From Octopus sinensis (Eukaryota): a stretch of 64,000 nt of DNA. The stretch covers positions 682,001-746,000 of the forward strand of contig NW_021833026.1 in assembly GCF_006345805.1 (NCBI RefSeq), in the 5' to 3' direction. The notes beneath the pieces are model-generated. The model searched no databases. It saw only the letters and a list, made by a program, of their open reading frames with translations, and had not been told where the DNA came from. Shown piece by piece: positions 1-64,000 of the stretch; the first letter of the stretch is position 1, and the number at the start of each line of letters is the position of its first letter. The translations under genes and the position numbers were made by a program.

Positions 1-592
1 AATGGTCTCTGAATTCCGTAGGAAACTTCTCGACAACCTTGATGAGACGGTCGAAATAGAATTGGACGAGTTTGGACGTCCAAGGTCAGAATCTGATAAT
101 TTACAATTTAGTACTAAAGGGAGTCACCAGTTGGCTGTAGCCACCAACAAGAGGAATGAAATGCTCAGAGACGCATTCGGACTTGACGAGTCATATGATC
201 GAATATCTTCTTTGTCGAGAATTCCTTTCAAGAAGAAGGGAGAGATCGAGTCTGCGAAGGTCGATGTCAATCCCCCTCAGGCGATTATTTCGAATGAGGA
301 ATTGGAGCGGCAAAAACTTAAAGAGCTTAAAAAGTCTAAGAAACTGGAGAAAAAGGCACTGAAATTGGAAAAGAAGGAAAAACGGAAGGCGGAGAAGGAA
401 AAAGCGAGAAAGTCCAAGTTTGGACTAAAAAAATATTTTTAGGAGGAGAGGAAGAGATTCTGAGGAGAGCAGTGAGTGCAGTTGTAGTGACTGCGATGTG
501 AGGTGAGTGTAGAATTTGTTGTTATTGGTAGTAAGAAGATCAAGCGTGAGGATCCATCGCCTCGGCGTTACAAAAGTCTAGACGTTGATTGA
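1..592 (+). CDS. SRRM2: SRRM2/Cwc21 (SRm300) homolog, 3' part; the 5' end lies outside the window
   Basis: VSEFRRKLL...GRP(STKG)SHQLAVATNKRNEMLRDAFGLDESY matches the SRRM2 N-terminal region (KVATFRLMLL...GQRPAVTETHQLAELNEKKNERLRAAFGISDSY). Predicted GT-AG introns are 85-111 (27 nt), 418-442 (25 nt) and 503-531 (29 nt). Stop is TGA 590-592, or TGA 504-506 if the last intron is not used. Confidence 0.75.
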
Positions 593-1290
593 CTAATAAT
601 TTGTGTCTTTTATTCCTTTTGTTTATTCTAACTGTTTAATATGAACATTCGTCTTATTTGGGAAGCGCTAATAAAATTATATGGAATTTTGTTTTTATAC
701 AGAACAAGATTTTTATTTTCTATTTTTGAAAATCTTTTTTAAGTACAGTATTCTGCAGTTACTATAAAAAAACATTTAGGATGTTTTATGAGCTTAAATC
801 AATATATGCTAAAATACCACGTCATCTTCAAAGTGGTGTGTTACAATTATTAAATAAACTAATTAAGTAGCCTTCGAGTGAACAAGGGGGAACACTTCAA
901 ATATCTTTCTCATCCTTTCTTTCTCTTTTCTGGCTCTATAAATTTCGAAAAGTTGCAGTCATGGGTCTCTTGTCGACTAAATTATAAGAAAAAGTGGATC
1001 GGTGAGCATTAAGCGAGATAAACAGAAGATTTTTTGTTGTTAAATAAACGCATTAATTTATTATTGATAAAAACGTAAGTTCTGTATAAAATGTTTATCA
1101 ATCTTCTATTAATTTCCAAGCCAATAAGGTCCACATTCACTATCAGGTTTTCTCTGGGCCTGACATGAAAAAAGATTAGTCATCACAGTACGAGGTTGTC
1201 TCATTTCTAGTATATCGTTCATATGCCATTCATATCTACAAATAGAAATATAAATAATACTTTATAATTGAATTTATTAACAAAATACTT

Positions 1291-2337
1291 TTATTGTGTA
1301 CATCTCTTGAGAGACTGACGATTGTACCGATACTGGACACATAAAGATGAATGTTATTTAAAATTAGACGAAATGGGGGACTGTTAGCTTGCCCTTTTGT
1401 CAAAACTAATTTCAAGTTTATTTAACTTGCCTTAACTTGTTTTATGAAATTCTGAAACAAAACCGACGTCTTTTGGATGGACAGATTGATAAAGAGACCG
1501 GTTCATTAGAGAATTGGCGGAAACTCCACTTAAATCATTAATCCTTAAGAATAAAAAACTTTTCAAAAACCGGGAATCGACAAAACTAACAGTAAGATCG
1601 CCCTCTGTTCGAAATATAAACGAATTTGCGGAAATGACGTGGAAGTTTGACCATGGTGAAATAATAAAATTCCCTGTCATTACTATGACACTTCTCATGT
1701 TGTGATTTTGGTGCATTTTCATATTACATTGAACTACCTTGACATTTTACTTTAATAGATTATACCTTGCAGTTCTCAAATGTAAGTCCAGCAATTCTTT
1801 TAGGAAGAGTTGTCTTGATTCGGAAAATTACTTGCTGTCTTGTATATAATCCAGTGTAGCTCAAAGGGATTTGACAATTTTTTAAACATCTTTTGAATTC
1901 TTCAGAATCTTTGTATAAAATGTAAGAATTAAAATTAGTTCCGACAATCTCTTGCTACAAAATTTTATAAAAAGGAACTATAAACCTGATTTATTCCTAT
2001 ATAATCGCCAATAGAAGGAGAAATGTACAAAACTTTTCCTTCTTTGTTCATGATTGTAAAAAAACCGTTCATTTCCTAAAAATTAAATAAAAAATGACAA
2101 TACGCAAATTCCAGTATTTTGACGTGGCTGATCAATTTGATGAACATCTGTCGAGTGAATGGCTGAATATCCTTTGAATATTTGCTTCAACTCAACAAAG
2201 GCTGAGAGAAGTCTTAGTAAAGATGCTTTGTCGAGATTTTTAGTAATTGAATCAGAAATGGGAATTTTTTCTGCAATTTGAACAAAAGCCTGATTTTCCT
2301 TCCGCCTTCGTATTTTTGCCGTATTTTCATGCTCCAT
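1291..2337 (-). CDS. sim: bHLH-PAS transcription factor, single-minded-like, with no C-terminal tail
   Basis: bHLH: TAKIRRRKENQAF..IAEKIPISDSITKNLDKASLLRL. PAS-A: NGFFTIMNKEGKVLYIS, and KTTLPKRIAGLTFENCKVVQC, which matches Sim KCVLAKRNAGLT. PAS-B: FIFRTEGDLTVSFVDSR..LYQSVHPKD..TKGQ. Introns are 27-31 nt. Stop TAA at 1293-1291. Confidence 0.8.
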
Positions 2338-3819
2338 GCAAAACTAAAAATTTTGTTTGTCTCAAAGATCATTAAAATATAACTAAAACTAAACATTTGA
2401 GCAAAACGTGACATTTTAAAGTCAATGACATTATTTTGGACTAAATTCTGCTATCATTTACTCAAGTGGTAGTTAAATGTGACCATTGAGTGACAAGCAG
2501 TAGTAAATATGGATCTTTGACAGATTTATTAACCTTATCACATAAGTCATTAGCCAGCAAAAACACATGTTTAATTACTATTATTAAAAACTTGCAAAAA
2601 CTGCCATTGAAGTTACATTAATATGATTGTAAACAGCGATTAAGCACAGGCACAATTATATGTTTAGCGCGTTCGACAATTAGCGGGTAATCGAAACGTG
2701 GAATAGTCAGATAATTTGAGACGTTGAGATATTTTTTGTCATTTAACACGTACATTAATTTTTGAGATAGATTCTGCACAACTCGCATGCAAATGTCGAT
2801 TTTTAAGTGCAAACTTAGTAACAGGTTTTCTTTTCGAATTATTTTACTTTTATCTTTTAAATATCAAAGTATTGTGCGAGTAAGGGCACAATATGCCAGA
2901 CTGGGAGCATATGGAGTGTCCGTCTCATTTTAAAAACATCAAAATAATAATTTTTTGGATTGGTTTAATTTTAATTTCTTATTCTGTCGTCGTTTCTCAT
3001 TAATTAACTTGATTTAAAATTTTTCTAAACTTGAAATATCAGTTATTCAAATATTCTTATACAATTAATTTATTTCAAAATTGGAAATTAAATTGTCTTA
3101 ATGTAAATCTTGAAACTCTATAGTTTTCGAACTCATTTTAGTTTGAATCGTCTTCTATCCGTTAACATTAAAATGAACAAATGAATCTACTCTAAAATAT
3201 ACCTAAAGTATTTTCAAATAATTAAAGTGTGACTAGTGTCAATCATTAATATGTAGATTAGTATATTTGATACCTACGAATTGGGTTAAGACCTAGCGCA
3301 GAATTATAATTCAAAATTTTTAATTATGACAATAATCAATATTTATAATCATTTTCAGATTTCCCCTGCGCCGAACGGATGAGTCGCCGAGCGGATGGAC
3401 AGACAATTTCCACAGAAAGTTCAAATAACAAAAATCTTTTTGATATTTAAGTATAAAAAGTAGTTTAAAATATGATTTTTTAATTTTATTTAGAATATTA
3501 AAATACAAATCTCTTTAATATTAGAAACAATTTTTACAGTTTTTTAATTTATGAGATTATCGTAAATGACCTATAACAAAAAATCGAGAAAATAAGGATG
3601 AATAAAACACTACTATTACATAAAACAAACAAATTGTTTATAAAAACATTTTCAATGAATAACTTCATAGAATTAGAATAAGCATTGATAGGATATTGTT
3701 GCAACAAACATAGAAAACGAAATGTGCACTATATTTGGCAGTTCATAAAAATGAAAGTATAAAAATTTATATTCGCATGTAATTTGGGTTATATCTAAAT
3801 GAAAATTCGGGCTCAAAAT

Positions 3820-4400
3820 CTGTCAGGCGGAACTGTGGACGAGTTCGGGCTACATCCTCTCTCCTGCGCCCGCAGTGCAGGCCGCGCTCCTCGCCACGGT
3901 GAACTAAACGACATCGTGAAGAGTTCCCTCAAAGCCGCCGGGGTGCCGTCCGTCCTCGAACCGGTCGGTTTGGACAGAAGTGACGGCAAACGCCCTGACG
4001 GCTTAACTACATTCCCATTTGAGCAGGGAAAATCCTTTATATGGAATTCCACTTGCTGTGACACATTCTCCAACGGGAACCTAGCCAGGGCCTGTCGACC
4101 CAGGCTTTGCTTCCAATCGCGCTGAAGATTTCAAAATCCTGAAATACGGTCACCTTTCCAGCTTCATTTTCACGCCCATTGCCGCTGAGACCTCTGGTGT
4201 CTTTGACCGCAAGTCGCTTTGTTTCCTACGCGGTTTGGGGAGAAAAATCGCCAAAAAAAGGGACAACCCGAGAGAGTTCTTTTGGCTTCTTCAACGCCTC
4301 TCCATTGCTGTAATCCGCGGCAACTACTTCGCAATTCGTGAGGCTGGGAGGGCGCCCTAACTTGCGTAGTCTTAAAGAATCCTTCCCCTTTTCTAACTGT
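3820..4400 (+). mobile_element. 5'-truncated CRE-like non-LTR retrotransposon (zinc knuckle plus RLE endonuclease)
   Basis: DEFGLHPLSC..GRAPRHGELNDIV..EPVGL..DGKRPDGLT..WNSTCCDTF, then after a frameshift AEDFKILKY..FTPIAAETSG..LQRLSIAVIRGN, stop at 4358-4360. GC-rich island in AT-rich flanks, no introns. Confidence 0.8.
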
Positions 4401-4596
4401 CTTTTAATAAAAAGAGTATGTTCTGAAAAAAATTTTAATGAAAAACAAATAAAAATGAGTAGCTTAAGATGGTAGTTAAAAAAACTCAACAAAAATAATT
4501 AATTAAATAATAATATAAAGTTAAAGTAAATTTGTGTTATTAATTATTTACTGGAAAATCAAAATTATTTAAATAGTTTAATAAAATATCATATCA

Positions 4597-6340
4597 ATGA
4601 TGCGTCGTCAAATCTCGCATATTCTTAAACGTGCATTATCATCCGAATCAGACAACCTATCTTTCAATGAAATGGTCATGAAATATACACAGAATGCAGT
4701 TAAGATACTCGAACCATCCCTTGCCAACTACCTCCCTCGTAATATTTATAAAGTATATTTTAGCAAAAATGGATTCTGACGAGAAAAAAAGGATCATAAG
4801 TGGCATTTTAGAGAACATAATCCCCACCCACGCCACACTTAAAGTCAACTTTCCCGTAAAAATGGACGACGGCCGAATCAAAACTCTCACCGGATGGCGA
4901 GCCCAGCACTCAAACCACAGGCGACCAGTGAAGGGAGGTTCTCTTCAAATCTGTAAGTGTAGGCGTGAGATATTCTATTCACGTCAACGAGGACGAAGTC
5001 AACGCTCTGGCAACTCTCATGACCTTCAAATGTGCTGCCGTTGATGTTCCCTTTGGAGGGGCAAAGGGAGGAGTTAAAATTGATCCTTCAAAATGTTCGG
5101 AAAACGAATTAGAAAGAATAACCCGTCGATATACACTCGAGATTGTCAAAAAAAACTTTATGGGTCTATTTTAATCTGGTAATACCGTAGGACCGGCAAT
5201 CGATGTCTTAGCTCCAGACGTGGGGACAAATGCTCGGATTATGGCTTGGATGTCCGACACATACCAAAACACCGTCGGTAACCGTCAAATCACCATGTTA
5301 GGACACACTGACTTATATTCCCGTGCGTGTGTTACCGGAAAGCCTATTCCACAAGGGGGTATTCACGGAAGAGTCTCTGCCACAGGGAAAGGGTTGGTGA
5401 TCGCCACCAAGATGTTTATGAATAACTCTCAGTTCACCCAATCCGTCGGGATCAGTCCCGGACTCAGAGGGAAGACCTTTATAATCCAAGTGGAGGAGGG
5501 TGACTCATTTTTAGGGTTTCGGAAACGTGGGGTTACATGCGATGAGATATATGACGAGAGAAGGGGCAATGTGTATTGGAGTGATGGAACACGATGTCTC
5601 CCTTTACAACCCTTCAGGGATTGATCCACGGGAATTAGAAGATTACATGCTGGTATGAAGTAATATTGAATTTGCAGGAAAATAAATCGTTAAAAGGGTA
5701 TCCAAAGGCAAGAGAGTATTCGGGTGATTTATTCACTGAGCAGTGCGATATTCTTATTCCATGTGCGCTCGAAAGGCAAATCACAATGAAAAACGCTCCG
5801 TTCATAAAGGCTAAGGTTATTGTGGAAGGAGCTAATGGACCCACCACCGTGGCAGCCGACATGCATTTGAAATCGCGGAATGTTCTGACAATTCCTGATG
5901 TGTTGGCTAACAGTGGAGGAGTCATCGTTTCTTATTTTGAATTCCTTAAAAATCTTAATCACGTCAGTTTTGGTCGACTGTATTTCAAATATGAGAGAGA
6001 GTCCAATTATAATCTGTTGGGTATATTTTTTCTGTCATTTCAGCATCTGTGGCTGACTCTTTGAACATGTACAAGCAAAGTGGACAGGAGGATTACGTAA
6101 TCCAGCCGAACGAAGCATTCTTGAAAAAGATTGAGGGTGCCAGTGAAAAGGATATTGTCAATTCTGGATTGGAGTATACCATGGAGCGTTCTGCGAATGT
6201 ATTTTGTGTTTTTCAGCCTTAAGAAAATTATGGCTTCGAGTAACAAGTTCAACCTTGGAGTTGATTTGAGGACTTCCTGCTACGTGAATTCTCTAGAAAA
6301 AATATCGAGGGAATTTATAATGTCCGGAATAGTTCAATAG
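4597..6340 (+). CDS. GLUD1: Mitochondrial glutamate dehydrogenase
   Basis: Motifs [76 protein letters not shown]. Eight introns restore the frame: 4739-4763, 4938-4962, 5164-5190, 5278-5301, 5490-5514, 5653-5677, 6021-6043, 6199-6223 (23-27 nt). Confidence 0.97.
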
Positions 6341-7163
6341 TGGGGTAATCTTCTACTAATCTGTGTTTTAATCGCTTTTAATTCGATTATTCGGCATTTT
6401 TGTTGGTTAGTTGCTACATGATTTCTAGGCTAGTTATTGTTTCTCGTGTTAAATTGCCCATGTGGCTGCGGTAAATTGATTTTTAAAAAGATTTGATAAC
6501 TTTATATTTAATTTTTTTATATGCAGGTCGAAAAATTGGGTGTGACATAAATCAATATTTTCTTGTTATCCTTATTAATTTTCTATAAGAAGAGATTACG
6601 ATGGTTTCAGGAAATTGTTTTTAACTAACATTCAATTTCAATTATTTGCTTGGATTCTGTTTTTGATAAAAATTACTAAGGTTATTAAAAAAGTTTGTCA
6701 CAGGTCAAACTTTTTTTTGGTTAGCAGAAAAAATAATACTGTTTTTTTAAAAAAGTCATTCTTTATTTTCATTAGATCGACTAAAGTTTAAAGGGTCTTA
6801 ACAAAATTTTTAATTAATCTTGAAATGGTTTTTTTAGTGTCAAGCTGATGTTATTTTTCTTAGTAATTTTCACAGTTATTTAAAATATGAGCAAGTGTCA
6901 TCATTTTTGGCTGATCAGTTAAACTAATTTTATCGTCTGCAAGATCTTGACATACGTCACTGCTGAAAATGTTCACAGAAGGTACATATACATAATAAAA
7001 AGAGAACTTAGATCCAAAAATTACAAAATAAAAAATTAAGATGTGATCAATAACCCATATCTTTTATTTCTTATTAAAGTGAAATGTAGTAAAAATGAGA
7101 AGACCTGGAATCAACTGATGGAAATATATTTCTAGTCCAGGAATTGTTCTAATTTTTTTGGTG

Positions 7164-7333
7164 TTAATCCCATTTAGTTTGCTATTAATTTCATATTGTT
7201 AGATATTAATCCCACTCAGTTTTCTGTTAATTCCATTTAGTTTTTTATTAATTTCACTTAGTTTTCTATCGATTCCAGTTAGTTTTCTAATGATTTCACT
7301 TAGCTTGATTGGTTGGTGTTAATCCCACGTAGT
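7164..7333 (-). repeat. Degenerate 21-bp tandem array (about 8 units) that translates as heptads
   Basis: Plus-strand units such as ttaatcccatttagtttgcta, ttaatttcacttagttttcta and tcgattccagttagttttcta. The minus strand reads KLSEIIR-KLTGIDR-KLSEINK-KLNGINR-KLSGINI-*QYEINS-KLNGINT. Confidence 0.75.
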
Positions 7334-7861
7334 ATGGGAAATAGTATAGTACTTTATTACGGGCAGAAACTAAAAAACAAAAATCCCCCGGATCACAAGT
7401 GCAATTTTTGGTAGTGAGAATTTCAATTTGTAGAAAGCACATGAAAAACATCAAATACGTAATAAACACGGAAACACTTTCACTTTAAGAAATTTACATC
7501 AATCAAAACAAAAGAATAGAACAATAGACAAAATTACAAAACCTTCTCCAAAAACAAGAGACTTTTTATTTATCTTCTAAATCAGGAATCTGCAAATACT
7601 TTTGGAAAGAAGCCAATTTTTGAAATTGTTTAAAATTTCGAAAAATTAAAGAGCCACCCTTTATCACTTGTCCAGATCAAAAATTCCATTAAAAAATCAA
7701 ATTAATTATTTTTATTGATTCCTCCTTTCTTTGAAGAGTAGTCTGATCTGTGTCGTAACTAGTCAATTTTAATCTGAAGTTTGATCATCGATTCAAGTTT
7801 GTTATTTTTTTCTTAATTTGGATTTGATATAATTTATGTGCTAAAATTTTGTTCACATATA

Positions 7862-8100
7862 TAAGTGGACAGTGTTTAGGTCTTGGGCTTTAGTGACTCA
7901 GGTCCTGGGTTCGAGTCTGGTCGCTGTTTATCCAGTTGAAGCTTCCACGCATCTACAATAGGAAAAGATTTGATGAGGGACGGCGTCATCAGTGAACACT
8001 CACTGCGGAACCGGAGCGTCCATCATGGACAAGAAGTACACGGAAAAAAAGGAAAGACAGATGAAGATTGTTCCGTGGCTCTACCTACGATTAGTTAGAA
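7862..8100 (+). mobile_element. Probable tRNA-derived SINE
   Basis: B-box GGTTCGAGTC at 7908-7917 with an A-box-like TGGACAGTGTTTAG at 7866. A GC-richer non-coding body follows, and I found no complete cloverleaf. Confidence 0.4.
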
Positions 8101-8575
8101 TTAATTTCTCTTCACTTAAAATAAAAGCGTGTGTCCCGCCAATTCCGAGCAAAGTACTGTGACCCGGCAAAAAATAAATAGTCAAAACTCCATATGCAAT
8201 TTTTTAATTCATAAAAAGAATCCAGAGAGAGAACATAATTCATTAAATGTCATGTCCAAAAGTTGCATTTCGAACTTAACTTCATTAATTTCAATTGACG
8301 ATAAATTTAAAATGCTAAAATCCTAAATGAATATTTAGACATTTACATTGAGCCTATTTTTGAAAATTTTTCTCACATACGAAAGAGAATTTATAAAAAT
8401 AATCGATTGAAAACGTGCCCTTTCGAGAACCAACAAACTTTGTTGTACTGGAAAAGATCAATATACTCATTGGTCATTTCTTTTAACAAATCTTTAAATA
8501 GTTAATGGTTAAGTTATATATAATAATATATTATTTTTGATACAATAATGCCTGTCTGTTTGAATCTAAAATTAT

Positions 8576-9582
8576 AGAGTTTTCCGAGCTTTAACGCCGA
8601 AAGCGCAGGCATCATCGTTAATTCATTAATATTAGCGTTGAAGCTTTAAGCATTAACGTTTAAACGCAAAAATTAACGTTTTCATGGAAATTCTGTGTTA
8701 GAGTAAAAGCTATACAAACAAAAATGAAATAAAAAAAACGTTTCAACAAACAAACTAATTGTTGAACATTCAATGGCACCGTTCATTTGCCGAACTGTAC
8801 TTCACATTTTAAAAATAAAACATATTATTTTAAATGATAATGACTTAAAGATATAGTTTTTTGGGAAAATTTGTAAAATTGGAAATGTGGTCTGGCAAAT
8901 TGCGGATCCAACAAATGGACGGTGACATTCAAATAATGGAAAATTTAATAAAAAAGTCAGTGATTATCTAAATATGCCTAAATCTACAATAAGGCGAATA
9001 CTTGAAGAAAATCTGGAGATGTTAAGTGCAAACCCCGTGGTGAAGATTATTCATCTAAATTAAATGAGTTAAACAAGAAATACATTATTAGTTTGGTTGA
9101 TGATAATCAATTATTGGCAACTACCAAGTTAAAAGACATGCTGTTTTCTGAATATGTAATGAATAAATAGAGAATCATTTTCTACAAAATTTGTAATTTT
9201 TCCTTAAATGGGGAAACTGATGCTCGGATACACCATTATAAAGGATTAAATAGAGTGATTCCAAATTTTAATCTCGAATATTAACCATCCTACTTTCCTT
9301 TCTTAAATCCAAAAGAAAATATATTTTCTGTATAAAAGCATTTTGTAATTTCTGAAAATATCAACAATTAATTGAAAAATAGCATGTATTACTAAAAATG
9401 ACTGAAATAATTATTGATCATTGCGACTTTTTAATCTCAAAATGCTCAAACATATTCATATTCCCTTTCCCGAGCAGAAAATAAAAATTAACGAATAACG
9501 ATCTTAATTATTTAAAAATGTTGTTTTGATTTCCCAAAAACGCCAATGCTTGCGCTTTCGACACGAAAGGTCAGAAACTCTA
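8576..9582 (+). mobile_element. Decayed IS630/Tc1-superfamily DNA transposon with imperfect TIRs of about 40 bp
   Basis: Left TAGAGTTTCCGAGCTTTAACGCCGAAAGCGCAGGCAT versus the reverse complement of the right end TAGAGTTTCTGACCTTTCGTGTCGAAAGCGCAAGCAT, flanked by TA. Internal remnants include YLNMPKSTIRRIL (HTH) and PSYFPFLNPKENIFS (cf. PPYSPxLNPIE). Confidence 0.7.
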
Positions 9583-9802
9583 TATTATTTAGATATCCTC
9601 AAAAACACAGTTTAAAAATCATATTAATTACTTTCATTGTATTGATGGAAAATATTGATGGAAATTTCATTGTATTGATGCATAATTAAGTCGATATTTA
9701 CCCAAAACCTTAACTTTATAAAATATTAAAAGAAGATTAATGTCAAAACTAAAGAGAAAAGAAGGGTAAGGTATTAGACTGTTAGTTAGTATGAGCCAAC
9801 GA

Positions 9803-11620
9803 TTAAACAGCAGAATACGTTGCCAGGAATTCTGACACAACCTTAGCCAACTTTCCATCAGTTTCTTCCGTTAACTTACCCTCAGTTCGGATTGTATTAA
9901 GCAAATCCTTCTGACTGCTACGAAGATATGCGAGGAAAGCCTTCTCGTATTCTGTAATACTAGCAGGATCCATCTTATCCAGATATCCACGAACACCCGA
10001 ATAAATAACCGCAACCTGCTCCTCAATTGGCATAGGAACTATCATTAAATACATCCAGCACACCATATTGGCCTTGTTTTAGAAGCTCTGTCAGCCGAAC
10101 ACCTCGGTTTAACAAATTTTGAGTTGAAACGTCGAGATCCGATCCAAATTGAGCAAAAGCAGCGACCTCTCGGTATTGAGCCAATTCAAGCTTCATTGAG
10201 CCAGCCACTTGTCTCATTGATTTCATTTGAGCCGCCGATCCAACGCGAGACACAGAAAGACCAACGTTGATGGCCGGTCTGATTCCACGATAAAATAGTT
10301 CAGACTCCAAAAAAATTTGACCGTCTGTGATAGAAATAACATTTGTTGGAATGTAGGCTGACACGTCACCGGCTTGGGTCTCAATAATCGGCAAGGCAGT
10401 CAAAGACCCTCCTCCAAACGAATTATTCAATTTTGCCGCACGTTCGAGCAATCGTGAGTGAAGATAAAACACATCTCCCGGATATGCCTCTCTCCCAGGC
10501 GGTCTTCTCAAAAGAAGAGACATTTGACGGTAAGCCACCGCCTAAAACTCATAAAACAAACAAACATGTTTCGAAAGATCATCATATATAATAAGTGCAT
10601 GCTTTCCATTATCACGGAAATAATCTCCCATGGCACAGCCAGAATAAGGAGCAAGATACTGGAGAGGAGCAGCATCTGAGGCAGTTGCGGATACAAAAGC
10701 AGTGTATTTAAGAGCGTCTAACCGTAATCACTACACACCAACCGGCATCCCTAAGTCTCTTGACCAACTGAGCCACCGTCGATCGTTTCTGGCCAATGGC
10801 AACATAAATGCAATATAATTTATTCTTTTCATCAGCCGCGTCGTTGAATCTCTTTTGATTTATAATCGTATCAATAGCCAGTGCTGTTTTTCTACCAAAT
10901 CACGTTATTTCAGCAAACCCGGTTTGTCTATCACCAATAATCAACTCTCGCTGTCCACGGCCAATTGGTACAAGCGAGTCCACTGCTTTGATTCCCGTCT
11001 GCATTGGCTGGGAGACAGAAATCCTGGGAATAATTCCCGGGGCTTTTGTATTCACTCGGACTCTACTTGACCCACCAATCGGTCCCTAATTGGAGAATTC
11101 GTTGTTTTTGAATATACAAGTCCGTCTATCGGATTTCCGAGAGCGTCGACTATTCTTCCAAGCATTTCCATGCCAACAGGGACATCCACGATGGCTCCTG
11201 TTCGTTTAACAACGTCCCCTTGTTTGATTAGTTTGTCATTTCCAAAGACTACTGCTCCGACGTTGTCAGATTCCAGATTGAAGGCCATTCCCTAGCAATG
11301 ATAAGCCAAAAGAGATCCCTACTTTGATACCGCTGGAGAATTCTATCATCTCGTCTGATTGACAGTTATTCAATCCGGATATTCTGGCGATTCCGTCCCC
11401 TACGGACAAAACTCGTCCAGTCTCCTCTAAGTTGGCTCCCACGGAATGGCCGAGAATCCTCTTTTCCATGATTTCCAATACTTCTGATGAGCCAGCGGAA
11501 GAAGCATAGCGGAGCTGATTTAAGTGATAACATTGTCTGAACGATAACTAATTTTTAATTTATTTTTTATTTAATTGGCACTTTTATAGCATTCGAAACT
11601 AATGACACAAATGCGACCAT
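9803..11620 (-). CDS. ATP5F1A: ATP synthase F1 subunit alpha, mitochondrial
   Basis: [68 protein letters not shown]. Presequence [13 protein letters not shown]|[17 protein letters not shown]. Introns are 24-34 nt. Confidence 0.98.
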
Positions 11621-11769
11621 CAAAGCACCTCGCTGAAATTAATGATTCTGATTATTTAAAACAATAAATTAATTTAGAATTATCAATCTTTTAAACTAAA
11701 TCACTTTATTATACTTTATAATTATAGATCATTCAAAAATAAAATCACTTTTTTTTCATATTAATGAGA

Positions 11770-12040
11770 AAAGATTGCACCGAAAAAACTCGGGAAATGC
11801 TTTCTATGAACAAAAAAGCATGAACAAGACTGACATTGTTGATGTACAAACTTATGGAAACATGGAGACTGTTGAAGAAGTTTGATTCATTGCTTGGAGA
11901 TCGGAAGGACATCATGCTTAGAAATAAACTGGTCCCTTTTGCTCAAAATTCGTCATGAAGGCTTGGTTACGATATTGTCCTATGCATTCACCACTACGTT
12001 GTAGCAATCTAAATGCTTTTGTTAACCCCGTTTTACTGTA
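11770..12040 (+). mobile_element. Possible Tigger/pogo right-end remnant
   Basis: Ends in GTTAACCCCGTTTTACTG-TA, the reverse complement of the CAGTAAAAC-type TIR also seen at 54467. The 5' boundary is uncertain. Confidence 0.35.
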
Positions 12041-12054
12041 CAATTCATCTACAT

Positions 12055-12380
12055 CAGTGTTTCTCAAACTAGGGTTGAAGATCTTCCTTCTGAAAACTGT
12101 ATAATTTAGGAAGAATTTACGACATGAAAAATGGTGAATGTGCATAACAAGTTTTCACTGAAGTGGCTTATTCTATTCAGAATTGGCAAAAATGGCACTT
12201 AAAGTACTTATTCCATGTGGAAACATATGAGTGTGAGACAGCATTTTCAGTACTACTTACCATCAAATCAAAATTCCGAAATAAATTATATGTGTCAAAT
12301 GACACGAGGGTTGCATTGTTTAAAACATAGTCCGATTTAGAAAAACGAGTGATGAGCAAACAAGTTCATCCATCTCATTA
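12055..12380 (+). mobile_element. hAT (Buster/ZBED5-like) fragment
   Basis: TIR-like CAGTGTTTCTCAAAC at 12055. Degenerate C-terminus ELAKMALKVLIP..TYECETAFSVLLTIKSKFRNKL..KQVHPSH*. No right TIR found. Confidence 0.7.
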
Positions 12381-12889
12381 GTTATAACTGTTTAATTTTT
12401 CACTAATTTTTTAGATAAAATATTCACCAACCCGAGTTTAAAAAAGGAAACCCAATTAATGTGTTTTTTGTAAACTAAAAATGACTTTTATCAAAAGTAT
12501 GTTGAATAATAGTTCGACAAAACGTCACTTGGTAACAACCTAAAACTATCATTCACCTGCAAAATTATAATAAAATTTGCGAATCGGTTCTTTTAAATTT
12601 GTAGAAAAACATATAAAGATTTTAATTTCAATTATAAAAAGCATGTAAATATAAAAATTTTTCAATAGTATAAAAGCAGTGTGTGTATTTCTGTCGGTAA
12701 AGATCAAGTCGAAAATTGAATTCTACATCAAATTTTTGTAAGTTTTTTAAATTTTATTTGATAAATAATTTAACCGCAAAATGAATTATTCTTTTATTTT
12801 GCATTTTTACAAAAATAAGTCTATATAACGATTTTGACTTCAAAAGTAAAAAGGATCTTTCCGCTTTTGTTGACGACTGCAAACAAAAC

Positions 12890-15540
12890 CAGCCTTTCGG
12901 ACCAAATGGCCACAAAATCGAGGAGAAAAAGCAACGCGTGTCAGTAATAATGCTTAGGAACCTCCCGAATTGAGTTGGAACCGAGGAACTTGTAAAGTAT
13001 CTGGGTAAACTAATCTTCTAGGGTTTTCTAGTTAAGATATTTTTCCGAAATGAAAGTCCACTTCATTTGGCTAAAGTGACCATCCCCTCTAATGGTGAAG
13101 CAGCCTCCCTCGTGCAAATGGGCTTGAAAACCAGGTTCCGTGAAATTTTCTGTAGCTGGTACAAGCAACCAGACACCCAATGTTTCCGCTGCCAGCTCTT
13201 TGGACATATCTCACGGTTCTGTAAAGAAAAAGTGAGATGTTTCATCTATGAAAAAAGAGTGAGATGTTTGGAATGCCCAATGTCTGGGAAGTACCCCACC
13301 AGGTGCATAAACTGTGAATCCTCCGTGCACATGCCCAGTCGCCAAGGAACTTCTCCAAAAGAGGATAACTCTGAAAACCCCGGATCATAGAACCAAGCCG
13401 AAAGTTGATACGGCTTTCGCATCAAAGAAATGGGAAAAAGGTACAACATAGAAACAGGAAGAAAGAGTATGCAAACAGTCAGAAAAGAAGGGAACTTTAC
13501 CAAAAGTGCAAAACTCGTGGACACGGAGGTTCAGACAAATATCATCCATAAACCCCAGTCAAACACGTGGAAAACTACGACGCACTCTATATCTACACAA
13601 AACCCAACATTAAAGGTAGAACAGGGCGTGAACATAACCGAGTTTACGAATCTACCTAAAGAAGTAGCGACATCTATGAATCTCGGAGACTCACTAAAGT
13701 CAATCTCTGGATACCAAGTATCCAACATGCTGCGGACAGGCGAAAGGACAAGTGCAATGAACAGCTAAGAGCGGAATTGGAGATGCTCCAAATAAAATCA
13801 AAAACGACGACTAAAAAAACGTTTAAAAATTTACTGGAACTAGTGGCGCTCGCTATGGAGGACAGCCAGTAAAACTCAACAAGATGAGCGTTTTTAACCT
13901 TATCAACGTCCAGTCAATTCGGAAACGAGCTACGGAGCTAACCTACCTGACTAGCTCTGTAAACATGAATTTATTGATTGTGAATGAAACGAAACTTAAG
14001 GAAAATCAACATCACAAAATCTATGAATTTCGATCAATCGGCATCCCGTGGGAACCTGACGCTGTGGCTGGTACTGGGACATACAATAAACGCAATCTAA
14101 TAGTGAGAAACCTAAAAATCGTAGAAAATTTGTATGAACTGATAACTTTGGAACTTCTAACTTCTTTTGGATGGATGTCTATGGGAGCTATGTACTCCAA
14201 AGAAATAAAGAATTACTCTAAACTTATAGAAGACTTCTTCGCAAACCATGACAGAGGAATTCTAATAGGCGATCTTAACGCAAAACACACCTCATATAAA
14301 TGCGCAAATACAAATAGAGATGGTCTGATACTCCTCGGATTATCGAGAAATGCGGCTTCAGTGTCTTGACCTCACAAGAAACAAACCATTTCTCTTATCA
14401 TGGGAAACCGGATAGGAGCTTTCCTCGTCTCGGCTGGTGTCATTCACCAATGCAACATACCGAGGATAGAGATAGACATTGGCATCGATCACCTGCGAAC
14501 ATCAACTTTGATACGACTCGGACAAACTGGTGCAACTGCAAGATAGCAATGAAAATGCGTCTAATACAGCATCCAATTGAAAACATCTCCTCAAATATAC
14601 AGATCGTAAAACTTGATAAAACTCCCAGAGAAGCTATACTGGACTTCCTTTAAGAATCTTTGGTCAAAAAGTACATCAAATCAAACACACCTGACTATGA
14701 CTACATTCCGATTAATGTCTTCAAACATGCCCCGGAAATTCTCCTACGATAATTGGCCGCTCTGTACAATAAAAGTTGGACATTTGGATACGTACCAAAC
14801 TCTTGGAAAAAGTCAATCGTGCGTATAATTCCGAAGTCTGGCAAAAGTAAGGACCGTGCAGAGAATTATCGGCCAATAAGTCTAATATGCTCAATCTAAA
14901 AAATTAGGGAACAGATTGTCTTCACCAGGCTTTCAAACTTTGTAGAGGAGTCAGATACGCTTACAGCGGAGCAGTAGGCCTTTCGACGCAAAAGATCTTC
15001 TAGAAATTGCTTGGAGAGCTCGAGAAAGTCATCTCGCACAGTTTTGCGGACAAAATATGCATCATTGCTATCTGCCGTAACTGAGAACCTAAAATACTTC
15101 GGGGTTGAAGTTGGAACCAAGGGTTCTTACTTCAGATACATCGATTCGAGAAGGAAGAAATGCGCTCAAATTCTCAGGAGCTAATTCACTTCCACCTTTG
15201 TCCAGAAACATTTTTATATGTTTATAAAACGTGCGTCGACCATTGCTTACCTACGGGCTCGAGGGATGGTACCCTACTACTGAGAGGAATGGAATTATCG
15301 CTAAGCTCGAAAAGACGAGACGATATGCCATCAAATTGGCAAATGGACTCCAGCTGGACCAACCCATCCCTCAAGAGATGGAAGACGCGACGGAAACGAT
15401 TGGAAATGTTCTTGAGAGAGCCTTTTCCTCTCGAATCTGGAATTAAACATAAAAAGAGGGAAACAACGCAGAAGAGGCATACTTTATCTCATTAACTTTC
15501 TCTCCCTTTTTCGGCTTTTCCTTTTAAATAAATTCATACG
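12890..15540 (+). mobile_element. Degenerate Jockey/I-group LINE (ORF1 zinc knuckle, APE endonuclease, deleted RT)
   Basis: QCFRCQLFGHISRFC (CCHC). APE motifs NVQSI..VNETKL..IGDLNAKH. RT start NYRPISL and AFRRKRS, then a jump to KYFGV. Many stops and frameshifts. Boundaries are approximate. Confidence 0.85.
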
Positions 15541-16245
15541 CTCTAATTCTTTCTCGATCGCGTCGGCTTCCCGTCCATAAACATTAATTAATTTTATTAA
15601 ATTTGAATTAGTTTCTAAAAAAAAATTCATTGTTCGTGTAACATCCCACTAGAAAATAAATGACCGGATCTCTGTAATACTCAGACAGTCGTAGACAAAA
15701 ATTTATCTTTCCCATTGAGTGTTTTCAATCGTGATCTTGTTTTTTTGTATTTTTTCGGTGATAATGTTGAACCTTCTCTTATGTTTTTCTCAACTGTCTG
15801 CCCAGTTTAAAAATTGCAATTTTGAACTAACGGGTGTAATGTAACCAGAGAAATATTATATTTTCAGAGTTTTGAAAGATTGTTTTTTCAGAGATGACAA
15901 TCAAATCCGCTCGGAAGTAAGATTCTTAGACATTAAAAGCAATATCTTGTTTTTACAAAAGCCAAAATTTGTGCTTTTAAAAAATGTTTTCTTTTTGTAA
16001 AAATGATGTTCAAATTGTTAAGTTATTGTAACGTAGATTTTGAATTCATCCTAAACGACACTTTTCACGGGCTAATGGATTTGTATCAGAATTTTAGGCC
16101 AGGTCGACTTACAAAAGCCGCTTCTCTGTGGGAGACTCTTTCCTTTGGGGATTGATTTTTGATGGGGAATTGCGGCACTAATTACAAAAGCAAGTTCACT
16201 TATCCCTGTGTTAATAACCAAACAAGTATTAGTACAGTCAGACTA

Positions 16246-16889
16246 TTAGAAACTGGAGCAGAAGAACCCTGATTCCTACACTAAGTAAGTGACTCTACCA
16301 AATAAGCCATCACGGCGTATATCGGAGTAGTATCCTTGAGGAATAGTTGGATCAGCAAATGAATGAAATAACTAAACCTGGGGGAAATATTCTCGAATTT
16401 TATCAACCAAAAAATTCTGCATTTGAACGCACGTAAAATCGCCAGGTCGGCTAGTAAGTGTTATTAAACTCAAATACGATTTCAATAAGTTAGCAATATT
16501 GCCAACATTTGAAGGAGTCAAAAACTGGAAGGATTCACTGTTCGGACAAATCAGACTGGCTGCCTACACTTGTGGATATATCAGTACGTCGTTGAAGGAC
16601 ACAAATGTGTATATGCTGTACAGTATCTCCGACAGTTTCATGTTACACTGAATATGTACAATACTATACTTTTTGGGAATTGCAGAGTTTTCCTGGGAGT
16701 TTGTGCAGTAAATGTAGCTGAAGTGTTTATATGGCTTCAAACCTGGATTCGGGGATTGACCAATAGGTTCGAAAAAATGTCGACGACAAATCTACACGCC
16801 TCCGGATTATTCTTATCGGGTTTGGCCTGAATGCAGGCGTTAATGCAAAAGTTGATTTGTAGCAGGATCATAAAAATCAATGTCAACAT
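16246..16889 (-). CDS. Secreted saposin-like (SAPLIP) protein
   Basis: Signal peptide MLTLIFMILLQINFCINA. Spliced product ACRFVVDIFSNLL..KLCNSQKCNMKLSEIL..AASLICP gives a C-x28-C-x4-C-x24-C spacing similar to the saposin B core. Five introns (22-27 nt, one 43 nt) give one open frame. Confidence 0.55.
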
Positions 16890-18123
16890 ATATTTTTAAA
16901 AAATGAAATTATTTTATACAATATATGATTTATTAGAAATAATTCAAATTATTAAATGAATTAAGGTGAAATAATATTTTATCTATAAAATATTGTTTTT
17001 AGCTTTTCCTCTTGCTTCCGATTCGTCTTTTTTTGGTTATAACCTTTTCCCTCAGTCACAAAACTGTAATTTTAGTCTATTTCTTTCAAACGTAGCACTT
17101 AATTTTCCAGTTGCTGCTTATCCCACAGTCTTTGCATTAATAACTAGGTTTTGGTCGAGGAAGGGTTTTAGCCAATATGGAATTTGTAGAGTGAAACGTA
17201 TAATTATGTATGCTCGTACACGACTTTACTGGCATTCCATCAACTGCAAGTGTCGATTCCGGGAGTTGGTGTTATCACCGTGATTAAAATATTGACAGTC
17301 CACGTAGTGATAGTGTAAAAAATAAACTTTAGAAACGTAGTTATCATTTAGACAGTTTGTATTGATTGGTTACATGCGAATAATGCCACCAGTCGAGATC
17401 GACTAATCTAAGAACTCTAATATCCATTCTATAAATTAGATAGACTTTTATTTTTCAGTCAGAATAAAAGATAGGTCTACAGATAATTTTTTGATAAAAG
17501 ATCAACTTTGATTTTTCGATTTATAACTTGTCGGGATTCTAAACTGAAACCAGAATAAATGAGCAGAGTTAATGAAGATCGACGAGGTCGCCATGGATGA
17601 CAAAAAACACGAGGGGTCGAAATCTACCTAACGGCATAGACCACCCCCACCGTAACAAAATGGAAGGTTAATAGGCAATAAATTATTCAGATCAATCGTA
17701 GTGTTTAATATCTTTATCAACGTGTTGAACACGATTACGTTTAGCGAAGAGAGCATTTCACCGAAGGATAATAAGGTGATGGCCAGATGAGAAAGATTCA
17801 GTTTGAAATAAACAGAACATTCCTCAGCAAAAAAAGACAAAATGGGGCTGCAAATTTAAAAGCCACGTGACCAGGAATTTGAAGTTTTTCGATTTCCCTG
17901 AAGCTCAGAGACTACCCAAAAGTCGGAAACCAAGAATAACCAACTCATCAAGAGAATATATTTTTAATCAATTCCAAAAATGAAAAAGTCATTTATTTGA
18001 TTCTACTAAATCAAAAATTTTAAAAGATCGTCTTAAATAACTACCTATTACAGCAAAAGTTTTAATTCACAATTTTTAAACAGGCAATTAGAAAAATATA
18101 CATTATTTGGAATATAAAAAGAA

Positions 18124-19674
18124 TTAAATTGATTGTTGGCGGAAATAACTATCGACTAAAGTCTGCCGCTTGCTGGGAATATATTTCTTTACTTTCTTAG
18201 AACGTTTCAATTTGACATTTTTCTCACTTAAACACTTCTCGACATTGCCAGGCCACCAGGAAGTTCTTTTCACAACCTTAGGAGTCATTTCCCTGGACTT
18301 CTCACAAATTCCAGCAATAAACTCTTCTACATTGCTCGGCTCATTTGGTTGAATCTCCGTTGGTGAAATCAACGACTGATTCAATCGGAAAGTAGGCTTG
18401 TTCCACGAAACGCCCTCTCGACTCACACTAGTATAAAAATCAGCAGAGTTGTTGCTGCCAATTCTCCAAAGAGCGACGGAATAGTCATCACTGGCAGTCA
18501 CTATTTCACTTTGTGTGGGACTCCAGTCAACTGAAGTTACCTCACCCCCATGTCCGACTAACAAAGTCTCACTCATTCTGCCTTCTACGTCAACCAGTCG
18601 TGCGTTATTATCCGATCCTCCACACAACAACCAATTATCATCAGGGGAAAGGGCAATACGAACATAAAAAGTATTAAACAGCACATTGGAATATGTTTTG
18701 ACTACAAATTAAGACATAACCAGACTACCCAATTCTAACGAACGATCTTGTCCTATCACTAATTTACTTATCGACGACTTTGGAGACACACTGCTTACAT
18801 AAACAGTCATAAGGTCACTAGAAACAGACAAACAAGAAAGTCCATCTAAAAATTTAAATTACAAAATTCTGACCGTTTGTTGTGTAGACATTGATCGGCT
18901 TTACTTTACGACTGTCCCACAGGTTAACAGTCCCATTCGAACTCGCAGAGACGAAGGTAGACCCAAAAGTGCCTCTTATACAAGTCACTGATTTTCTAGA
19001 ATGACTGGCTTTCCGACAGTTGGGGTTGTGGGCACTGGAGACACTCCATACTGACACACGGGGTCTTCTCAAATCCCACATTCGAACTGATCCGTCATTC
19101 GAAGAACTCAAAACCAGAGCTATTAAATTAAATAAATTAATTAACATGCTAATTAATTATAATTTAAATTAATTAAATAAAATAATAAATAAACAGTTGT
19201 TGTTGTGCACTCTTGAAACTGACTTTACAGACTGTAAGTGTTCTTTAAATGAATGGACTACAACACTTTTCGTCACATCAATTAAACAAAGTGAACAATC
19301 AGCTGACGCAGTGATAAGGGAATGATTTCTATGGCCAACAAGCCACTCCACATCGTAAATTGCTCTATCATGAAATTTGTGGCGACTTTTTTGGAAAAGG
19401 TCAGTTTTGTTGGCAAACCAAAGCTGGCCAACCTCGTCAGAAATAGAGTAAACATCACCCTCAGCTTGAAATGGTATATAAATACTAACTTGGCTCGAAT
19501 TTGCAAGAATAGGGAGGGCACTGATCAAGTCTAGAAACCTCATATATTTCTGTTCTGTCTTGTTTAATAGAATTGAAGCCAAAATGTTTAACAGTGTTCA
19601 GGAGTGGATATTTTCCTGGGATTATTATGTTATATGTTACCGTAATATTCTCTTTCCAATATCTGATGGTACAT
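18124..19674 (-). CDS. DTL: Denticleless/Cdt2 WD40 substrate receptor of CRL4
   Basis: N-terminus KYPL..PPYSCKF..SDEVGQL..HDRAIYDVEW..LITASAD..EHLQSVKSV; ALSPDDNWLLCGGSD; GHGGEVTSVDW; C-terminal PIP box QTLVDSYF. Confidence 0.85.
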
Positions 19675-20016
19675 GATCACCTGACACTGATCCGATATTT
19701 ATTTTATTAGATTTTTATATAATATTTTATAGAAATTTATCAATAAAAAGTATTTAATTTTTTAAAGAACCTTATAATTAGTTATTGAATTTATCTAAAG
19801 GAAAAAATGGTTAATTTTTAAAATGAGCATGAATTCATCAAATAGAGGCTAAAACGGCTATTTTACAACATCGAGTTCACACTGACTGATCGAACTCAAT
19901 TTAAATTAAAATACAACAAAGTATAAAAATACAGACCGAAAAAAGTATAAAAATTTAAGTTGAGTTTAATCATTTTAAACCCAATTTATTATTTTAAAAA
20001 TAATATTTTGTTTATA

Positions 20017-21446
20017 ATGTTTGCGTGTGTCGGAGTATCCACCTTGTTACAAACAAACCCAAACATTATCAATATTCTTGAAAAAACTTTTAATAATTTC
20101 AAGGTTTCTTAAACACTATTAAAAAACAGGTAATAACCGGAGGAAACATTCAGAATGAATATATAATAAAATATGTTTTTCCATTTTTTACATCAAATTT
20201 ACACAGTACGAGAACCCGACAGACAAAACAGGCCCGCATATCGTAAATGTAATGATTCTTGGTCCTTCCTTATTTTTCGATGACTCTTTAAATACTATTG
20301 TAAGTACAGAGTAACAGATTGTAGTCTTTAATGTTCGGAGATGAGTATTTTACAGAGCCGATTAACAGTGAAATGGTCAAACAAGCCACGAAAGTTGTTA
20401 ATTTAAATTTTCAAGAAACCATATTTCCACTTGTAGTCAAAATCAGTCATTTTCCCCATCGTGTGCCTCAAAATTTGACAACAAACTCATATTTGATGGG
20501 TAGAGAGAACATGCGACCGATTTTGGTTGGCCATCGAGGATGTGGATCAACGTACGGACTAAACACAGACGAGTGCACTGAGAATACGATTGCCGCATTC
20601 CAAAAAGCACACAAATTGGTATTCCAATTTCAAAACTAAGAGGGAGTGGATATGGTCGAGTTGGATGTTTCGATAACAGCCGACTCCAAAGTGGTTGTAT
20701 ATCACGACGACAGTGTTTTCCGTGGATCATCCCAAGTGACTATTTCTCAACTCTTTTATGATTCACCACAGGTTTCTATATTCTCTGATATTGGTAGAAA
20801 CTGGAAAATGTTGTAATCAGTATTACCATTTGTTTTTTTGTAGGGTCTCCTTTGCAGTTAGGACAGGACGAGTGGAGCGAAATGCCTTTGTTGGCTTCCG
20901 TCCTTGAAAAGACTCCACCGACATTGTCTATTAACGTGGAAATAAAATCCCCTCCGCGTGTAATTGTCGACGAAGAATACATTTCTACTATACTTAGTGT
21001 TCTGGCCGAACATCCCTCACGTTCATTTATAATATCAAGTTTTTCTCCAATCATATGTGCAATGTATATCTATATTTGTGGATTTGTAGAACTGCTCGTC
21101 TGCAGACCGCTATCCCGGTCTTATTGCTAGTCGACAAAGATTTGGATAAGTGTGTAAAATTTGCATTTTTGGAACAATTGTCGGTTGTGTTTTTGTCAGT
21201 ATAATTGAAGGGAGTTGTGGTTGACTCCCAGATTCTTTTGGCTGAAGGGATGTCTGGAGAGGTTATGAAAATCAAGGAAATGTCACTGAGTGTTTTTGTA
21301 TGGGGTGAATCTAACAATGAAAGGAATAATATTAAAAGACTGGTTGAAATGGGAGTTGATGGAATCATTAATGACCGGTGAGTATAATATAATTACGTTA
21401 TTCTAGAATTGGCATTCTCATTGATTCAGTACGGAATAATTCTTAG
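20017..21446 (+). CDS. Glycerophosphodiester phosphodiesterase (GDE5/GPCPD1-like catalytic domain)
   Basis: VGHRGCG..ENTIAAF..DMVELDV..VVVYHDD; INVEIKSP; IISSFSPIIC; C-terminal GVDGIINDRI. Spliced through 25-32 nt introns. Confidence 0.85.
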
Positions 21447-21884
21447 TAATTTCAATTAATTTTCATTATTAATAATTGATTTTCCTCTTTATTTAAATTA
21501 AGTAAAATACTTCAGTCGCCTAAATGTACTTTGGCATTGAAAAAGTACAAAATACTGATTGTATATAACACAGGTATAAAAAACGGATGAACAGAATCAT
21601 TTCTGGTATCGCACATAAAAAAAATATCTAATTAGTCGAATAAAATAACATTGAATTATTTGGCCGATATTATTATTCAATTATTACGTGCTTTATACAC
21701 TACAGCAAAACTTAGGCTCAACTGCAATCTACTTTTTTGTACATACCCCAATGAAAGAATAATTCGATTAAAAAAATTTAACCAAGATGAGCCATATATT
21801 AAAATAATCATTCAAAAAATAGAGCTATTGCAAATACGAAAAAGTAAAATAATTAAACCGATTTATAAGAGAATATTATTTTGT

Positions 21885-23896
21885 CTAATAATGTGGTAAA
21901 ATAGATTCTATTCCATTAATAAACTTGCACAGGCTTCCTTTTTGGCACCAATTTGGATTTGTTTGAATAATGTTTGAAATTTCATTTGGGTTACAAATTT
22001 CAGTTGTTGGGGGAGAAGACAAAACGGAACATTCCCCATATGCTCTCCTCCCACTGTGACTCCACCCACAGTATACTTCTCGAGTTTTAATCCCCGCAGA
22101 TTCGCCGTTTTTTAAGCACTGAAAGTCACAAAAACAAAGACACATTTCCCCAAGGTTCTGTGAACCATCGATAGGTGCACAATTTGTTGTGACAAGACCT
22201 GACTACTTCCGGTTGTGGATTGAGGCATAGTTTACTGTCAATTTCACGTCCTTTCCAATCTACGCAATGTACCTTCCTGAGTCTAATTGAGATCTCGTAT
22301 CCAAAACATTTTTCCTCAGAACACTATTGGTTTACACAAATCTTAGCCACCTCAGACCATTCCGATGTTTTCCATCGTGGGCAAAGGGAACCACAATTTC
22401 TTTCCACAGCAGGTCTGACAAGTCCGGCAGAATCACATAAACTGGAGGAAACAATTGTATATGAATTTTGTGAGACAAGGGCGCACTGTACACTTCTTTC
22501 CTGAGAACCGATTCCACAGAGAAGGGAACATTGAGACCATTCCGTTACCACAAAAGTCAAAATATTTGAGTCAGCAATAACATAGTTGCGCGTCAAATCT
22601 ATCAATATTATCCAATACTTATGCCTTCTATAAACGTGAAGTTTAGTTTTTCTTTCATTTGGGAAACAGGTGTGATAAAAAAACTTTTATATTCATGACT
22701 TTTTCCAACACACCGATAGTGGCTTGGTTGATTAACTTTTAGTATCAAAGAATCACCCGAAATGTTTAATTGATTTCCATTTTTTTCCCAATGTATTCCC
22801 AAACTTGAATTCTTAAGCGGACATTTTATTTCGAGGTAAGAAATATTGAAAACATAAGCGGCATCTTCATATTGAAGGAAAACGCGGTCGAGATTTGCAT
22901 TTAACTGAACGTAGGTCTGGTTTGACCAAAATTCAAAATTTTTTTGACATAGTTTTCTGGGACATTTTTTTGCATGCATTGCTTCCCAGGAACACATTTC
23001 GTCATTCGCGGGTATTTTAGGACTGTCCTTGTCATTTCCTACGAGAACACATCGTCGTGTGCGGAAAGCTAGTAATTGTTGACACGTGTCAGAGCACTTG
23101 GATGATATATATATTTTACTTACTTGATTCCATGGAGAATAATCCCATTTCGCAAAACACACAGATCCGTAACATGTTTGATTCATTATTGGAGGAGGAT
23201 AACTGCAGAATTTTGTCGAAATAGAAATCCATTGATCCCTGGCAAACTCTTGGCGACATTCATAATCCAATTGTCGGAATCCTTGACCACACTGTGAAGA
23301 GCAAGTACCATTTTTGGTCAAATACCACCTGAATGTAATACAACAAGAGCAAACTGAGGCATACAGGCGAATTCGTTACATTTTCTAGAGACAAAATACG
23401 GACGAGTTTGATTTGCACAAAAACTGTCAGCAGTGATTTGTTGTGTGTTGTTGTCAAAACATTTTATGATTGGATCAGAAACACCTTCCATTTACGTTAA
23501 ACTCAAACCCCCAAGACAAGATCGACTGCAAGTTGAATAGCCAGCAAATTTCCAATAATGTCCATCAGTCAACTCGTTACATGGCCGAAAGTTACAATGG
23601 GTGAATGAGGTTGGTTTTTGTTCTTAAAATGTAAGAATGACACTGAGAACTATTAGCCTTCATGCAACAAGAGGATGGGATGTGGATAAATTTAAACTGG
23701 AACGGTACATAGACCCCACAAACAACGTCGCGGTATCGACGACCGAGTCCACAAGAAGTGCTGCACTTACTCCATTTGCTTGTTAGCCATCTTAGTTCAA
23801 ATGGCTCAAACTGCATATTTGAATTAGTAAACTTACGTTATCAGTCAGATTTACCCATAAAAGAAGGACTGCAAAGAAGTAGTAGTGCCCCGCCAT
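21885..23896 (-). CDS. Secreted ADAMTS-like protein (TSP1 repeats plus Ig-like domain)
   Basis: Signal peptide MAGHYYFFAVLLLWVNLT, then repeated WxxSxWSxCSxxCGxGxxxR TSR modules and an Ig-like segment (LEIKCP..IHWEKNG..YRC). The final exon is uncertain. Confidence 0.8.
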
Positions 23897-24477
23897 TCAA
23901 TAAAAAGTATCTACAGCCAATTATAATTAGATGAATATATATGTTATGTAATTGATTGAAATATCAGACATATTCTTTTGTTCGTCGAGAAATACTAATG
24001 TTGGCTTTCTTTTAATTATTAAATTGCCGGTGCGTTGACGTTTATATCTTAGCTGTCACTGATAAAACTGACTGGAGACAGCTGCAATCACTAAGTCGAA
24101 TGCTTACTGATTGTTGATTGCAGATTAAAATCTTCCAGAAAAGCGAATATCGGTCCTTTATCAGTCGATATTGATTTTCTTAATTAAGCCTTATATTATT
24201 CTTAGCATCCGTAAATAACGATTAATGACCCTTTAAATAAAAATTGGTTTACAAGTTACAATTTTGCATCATTATCGATTAAAATTATAAAATAAAAAAT
24301 CATTCTTTTCGATTTAAAATTATAAAATAAAAAAATCAGTAATGGCACGTATAAAATTATCACACGTGACACTAATTGAAAGTGATAAAGAATATGTCAG
24401 TAACGACAGGAGATAATATTTGTACTAAAACATTAAATAATGATTCTTTATTGCCTTGTCTAGTTTAAGAGATCCAA

Positions 24478-24620
24478 ATATATTTATGGAATAAGAGGAT
24501 ATATTTATGGAATAAGAGGATATATTTATGGAATAAGAGGATATATTTATGAAATAAGAGGATTTATTTATGAAATTAGAGGATATATTTATGAAATTAG
24601 AGGATATATTAATGAAATAC
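24478..24620 (+). repeat. 21-bp minisatellite, about 6.8 units
   Basis: Unit ATATATTTATGGAATAAGAGG with polarised variants (GGA->GAA from unit 4, ATA->ATT from unit 5). Confidence 0.95.
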
Positions 24621-26074
24621 CCTGTAATTTAAAAACCTTGACTTTATATACACATAAATCTATTCCATTTTCTCTGTATATATCCAACGAGATTCTTCAT
24701 TAGACGCGGATATATATATTTACAGGTCTACGAATCCTATATAATAGATACATTTTCAAATTTGTACTAAGCTATTAAATTAATCCAACAACCAAAGCGT
24801 AAAATTAAAGTACTTATCTTATCGTATTTTAAAGAATTTTAGAAACATAAAAAGTCTGTCTACAATCTCAGATAGCTGGTCAAATTTTATTACGAAAATG
24901 TAAATGATGTTAATTTATGGCTTTAGTGGAGATTAAATACATTTTGATAAAAATTTAAAGTTCAAAAACAAAATTAGAATTTTTTAGTTGAGTTGAAACT
25001 AATCAACAAAAAATATATACGGATTTTTCATTTCATAAAATCATTAATCATCATCAACCAGCAGAGCTCCTGCAACTAGACTATCAAATGCCGTAGAGTA
25101 ATCCTAGTCCACCATGGTCAGAATATTCACAGCAGAAAACGCCGTATTTTACTGTCTTATTCATTTCTTTCATAATTTATTTCTTTAATCTAACAACAAA
25201 TTTAATACCGGATTTACATATAAACACGGTGGAGAGCCTACCCTAGATCTTAATAATACTTTTCTGGAGATACTCACAGATTTTTTTTTCATTTTCTATT
25301 TTTAAGCACTTTTTCATACTTTTGCTATATTTGTTCAGAGTAACTTTATACCTCACCCACTAATTCGTTTCTGACTTTTCATCCCAAATCTTCAGTCATT
25401 GATGTTTTATATAGAAATGGTCGTATTTTCTTTTTAATTTAATCTGGCAACAGAACTGTTTTTTTAAAAACTTATTGCAAATCTTAACTTTCTTTCAAAT
25501 TGAATATTTATGTCTTTATCTATTTCTGGATCTGAGACGACCCCTCAGAGAAGCCGAGAACTATAGTTCTATGTTTTGGACGGTGATCTTGGTTTTAATA
25601 ATAATCTGAGATGAAAAAAATATGTCAGCTATCTTTCACAGGTTTGATAGGAATGAAAACTATCAGCACGTTTAAGACGTAATGATCTAGCTTTCCATCT
25701 TTCCGATAGATTTTTCTGATGTTTCCAAAAATCCAGGTTAATCGGGTCCACCCTTTGGCATACTTTGAATAATCTCTGGTTTAATTTCTTTGAGATCACT
25801 ATACACGTGACTTAGTATGGAACCAGATCCGATTTAAATAATCTTTTAGATGTCGTAAATATATATTAAAATATAGATTGTTGTAAGAAGCACCTAAATT
25901 AAAAATAACTCAACTCCTCAAAAAAACTTTCCTAATAACATCAAAAATGTTTAAAAGGCCACTCAAAATCAATCTGATGTGATAAACTGTGTATATCGAT
26001 ATTAAAAAGCATCAGTTAGAATAGTTTTAGCAATGATTTACTTTCAAAACACACAATTATGATTATAAACAATT

Positions 26075-26829
26075 CTATTCTCTAAGCTTAGCCAATCTAC
26101 GGGTCAAAAACGGCCAATAACCTAGCCTCCAGAGTCTCACTCTCATCCTTAGACAACTCCACATCTCCCCTCATCTTTGGAGCCTTAAGTTGTCCCAGAA
26201 CGTCCAAATCATTTTCCTCAGCGACACGAATCATCAGTGCAGATACTTGATCCTGTGGAGTGGATGTCGCCATAGAAGAGTCCATATTGGTAGAAACAGT
26301 CTTCAGTAAAAACAAAAAAACAAATACAGAAGTCATGACGTCCAAATTTTCGAATTGTTTAGTAAAGTTGTCCATTATTTTGGTGATTTTTACCAAATCC
26401 ATGGACTTCATCACTTTATCCAGCTCTTTTGTGGACATTCCAATTCCTTTCATTGTCTAAATGTATTTATGGGAGTTTTTAACTTCTTTTAGCGTGTTTG
26501 TTGATTTTAGACGGGAGACGACAGAACTTATACGAGAAGATAGTCTGAGGTAATTCAAACTTTCATTTTTAAGTCGAATTGAATTTTCTGCATATATTTG
26601 GGCTGTCTCTTTGTCTCCACGTTGTAGGGACTAATCCGAATCGTTAAAACCACGTTTTTAACGTTTTTGACTTTAGCAAGTTCTTTGTGATAGTCTTTCT
26701 CGGATTTTTTAGACTGGCGTTCAATCTGTTTGCCTGTAAACTAAATAGATATGTTTCTTATTTTTATACTTGGAGTTTAAATATTGTATCTAATAGTATT
26801 ATTTAAGATTAAGAAAAACCACTATCCAT
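26075..26829 (-). CDS. CHMP1: ESCRT-III subunit CHMP1/Did2
   Basis: Spliced N-terminus MDNTIFKLQFTGKQIERQSKKSEK; MDLVKITKIMDNFTKQFENLDV..TPQDQVSALM. Removing a last 25-nt intron gives the conserved end LEARLAKLRE*. Confidence 0.92.
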
Positions 26830-27102
26830 CAACAAGAATAAGTAATTCTATTTGTCAATAAAAATATTCAATTATTTAGAAAATCTAGTAATTATAAATA
26901 AATGAACAAATATTATATCTTAAATATTATTTTAGAAATCAACTTGATACTGCTCTCGTCTATGAATTAGACATTCTCCATGTCTGCGTAATAGTGACGA
27001 AATAAAAAAAGTAATTCCTAACTTAGCCTCATAAAGTACATTTCTCTAGTCATAACAATTAACCAATCTTATTTATAAGACATTTTATACTGCCAATATA
27101 TA

Positions 27103-28644
27103 ATGAAAGGAATGATAGGGTATTATAATTATCAGAATTTTATGATAAGATTCACATTTTTTTTGCTTGGGATGACATCTCTGTTATCTTGGAATATTAC
27201 CATCAATATTACACACGATGTAGTCCTTTGCCTTTTACTTTCCAGTATTTTATAAAATACCGATTGGGGCAATCGGAAGATGTGACTGTTGTAAAATTAC
27301 GAAAATATGTGTTTCATAACCTGATCATCATTTCTCAGGGAATGATATTTCTTACAGCGATTTTCAGCTTTTTTTACCGACCACCCAGGTATTTTTTAGT
27401 AAAATATGTGCTTAAGTGGTTGCGAATTGACTCATATGATTACAATGCTCTCGATTCTTCTCGCCGGATTTGTTATTCAAACAATTCTAACATTTGTTAA
27501 CTCGACCAAGTGTTTGTTTGGTAAAATTCTTGTTTAGGGCCAAAAATCTTTTTATATATTAATTATTTCTGATTTCAGTTATGCAAAGTTAGATTACAAG
27601 TTTAATAAAACTTTAGTTGCTTCCGGGTGGACGACAATATGTTTGTTTACGTTTGCCGGAGTATTCCAGCAAGGGGCACAATGCATACCAAATATCTTAA
27701 CTGGAATGGTGAGGATTCCATGTTTTATATAAAAGAACTTGTGTGGAGTGATGGCGACCTTATTTTTTGTGATTCTTAAACTAGGTTACGTAAATTAATA
27801 CATTATACTTACTAGTCAAAACAAATTTGTGGAAAATGATTGCTATCTATTATTCGTCTGCTGCACTCTTGTGCATAGCTAGTATTTTGCTCTGCAGATT
27901 TCTAGGAATTCGGGTACCCCATATAGTAACAAATCCAATGTAGAAATACTCTATTACTTTTTTAAACTGTGAGGAAATTGAAGATTCATTCAAAATGAGA
28001 ATTAAAAATAATTTCAAAAAATTGCTCACGAGTCTCAAAATGGTTTAAAATATGAATTATAATTATTAGTGCTATCCTGCTCTTATTTCCAACTATTTGA
28101 TATTTTTAGTCACACTTTCTCTGTTTCCTGCTATTCTCAGTTCGACTACATCGCTAAAGCAGTGTTTGCCGGGTATTGTAATTCCAGGAGTTTAGATGAG
28201 TGGTATGAGATTATATGCACATTCGTCATCTTTAATGTGGCTGCGTTCGTGACATCACCTTTGCCTAATTTGTTCAAATTTGTAATATTTAAAATTTTTA
28301 ATATTCAAAGCCTTCTCGAAGATTTATCATTATTGTCCCAATGCTTCGAATTTTTTTCATTCCATTTTTTATATACTGTAATAACTACAGTCTAAATCGG
28401 CGTCTTCCAGTTGTCTTTCCTGACTGGACCTATATATTGCTGTGCATACTCTTTTCGACTTCACATGGATACTATTCAAGCCTTTCTTCCGCGTACGCTC
28501 CAACGTAAATTTTAAATATTTATTTATAGCTATGCACCCGGATATGAAAGAGAAGCAGGCTATTTGACATCTCTTGTCATGTCTGCTGGGCTTGTTTCGG
28601 GTGGATTTTTGTCAAAATTTATCAAATACATCATAACATTATAA
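27103..28644 (+). CDS. Equilibrative nucleoside transporter (SLC29/ENT family)
   Basis: TM1 FFLLGMTSLLSWN..YFIKYRL (cf. ENT1 FFMLGLGTLLPWN..YFTNRL). C-terminal HGYYSSLSSAYAP..EAGYLTSLVMSAGLVSGG (cf. NGYLASLCM..AGAIM..LGL..GA). Internal exons were not all resolved. Confidence 0.85.
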
Positions 28645-29642
28645 CCCATTTAATATGACTAATGATACTTATCTTACTTGTATTTTTACCTTACCAAGTT
28701 TATATTTTTTAAGTATGCTTAGAAAAATATAAGTCACAAATTCTGTTTTATTTTATGTCCAGTGGATATAAAAAAGTACCTTTGATTATCTCAAAATATC
28801 GTTTTTATTTGGAGATGGCATTGGCCAGATGCCGAAATTATTAAATGAGATGTGTAGGATAGTAAAAAAACAAATCCGTTTTTAAATGACTGTTTTAGAG
28901 AAAAAATCAAAAAAGTATTAAAGAAAACGAAAAACTCCTTTTTGTCGTAAAAGTGATGTTGGTCAGACTTATGACATTCTTGTTCTTGTTTAATAAAAAG
29001 GTTACTAAACAAATTTGGATAGATTTTTATTCGAAATCTATATTAAAAACTAGCCTAAGATTTTGTATATAAACAAAAGATTGATATACAATAAAACATC
29101 TCTTTCTTGCCAGTTTTGGGACTGACGAAAAAATTGCAAGCAATAAAATTTTAAAATAATCAATAAAATTTATAGAAAACTCGACTAAAAAATCATTCAT
29201 TTTTTTCTTTGATTCAAAAATATATTGTTGTTTTACTCTGACCTATGACGGGATTTCCAGAGAATTTAGATCGAAGTTTTTATTTTGACAAAAAATGATT
29301 TCAATTTTTAAAGAATATTTAATGCTTCTTTTCAATTTATAAGAGAATGCGTTTCCTTAAGTTATTTACTTTAATTCTCAATAGTAAAAAAATTAGAATT
29401 AACGGATAAATCCGAAAATGGTCATACTATTCGGACCGTCACACTAGTTAGTCGTACAATTATTTAGTAGTACAATCATATCAAAACATAAAAGATTAAT
29501 AAAATCATTTTATTCTTTTAACAAAACTAGCATAACATGATATGCTTCCATATACACCATGCTTGGAAATGGGCCAATCTTTAGTCTAGTTTGAGGACCC
29601 TGCTTGAATAAATAAAATTCAAAGTTTTACCATTGCTTAAAG

Positions 29643-30505
29643 CAGGCATTCTCAACCTTTTTTTGTTCATCGCCCCCTTAGATATTTTATCGCCCCCCTT
29701 TGAAATTTTATCGCCCCCTTGTCCATATACAATTTAAAAATTTTGGGCATTGTCCCTTAATTGGTTGTTTTTTGTATATAACTCAAAAATCAAAATATAA
29801 AATAATAAATCAAATGTAAAAATTGAATTTTTATTAAAAATTATTAGTGAGACTTTTGATATTGATGTTTACTCGCTAAATATTCTATGTCGGGTTTAAA
29901 TCCCATTAAAACAGCTTTACTATCTACAATGACGCTTTCATCAATTTGTAATGAAAACTTACTTCGCTTCAGTCTTTCAATAAGGATTTCCTCTACATTG
30001 TCACCCATTTCATCAATACTTTGACGAATCACCTGAACGTGTTAGTTAATGATTAAGACGTTGTGCGCACCCACAACTACATATAAATAAATGTTAAATA
30101 ACCATCATGTACTGGCTTTGTGAATAACGATTTGATCGTTTTCTTATTTTCAAAATTGTATTTTAAATTTTGAAAATATTCAATCGGCTTTGACATTTTA
30201 TCCGGGTGCTTGCGTTTTAGATGATCCTGTAATCGTGATGGCTTCATCGCCTCATTTGAGAAAGAACATTGACAAATAAGACAATAAGGCTGTTTTGTAT
30301 CTTCAGTACTTTGAATAAACCCATATTTTAAATATCGTTTTGATAATGACGACTTTTCTTATTGAGCGAAAAGACATCTTAGATACCAAACAAGAATGTA
30401 AAAACAGCGTGCTATTTTAAAATCGCCCCTTGTAAAAAATTATCGCCCCCCTGTACAAAATTTTCGCCCCTAGGGGGGCGATTCGCCCCCGGTTGAGAAC
30501 ACCTG
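29643..30505 (-). mobile_element. Complete non-autonomous hAT (Buster type), 863 bp
   Basis: TIRs CAGGCATTCTCAACC / GGTTGAGAACACCTG, perfect 8-bp TSD GCTTAAAG, and clustered TCGCCCC subterminal motifs at both ends. A deleted transposase joins FSLQIDES to KHQYQKSH*. Confidence 0.95.
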
Positions 30506-31509
30506 GCTTAAAGTATTCCAAGAATTCAATATCCGATGCTTTTTTCCAAAACAAGGAAATAGAAAGAAATTAGGGACTAAATTGTATTTTAATTAATTTT
30601 GACAGATTTCTATTAATTTAATGTTTCACTTTTTGTTATAAGTAAATTTCTTTCCATTCAATCTATTTAAAATGACCAAAACAGTTTTTCAAACAATTAA
30701 AACTTATAGTTCAGTATTTTTTGCTCTGATTAGATTTTCTGACATAGGAAGGGACAGATTTGTAGAAAATCCCAGTTTCATTAGCGTTATAAATATTTTA
30801 TACTTTTTATTTCTGAATCTTTGTAGAGATCAATCGCACTCTTCGTGTAAAATTCTCAACTTAAAATAGTTACTTTCTTTAACTTACTTAGGCAAACATT
30901 GCTACCTTGAAACTGTTGAATCCCGTGTGTTAGCAATGTTTTTTCTTTCAACAAAATTGCTTTATCATTCAGAAATCCACGTCCAAGTTTAATAAAGTTT
31001 ATCATATTAGGAGTTCAGTGTCAATAACAAAAAATGTTAGATTAGATAATCATTTCGTATTAAAGAAAGTAGGATCAGTAGAATTTTTTGTCTTTGAAGC
31101 CTTAGGTCGTTAATAAACTTTCGAAATATTTTTCTGAGATAGAAAAAAATAGATGATATACCCTCCATTTAGAACAAATTAAAAAATGGTTTAACCAACA
31201 AATATTTTCTTATAAAAAATTTAAAAATAGTGGCGTGAAAGAGAATATTTATCAAAATTTCTAGAAAAATCGATTTTGACGAGTAATAGAGGTGGCTAGC
31301 AGCAGAGGTTTTACTGTGTTTGAAATGATTTTAAACAAACAGGACTATTAATTATCATATTTAGTTTTTTTACCAATAATCGTTAAAAATTATTGGAAAA
31401 TTCTTTAAAGTAAAAATGATTTGTTTAATATTTATTTGTTTAAATTTATTTTTTTCTGAATTATAATTTAACCCTGAAGCATTAAATATTATTTTTAATA
31501 GACTTAACA

Positions 31510-34063
31510 ATGAAGAACAATTCAAACAACGCATCATTTAAACACGATGGTTCAATAAAAAACGCCGAAAAACTGACATTCTTACCATCAAACCGTGTGA
31601 TAAATTCAAGTCACCTGAAGAGCATGGAAGAATATAAAAGAATGTACAAAATGTCCATTACAGAACCTGCGGAGTTTTGGAAAATAATAGCGAGAGAATT
31701 CTATTGGAATAAGCTTCGAGGCAATGACAAGGCGAACTGGAACTTTGATGTAAACAAGGGACGAATCTATGTAAATTGGTTCAAAGGCGCTGAGACTAAC
31801 ATGACCTTTAATTGTCTGGATCGCCATATTCAGAAAGGTAAAGGTGATAGAGTGGCATATTATTGGTTCGGTAGTACTAACTGACTGTTTAGGGAGGGCA
31901 ACGACATGGAAGATAGAATTCAACTTACATACAATGAATTACATAAACAAGTCTGTAAAATGGCGAATGTTCTCAAAGCTCAAGGTATGTGGTCATAATA
32001 GGAAAAATTATTTTTTGGTCAACATTTAATGGAGAATTGGTTTATTTATTGTCAATTACAATTAATTGGACACACCTATCTACTTAATGAACACAAATGA
32101 AATTGTTTTAGGGTTGAAAAAAGGCGATACTGTCTCTCTCTACATGCCAATGATCCCTGAATTGGTCGTGGCCATGCTAGCATGTGCAAGATTGGGAATA
32201 ATCCATTCAGTGATTGTACGACAATACATTTTAAAATTACAGTTTGCTGGATTTTCTGCGAGTTCTCTCTGCGTTAGATTTTTGAGCACCAAACCGAAAC
32301 TGGTAATAACTGCAGGTTTTGTTGGGTTTGTCAAACCACAGATGGCTTCTGGCGTGGAACAAAATTAATAAATTTAAAAAATATTTGCGATGAAGGGATC
32401 GAACTATGCAAAAAAGAGTTTTAATCTTTAAATTTGACAGTCCAGAGGACATTTTATTAAGACTGTAATATTAAAGAGACATCTCAATCCTAAAGAAGAT
32501 CAGCAAGCCAAAACTGAGCCAGGCGGCAGACCATTTACATTGCAAGTTAGAAAATGTTGACAATAAGCTAGGTAAACATTGATTCTGAAAGAGACCTGTT
32601 ATGGGACGAGGTCATGGCCAAGGCTAGTTCCAAATGTCTTCCGGTTTGGCTGGATGCAGAAGATCCTCTCTTTATGCTCCATACAAGTGGATCAACCGGA
32701 ACTCCAAAGGCCATTTTACATACTATTGGGGGATACATGTTGTACACTGCAACAACATTTAAATATTCCTTTGACTATAAACAGAAAGATGTTTATTGGT
32801 GCACTGCTGACCTCGGGTGGATAACAGGACACAGCTATATTTGCTATGGCCCACTTCTTAACTGCGCGACGAGTGTAATGGTACAGTCCTTTTAAATCAG
32901 ATCTTCAGTTTGAAGGTGTCATGACATTCCCGGATGTCACCAGATTCTGGAGGATATGCGACAAATACAAAGTCAATCAATTTTATACTGCACCAACTGC
33001 AATAAGAGCTTTGATGTCTTATGGAGAAAATTATGTCACTGAGTATTATTTTGTCTTATTTTCAGGAGCAGTAAAAGGGACTCTCTGAGAATCATCGGCA
33101 CTGTCGGAGAACCGATAAATCCAGACGTTTGGGAGTGGTATCACAGAGTTGTTGGAAATTCTCGTTGCGCAGTGATTGACACCTATTGGCAGACAGAGAC
33201 TGTAATGCAGTTATATCTAATATACAGGGAGGACACATCATCACTCCTATGCCATGTTTTAAAACCAAACCAGGCTCTGCTGTATTTAAAATCATTATTC
33301 GTATGCTAGACTCTTCCGTTTTTTGGTGTTCTCCCAGTCATTCTGAATGAACAAGGAAAAGAAGTCAAAGGAAAGACTGATGGATATTTGGTCACTGATT
33401 TGACTTAATTAACAGGCGATAAAGCAAGCTTGGCCAGGAATGATGCGAACTATTTACGGAGACTACAAAAGGTACAAAAAAACATATTTCGAACGATTTC
33501 CTGGATATTATATCACTGGAGACGGTTTGTAGAAGAAATGATCATTCACAGGTGCACATCGAGACGCAGACGGATACTTTTGGATCACAGGCAGAATTGA
33601 CGATATGCTTAATGTCTCTGGACATCTTATAAGCACAGCTGAGATTGAGGCAGTCCTAGTTCAACATCCAAGCGTCGTGGAAGCTGCTGCAGTGGCTACT
33701 CCGCACAATATTAAAGGAGAGTGCATTTATTCGTTCGTCTCACTACAGCAGGAATGAGGATCTGTATATATTTGCTTAGGGAATGGAATTAACTCCTGAA
33801 CTAGAAAAATCCATTAAAGAAGAAGGTACTGGTTGGAATATAAACTTATAGTTCGAAACACAATCGGAGCTATAGCAACTCCAGAATACATACAACATGC
33901 ACAGATGCTACCAAAGACTCGATCTGGGAAAATCATGCGTCGCGTTCTGCGTCAAATTGCCAAAGGGTCAGCCGAATTTGGGGATCTCTCCTCAATCAGC
34001 GACCCCTCAGCAATTAAAACACTACAAGAAGGAAGAAGTCTAATATTTAGTAAATTAGAATAA
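31510..34063 (+). CDS. ACSS2: Acetyl-CoA synthetase (ACSS2-like)
   Basis: [17 protein letters not shown]; [19 protein letters not shown]; [14 protein letters not shown]; [14 protein letters not shown]; DTYWQTETG; [13 protein letters not shown]. Confidence 0.93.
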
Positions 34064-34643
34064 AAAATACTAACAATTTGACCACTAATCCTTAATTTCT
34101 TAAATTTCAATTCAATTTCTTGAATGAGACAAATTTGGTTGTCTTAATTTGAAAAGCGGTTCTTATTGTAGATTGCATCTAGAGGAGACATACAAAAATT
34201 GACGAATATGTTTCCAGATGAATCCAGAGATAGTTTAAAAACAGACTAAAGTTTTTTTAATTCTGAAATTTCTGGCATTGGTTTGAGAAACCAGCTGGAA
34301 AATACGTGGTCAGTGAAACAAATATTTTTTATAATTCAAGAACGACTTTTTAAAGATTCCTTAAAAATAGATTCAGCAAGAAAAAAGGACAATTCAGTAC
34401 TCAATTTGAGACTAGAGAGAACTATCCCCTTTGCCAGATGAGAAAGATAAAAAACCTTGGCCTGAAATTTGTCCGGAAGTTTGTTCATATTATTAATTTG
34501 TACCAAAGACTTTTTTTAACTCTAACGATGATTATTTTGACATTATTTTATATGTTAAACTATTTCAAAATTAATTTAATTATTATGTAAAGAAAAACTT
34601 AATTTGATAATAAATATTTTATTACAGTTTATTTACGTGGTAA

Positions 34644-36302
34644 ATGGATTTCCTATCGTCTCTCCTTGAATGCGAAGATTCGGATATTACCCCTTCTCTT
34701 AAAACAATGATTAAGAATTTATCGAGTATTGAATTGGAGAAAGAACTTGAAACTATTCCTGACGAATATCTTATAATGACTATTCTCAAAATCTGTGACC
34801 GCATTGCAACTTTAGAATCCCATCTTCGTCAATCATGTGATTCATTATTGAACAAACTTCTCCCCACCATTACTAACCGTCTAATAAAATCTGATCTTTC
34901 TAACGTCCACAACCCAATATGTGAAGGAATAGAGATTCCACTCAATTTCTGTCGTAGATTGTCCTTATCATTGGTATTCCTAACAAACTCATCGGCAGTT
35001 CAATAATTTTGACTTTAGTGGTGACGTATCACCTTATATGAATGCCTTAAACGTTGCCCTCAGTTATTTAGAGCATGAAGGGTTATCTAATTTCACTCGA
35101 TCGATTTTACTGAACATATTTGGTTGTCTAAAATACGTTTTAATTGAAAGGAAAGTACCCACAGTTGTTAAAACAAGCACTCAAGACTCTTAAAGGCATG
35201 TTTGAAGAAATCCTTGAATGTTCAGAAACTCGGATTTCTTTATACGAGGTTGATGTTTGCCATTTTTATAAACTATAACGCTGTTGGGGCGATTGGATTT
35301 GATTTTGTTTATTTATTGTAGATAATACTCCAATCGTCGGTGAATGATGTATCAATTCTGACTTGCGGCTCATTCATCATCGATAAAATATGCGCCGATT
35401 GTCTTTCCGACTGCGATATTCTCATGCAGCAAGCCACGATAGAACTTGTATTTCAGTACTCCGTTTCACAACAACACAAAAAAGATCTATTTGTACTAAT
35501 GCCGGACTTGGAAAGCGTTTTCTCGGATATGGATAACTCTGAACTTGATTCTTGTTCGAGGAGAGGTTGGATTTATCCAATATATGCATTTTAGGATTTA
35601 TTCAGCTCGGTGCACTGGTCCTTTTGGCACTGCCTGATTTGTTGCCTCAATATTTGATTGATTATGCCACTTATTTGGTTGATTTAGCGGAGACTGACAA
35701 AGAAAAACTCACCGTAAACTCGGTCTACGACTCTTTTTCTCTGATTGTTGAAAATAATGACATTTCAGTGATGTTGATGGACAGTTCAGTGCTCGGGAGG
35801 TTGGCTGCGGTCAGTTCTATCCACCTTCCAATCACAAATTCCTTCCACGTTGATATCCATGTAATTGATTTGTACACAAGCATTGCTAAATTCAACAAAA
35901 ATGAAGATTTTATTTCTACTTTTTACAAATTTGTGTCGGAAAAAGTTGATTTGGGGAAATGCCTGACGTCCAAAGTGAAGGGATTGAACGATAACGTGTC
36001 ACTGGCCACCTTAAGATTAATGGACGCGATTATTTCAGTCAAAACTATTGCAAATGTTTTATTATCTTATGCTCCGTTCTTAGACTTTGTGGTGACTCCA
36101 GTGGTGTCTAAATCGTATCAATGTAACGGACATATTTCTATTTTTAGATTACGAGAGTAAGTATGAGTTGGTCAAGAAACTGGTTGTTGAGGGATATGCT
36201 GATCTCTTTGGTGATAGAAAGGATGAATTGATGAGGATGTACAACGGAGGGTTTATGTATACTCCTCCTAAGTCTTCGCAGGCTGACATTGACTATGAAT
36301 AA
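34644..36302 (+). CDS. Unknown leucine-rich helical-repeat protein (weak resemblance to the FHIP/FAM160 family)
   Basis: Long open exons linked by GT-AG mini-introns; helical L-rich composition (SLATLRLMDAII). The last 25-nt intron leads to ...QADIDYE*. One internal junction (~35190) was not resolved, and the family call is weak. Confidence 0.6.
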
Positions 36303-36541
36303 ATTGTTATTTTTGGTTATAATCTTTATTCTTTTCAGTGTGAGTTTATGCTTAGTTGTCAAGTAGGCTTACCGAAACTTAAAAACTACTTAACTGGGAA
36401 AACTGTTTTATGAACTGAACCAAATATGATGTAAGTTGAAATAGTTGTAATCAAATTCCTAACCAAGTTTTAATTGAATGGAGAAAGTTAAGAGTTTGTT
36501 AATATCGATAAAATTCAAGTTTTCTCCTGATTTTGTTGTCT

Positions 36542-36963
36542 CTAATTATATATGGACATACGGGAGTACAATCGCTCTTTAAATGAGTCAAAATATATTT
36601 TTTCCTTTTCATAAACTTCAGTCTCGCCATCTATTCCAATGTTTTTCAGTACTGTGAAGATTATAGTCACAAATTTGCCTTCGAAATATTGAGATCTGCT
36701 AATCCAGCCCTTTTTATCGTGATCCATCATTCTAAAAATGGATTCAATGTTCTCTTTTGTGAAAAATATTGGGAATTTATCTGTGTCTATAATTACCTGT
36801 TTCAACTTGATTAAATAAGATTTGATAAAAGTAACCAAATCGACTAAAATCAGTAAATTATTTATACACCTGGTTTTTCCACAAGAATATAACTTAGCAT
36901 TTCATCAAATAGTTCTCGAATTTTATGCTTTTCCAAATATTCATTTGCACTTTCTTTTGACAT
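36542..36963 (-). CDS. EFCAB10: EF-hand protein EFCAB10-like (RIIa-type docking domain plus EF hand)
   Basis: MSKESANEYLEKHKIRELF..LVEKP..; FPIFFTKENIESIFRMMDHDKKGWISRSQY|..VLKNIG (cf. EFCAB10 AAEYLEKHQIKE..FEMMD..GTISFVQYKEALKTLG). Confidence 0.85.
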
Positions 36964-37496
36964 CGTAGTTTCCAGGGTGACAGTAATTTGATGGGTGAGA
37001 GTATTTTAAAAAATACTATTTTTTAATCTAAAATTTAATTTTGCAAGACATGTACAACCGCTGAACTGACTATTTGTCAGAACAAAAATATACAAGTAAT
37101 ATCTTATTGAAAATTGAAAATCCGTCTTTGATTTTTGAAAATTGCATAGACCTCGGTACAAAAAAGTGTTGATTTTAGATATGTGGGACGTTTTTTTCAA
37201 TTCTTTGATAATTAACTAAACCAAGCAAACTCAATGACATCTTAATTTATTAATAAACGTAACCTCAATGGGATGTGATGATAAGTGGTTTAATTAATGC
37301 ATTCACTCTATAATTGTTTATTTTTTGTATATTTACTGTCTAAAAGCTAAAACAGAAGAACTGGGATTTTCAGGTGACTTAAAAAAGAGTAGATTTTCTT
37401 AGTGTAATACAAACTTGAAACATGTCGGGATTTTGACGTCAACAATATAATTTTCCCAAAGTAAAAAAGAAATGTTGATAATAACTAAATATTAAC

Positions 37497-38100
37497 GCCC
37501 TAAACTTTATTAGTTTTCTCCAAAACAGATGCAAGTTCCTGATCATTTTTTGACACTAAGTCTATGTCGTCTGCATATATAATTTCCATCGGCATCGATC
37601 CTTCGCACTTTGTTCTAAGATCTCTCAGGTATACTATGAATAGAACGGAAGATAGAGAGTCCCCCTGAAGTGTTCCAATTGTTGTCCCGAAAGGATTTGA
37701 TAACTCGTTTCCAACCCGTACAGTTAATTCGGTTTTAGAAAGTAGGAAACGGACGAGCCTAGTGCTATCTTCATCAAGAAAACTCCAAATAACGTCCAAC
37801 AACGATTTCCTATTGAAAGTGTCAAACGCACTGGACATGTCCACTCCCAGAATTTTAAAGTCATTTTTGTATCGTTGAAACATAGCACATATCCATCTAT
37901 GAGACCAGACAGTGTCTGCAGTCGAGCGACCCCTTCTGAATCCATTCTGTCCTGGCGACAGAAAATCGCAAACATCAGAAGATATCCAATTAAGAGTTAT
38001 CAGAGATAGAATTTTTCTTAGTGTCTTCAACTGGTCTTAGTTTTTTAGCGTCCCCTTGCTCTTTCCTGGTTTATATAAAGGAATTAAATTCCATCCCCAA
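37497..38100 (-). mobile_element. Non-LTR retrotransposon RT fragment (RTE-like)
   Basis: LIPLYKPGK..LRPV; QNGFRRGRST; DMSSAFDT; GTLQGDSLS..LF; YADD. Intronless. Confidence 0.88.
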
Positions 38101-38980
38101 GTTTTAAAACTGAATGTGTATCAAATACCATATTGAAAATGTTCGTAATGGTGGCTGTCAATTTGCTTGGTGCATACTTGATAATTTCTCAAGTATGTGA
38201 TCAAAAGATAGACTATATGTTGAACCAATCTAAAAATGGAATCAATATTTTGTTTTTTTGTATTTTTATAACTTTTAACAGAAAAATGCACTCGATCTTT
38301 GCAAATTGGCCATATTTGTTTTCTTGTAATTTCTTTGTCAGTTTAAACAAATAAAATCAATAATTTTGAAAAATAATGAGCAAATAATTTTTTAATTCTA
38401 TAAATTTACTTAAAAACGTAGTAGGTTGTATTGAATCAAAATTCAATTCTTAATTTTTTTATTTCTTTCCTTTTTACTTTCTTATTAAAGAAATTAGAGA
38501 AACTTCATGTTAATTCTCAACATTTGCCAGGATTTGTCTCTCAATTGCAGTTAATTTAGCTGCAATATCTATTTTGTCCACATTCGTTTTTTCAAATGTT
38601 TATTCACAGTTTTCTGACTTTTCTAAGATTTTGATTTAGAGAGAGGATGTATACATATGATGTGCTTGCCATCGACTTATCATTATATAAGTTCACAGAT
38701 TTTCTTATTTGCAAATATCTTATAAATAGTATCAAGTTAGCCAATTTTTGTTTAATTTATAAATAATTGTGATTTATTTACGGACTTGATAGAAGTGTCC
38801 AGTTATTGGTTCAAAATGCTCGAGAGGTGAAATATTTGTACAACCAGGATTAAAAAATATCATTACGCCTCGAAATATACGTGCAAAGTAATATATATTA
38901 ACAAAAAACAGTTTAATAAATATATCAATTCAATGTCTAACCACTGAGTTATTGACAATAAAATATCAGCATTAATTAAA

Positions 38981-40022
38981 ATGCTTGCACTTGTCCTCTT
39001 TTTTATTCATTTAGTGATCCAAAACAACTGTGATTTGACAAAAAGGTTATTGAAGAATTGCTTATTTTAAAAGCTTTCTTGATTTATACAACTGTATTTT
39101 CAATGGAGAAAATGCTGCGGGAGATGTGATATTAATTAACATAGAGAGAAACGTTACATTTCCTAATGGGGAAATATTCTCCCATCTAGAACATTTGAGA
39201 CAATTGTAATCAATATTTCTTTAATACTAGTGAGTGTAATGGAGACTCGCTGAAGAAAATACTAAACAACTCATTTGATGGGTTGGATAGATTAGACTAT
39301 ATGTATATTTAAATATTTCGAATTATTAGAGATTTGTATAACTGTGATAACCTTCAATACGTGAATGTAGATAGTTTTGCACGTCTAGCCGCATTATCAA
39401 ATCTGTACAAATTTTATTCTAACATTAAAGTCACATGCCATCAAAAACCATCTTTCAGTCGCCAAAAATCAGTCGTCGTGTCAGGCTTTAGTATTTTAAA
39501 TTACTGACTGTGTAGTTTTTATAAAGACCAGAAAATGTGCATGTTCACAAACGGGTCCCAACCCACACTGTATACTTTGTTATTCTCATATAAGAATTAC
39601 GACAATGATGAATGAACCAAATATCTTATTAGCCGACAACAGTGTGGAAATAAAATTATATAAAAATCAAGAGACAACCCTCACTATGGAAGAAGCATAT
39701 GGTGTGTTTGTATACTCACATTAGATTGCAACTTCTGTGACCACCCGATCCCTAATAATATGATCTGCCCAAGTGAATGTAACTGAAAAAATATTCTAAC
39801 GATATTCATTAACTAACCTAATTATTAATTCTGATATTTTTTGTTTCCGCATTTCTTTATTGTTACATGCACTAGTCAGAATTAAAGGCAAACTTGCACA
39901 AGTGATTGCAATTGCTATTAACTTCATTTAAGTGGTATTGCTTAAACACATTTTTGAAAAGAATCACCTGCGACACATCCGAGCACCGGTATCCTGCCAA
40001 AAGAGTACAGCCCGAGGATTGA
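38981..40022 (+). CDS. Secreted leucine-rich-repeat protein, paralog A
   Basis: Signal peptide MLALVLFFIHLVIQNNC. LRRs IFSHLEHLRQF|ECNGDSLKKILNNSFDGLDRLDYI|DLYNCDNLQYVNVDSFARLAALSNL, with phase-2 mini-introns between repeats. Cys-rich C-terminal region; the 3' exons were inferred by comparison with paralog B. Confidence 0.75.
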
Positions 40023-40439
40023 CGGGTGTTGCCGTTGACCTGACCATTATCATTTTGACTACTTTCCTGGCTACCATCTAATTTTGTTTTTAGACTTTCA
40101 TTATACGAGTAATAACAATCAGGAAAAGCTTAATATCTATAAATTAGTGATCCAACGTGATTGTGACTTAACACAAATGTTTGGAAAAATCACTTAGGGC
40201 TTTAGATACCGTGATTTCATTGGAGAATGTTGCGAGACATTCAAAATTAATCTTAATTCAACATGACGTTGCATTTTTCGGCTTCCCGCCCTTGAAGCTT
40301 TTAATTAATTAACTTGTAATTAAATACTTGTTTAAAAAAAATAATAATAAAAAAATAAAATCCTTGGATTTAAACAGAAACTAAATATTTGGAAGAATCA
40401 TGTAAAACTTAATGATTTAGAACAAGGTATTAAATACAA

Positions 40440-40880
40440 AGATAAGAATATTTTAGATAATAATATAATGATTAGTGATTGTGTTATATCTCATTTAGAA
40501 GAATTGGAAGAGAGCATCAATCATTATTTTCCGTCTCTTAATATTGAAATATATGATTGGATTAGAAATCCATTCTCCGAATCATGTGACTATCAACTTA
40601 CTCTAACAGAAGAGGAGGATCTTTGTCAACTTCGATATGACCGCACACTAAGAATTAAATTTACTGAAATGACGACAGATAAGTTCTGGATTTTGATAAA
40701 AGATTCTTTTCTTCAATTTTTATAAAAGCAATCAAAATATTCCTTCAGTTCTTAACATCATATAAGTGTGAACAAGCTTTCTCTTGTCTCGTCGACATTA
40801 AATCAAAAACCAGAAAGAGGTTGTTATCAGTTGAAGATGAACTCCGCGTATGTTTGTCGCAGTCAACTTCAATCCAGAGT
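40440..40880 (+). mobile_element. hAT (ZBED5/FAM200-like) transposase 3' fragment
   Basis: HLEELEESINHYFP..WIRNPF..DRTLRIKF..KFW..SYKCEQAFS..IKSKTRKRL. Confidence 0.8.
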
Positions 40881-41019
40881 TAGACTTAAGTCTAAAAATA
40901 ATGATTAAATTAAAATAAAGTCAAAAAAAAGTTTATATAAAAAGTTCTTTAGGTCAATTTGGTCAACTTTTTAGATTTCCAGGTCAATTTTTTTAATTAG
41001 GTCAATTTTAAATTAATTT

Positions 41020-42011
41020 ATTTCAAATTAAAAGAGAAATAGTCATTGGCAGATAGCCAGAGTATTCCCTCTGACTATGGCTATAGATATTCTTTCGATT
41101 AAATACCGGTGCTCACACGGGTCGCCGGTAACCCTTTCGATTAATGAGGCAATACGCTGGAGTAGGGTCCGAGTAGAAGGCCCCTGTATTCCTGACGTCT
41201 CAACAGCCAGGGGGACAAACACTCTCCCGTTCCCAATTCCAGTATTTCTCAGCTTTTCTTTCTCAGCCCGTTCAGACGGGGCTCCAGGATTCTCGATGCA
41301 TAATTTGATGTTCTGTTTAGAAAAGGAGTTCACACACGTGACGTCCCAAACCAGACACTTCCCCTCTGGAATGGAAATGTGGTCATCCCATCGGGTCTTC
41401 TGCCGTCCTCTACGAAAATCCCTGCAGGTTCCAATTGTGTGTGGAATCCAGCAGTTCGAAGAGATCGACAGATGATCTGGTTCAGTTCGGAATGCCGTGA
41501 GGAACGTCCAATTCCGTTTCGACAGGAGAGGGAGTGGTATCCAAACTCGTCAGTCCACACGCCGCACCGGCATTGGGTTTTTCATAAACGCGTAGACCGA
41601 GGCGCAGACAAACTCCAATTCTTACGGCTTCATCATTAAGAAGGCAGCCAGTTGTATTACAAGGGTAACAGTTTAGCCACGCGCCGCTTAGGGGCTGGCT
41701 GCCCGCTTGTAAACAAGCCAACCTTCTCTGGTCCATGGTTTCCTTTAGGCATGAAAACGTATTGGCGTGGACTTTCGACGTCCACTCCGATTGGCAGGTC
41801 ACATCAGATGGCAATGGCAATCCCAGCTTTTCCCATACGGCGACGCAATCATCCACAGCAAATGATTTCCTCTGTTCGTTTATTTGAGAAAGAACAGTGT
41901 CGATCATATCTCTGGACGAAGTACTGAGGAAAAATATCGCCGTGCGCTGAATCTGCCGGGTGTGATCAAGCCGATCCCTCCAGGGAAATTGGGAGAGTCG
42001 CCGAGTCGGAT
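41020..42011 (-). mobile_element. 5'-truncated CRE-like non-LTR retrotransposon, second subfamily
   Basis: ATLPISL.G.G; SGAWL..P..LLNDEAVRIGVCLRLG; DEFGYHSLSC..RHSELNQI..EPAG..DGRRPDG; FVPLAVETSG..ERISIAIVRGN. Several frameshifts. Confidence 0.85.
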
Positions 42012-42124
42012 CATTTTTAATAAAAATTTAAATAATATTATTTAAAGCATCAAAATAAATTTAAATAGTCGCAGTGACATTTGTCTCTTATTGTAACAAT
42101 TTTAAACTAAATTATAGTGTACTT

Positions 42125-43700
42125 ATGCCTAAAAATAAACCTCGGATTTTTAAAAAGCTAAAATATTTGTGAAAAATATCCTAAAGAGTTTACAATTACA
42201 CTAAATGGAATGCTTTTTTGTAAATTATTGATTACATGTGACATGCAAGAAACAATTTTTTGTGAACAACACAGGGAAACACAGAACACTCTCCCGACAA
42301 ATAATATATCCACAAATAAAAAACAATTGAATATTGTTCCTCCAAATTATGTCTTCAGAAATTTTGCAACAGAAGTAACAGAAGCATTTGTATCCGCAAA
42401 CATTCCGCTCTATAAATTGAGAAATCGAGCAATTATCAACTTATTTGGAAGTATCGGGCATCCACTTCTTTCAAAGTTTACTTGCCGCAATATGGTAGAA
42501 ATTTTAGCACAACAAAAGATATCCAAAACAATTAATTTAATTTCAAATAAGAAAGTTAGTCTATTGGAATAGTATAATTGTTAAGGTTTTTTTGATTGTG
42601 GACGAAACTGATGTTGGGAGAAACAAATTTGTGAATTGTCTAGTTGGAACGTTGGAAAATCCGCATAGATCTTACCTAATAGATTGTATAAAAATTGATT
42701 CCTCTCCGAATTCTTCTATCATCAGTCAAATAATTGATGACACTATTCGGAAAATGAATGTTGAAAGAAACAATTTTTCTCTCCTTATTACCGATGCTGC
42801 TCCATATATGGTTTCTGCAGGAAATACTCTCAAGCTATTATATTCCACTCTATACCATATCACATGTTTTGCTCATTTAGTGCATAATTGTGCACTTAAA
42901 ATAAAAGTATATTATCCCGAAGTTGATAAATTGATTGCTTGTATCAAAGCACTTGTTGTAAAGAACAATTATCGAAGACAATATTGTTTAAGGAAATTGG
43001 GTACCCACCAGAACCAATAGTTACGAGATGGGGAAGCTGGCTTAAAGCTGTTTCTTACTATGCTACAAACCTGCCAAATGTTATTCAAGTATGCACTTCC
43101 TTAGAAGGAAATTCTTGCTCATTAAAAGAGCGAAAGAATGTTTATTTAATGAACAACTTCATGAAGATCCAACGACGATAATATCACAATATTCACCTTT
43201 ATTACATTTGCTTGATTATTTAGAATCGACCAATTTTACTATAAAAAAGCATTCAATTATTTGAAAACATTGGATTTTAAAGAAGACGTGTGTGGAATAA
43301 AAAATTATATTATCAAAAGGATGAATTCCAATGATATCACAAAAATTATGAATTTCGATGATCATTCCATTTCACCTTTAGATTATTCTTTGTTGATTGA
43401 ATGTCGGGCAACATATTGCGCAGTAGAACGATCATTTTCGATTCTTAACAAAATCTTAACCAAGGATAGGAATTTTAAGTGGATAATGTAAAATATTACT
43501 TAATTGTAAATAACTCGATAAACGATGAATAAAATTACTTTAAATTTTCATAAACGTAGTTTATATATGAAAATAAAGTAGTATTTTTACGGTCAATTAT
43601 TTGGTCAATTTTTAAAATTTTAAGGTCAATTACATTGACTTTTTAAGGGCAATTTTTATTTTTTTAAGTCAATAAAAATGTTGCTCTACTCATTAGTTAT
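42125..43700 (+). mobile_element. Degenerate hAT-like transposase (CGGBP1/DUF659-type) with GGTCAA subterminal repeats
   Basis: AFVSANIPLYKL; KK|VFLIVDETD; LLITDAAPYM; HITCFAHLVHNCA; PEPIVTRWGSW; CAVERSFS. GGTCAA clusters at about 43590-43660, and also at 40950-41005. Confidence 0.8.
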
Positions 43701-43730
43701 TATAATTACTTTTGGTAATTTTTTAAAAAA

Positions 43731-43745
43731 GGTTGGGAAACGCTG
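43731..43745. mobile_element. Isolated hAT right TIR
   Basis: GGTTGGGAAACGCTG is the reverse complement of CAGCGTTTCCCAACC. No partner TIR was found. Confidence 0.45.
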
Positions 43746-44311
43746 GTCATAAACCCTCATTTTCTTTTCCATGATCTTATCCGGAGCGATTTTTCCCTTC
43801 ATTGATTCTTCCCAGTTACTCTTAGGCCTGGTCTTGTTGGTAAGGCTTTAATATGTGCACTGTCCAGATGATATCGGTAATATCGTTGATATTGGCATGG
43901 GACCAATATATTGTTTGATTGATGCGCTGATTCCATTTAAAATGTCCTTTTTACAGTTGTCTTGGAATTTTCCTGGTTGGGACATGGAGGTTCCTTCTGG
44001 TAGTACGTATTCGCTTAATTTGGCAACAAAACTTTTTTAAAACATTTTCCAAAAATGGAAATTTCAGCCTTTCAGCCTTCACTGTTAACTTTGTCAATTA
44101 AGCCCTGGAGCGATAGAAAATGAACTGAGAGGTCACAAGTAACCATTTCTTGTGCTCCAAGCACATCCTGGACCAAATTATCTACGGTATTTTTGTGTTT
44201 TCTTTTGTCGCCGTAGAGTGGTCGGCAGAGAGGTTTCTGTTAATTACTCATATATTTTATTAGTAATTATAAATAATTTATTATTTTTTAAATTAAATAC
44301 ATTCTTACACT

Positions 44312-45734
44312 ATGTATAACAATGTTGTGTTTGGTGGTGTACTATTTTTTATAAACTAGTATTGACGGTTGTATGCTCTGTCCTGGTGGGGATCTTTGGC
44401 AGAAAATACATGGGACCGCCAAAGCCAGGAATCATTGGAATTGACCTGGGCACTACCTACTCCTGTGTGGGATCGTACCAGGCTGGTTCTGGGGAGGTAT
44501 ATGTCATTCCAGATGAAAAAGGATATTTATGTATTCCCAGTATTGTCTCTTTTAGGTTAATTATTTACTAATTAAATAATTTATTAATTATTAAAATAAA
44601 TTTTAGTGAAACAAAGGGGATTCTTGTGGGACATGAAGCACTGAAAGACAGAAACAGCCACAACACCATTTTTGATTCCAAACGATTCATTGGGAGGAAA
44701 ATAACCAACGACCAACTAATCAAAGAATCTGGAAATTTCCCTTTCAGTGTACTTTTCCTTCATAAGGCTAAAGATTGGTAGAGATGATGAAGGAGGGGTC
44801 TACTATACCATTAAAAATTCTTCCAACAGCTTTAGAGTGACCCCCACGGATATAGCCAGTCTTATTTTTGAACGACTGAAAAATATGGCCCAGATCCAAC
44901 TCTCAAAACACATTAGTCAAGCCGTCATTTCATTTCCCGCGGATTTTGATAATTTCCAGAAAGAAGAGACCCTCAAAGCAGCCAAAATGGCGGGTTTTTA
45001 AAACTTGCTCATTTTTTGAAGGATTGAGAGTGATGGGGACGTTGAGTGAGCCAACAGCAGCCTCGATGGCCTACGGACTCCACGAATGTCGGAATGTCTC
45101 CTATTTGGTGGTGGTGGACTTTGGTGGAGGCACATTTGACGTGTCCCTGCTTTTTCTTTCTGGTGGAATGTTCTCGACTCTGGCCATGGCTGGTCTGGTT
45201 TGTGGGTGAAGTGGTAGGAGACAACCATTTGGGGGGTCAAGACATCAATTCGCTTCTTTTTGACCACTTTCAGCAAGTCACGATCTTTATGGTCTGAGCT
45301 CGACCGACACTGAGTTGGTTAATGAGGCAGTCGAGGCTGCCAAAATCAGTCTGTCCACTCAGGATTCAGTCGAGTATGGGTTCACTGTGGGGGGAAAACA
45401 TGTTTCTGGTGTCCTAACTCGAGACGTGTTCGATGGACTTATTTCGTGTTTATTTGGACGGATTTTGAAGCCGATTGAAGTGTTGTTGGAAGAGGATGGA
45501 AGGAGTGTTAGTGAGATAGACCAAGTTGTGTTGGTTGGAGGGTCTACGCGTATTCCTGCTGTGAGGAGACTGCTTGAGGAATATTTCAAGTTTCCGCCAA
45601 ATGTTTCTGTCGAGCCTGAGATTGCTGTTGTGTTGGGAGTCGCCATGCAGGCAGGGATTATTGGAGGAATGTGGCCTGTCACGGTCAGTGTCAATGAAAT
45701 TCCCCGCAGTATATTTAAAAAGACAGTTTATTGA
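44312..45734 (+). CDS. HSPA13: Microsomal Hsp70 family member HSPA13/STCH
   Basis: Hydrophobic N-terminus, then [33 protein letters not shown]; [12 protein letters not shown]; GDNHLGGQD; [10 protein letters not shown]. Ends after the ATPase domain (..[11 protein letters not shown]). One apparent 1-nt frameshift near 45278. Confidence 0.92.
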
Positions 45735-45829
45735 AATAAAATTTAATTTATCCTTCTATTTGTGATTAAAACAGGCTAAAATAAGATAACATGTGTCGCC
45801 CGATAATAGTTATAAACAAATTATGTTTA

Positions 45830-46317
45830 ATGGATGAATGGAATTTTTTGTTTTGCTGTTTCTGGCATCTGTTCATAGATCAGGTTTGAGGTAACAGATT
45901 AGTTTTTAAGTGAAATCGTTCAAAAGTGACAAAAGCGAATATTTTCCTGTACATGAATGGGTCACGTTCAAAGAAGCAATGAAAGAGTGTGAAAACAAAG
46001 GAATGAAAGTTATAAATATTGATGATTCAACGGAAAATACATTTTTGTCAAGTATTTTTAATTTTTTATTCAGAAATGCTTTCACCTAACATTGACTACT
46101 ACTTGGGCATATACTATTATAAGGATGTCTACGAATATAGAAAACTTGGAAAACAGAAACTGGTTTTTCTTTATTCTAATCACAGACCTACACAAATTGG
46201 GACCCGAATTTCGAGAACGACGGATATTCTTGCGTGGAGTTTAATTCTGGAAAAAATTTATGGAGAAAGGTGAATTGCAGTTTTCGCCGTTTTTACATAT
46301 GCGAAAAGACTATTTAG
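45830..46317 (+). CDS. Secreted single-domain C-type lectin
   Basis: Signal peptide MDEWNFFVLLFLASVH; VTFKEAMKECENKG..; YYLGI..; LTYTNWDPN..SCVEF..WRKVNCS..FYICEK*. Introns are 27, 22 and 23 nt. Confidence 0.85.
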
Positions 46318-46611
46318 GGGCTTATTCCTGGCTGTACTAATATCTTAACATTATTTTAATACAATTATTAATAATTAGTTCAATGCCATATGTTATAGCA
46401 CCTGTCAGTTATCTTTAATTATTATAATTCGATTTTTGTATGTTTGATGGATTAACTTGTAAAAAAGAGACAAGCCTCCCAAGTTTCCTCAGAAGGAAGA
46501 AAACTAATATAGGAAAAATTCTTTATTTAATCCAGTTATTTAAAATATCATTAATTAGGTCTGTTTTAATGCATTTGAACTATTTAAAAAAGAGTCTTTA
46601 TATTAAGATAT

Positions 46612-46750
46612 CTTCGCAAACGAGCTAGGACTGGTGACCAAATACCACAAGCGGTACTTAAGACAGTTGGGTGTAGATAAGTTTATACAGGCTTATATCA
46701 ACTCTTCTTAAGATGACTCTGGAGAGTGTCTCGTTTGATGCTCGTTGATC
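46612..46750 (+). mobile_element. 3' fragment of an RLE-type (R4/NeSL-like) non-LTR retrotransposon
   Basis: ANELG/GLVTKYHKRYLRQLGVDKFIQAYI..STLLKMTLESVSFD resembles, from memory, the C-terminus WDGIVT.YHK.Y...IG....QAYIQS.VLK.TLESISFD of RLE retroelements. Confidence 0.65.
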
Positions 46751-47181
46751 CAGTCCTTTCCTGACGTTTAGTCACCGAGAGGCGCTGGACTGCACCTTTC
46801 CGAAGGTCTACATTGCCAGAGAAAAGGAGGAAGAAGGGGAGGAGGTGCGTGGAGTGCCACCCTCTGCTCACTTCAAAGGCTCTGGACTTGGAAAAATTAC
46901 TTAGTTAATTAGTTCCTTTTTATTAATAAAGTAAGTTAAAATATCTTCTTGAAGATATCATTCTCCAATGTTTATCAAGAAAGTATATGCCGTCGGAGAA
47001 TATAAACAACTCTTGTATTTGTTTGTCGGATATTAAAAAATCATTTTATATATTAAATACAATTACATTTTCCTTTTAATTAGATAGGATCCTTTTAAAT
47101 GGATATTAATATTTTCATAAATTAAGTTTCATGTAAAAGAATAAAATGTAAGTTGCTTAGAATTATCCATAACAACAAGAA

Positions 47182-50100
47182 ATGGGTGAAACTTTCAGCA
47201 AAGTTGCAGTTTGGCAAAATCAGGACGATTCTACAAAAAGATCCCTTGCATACTCCAAACTCAATTTATTCCTTTTTAAAAAAATATACAATTTTTTGAT
47301 CAAAATTTGCCTTGAAAAACCAAAATTAAAAAACGTGGTCTTCAAAACTCCCGTAATTTGGAACACGACCATCACAAACTTTCCCAGAACTGAAAAGTGG
47401 GCACTACGTAACATTATTATACAGAGAGGACACAAAGTCGTCCAAGGGACAAGGCACTTTTAATCGAGAATTAGGGACTTTTGAAGCATGGACTGTCGAA
47501 CAAATACTAAAAGTGCTCGAATTAAGCAAAGAAAATGTGATTATCGAACTTCAAAGTTTACTTCAAAGTAAAACTAATCATAAAATACAATTCAGGTAAT
47601 CCCGATCCCAAACAGATAATTTTACAACAAAAAATACAGCCAACCACCTTAGAACCCAACGACAAGATCGAGGATGGTGAAACTCCCGGAGTTCCAAATG
47701 ACAGTGGCAAAATACGAAACAAAAAATTTCGTCACATGCTTTACAATTTAATTTCTGAGTTCGATTTGCATCTGCGAGAACAAGAAATGCAAGATCTGTC
47801 TCTGTATTGCAATAAACGTGACAAATAGTGCCAATGTGTTCATCGCTCAGACAGTGGAAATGACAGTTTCTGAAATTGCCCAAAAGACTGGATTTGACCA
47901 AGAAAGGCATTTATTACAAGAAATTAGCTTTACTGGTAAAAGTTAATTAAAATAATATTAGATGAGTATGTTTATTCGAATGGGTGCCACATTCCTTCAT
48001 GGCGTCAAACAGAAGATGAGATTGCAGAACTATCAGTCACTCCTCTTGACGGGGACCATTTTTATGTTATGGTTTCGATCGACGGATTTTATATTAAAAA
48101 AGTACTTGAACTTAATAAAATTCGTTTAGGAGAATCAAAAGTATCAGAAACTGCCGCAACTCTTGGCTGAGAAAAGTGAAATTTTTAAAAGAAATTTTTA
48201 TGCAGAGGTACTGGTTGTAGAACTAAAATAAATAAGGCTCGAGATGAATCGACATCTGGTAACACGGGAGTCGAAAATAGTCAAAATAATGAATTGAAAC
48301 CCAAAATTGAAATTTCTGAAAAAATTATCCAAATACAAGATTTCAGATTCAAAGAAACCTTGAGTTATAAAACATTATTGACGGAAAATATGATCGAGTA
48401 AACAAACAATAATTAAATAAATTAGAGAAGAAGAACGAAATTCAAAAAGCAAACAAATAAAAAAGTTAATTAATAGCCACTCATTAAAAGAAGTCGCGAT
48501 AAACAAGAAATGGAAACTTCTTCCGAAAGTGCCAGCGATGACGCCGAAAAGAAGATCGAGGCACATATAGATTTGCCTTCTGAATACTGGCTGATACAAA
48601 AACTGATCAAATATATCAAAGTACGTATACAGCCTCAATTTTATAGTTCGGTAATAAAGTTGCCACTGTTCTGGGACTTGTGTTACTTGGGGACATGAAT
48701 TTGTCACTCGAAACAAGTCAGCAGGCCATTAAAGAAGCAGGAGGATTGGAAATCTTGATCAATTTGTTACAAACGTCGGAAACACGTTGCAAAGTGACTT
48801 CAATTTGAAAACTGAACTGTTTTAGATTGGAGCATTGCAGGTTATAAAAGAAATATCAACAAATTCTCGAATTCAGCGAACAATCGCGGATTTGGGTGGA
48901 TTGGAAATTATGGTCGAGTTGTTGATGGACAGAAATAGCAAGCTAAGACAACTATCAGCTCACACGATCGCCATAATCTCCAGGTTTGGAAGAGGAAGGA
49001 AGGCTGTTCGGAGATATGGGGGTATCCAAAAATTGGTTTTTTATTAAAATATGTTCTCAGGTCACATTATTACGCATTGGATGCAACGAGACTAAAAATT
49101 CTGACGACAAAGACGTTGAAAGTGCCAAATCGAGCGCTTTGGCTTTGTGTAGTTTAGCGGAAAGTGCCAGCAATAGACGTCTCATGAACCAATGTGGAGT
49201 GACCCCACTTCTTGGAGAACTTTTAAAATCAAAAAACGAGGATTTGTTGATTCCGATTGTGGGGACATTAGAAAAATGTGCAGTTGAGGTTATATTGTGA
49301 TTTTTCATATTTTTTTGAACAGCAATCATACCGACTACAAATCAGGAATGAAGGAATGTTAGAAGGACTAGTTAAATGTCTATCAAGCGAAAATGTCATT
49401 CTGAACACATATTGTGCCAAGGCTTTGTTCAATGTGAAAATAAAAAAAGTAATAAACACAGTGCGGGGAGGATAGCGAAACTCGAAATCTCATAAGACAA
49501 TACGGCGGATTGAAGCCCTTAGTAGGATTTCTCACTCAAATCGACAATAAAGAATTGATTGCTGCTGCCACAGGAGCAATCTGGAAATGTGCTATAAACG
49601 AAGAAAACGTGCAAGTTTTTGGAAAATATAAGACTACATCTCAACTTGTTGGATTACTTGTCGATCAGCCTGATGAAGTAATTAATGAAAAATTTGATCA
49701 TTAGGTACTTGTCAACGTCACTGGGGCTCTCAGTGAGTTGGCGAAATGCTCAGATTGCAGAGCAAAGATCCGGGCTTCAAATGGAATAGTTTTACTCATA
49801 AATCTACTTGTTGGAACTAATAAAGACCTGTTGGCGAATGCCACTAAAGCAATAGGAGAATGTGCGCACGACAACGAAAACTTGCAGTAAAAATATAACC
49901 AGGTTAATACACAGAATAATCGACAAAAATGACGGAGTAAGACTTATGTGGTCTCTACTGAAAAATCCAAATCCAAGAGTACAGGCCAACGCAGCCTGGG
50001 CCATCTCTCCCTGTGTTAATAACCTCAAAGTTCATAATTAATTATAATTAATTCTCAGGAGGCTGGTGAACTAGTACGGTCCTTTGTTGGAGGAATAGAC

Positions 50101-50665
50101 TTGATCGTCAGCCTCCTCAAGTCCCCTCATATTGAGGTACTTGCAAACGTCTGTGCTGCAATAGCCAATATTGCCAAAGACCACGAAAACCTAGCCGTGT
50201 TGACAGATCATGGAGTGGTGGCCACCCTTTCGGCCTTAACAAACACAGTTTGTTCTCAATATTAACCTTAGACGTGTATTAAATTAAGAGAACACTTAGC
50301 AATGGCCATTGCTATGTGTTGTGGATACTATCAAAACAGGAGGGAATTCGGGCTCAGAAACACTGTCCCACCACTTGTCAGTTACGTCAAAACTGATGAC
50401 TTTAAAGTACAAAGAGCAGCAGTGATTGCACTTCAAAAACTCTCATTAGACCAAGAGAACTGCATTATTATGCACAGAGAAGGACTTGTTAAGGCATGTT
50501 GTATTTTAATCATATTAGTTACTTATTGGACTTATGAAATATGGGGATAATGCCATGCAGGAGGCAAACGCCGCCTGTATTGCCAACATAAGGCAATTGG
50601 CACTAAGGAATGAAAGAGAAAGACTACAAAAACTATACAGACATAAAAGCTCAGTAAAATGCTAG
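47182..50665 (+). CDS. ARMC4: Outer dynein arm docking complex subunit ARMC4/ODAD2
   Basis: [17 protein letters not shown]; [15 protein letters not shown]; [14 protein letters not shown]; AATGAIWKC; VQANAAWAI..; [20 protein letters not shown]; [10 protein letters not shown]. Confidence 0.93.
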
Positions 50666-51158
50666 TCAGGATTAATCATTGTTAACAAAACTAACAAATA
50701 CTAATTTTTGACTGGTCCTTTTGAACAAGGGATATATTTTGGCAAAGAAGTCGGCTTTCTTACTACAATACAAAAAGTTTCGAGACCTGACCGGCCAGCG
50801 GAGTAGCTGTCCTAAAGAAAGATTAATTAACGATAGTTATAATTAATTGAGTTACATATTACGAACTGTCACCGGTTGAGAGTGATTGCAGGCTGAGAAC
50901 GATTTAAAGCCTTATAGTAATAAATCTAAATTCATCTCCCGGTGTATATGAATACATAAAAATCACATAATCATTTTCAAATAACTGTCTTATTTATTTA
51001 AGCTAATTCTTCTTGGAGAAATTTAAAGTTGTTCAATGCATATTGGTTTATTATTTACATAGTCAAATAAATAATATTTTTTAATTCTTTATAGAAAATT
51101 AACTCCAAAATGATAAATTATTGAATAATTGAAAATAAAATATCACTAATTAATTCTA

Positions 51159-52115
51159 ATGCTTCCATTTGCTCTATTTTTAATTCATTCCATAATCAAT
51201 GATAACTGTGACCTGAAAAAATAGTTTTTGAAGATTTATTCATTTTTATTAGTGGTTTGTCGAATTGTATGTTTAATTTAACCAACTTTGAGGAATATCA
51301 TCGAAGACTTTACATTCTAAATGATGTAAATTTTGCCAATTTAGAAATTTTTTCAAATTTGACAAACTTGGAATACTTGTAATAAGAATTTCATTAATAC
51401 TAGTAACTGTAATGGAAACTCATTAGACAAACTACTAACTAATTCTTTTGATGGGTTGAATCTCTTAGAAGAAATGTACTTTTAAAGATTTTGAATTATT
51501 AGATATCTTTATGGCTGTGCAAAGCTAAGTTACATTGCTTTAAACGCGTTTTCAAATCTTCCCAGTTTGAACGAGATGTAGTGATCATATTATAACATTA
51601 CAGTACCATGCCAATGAATTCAATTTTCATAAAGCCTGAAAACATTAATAACGTCAAAATTCGGTATTTCAAATTAATTATTGTTTAGGTTTTATCCTGG
51701 ACAGAAAATTTGCACTCATCTCGATGCCTCACAGCCGTCAATGTATGCAGAAATATTATCATTGTAGACTTACAACAGATGGGAGTAAACTTTCTTATTT
51801 AACTTTTAATTTTGAAAAACAGATGTTAATTTCCGGAAGGTCAACGTTAAGAATACAGGAAGCATTTGGTATGAGTTGGTTTACTTATCAACAGAGTGCA
51901 ACTCATGTCTGCCGGAAAGATTGAACATGCTGTGCAATGAAGTTTGCACGTAATTAATTATTCGGATGTTATTAACTAATTAATTTTGTTTCCTTGTTTC
52001 ACACTTTCCCTTCAATTAATAGCGATGGATGGGTCAGAGTACTCTCAAAACGTTAAAGTGGATTGCTTCCAATGCTTATTCGAATAAAAAAATAGATTGC
52101 GTTTTTGGCACTTAA
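51159..52115 (+). CDS. Secreted leucine-rich-repeat protein, paralog B
   Basis: MLPFALFLIHSIINDNCDLKK; IFSNLTNLEYF|NCNGNSLDKLLTNSFDGLNLLEEI|YLYGCAKLSYIALNAFSNLPSLNEI. Intron positions match paralog A. Confidence 0.75.
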
Positions 52116-52725
52116 TTATGGCAGACTAGCTCTGAGGAAAATTTATCATATTAAATAAATTTTCAAAAAACAATTTACACTGCAAAAAATCATATTTCAG
52201 TAAATGGTATGGACATAAAAGTTTGGCCACCTTTCTTGGCAAGTCACGGTCACTTCACGGTCACATTTCCGTTGTACTTTTTTGTTTTGGAAAAAAATTG
52301 AATAAGAACGATTCACTGTCAACTCAGTTATTTTTATTGAGTTTGTATAAAAATCTACGACAAAATGTTATTTACCGAGGAATGATGATAGGTGGACTGA
52401 ATAATTCTTAGAATAATGAAAGACAGACGCGCACTCAGTCCACTTAGTAATGAGAATTTAGTAAAGATCAGAAATAGTCCGGTTGGTCACCATAAAATGT
52501 CAGAGTGATGCACGGATATCGTCATTTCTTGATAATATCCAATTTATAGATTTGAAATAATTATTCAATAAAAGCTCAGAGTTTAGATAAAATCATATTG
52601 CAGAATCAAATAGTGGTGGATATCTCATCATTGTATTAATTTAAAAAATAGTAAAAGAAAATAAAAAAACGCGGTTTATATTTCAAATACAATTAGACTA
52701 TTCTTGAAAATAAATTGCTCTAGAA

Positions 52726-54086
52726 CAGGGGTGTCAAACTCATTTCGCTTTGAGGGCCGCATTTATAATAATTTCTCATTAAAAGAAGATTAGTTCTGAT
52801 ATTTATTATGATGAATAACAAAAATAAGAGAAACTAAATTATTCAATTATCGCCCTTTAATTTTTGTAAGAGCTGCTTCCAGAGGATTGACATCTTTTTT
52901 TAGATACAATTTTTGATATGTCAGGCTGAGCTATTCGTGTAGTTCCGACTTTTATTAAAGAGGATAAATGTTCATCAGTTAGTCTTGTTCTTTGAGCAGT
53001 TTTTGTCATTTTCATAAATGAAAAAGCTGTTCACACACATATGTCGAACCAAACATAACAATGATTTTTGTTGCAAACTTTTTAAAGTTGTTAAACTTTC
53101 CAGGAAGATATGAAAAGAAAGCAGGTATTCCAACCTCCAAATATTTAGCTTTAAATATAGAATCTGATTGGATTTCCAATAGTTCCATTTGTAAACTTTC
53201 ATTTGCATTAGAGACATTAAAAGAGAATGGTGATGCGAATAATGAAAATTGTTGTTCAAAAGACGAAAAATCATTAAATCTTTCTTGAAATTCATTTAAC
53301 AACGATTCTAATTGTCTTTAATACTGAGAAAAATTCATTACATTATGTGCATCAACAGTACCCCTGAGCTCTTTGCACGTAGGAAAATGAGATAAATCTT
53401 CATTTAATAGCTGAAACTTCCATAATTTTATTTTCAAAATAAAACACTTGATATGATCTGACAACTGAGTTATGAGCTTGTCTTTACCCTGCAATTCTAA
53501 ATTAAGGTCGTTCATATGTGTGGTAATATTCACTGCAAATGCCAAATCTTTGTTTCAAGATTGACTTTTCATTCCGTCTGTGTTTTGCCCTTTCATCTCC
53601 ATAAATAAAATTATTTCCGATCTCAACAAATAAAATCTTTTAACAACTTTGTGAAGTGATAACCAGCGGACTGGAGTATAAAAAAGAATGTCGCTGAACT
53701 GATTATTCATATCTGTCAGCAGTTTACTAAACTGCCGGTGGTTGAGGGGATGACCTCTGATATAGTTTACTGACTAATGCAGTACTTCGATTATGATTTT
53801 GTGTGAAATGAGTTTGTAACGCAGATAATTTTTTTCGCAATTCATTTAGCTTTGAAACACGCATTGGACCTTCTTGGTTAATAAACAACTTAATACCTTC
53901 GAAATAATTGTATGATAGATCATTAGATTGATAATGGGTCTTTAGGTTGTATTCTTTAAAAATACAATTAAAATTTTTAATTAAATGTAAAAAAATAAAA
54001 AATAATTTTTGCATTTTATAACCATTAAATCAGACCGCACTTATGTTTGGCAAAATACGCTGAGGGCCGCATGTTTGACACCCCTG
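52726..54086 (-). mobile_element. Complete internally deleted hAT (GTF2IRD2/EPM2AIP1-like, Buster type), 1361 bp
   Basis: TIRs CAGGGGTGTCAAAC / GTTTGACACCCCTG and perfect TSD CTCTAGAA. Fragments KEYNLKTHY, HMNDLNLELQGKD, FGSTYVCEQLF. Confidence 0.95.
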
Positions 54087-54466
54087 CTCTAGAACATATT
54101 GAGTAAAAAAATATTTGGTGTTAATTAGACTATCATTTTAATAATCTTTCAATAAAAATCGTAATCGTAAATAGCCCTGCCGCAAGATATAAACAACATG
54201 TTGACATATTTTCCATCTCGCCCAGGCTGGTCACACTTTTTTTATAGAAAGATCAAGACAAAAAGAGAACATGTTACCAAGGAACTAACTAATCCAAACG
54301 AAGTCATGTGTCTCTTCGGCTCCGTCTTGTTCCCCCCTTTTTGTTGTGTAGTCGATGAAGACATCCGGAATCTTTCAATAAGCCGATCAAATTAAACATT
54401 TTGAATTTTAAAATCGTCAGTACAGTGGGTCAAATTAGTTTTGGGAGACGTTTATTTTTAATAATA

Positions 54467-55213
54467 CAGTAAAACCTCTCGAATCAACAAATTGACTACA
54501 AGATATTGGATCGTCAATTTGAAATTTCTTAATTATTTCTTCATAATTATTTTCGTAGTTCTTAGATTCACTGTTGATTGTGATTGTTTCACATTTTATC
54601 CATTGTGCATAACGGAAACAATTTTTGATGGTCGTAGGAGTAACTTTATTCCAAGCGAAGAATGTTATTGTCGCAGCAGTTTTAAGGGTGATTGCATTAA
54701 TTGCATTTTGACAATTTTCCCCTGCCGCAACCTTTTCGATTATATCATTTGTTTTCAAATTGGTAAATTCGGCTTTAAAACATTTTATAATTCCTTGATC
54801 CATTGGTTGCAAGAGCGAGGAAGTTCTAGGAGACAAAAAAAGAATTTCAATTGAGTTTAACGTGACAAAGAATCGCCTTGTAAAAAACACCAGTTTCATC
54901 TGCATTATAAACATTTTCCAATCCATATTGTTCAATTTTAAATTGATTGTTTCATTAAAATCAGCAATAGATTTTTCATCATGATTTACTGATCCACTGT
55001 CTCCGTGAAATTTTCTTAACTTGATACCATTTCGTAATTTAAACTTTTTTAGCCACCCATGACTTGCTTTAAATTCTGGAAAATTTTTTCCAAATTTAAG
55101 AGCTTTTGCAATTAACATCGAATCTGATAGAATTGCTGCACTAGATTCCATTAAGTTAATCCATGTTATCATCGCTACATCAATTTCATTAAATTTGAGT
55201 TTTGGAATTTTCT
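54467..55213 (-). mobile_element. Older Tigger/pogo transposase remnant, interrupted at TA 55214-55215
   Basis: CENP-B HTH FKASHGWLKKFKLRNGI; LQPMDQGIIK; TIR TA-CAGTAAAACCTCTCGAATCAACA at 54467. Confidence 0.85.
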
Positions 55214-55215
55214 TT

Positions 55216-56915
55216 ACAGTCCGACCCCAAAATGGGGCAGACCCCAGGGGTGGGGCACCCCCGCAATTTGGGGCACTTTATTCCAAAAGTACATTTTGGC
55301 AGAAAAAAAATAAAAATCGATAAAAAATTATGGAATTTTTGGGGCACCATAAAATCATTTATAAGGAATTAAAATAAAATAAAATTATAATAAATTAATT
55401 ATTTTTGTTTTATTTTCAATTTATATTTTTATTGTTGTGGTTATGGATTACGAAACTAAATTGAAGATTGCTAAAGAAATTTTGAAGAAAAATTTATCTG
55501 AGAGGCAACTAATGAAAAAGTACAACACAAGTAAAGGAACAATATCAAGAATAAAACGAAATATTGTACCTTTCTTGCAACACGGCAATACTATTTCTGA
55601 GGAATATGACACATTTAAAGCCGATAAAGATAAATTTGATGATCAAGTCTTTGAAATATTTCAAAGACTACGCGTAGATAAAATTCCGATTTCAGGCCCT
55701 ATTTTGAAAAAAATTGCCTTAGTTACAGCTTCAAAAATTGGATTTACTTCTTTTAAAGCTTCCAATGGGTGGCTTGATAGATTTAAATTGCGGCATGAAC
55801 TTCAATTCAAGTCAATATGCGGTGAAAAAGCTTCATGTGATTTATCTTATGTGAAAAATTATTTTGAAAAATATGACCAGAAAGTATTAAATATGGACCT
55901 GAGAATATATTTAATTGTGATGAAACTGCGCTTTTTATAAAAAGAACTCCTCAAAAATCATTTGTTGAACAAGGCGAACCGTGTTTTGGTTTTTAAACAA
56001 GGGAAAGAAAGACTCACTGTTCTTCTATGCTGCAGTTTAATCGGGGAAAAACTTAATCCATTGATTATTGGAAAATATAAAAAACCTCGGTGTCTAAAAA
56101 ATTTTGATGTTCAAGATTTTGGGTTATTGTATTCATCTTCTCAAAATGCATGGATGACTGGAAAGACTTTTATGAGTTGGCTTACACTTATAAATGAATC
56201 GTTTTGCAAAAACAACAGAAAAATATTATTAATACTTGACAATGCGGGATGCCATAAAACTGCCGAATGTTCGAACATCGAATTTTTATTTTTGCCGAAA
56301 AATACAACGCCCTATTTACAACCTTTGGATATGGGAATAATCAAGATTTTTAAAGATTATTATTCCTCTTTCTTAATGGAATTTTTATGTTTTCAAGATT
56401 TCGAAAACGATTTTACACATTCTATTGGTAAATTAAATTTGCGTCTTATGATGCTAATTTCAAAAGGATGGGAGAAAATAGATGCTAAAAGTATTGTTAA
56501 TTGTTGGAAGAAAATCGACAGGAACCGTGATTCTTATGCAACAAAAAACTGTCTAACAGATGAACATTTAGATCAAGTTGTTAACGAAACAATTGATGGA
56601 GAATGCGAAGACATGAACAATAATGTTTATGATACATATTCAGAAACCGAAAATAGTGAAAATGTCGTAGCAAAAACAAAAGATCTGCTTAACAATTTAG
56701 AAGAAAAAATTTCTAATGTTGCACCAAGTATGCTCCGAGATTTTTTTGATTTTCGGCTGAAATTGACGAACAATATCAGACAAAACTCTACAAATAAAAA
56801 GAAAATAACTGAATATTTTAGTAAAAATGTTTTTTTGATGTTATTAATGGTTTAATTTTTAAAAAAATAACAACCCCCTGTTTTTTGGGCACCCCCGCAT
56901 TTTTGGGGCCAAAAA
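55216..56915 (+). mobile_element. Tigger/pogo transposon with a near-intact transposase and no right TIR
   Basis: TA-CAGTCCGACCCCAAAATGGGG left end; FKASNGWLDRFKLRH; NCDET; KERLTVLLC; ILDNAGCH; LQPLDMGII. Two compensating homopolymer indels at about 55888 and 55995. Confidence 0.92.
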
Positions 56916-56929
56916 ACCTCGACTTACCT

Positions 56930-57612
56930 GTCGACATATGATGGCTCGAAAATATTGGTGTCAGTCGATGTTTAATATGGCCTGGGAATTTGTGATTTTT
57001 TCGGACGAATGTCGAATTCAGCTCTTCAATTCAAGAGAATATATCAAAGACCACCTTCAATGAGATAATAGAAAAAATACACTTCAGAAACCGTCAAATT
57101 TGCCCCTAGCATAATGGTATGGGGAGCGATACGATTTGATGGCAAAAGAAGTTTAATATTATGCAATGAAAAACTAAATTCTGCACGTTATCAATCTATT
57201 ATATCTGAAGGACTAAATGATTTATATACATCAAATTACAAATTTCAACAAGATGGGGCAACTTGCCACACATCCAGATCTACAAGAGATTTTTTAAATA
57301 ACAGTGGCATTACTATAGTAGAGAATTGGCCAAGTCAATCACCGGATCTCAATATAATTGAGCATGTTTGGTGTTTGCTAAAGTCAAAAATACGATTAAA
57401 GGTCCCTGAAACAGTACAGGACTTATGGAAAAGTACGAAAGAGGAATGGGAGGCAATTGATGACAGTTTTATAAGGGAATTATATAATTCGATGCCCAGA
57501 AGAATATATTCAGTCTATAATTGTAAAGGAAGTTTGACGAAATACTAATCTTTGTTTTTTTGATTTAAAGTTAGTAAATAAATAAAGTGGCCTCTTTTCA
57601 TTGCATGACCTA
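56930..57612 (+). mobile_element. Tc1 transposase, 3' portion
   Basis: VIFSDE; MVWGAI; FQQDGATCHTS; WPSQSPDLNIIEHVW; ends KGSLTKY*. Confidence 0.9.
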
Positions 57613-57652
57613 GAAATGGTCAAATTTAATAAATTAAATAAAATTGGCATTA

Positions 57653-58362
57653 TAGTCCGACCCCAAAATGGGGTCAGATACCCAGGGGGAGGGCAACCCT
57701 CGATTTTGGGAACATTCACCCCCGCAATTTGGGACTTTATTCCAAAAGTACATTTTGGCAGAAAAAAAAATAACCATCGATAAAAAATTATGGAATTTTT
57801 GGGGCAAACCATAAAATCATTATAAGGATTAAAAATAAAATAAATTATAATAACATTAATTATTTTTTGTTTTATTTTCAATTTATATTTTTTATTTTGT
57901 GGTTATGGATTACGAAACTAAATTGAAGATTGCTAAAGAAATTTTGAAGAAAAATTTATTGAGAGGCAACTAATGAAAAAGTAACAACACAAGTAAAGGA
58001 ACAATATCAAGAATAAAACGAATATGTACCTTTCTGCAACAACGGCAATACTATTCTGAGGAATATGACACATTTTAAAGCCGATAAAGATAAATTTGAT
58101 GATCAAGTCTTTGAAATATTTCAAAGACTACGCGTAGATAAAATTCGATTTTCAGGCAGGCCTATTTTGGAAAAAATTGCCTTAGTTACAGCTTTCAAAA
58201 TTGGATTTACTTCTTTTAAAGCTTCCAATGGGTGGCTTGATAGATTTAAATTGCGGCATGAACTTCAATTCAAGTCAATATGCGTGAAAAGTTCATGTGA
58301 TTTATCTATGTGACAAATTAATTTTTTGAAAAATATGACTCCAAAAGTATTAAAATATGGAC
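57653..58362 (+). mobile_element. Indel-rich second copy of the Tigger 5' end (matches 55216-55896)
   Basis: Colinear near-identity with 55216-55896, with many single-base indels. It stops abruptly at ATGGAC 58357-58362. Confidence 0.93.
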
Positions 58363-58896
58363 GATTGCAGTTCTAAGAGACACAACCTCATCATCTCTTC
58401 TGGCATTCCGTGGAAATCCTCATTTACTGTGTCCTCACCGTCAACCAATTCAACCAAAGTACACACCGAACCCTTCAATCCATTTCCACAGGCCTGGAAT
58501 CATCAAGTCCAGTTACCCATTTATACACCAAATCGCCCCATTCTCTGGCCTTTATCCAGAAAATGTAACAGGAAGTGCAGGACGAGTCCTTCCATTGTGC
58601 CCTCCCTGTCTTGACAAGATGTTGGAATATAGTGGATATGCTTTCGGTGGTCAACTGGCCTATTTGTGCTAATATGTGACTACGCTGAATTTTCTGGTTA
58701 GAAAAAAGTGCCCGGGCTTGGCTTATGGTGAGGAAGTAGAGGGAGTGGCATCTGCAATATGCCAATATGATCTGCTCCCAGGACTCCAACTGTCTGTTCC
58801 TCACGTCGATATTCCTTTGTATTCTGAGTTAAGTTGATTTTATGTTAAATACGTAAACATTGGAGGAAAGTCATAAATTTCAGGGAATGAAAACAT
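58357..58896 (-). CDS. VPS25: ESCRT-II subunit VPS25, 3'-truncated in this sequence
   Basis: MFSFPEIYDFPPMFT|IQRNIDVRNRQLESW; IQR|QLTTESI; FWIKAREWGDLVYKW|..CTLVELVDGEDT..FHGM. No stop codon is reached before the Tigger junction. Confidence 0.9.
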
Positions 58897-58959
58897 ACAA
58901 CAACTAGATTAAAAAAAATATATTTTAATTAGAAAAAATATTTTTTTATTATTTTTTTC

Positions 58960-59400
58960 TGGTCATCCTCCCAGAAAGCCCACCATCAAAATCATGGACT
59001 CTCCGATAATATTCCAGATGGCGATTTTCCGCTAACAAACTTTTAGCCATACCACTTTCAAGTCAATTTGGCAACTGTTCCGACATACGAACAAGCAGAT
59101 CTTAGTCCATGAAAGATGTCGTTAATGGCTGGAACTATAGATCCTCGGCATTTTATGCGGATAGTTCTCCCTTTTTTATTTATTTATTTAAAGACCAAAC
59201 ACGGGTAAGCCAGTTAATTATTATAATCCCCTTGGTCCCCGATTCAAGCGAGGGAGATCCTACTGAAAGGTTCGATCCTGCCCACATGAACGACCTGAGA
59301 CGACGATGTCCCAGGGTCAGAGATCTAGAAGTCCTTTTTCAATTAGGCCTTGAAGTCTGAGACCAAAACCTTGTCGGGAATTAAAGAAAACAGAGGTATA
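58960..59400. other. Unresolved coding-like GC-richer segment
   Basis: Minus frame 59171-59079 reads GRTIRIKCRGSIVPAINDIFHGLRSACSYVG (GMP-reductase-like C-terminal motif). A plus-strand spliced reading is also possible. Confidence 0.3.
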
Positions 59401-59434
59401 TTTTCATTTTATGTGTATTTTTCAGATGTCATAA

Positions 59435-61324
59435 TCTTAATAATAAAATGGTATGGTGTGTGTCTGTCTGTCTGTCTGTGTGTCTGTCTGTCTGTCTGTG
59501 CACACCCACATTCAAATAAAAATGAGAGAACAAGAATCCGAACTAATTAAGAAGATCATTGTCTCCAGAAAACCCTTTCCATTGAAGATCCAACAGGGAA
59601 TGTGCACAAGTCTGAGTCGTCGCCGTTATGTTCGGAAAGGGGAGTAGAACCGACTCCGTTACAACAGACATATGCATACATCTGAAGGAAATCCTTAGAT
59701 TAGGTGATTCTGGTGGCCAACGCATCACACTAATAGAAACCAACGAGCGCAACCGCGTGTAATTAAGAAGATCCAAACACACTAATAGAAACCAACGAGC
59801 GCAACCGCGTGATTGAAACTATTGTTGTTACAAACCAGATCAAATTGTCAAAACCTTCCCTTTTGTAGTTATTCGATAATGAGGCACAATAAAAGGTTGA
59901 TATCCTCTAAGAACCTTCCTGTCAAAAAATTTAATAAGAAAGAATATCCTCGATGATGAGGTCCCCCAAAACCTTCAAGTCAATTTTCTGCGTTTTTGTT
60001 AAAATGAACAACAAGAAAGTCCTCGACTCACATGATGTGGTCCCCCAAAACCTTCAAGCCAAAAAATTAAAAAAATTATTTTCTGCGTTTTTGTTAAAAT
60101 GAACAACAAGAAAGTCCTCGACTCACATGATGTGGTCCCCCAAAACCTTCAAGCCAAAAAATAAAAAAAATTATTATTTTCTGCGTTTTTGTTAAAATGA
60201 ACAACAAGAAAGTCCTCGACTCACATGATGTGGTCCCCCAAAACCTTCAAGCCAAAAAATAAAAAAAAAATTATTTTCTGCGTTTTTGTTAAAATGAACA
60301 ACAAGAAAGTCCTCGACTCACATGATGTGGTCCCCCAAAACCTTCAAGCCAAAAAATTAAAAAAAATTATTTTCTGCGTTTTTGTTAAAATGAACAACAA
60401 GAAAGTCCTCGACTCACATGATGTGGTCCCCCAAAACCTTCAAGCCAAAAAATTAAAAAAAATTATTTTCTGCGTTTTTGTTAAAATGAACAAGAAGAAA
60501 GTCCTCGACTCACATGATGTGGTCCCCCAAAACCTTCAAGCCAAAAATTAAAAAAAATTATTTTCTGCGTTTTTGTTAAAATGAACAACAAGAAAGTCCT
60601 CGACTCACATGATGTGGTCCCCCAAAACCTTCAAGCCAAAAAATTAAAAAAAATTTTCTGCGTTTTGTTAAAATGAACAACAAGAAAGTCCTCGACTCAC
60701 ATGATGTGTCCCCCAAAACCTTCAAGCCAAAAATTAAAAAAAATTATTTTCTGCGTTTTTGTTAAAATGAACAACAAGAAAGTCCTCGACTCACATGATG
60801 TGGTCCCCCAAAACCTTCAAGCCAAAAATTAAAAAAATTATTTTCTGCGTTTTTGTTAAAATAAACAACAAGAAAGTCCTCGACTCACATGATGTGGTCC
60901 CCCAAAACTTCAAGCCAAAAAATAAAAAAAATTATTTTCTGCGTTTTTGTTAAATGAACACACAAGAAAGTCCTCGACTCACATGATGTGGTCCCCCAAA
61001 ACCTTCAAGCCAAAAAATTAAAAAAAATTATTTTCTGCGTTTTTGTTAAAATGAACAACAAGAAAGTCCTCGACTCACATGATGTGGTCCCCAAAACCTT
61101 CAAGCCAAAAAATTAAAAAAAATTATTTTCTGCTTTTATGTTAAATGAACAACAAGAAAGTCCTCGACTCACATGATGTGGTCCCCCAAAACCTTCAAGC
61201 CCAAAAATTAAAAAAAATATTTTCTGCGTTTTTGTTAAAATGAACGACAAGAAAGTCCTCGACTCACATGATGAGGTCCTCCACAACCTTCAAGCCTCGT
61301 GAGGCCATTAAATAGCTTAGCTAT
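59435..61324 (+). mobile_element. Non-autonomous Helitron-like element carrying a 96-bp satellite array
   Basis: A|TCTTAATAATAAAATGGTATGG 5' end, (GTCT)n microsatellite, internal tandem array, and a 3' hairpin GCCTC-GT-GAGGC at 61294-61305 followed by CTTAG/CTAT. The terminus is not a perfect CTAG. Confidence 0.6.
59985..61297. repeat. 96-bp satellite array 1 (14 units plus degenerate leading units)
   Basis: Unit TTATTTTCTGCGTTTTTGTTAAAATGAACAACAAGAAAGTCCTCGACTCACATGATGTGGTCCCCCAAAACCTTCAAGCCAAAAAATTAAAAAAAA, counted by eye. Most variation is homopolymer length. Confidence 0.97.
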
Positions 61325-61786
61325 CTTTTTTCGATGACTAAATTCTTTTTTGTTAAATTTTCGTTAAAAAAATAAAAAAGCTCTAATTGTTATCGACCAT
61401 GAATCTGTGCAATTATCATTTTTGAAAACCACTAAAAAGGAAAAAGCAAAAATTAGAGATTTACATAATTGATTCTTTTTACTGCCGAAACTGACAAATT
61501 CGATTATGCTACTGTTTAGATTCTTAAAAGATAGAGGCAAATAAAATTTAAATTAGTCATGTAAATTTCAATTTGCCTATATTTAAATCTCCTTGATTTA
61601 ACAGGCTTTATTTTTTTCCTTATAATACTACAAAGATGAAGCTGATTATCATTTTCTTTACCGAAACAGACAAGTTCGATTATGCTAAAGTTTCAATTCC
61701 TTTAAACATAGAGGCAATTAAGTATAATGCTTTTGTTGGATAATAACACTTTACATAAATTTCACTAAATAAATTTACGTAGAAAA

Positions 61787-61897
61787 TCTTAATAATAAAA
61801 TGGTATGGTGTGTGTTCTGTCTGTCTGTCTTTGTGTCTGTCTGTCTGTCTGTCTGTCTGTGCACACCCACATTCAAATTGTTACCAACCAGAATCAA
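61787..61897 (+). mobile_element. Second Helitron-like head
   Basis: Repeats the 59435-59517 head (TCTTAATAATAAAATGGTATGG, (GTCT)n, GCACACCCACATTCAAAT) 2352 bp downstream and leads directly into the satellite. Confidence 0.75.
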
Positions 61898-64000
61898 TAA
61901 AAAAATTATTTTCTGCGTTTTTGTTAAAATGAACAACAAGAAAGTCCTCGACTCACATGATGTGGTCCCCCAAAACCTTCAAGGTAAAAAATTAAAAAAA
62001 TTATTTTCTGCGTTTTTGTTAAAATGAACAACAAAAAGTCCTCGACTCACATGATGTGGTCCCCCAAAACTTTCAAGCCAAAAATTAAAAAAATTATTTT
62101 CTGCGTTTTTGTTAAAATAAACAACAAGAAAGTCCTCGACTCACATGATGTGGTCCCCCAAAACCTTCAAGCCAAAAAATTAAAAAAATTATTTTCTGCG
62201 TTTTTGTTAAAATGAACAACAAGAAAGTCCTCGACTCACATGATGTGGTCCCCCAAAACCTTCAAGCCAAAAAATAAAAAAAATTATTTTCTGCGTTTTT
62301 GTTAAAATGAACCACAAGAAAGTCCTCGACTCACATGATGTGGTCCCTCAAAACCTTCAAGCCAAAAATTAAAAAAAATTATTTTCTGCGTTTTTGTTAA
62401 AATGAACAACAAGAAAGTCCTCGACTCACATGATGTGGTCCCCAAAACCTTCAAGCCAAAAAATTAAAAAAATTATTTTCTGCGTTTTTGTTAAATGAAC
62501 AACAAGAAAGTCCTCGACTCACATGATGTGGTCCCCCTCAAACCTTCAAGCCAAAAATTAAAAAAAAAAATTATTTTCTGCGTTTTTGTTAAAATGAACA
62601 ACAAGAAAGTCCTCGACTCACATGATGTGGTCCCCCAAAACCTTCAAGCCAAAAAATTAAAAAAATTATTTTCTGCGTTTTTGTTAAAATGAACAACAAG
62701 AAAGTCCTCGACTCACATGATGTGGTCCCCCAAAACTTCAAGCCAAAAAATTAAAAAAAATTATTTTCTGCGTTTTTGTTAAAATAAACAACAAGAAAGT
62801 CCTCGACTCACATGATGTGGTCCCCCAAAACCTTCAAGCCAAAAAATTAAAAAAAATTATTTTCTGCGTTTTTGTTAAAATGAACAACAAGAAAGTCCTC
62901 GACTCACATGATGTGGTCCCCCAAAACCTTCAAGCCAAAAAATTAAAAAAAATTATTTTCTGCGTTTTTGTTAAAATGAACAACAAGAAAGTCCTCGACT
63001 CACATGATGTGGTCCCCCAAAACCTTCAAGCCAAAAAATTAAAAAAATTATTTTCTGCGTTTTTGTTAAAATAAACAACAAGAAAGTCCTCGACTCACAT
63101 GATGTGGTCCCCCAAAACCTTCAAGCCAAAAAATTAAAAAAATTATTTTCTGCGTTTTTGTTAAAATGAACAACAAGAAAGTCCTCGACTCACATGATGT
63201 GGTCCCCTCAAACCTTCAAGCCAAAAAATAAAAAAAATTATTTTCTGCGTTTTTGTTAAAATGAACAACAAGAAAGTCCTCGACTCACATGATGTGGTCC
63301 CCCAAAACCTTCAAGCCAAAAATTAAAAAAAATTATTTTCTGCGTTTTTGTTAAAATGAACAACAAGAAAGTCCTCGACTCACATGATGTGGTCCCCCAA
63401 AACCTTCAAGCCAAAAAATTAAAAAAAATTATTTTCTGCGTTTTTGTTAAAATGAACAACAAGAAAGTCCTCGACTCACATGATGTGGTCCCCCAAAACC
63501 TTCAAGCCAAAAAATTAAAAAAATTATTTTTTCTGCGTTTTTGTTAAAATGAACAACAAGAAAGTCCTCGACTCACATGATGTGGTCCCCCAAAACCTTC
63601 AAGCCAAAAAATTAAAAAAATTATTTTCTGCGTTTTGTTAAAATGAACAACAAGAAAGTCCTCGACTCACATGATGTGGTCCCCCAAAACCTTCAAGCCA
63701 AAAAATTTAAAAAAATTATTTTCTGCGTTTTTGTTAAATGAACAACAAGAAAGTCCTCGACTCACATGATGTGGTCCCCCCAAAACTTTCAAGCCAAAAA
63801 TTAAAAAAATTATTTTCTGCGTTTTTGTTAAAATAACAACAAGAAAGTCCTCGACTCACATGATGTGGTCCCCCAAAACCTTCAAGCAAAAAATTAAAAA
63901 AATTATTTTCTGCGTTTTTGTTAAAATGAACAACAAGAAAGTCCTCGACTCACATGATGTGGTCCCCAAAACCTTCAAGCCAAAAAATTAAAAAAATTAT
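61898..64000. repeat. 96-bp satellite array 2 (at least 22 units, runs off the window)
   Basis: Same unit as array 1. Confidence 0.98.

What the first reader, a model, noticed from the sequence alone, without database searches (positions are those of the whole stretch)
59435..64000. Helitron-like cassette that carries and amplifies a 96-bp satellite
Seen: an identical head (A|TC start, AATAATAAAA, (GTCT)n) occurs twice, 2352 bp apart, each followed by the same 96-bp array (14 and at least 22 units). Degenerate proto-units precede array 1, whose last unit runs into a GC hairpin and CTTAG/CTAT. Established: non-autonomous Helitrons/Helentrons (DINE-1, HINE) have this head-microsatellite-tandem repeat-hairpin layout and seed satellites. 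Inference: satellite birth caught in progress. Dicyemids are reported to form extrachromosomal circles and eliminate DNA in somatic cells, so a rolling-circle vehicle is a candidate source or target.
Basis: partly seen in the sequence, partly recalled or inferred. Interest (0 to 1): 0.7.

Follow-up and report, generated by a model that had tools for sequence, protein, structure and literature searches.

The report
Tandem duplication of satellite-bearing unit
A 2.4-kb stretch made of a short (GTCT)n run, a 95-base satellite array and an AT-rich tail has been copied head-to-tail in place; it resembles known Helitron-family satellite carriers and lies next to a Helitron-type helicase fragment, but nothing shows that it ever moved.

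Summary
An 85-nt head with (GTCT)n occurs twice, 2352 bp apart, each time followed by the same 95/96-bp array: 14 units, and 22 units up to the window end.

I recovered 1172 bases beyond the window from the public contig (VCDQ01001555.1, Octopus sinensis assembly). Array 2 stops after 26 units, with the same diverged last unit, the same hairpin and palindrome, and the same ~490-bp AT-rich tail as copy 1. So the repeat is one composite unit, E1 (59433-61784) and E2 (61785-64860), duplicated head-to-tail with no spacer and with short homology at the breakpoints. It is not two insertions of a short cassette. The "head" is simply what lies upstream of a 308-nt deletion in copy 2. The hairpin and CTTAG lie about 460 bp inside the unit, not at its end.

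No CTRR end, terminal hairpin or subterminal inverted repeats were found.

Two things favour a Helitron-family origin: the module order matches DINE-1/HINE, and a PIF1/Helitron-type helicase fragment begins 220 bp downstream on the same strand.

The genome-wide copy number could not be measured. The contig has 22-25-nt introns, so it is probably dicyemid DNA inside an octopus assembly. Ordinary to moderately interesting.

The parts
59433..59517 (+). Start of unit E1: 30 nt (AATCTTAATAATAAAATGGTATGGTGTGTG), the (GTCT)n microsatellite at 59457-59500, and 18 nt (GCACACCCACATTCAAAT).
   Evidence: Identical to 61785-61878 except for microsatellite length.
59518..59985 (+). Spacer present in full only in E1 (40% GC). 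It holds a 34-nt perfect direct repeat (59726-59759 and 59778-59811, period 52), a segment at 59826-59843 that is retained in E2, and one degenerate satellite unit at 59918-59983.
59986..61296 (+). Array 1: 14 units of the 95/96-bp satellite. The last unit (61222-61296) is diverged and cut at 75 nt. Each unit carries the palindrome CACAT-G-ATGTG.
61297..61784 (+). Tail of E1, 488 bp at 26% GC. The GC hairpin at 61294-61305 overlaps the array end. The tail also holds the palindrome at 61312-61324, a T-run at 61326-61331, and two diverged copies of a ~180-bp segment (61413-61588 and 61608-61770). It ends ...ACGTAGAA.
   Evidence: The same tail follows array 2 outside the window (569 matches, 6 mismatches).
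61785..61878 (+). Start of unit E2 (second 'head'), joined directly to the end of E1.
61879..61910 (+). Short junction in E2. 61879-61897 is homologous to 59826-59843 of E1, so E2 is E1 minus 308 nt and about 135 nt.
   Evidence: 0 of 2000 shuffles reach the score.
61911..64000 (+). Array 2: 22 units inside the window, 26 in all. Ends at 64360 on the public contig, followed by tail 2 (64361-64860), the 3' flank, and a PIF1-type helicase fragment from about 65079.

Best explanation
**Shown.**
- One composite segment of about 2.35 kb exists as a direct head-to-tail dimer with no DNA between the copies: E1 at 59433-61784 and E2 at 61785-64860. Its parts are a (GTCT)n block, a spacer, a 95/96-bp array and a 490-bp AT-rich tail.
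- The trinucleotide AAT is shared by both ends of the unit.
- The first ~15 nt after E2 (AATTTAATATAAATT) resemble the first 17 nt of the unit (AATCTTAATAATAAAAT).

**Inferred.**
- The dimer arose by unequal exchange or replication slippage between these two short direct repeats flanking a single-copy ancestor.
- The array already existed at that time, because both copies share the same diverged last unit and the same unit variants.
- Afterwards the arrays drifted to 14 and 26 units by unequal exchange. E2 lost 308 and about 135 nt of spacer. The tails accumulated about 1% substitutions.
- The locus shows tandem duplication at five scales: 4 nt, 52 nt, 95 nt, about 180 nt and 2.35 kb. This suggests a slippage-prone AT-rich intergenic stretch.

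**Origin of the unit (inferred, about 0.4-0.5).** It may be a decayed Helitron-superfamily element of the Helentron/HINE type. This rests on the DINE-1-like module order, including a GTCY microsatellite, and on the Helitron-type helicase fragment 220 bp downstream.

No function is implied. It is non-coding repeat DNA.
For: - Tail 2 matches tail 1 (569 matches, 6 mismatches) through ...ACGTAGAAAAT and then diverges.
- The last array unit is identical in both copies, 75 of 75.
- The array consensus is the same in both arrays, and variants such as G21A and the shifted TT occur in both.
- The E2 junction is homologous to 59826-59843 (0 of 2000 shuffles).
- Breakpoint homology is in the top 0.8% of random window 20-mers.
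- Neither head, unit nor tail occurs elsewhere in 64 kb.
- Nested duplications.
- HINE-like layout versus the literature.
- Helicase fragment: Pfam PIF1 E 7.3e-5; the second of only two weak PDB matches (E 1.2) is the Helraiser Helitron transposase, over its motif II stretch.
Against: - A head-to-tail junction is also what a rolling-circle concatemer or a re-integrated circle would give (Helraiser circles, PMC4778049).
- The dimer as a whole can be read as A|TC...A|T, so a Helitron-type event is not excluded.
- The breakpoint homology is short, lies in AT-rich DNA, and has p of about 0.008, which is suggestive only.
- Only two copies at one locus could be examined.
Confidence: 0.6

Rival explanations
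1. The unit is a Helitron-superfamily non-autonomous element, or the 5' part of a decayed autonomous one. It was copied by rolling-circle replication and integrated, or was amplified in place, as a head-to-tail concatemer. The adjacent helicase belongs to the same element.
For: - Precise head-to-tail junction with no filler.
- The flanks can be read as A|TC ... A|T.
- GTCY microsatellite, central repeats and palindrome occur in the DINE-1/HINE order.
- A PIF1/Helitron-type helicase motif II lies 220 bp downstream on the same strand.
- Helraiser makes head-to-tail circles, tolerates loss of the 3' end, and creates de novo 3' ends.
Against: - No CTRR at either 3' end (...CGTAGAAAA).
- No terminal hairpin (z -0.13).
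- No 11-14-nt subTIR against any candidate 3' region.
- No Rep domain or helicase motifs I/Ia between E2 and motif II, or upstream of E1.
- The 3' flank resembles the unit start, which fits homology-mediated duplication better.
- No other copy in 64 kb.
Confidence: 0.27
2. One reading: two separate insertions of a short cassette (head, microsatellite, array, hairpin, CTTAG), separated by 485 bp of host DNA.
For: Inside the window alone, the head recurs and the array ends next to a hairpin and a palindrome.
Against: - The 485-bp 'host' spacer is itself repeated after array 2 at about 99% identity, so it belongs to the duplicated unit.
- The hairpin and palindrome are therefore internal.
- CTTAG and CTAT are not CTRR.
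Confidence: 0.03
3. Assembly artefact: a false tandem join of two alleles, or of reads from one satellite locus, in a long-read assembly of mixed octopus and parasite DNA.
For: - Homopolymer-length noise shows that the array consensus is poorly polished.
- The source is a PacBio assembly of an octopus, in which this contig looks foreign.
Against: - The copies differ structurally: a 443-nt loss, 14 versus 26 units, and about 1% substitutions.
- The upstream flank is not duplicated.
- The E1-E2 junction lies in unique sequence, not inside an array.
- A 5.4-kb dimer is within the length of single reads.
Confidence: 0.05

Closest known systems
DINE-1 / HINE (non-autonomous Helentrons), including Cg_HINE of Crassostrea gigas and the pearl/DTC84 elements of bivalves
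   Same: - A short 5' block holding a GTCY-type tetranucleotide microsatellite, here (GTCT)n. DINE-1 has (CCGT)n(CTGT)n on the same strand.
- A spacer of variable length.
- Species-specific central tandem repeats that can grow into satellite arrays.
- A short palindrome and then a T-run after the last repeat.
- No coding capacity.
   Different: [quoted passage not shown]
- The palindrome lies about 460 bp from the end of the repeated unit.
- The 5' flanks do not show a TT target.
- The arrays (14 and 26 units) are longer than the usual 1-6 units.
- Only one locus is known here.
Canonical Helitrons (Helibat/Helraiser type)
   Same: - The unit can be phased to start with TC after an A and to be followed by a T.
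- There is a head-to-tail junction like that of Helitron circles and tandem arrays.
- A helicase fragment next door aligns with Helraiser motif II.
   Different: - No CTRR at the 3' end.
- No hairpin 10-12 nt upstream of the 3' end.
- No Rep domain seen.
- Mobility is not shown.
Ordinary segmental tandem duplication containing a young satellite or minisatellite array
   Same: - Two adjacent copies in the same order and orientation.
- Short homology at the breakpoints.
- Array length changed after the duplication.
- Array edge units are diverged while inner units are homogenised.
   Different: Nothing observed is incompatible with this. It does not by itself explain the HINE-like layout or the neighbouring helicase.

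Membership tests
Canonical Helitron | 5'-TC terminus joined to a host A | tested here: inconclusive
   The shared sequence starts AATCTT. The phase A|TC is possible at E1 (CATAA|TC) and at the E1-E2 junction (GAAAA|TC). With a 3-nt ambiguity in AT-rich DNA, this is weak evidence.
Canonical Helitron | 3'-CTRR terminus followed by a host T | tested here: not met
Canonical Helitron | Palindrome or hairpin about 10-12 nt upstream of the 3' end | tested here: not met
   The last 90 nt fold at -5.1 kcal/mol, z -0.13. The GC hairpin lies about 480 bp upstream of the unit end.
Canonical Helitron | Dispersed copies with empty sites and no target-site duplication | not testable with these tools
   The rest of the genome could not be reached. 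There is no other copy in the 64-kb window.
Canonical Helitron | RepHel autonomous partner | tested here: inconclusive
   A PIF1-type motif II fragment lies at about 65079-65172 (Pfam E 7.3e-5; Helraiser E 1.2). It is cut off by the end of the available DNA. No Rep or PIF1 signal was found in the window.
HINE / DINE-1 (Helentron non-autonomous) | 11-15-bp subterminal inverted repeats near both ends | tested here: not met
   The best complementary 11-14-mers between the 5' region (59170-59462) and either candidate 3' region were matched or beaten by 67-300 of 300-500 shuffles. The candidate 3' regions were the sequence after the arrays and the unit ends.
HINE / DINE-1 (Helentron non-autonomous) | [quoted passage not shown] | tested here: not met
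   None in the 30 nt before the microsatellite. The only inverted repeat is an imperfect one bracketing the microsatellite, and it folds no better than shuffles (z -0.25).
HINE / DINE-1 (Helentron non-autonomous) | GTCY-rich microsatellite in the 5' block | tested here: met
   (GTCT)n of 43-52 nt in both copies. These are the only such runs in 64 kb.
HINE / DINE-1 (Helentron non-autonomous) | Central tandem repeats between the 5' and 3' blocks | tested here: met
   95/96-bp units, 14 and 26 copies.
HINE / DINE-1 (Helentron non-autonomous) | 3' palindrome or stem-loop within about 8-35 bp of the 3' end | tested here: inconclusive
   A palindrome (61312-61324) followed by a T-run comes right after the array. 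It is about 460 bp from the end of the duplicated unit, it is not beyond chance, and its outer pair is lost in E2.
HINE / DINE-1 (Helentron non-autonomous) | Insertion between T and T in T-rich DNA | tested here: inconclusive
   The 5' flank ends ...GTCAT. The 3' flank starts AATTTAAT or TTTAAT depending on phase. There is only one locus.
Segmental tandem duplication | Two adjacent copies sharing all modules in the same order, with a direct junction and homology at the breakpoints | tested here: met

The most novel reading that the evidence does not exclude
The composite unit is an active rolling-circle replicon of a dicyemid. A Helitron-type RepHel encoded next door nicks at the unit start and produces head-to-tail concatemers and circles carrying the 95-bp satellite. 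These molecules contribute to the extrachromosomal circular DNA and chromatin elimination reported in dicyemid somatic cells.
Probability: 0.05. Interest if true: 0.8.

Novelty: new member of a known kind. Interest (0 to 1): 0.3.

Why it matters
If the unit proves to be a Helentron/HINE relative, it would extend the known transposon-to-satellite route to dicyemids, whose repeats make up 49% of the genome and are almost undescribed. That route is already documented in flies, mites and bivalves. It would also give a concrete sequence to test against the circular DNAs reported in these animals.

As it stands, the finding is a cautionary case. A recurring 'head plus array' inside one window can be a single local duplication rather than evidence of a mobile cassette.

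The side observation may be of more practical use: an 892-kb contig of an octopus reference assembly looks like parasite DNA.

Tried and rejected
**Reaching the rest of the genome.**
- The open frame of the satellite used as a protein query gave no hits.
- The mariner and ATP5A open reading frames found no same-genome proteins.
- Exact look-ups of 13 window ORFs in all failed, except one pogo ORF. That ORF sits in a one-member cluster.

**Scans of public collections.**
- The satellite core had 0 hits in JGI metagenomes and in GTDB genomes.
- A head 19-mer had 9 hits, all chance matches with no microsatellite next to them.
- Sequence strings had 0 hits in the literature.

**Rivals ruled out or left unsupported.**
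- SINE or tRNA origin: Rfam and tRNA scans found nothing.
- Sequence comparison with Cg_HINE flanks was not possible, because the supplementary table is illegible and holds no sequences.
- My by-eye reading of PIF1 motifs I/Ia and of further GMP-reductase exons upstream of E1 was not supported by Pfam. I rejected it.
- Only a 34-aa GMP-reductase-like stretch remains (PDB E 0.006).
Full report
**1. What is in the window**

The region was read directly.
- A block of 85 nt at 59433-59517 recurs at 61785-61878 (94 nt). The block is AATCTTAATAATAAAATGGTATGGTGTGTG, then (GTCT)n, then GCACACCCACATTCAAAT. The only difference between the copies is the microsatellite length.
- Similarity starts exactly at 59433/61785. 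The upstream flanks are unrelated.
- Each half of the block occurs only twice in 64 kb, against 0 expected. (GTCY)3 runs occur nowhere else, apart from one 1-mismatch hit.
- Tandem Repeats Finder reports a 95-nt period over 59983-64000.
- Cutting at a fixed anchor gives 14 units in array 1 (59986-61296) and 22 units in array 2 up to the window end.
- Units are 93-98 nt. Aligned, they share one 95-nt consensus with no fixed difference between the arrays. Most differences are single-base homopolymer length changes, which looks like long-read consensus noise. A few real substitutions recur in both arrays.
- A profile of the unit finds one significant degenerate unit before array 1 (59918-59983, E 9.6e-8), the diverged last unit (61222-61296), and nothing elsewhere in the window.

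**2. Getting beyond the window**

The genome was at first unreachable.
- The satellite's single open frame has no protein homologues.
- The mariner and ATP-synthase queries found nothing from the same genome.
- Collection scans were empty or gave chance matches.

One intronless pogo ORF (54435-55172, minus strand) turned out to be on record. It lies on contig VCDQ01001555.1 (892,098 bp) of GCA_006345805.1. A paper names that assembly as the Octopus sinensis assembly.

The locus returned is identical to the window over 19,566 bases and continues 1172 bases past its end. A window coordinate x corresponds to record coordinate x + 682,000.

**3. What the extra sequence shows**

- Array 2 ends after 26 units, at 64360.
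- Its last unit is the same diverged 75-nt unit as in array 1, identical at 75 of 75 positions.
- It is followed by the same GCCTCGTGAGGC hairpin, the same palindrome and T-run, and the same ~490-bp AT-rich sequence that separates array 1 from the second head. That tail shows 569 matches, 6 mismatches and about 10 small indels.
- Similarity runs through ...ACGTAGAAAAT and then stops.

The repeated object is thus a whole composite unit, present as E1 (59433-61784, 2352 bp) and E2 (61785-64860, 3076 bp), joined head-to-tail with nothing between them.
- The 'spacer' that looked like host DNA belongs to the unit.
- The hairpin and CTTAG lie about 460-480 bp inside the unit.
- The short junction after head 2 is homologous to 59826-59843 of E1 (0 of 2000 shuffles). 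E2 is therefore E1 minus 308 and about 135 nt. The 'head' is simply what lies upstream of that deletion, not a conserved terminal module.

**4. Breakpoints**

- AAT is shared by the start and the end of the unit.
- The first 15 nt after E2 (AATTTAATATAAATT) resemble the first 17 nt of the unit (AATCTTAATAATAAAAT). Only 0.8% of random 20-mers from the window align as well.
- This is the pattern expected if a single-copy ancestor flanked by two short similar sequences was duplicated by unequal exchange or slippage.
- The locus also carries tandem duplications at 4 nt, 52 nt (59726-59811), 95 nt and about 180 nt (61413-61588 and 61608-61770), besides the 2.35-kb dimer.
- The array predates the dimer, because the edge unit and the variants are shared. 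It later changed in length to 14 and 26 units.

**5. Tests of Helitron and HINE membership**

The defining features were taken from the literature:
- Canonical Helitrons (PMC4778049) have 5'-TC, CTRR-3', a palindrome about 11 nt before the 3' end, and an A|T target.
- DINE-1/HINE (PMC2374699, PMC4067079, PMC7492417) have 11-15-bp subTIRs, an inverted repeat beside the 5' subTIR, and a GTCY-rich microsatellite in the 5' block. They also have a variable spacer, central repeats, a 3' stem-loop and a TT target.

Results here:
- The microsatellite and the central repeats are present, in the DINE-1 orientation.
- The unit can be phased as A|TC...A|T, but its 3' end is ...CGTAGAAAA, not CTRR.
- The last 90 nt do not fold better than shuffles (z -0.13), and neither does the hairpin/palindrome region (z -0.84).
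- No complementary 11-14-mer links the 5' region to either candidate 3' region beyond what shuffles give.
- No tRNA or Rfam family is present.

Membership in either family is therefore not established. The resemblance is one of layout.

**6. The helicase next door**

- After a 22-nt GT..AG intron (65057-65078), the + strand 220 bp downstream of E2 reads LIVWDECTMAHKGAF. After a 1-nt frame change it reads AVDRTYRDIKN.
- Pfam places this on PIF1 positions 101-134 (E 7.3e-5, below the gathering score because the piece is short).
- In the PDB search there were only two weak matches. One (E 1.2) is the Helitron transposase Helraiser, over its own motif II stretch (LLIIDECTMASSHAINAIDRLLREI). No cellular PIF1 chain in the PDB matched at E up to 10.
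- The fragment is cut by the end of the available DNA.
- There is no room for a Rep domain or helicase motifs I/Ia between E2 and this motif. Pfam and motif scans find none upstream of E1 or anywhere in 46-59.4 kb.

The fragment raises the odds of a Helitron-family history for the locus, but it does not tie the unit to it.

**7. Context**

- The window carries host genes with 25-nt introns (glutamate dehydrogenase, 5490-5514 and 5654-5678). Among animals, introns this short are reported only for dicyemids and myxobolid myxozoans. I recall that dicyemids live in octopus kidneys, and that Dicyema japonicum is found in this octopus. The contig is thus probably parasite DNA within the octopus assembly.
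- Immediately upstream lie a VPS25/ESCRT-II gene (58353-58828, minus strand, E 1e-22), a 34-aa GMP-reductase-like relic (about 59060-59165, minus strand, PDB E 0.006), and pogo and mariner copies.
- The reported circular DNAs and chromatin elimination in dicyemids are real literature (PMC6543705). Nothing here links them to this unit.

**8. Verdict**

- The Helitron-like reading is partly supported as a resemblance and a lead, but not as membership or as evidence of mobility.
- Best explanation (about 0.6): one recent local head-to-tail duplication of a composite, satellite-bearing unit. A Helitron/Helentron-type ancestry of that unit is plausible at about 0.4-0.5.
- Main rival (about 0.27): a rolling-circle concatemer of a Helitron-family element.
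- Two independent cassette insertions are contradicted. An assembly artefact is unlikely.
- Decisive data exist publicly but were out of reach here: the rest of the contig and the genome-wide copies.

Noticed in passing
Whole window (VCDQ01001555.1:682001-746000 of GCA_006345805.1): The window lies on an 892-kb contig of the Octopus sinensis reference assembly. Its genes have 22-25-nt GT..AG introns, for example 5490-5514 and 5654-5678 in a glutamate dehydrogenase gene. Among animals, introns this short are reported only for dicyemids and myxobolids. The contig is probably dicyemid (kidney parasite) DNA carried in the octopus assembly.
   Followed up: partly
L010:1-94 read on the minus strand (window-scale coordinates 65079-65172, outside the window): A PIF1/Helitron-type helicase motif II fragment (LIVWDECTMAHKGAF / AVDRTYRDI) with one frameshift. 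It is preceded by a 22-nt intron, lies on the + strand 220 bp after the tandem dimer, and is cut by the end of the DNA held.
   Followed up: partly
window 59060-59165, minus strand: A 34-aa stretch (GRTIRIKCRGSIVPAINDIFHGLRSACSYVGTVA) matches the C-terminus of GMP reductase (PDB E 0.006). No other exon of such a gene is detectable where it should lie (above 59165). It is either a relic exon or a chance match.
   Followed up: partly
window 58353-58828, minus strand: An ESCRT-II/VPS25 gene (Pfam PF05871, E 1e-22). Its start faces the repeat unit about 600 bp away.
   Followed up: yes
window 54435-58362: A cluster of DNA-transposon pieces. Pogo/Tc5-type HTH and DDE_1 ORFs lie on both strands (54435-55172 minus, 55437-56855 plus). 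A mariner-type DDE_3 ORF lies at 57114-57548. A second pogo HTH piece at 58000-58362 is 92% identical to 55538-55898.
   Followed up: partly
window 61413-61588 and 61608-61770; 59726-59811: Older and smaller tandem duplications inside the unit. Two diverged copies (about 80% identical) of a ~180-bp segment lie in the tail. A perfect 34-nt repeat with a 52-nt period lies in the spacer.
   Followed up: partly
window 59986-64000: Each satellite unit carries the palindrome CACAT-G-ATGTG. A 96-nt version of the unit (the 95-nt consensus with one extra A in its last A-run, as in many of the units) is open in one frame: FCVFVKMNNKKVLDSHDVVPQNLQAKKLKKII. That frame has no homologue in the protein collection. 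Unit length varies (93-98 nt) mostly at homopolymers, suggesting unpolished long-read consensus.
   Followed up: partly
window 24478-24619; 7157-7307; 29669-29720 and 30422-30470: Other short tandem arrays with a 21-nt period. One has 6.8 copies at 95% matches, one has nested 21/42/63-nt periods, and two nearby share the ATCGCCCCC... unit. None is related to the 95-bp satellite.
   Followed up: no
L011 (Logan SRR29645014_53966): A 2.3-kb contig from an unrelated sequencing run encodes an ATP synthase alpha piece. It has the same 171-aa ORF length as the window's ORF and is 87% identical, with adjacent overlapping ORFs that suggest very short introns. It may come from a related parasite.
   Followed up: no
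window 46180-46314; 48800-50700, plus strand: A C-type lectin-like exon and a multi-exon armadillo-repeat gene (Pfam Arm, E 8.5e-28). These are host genes, showing that the repeat sits in otherwise ordinary gene-bearing DNA.
   Followed up: partly
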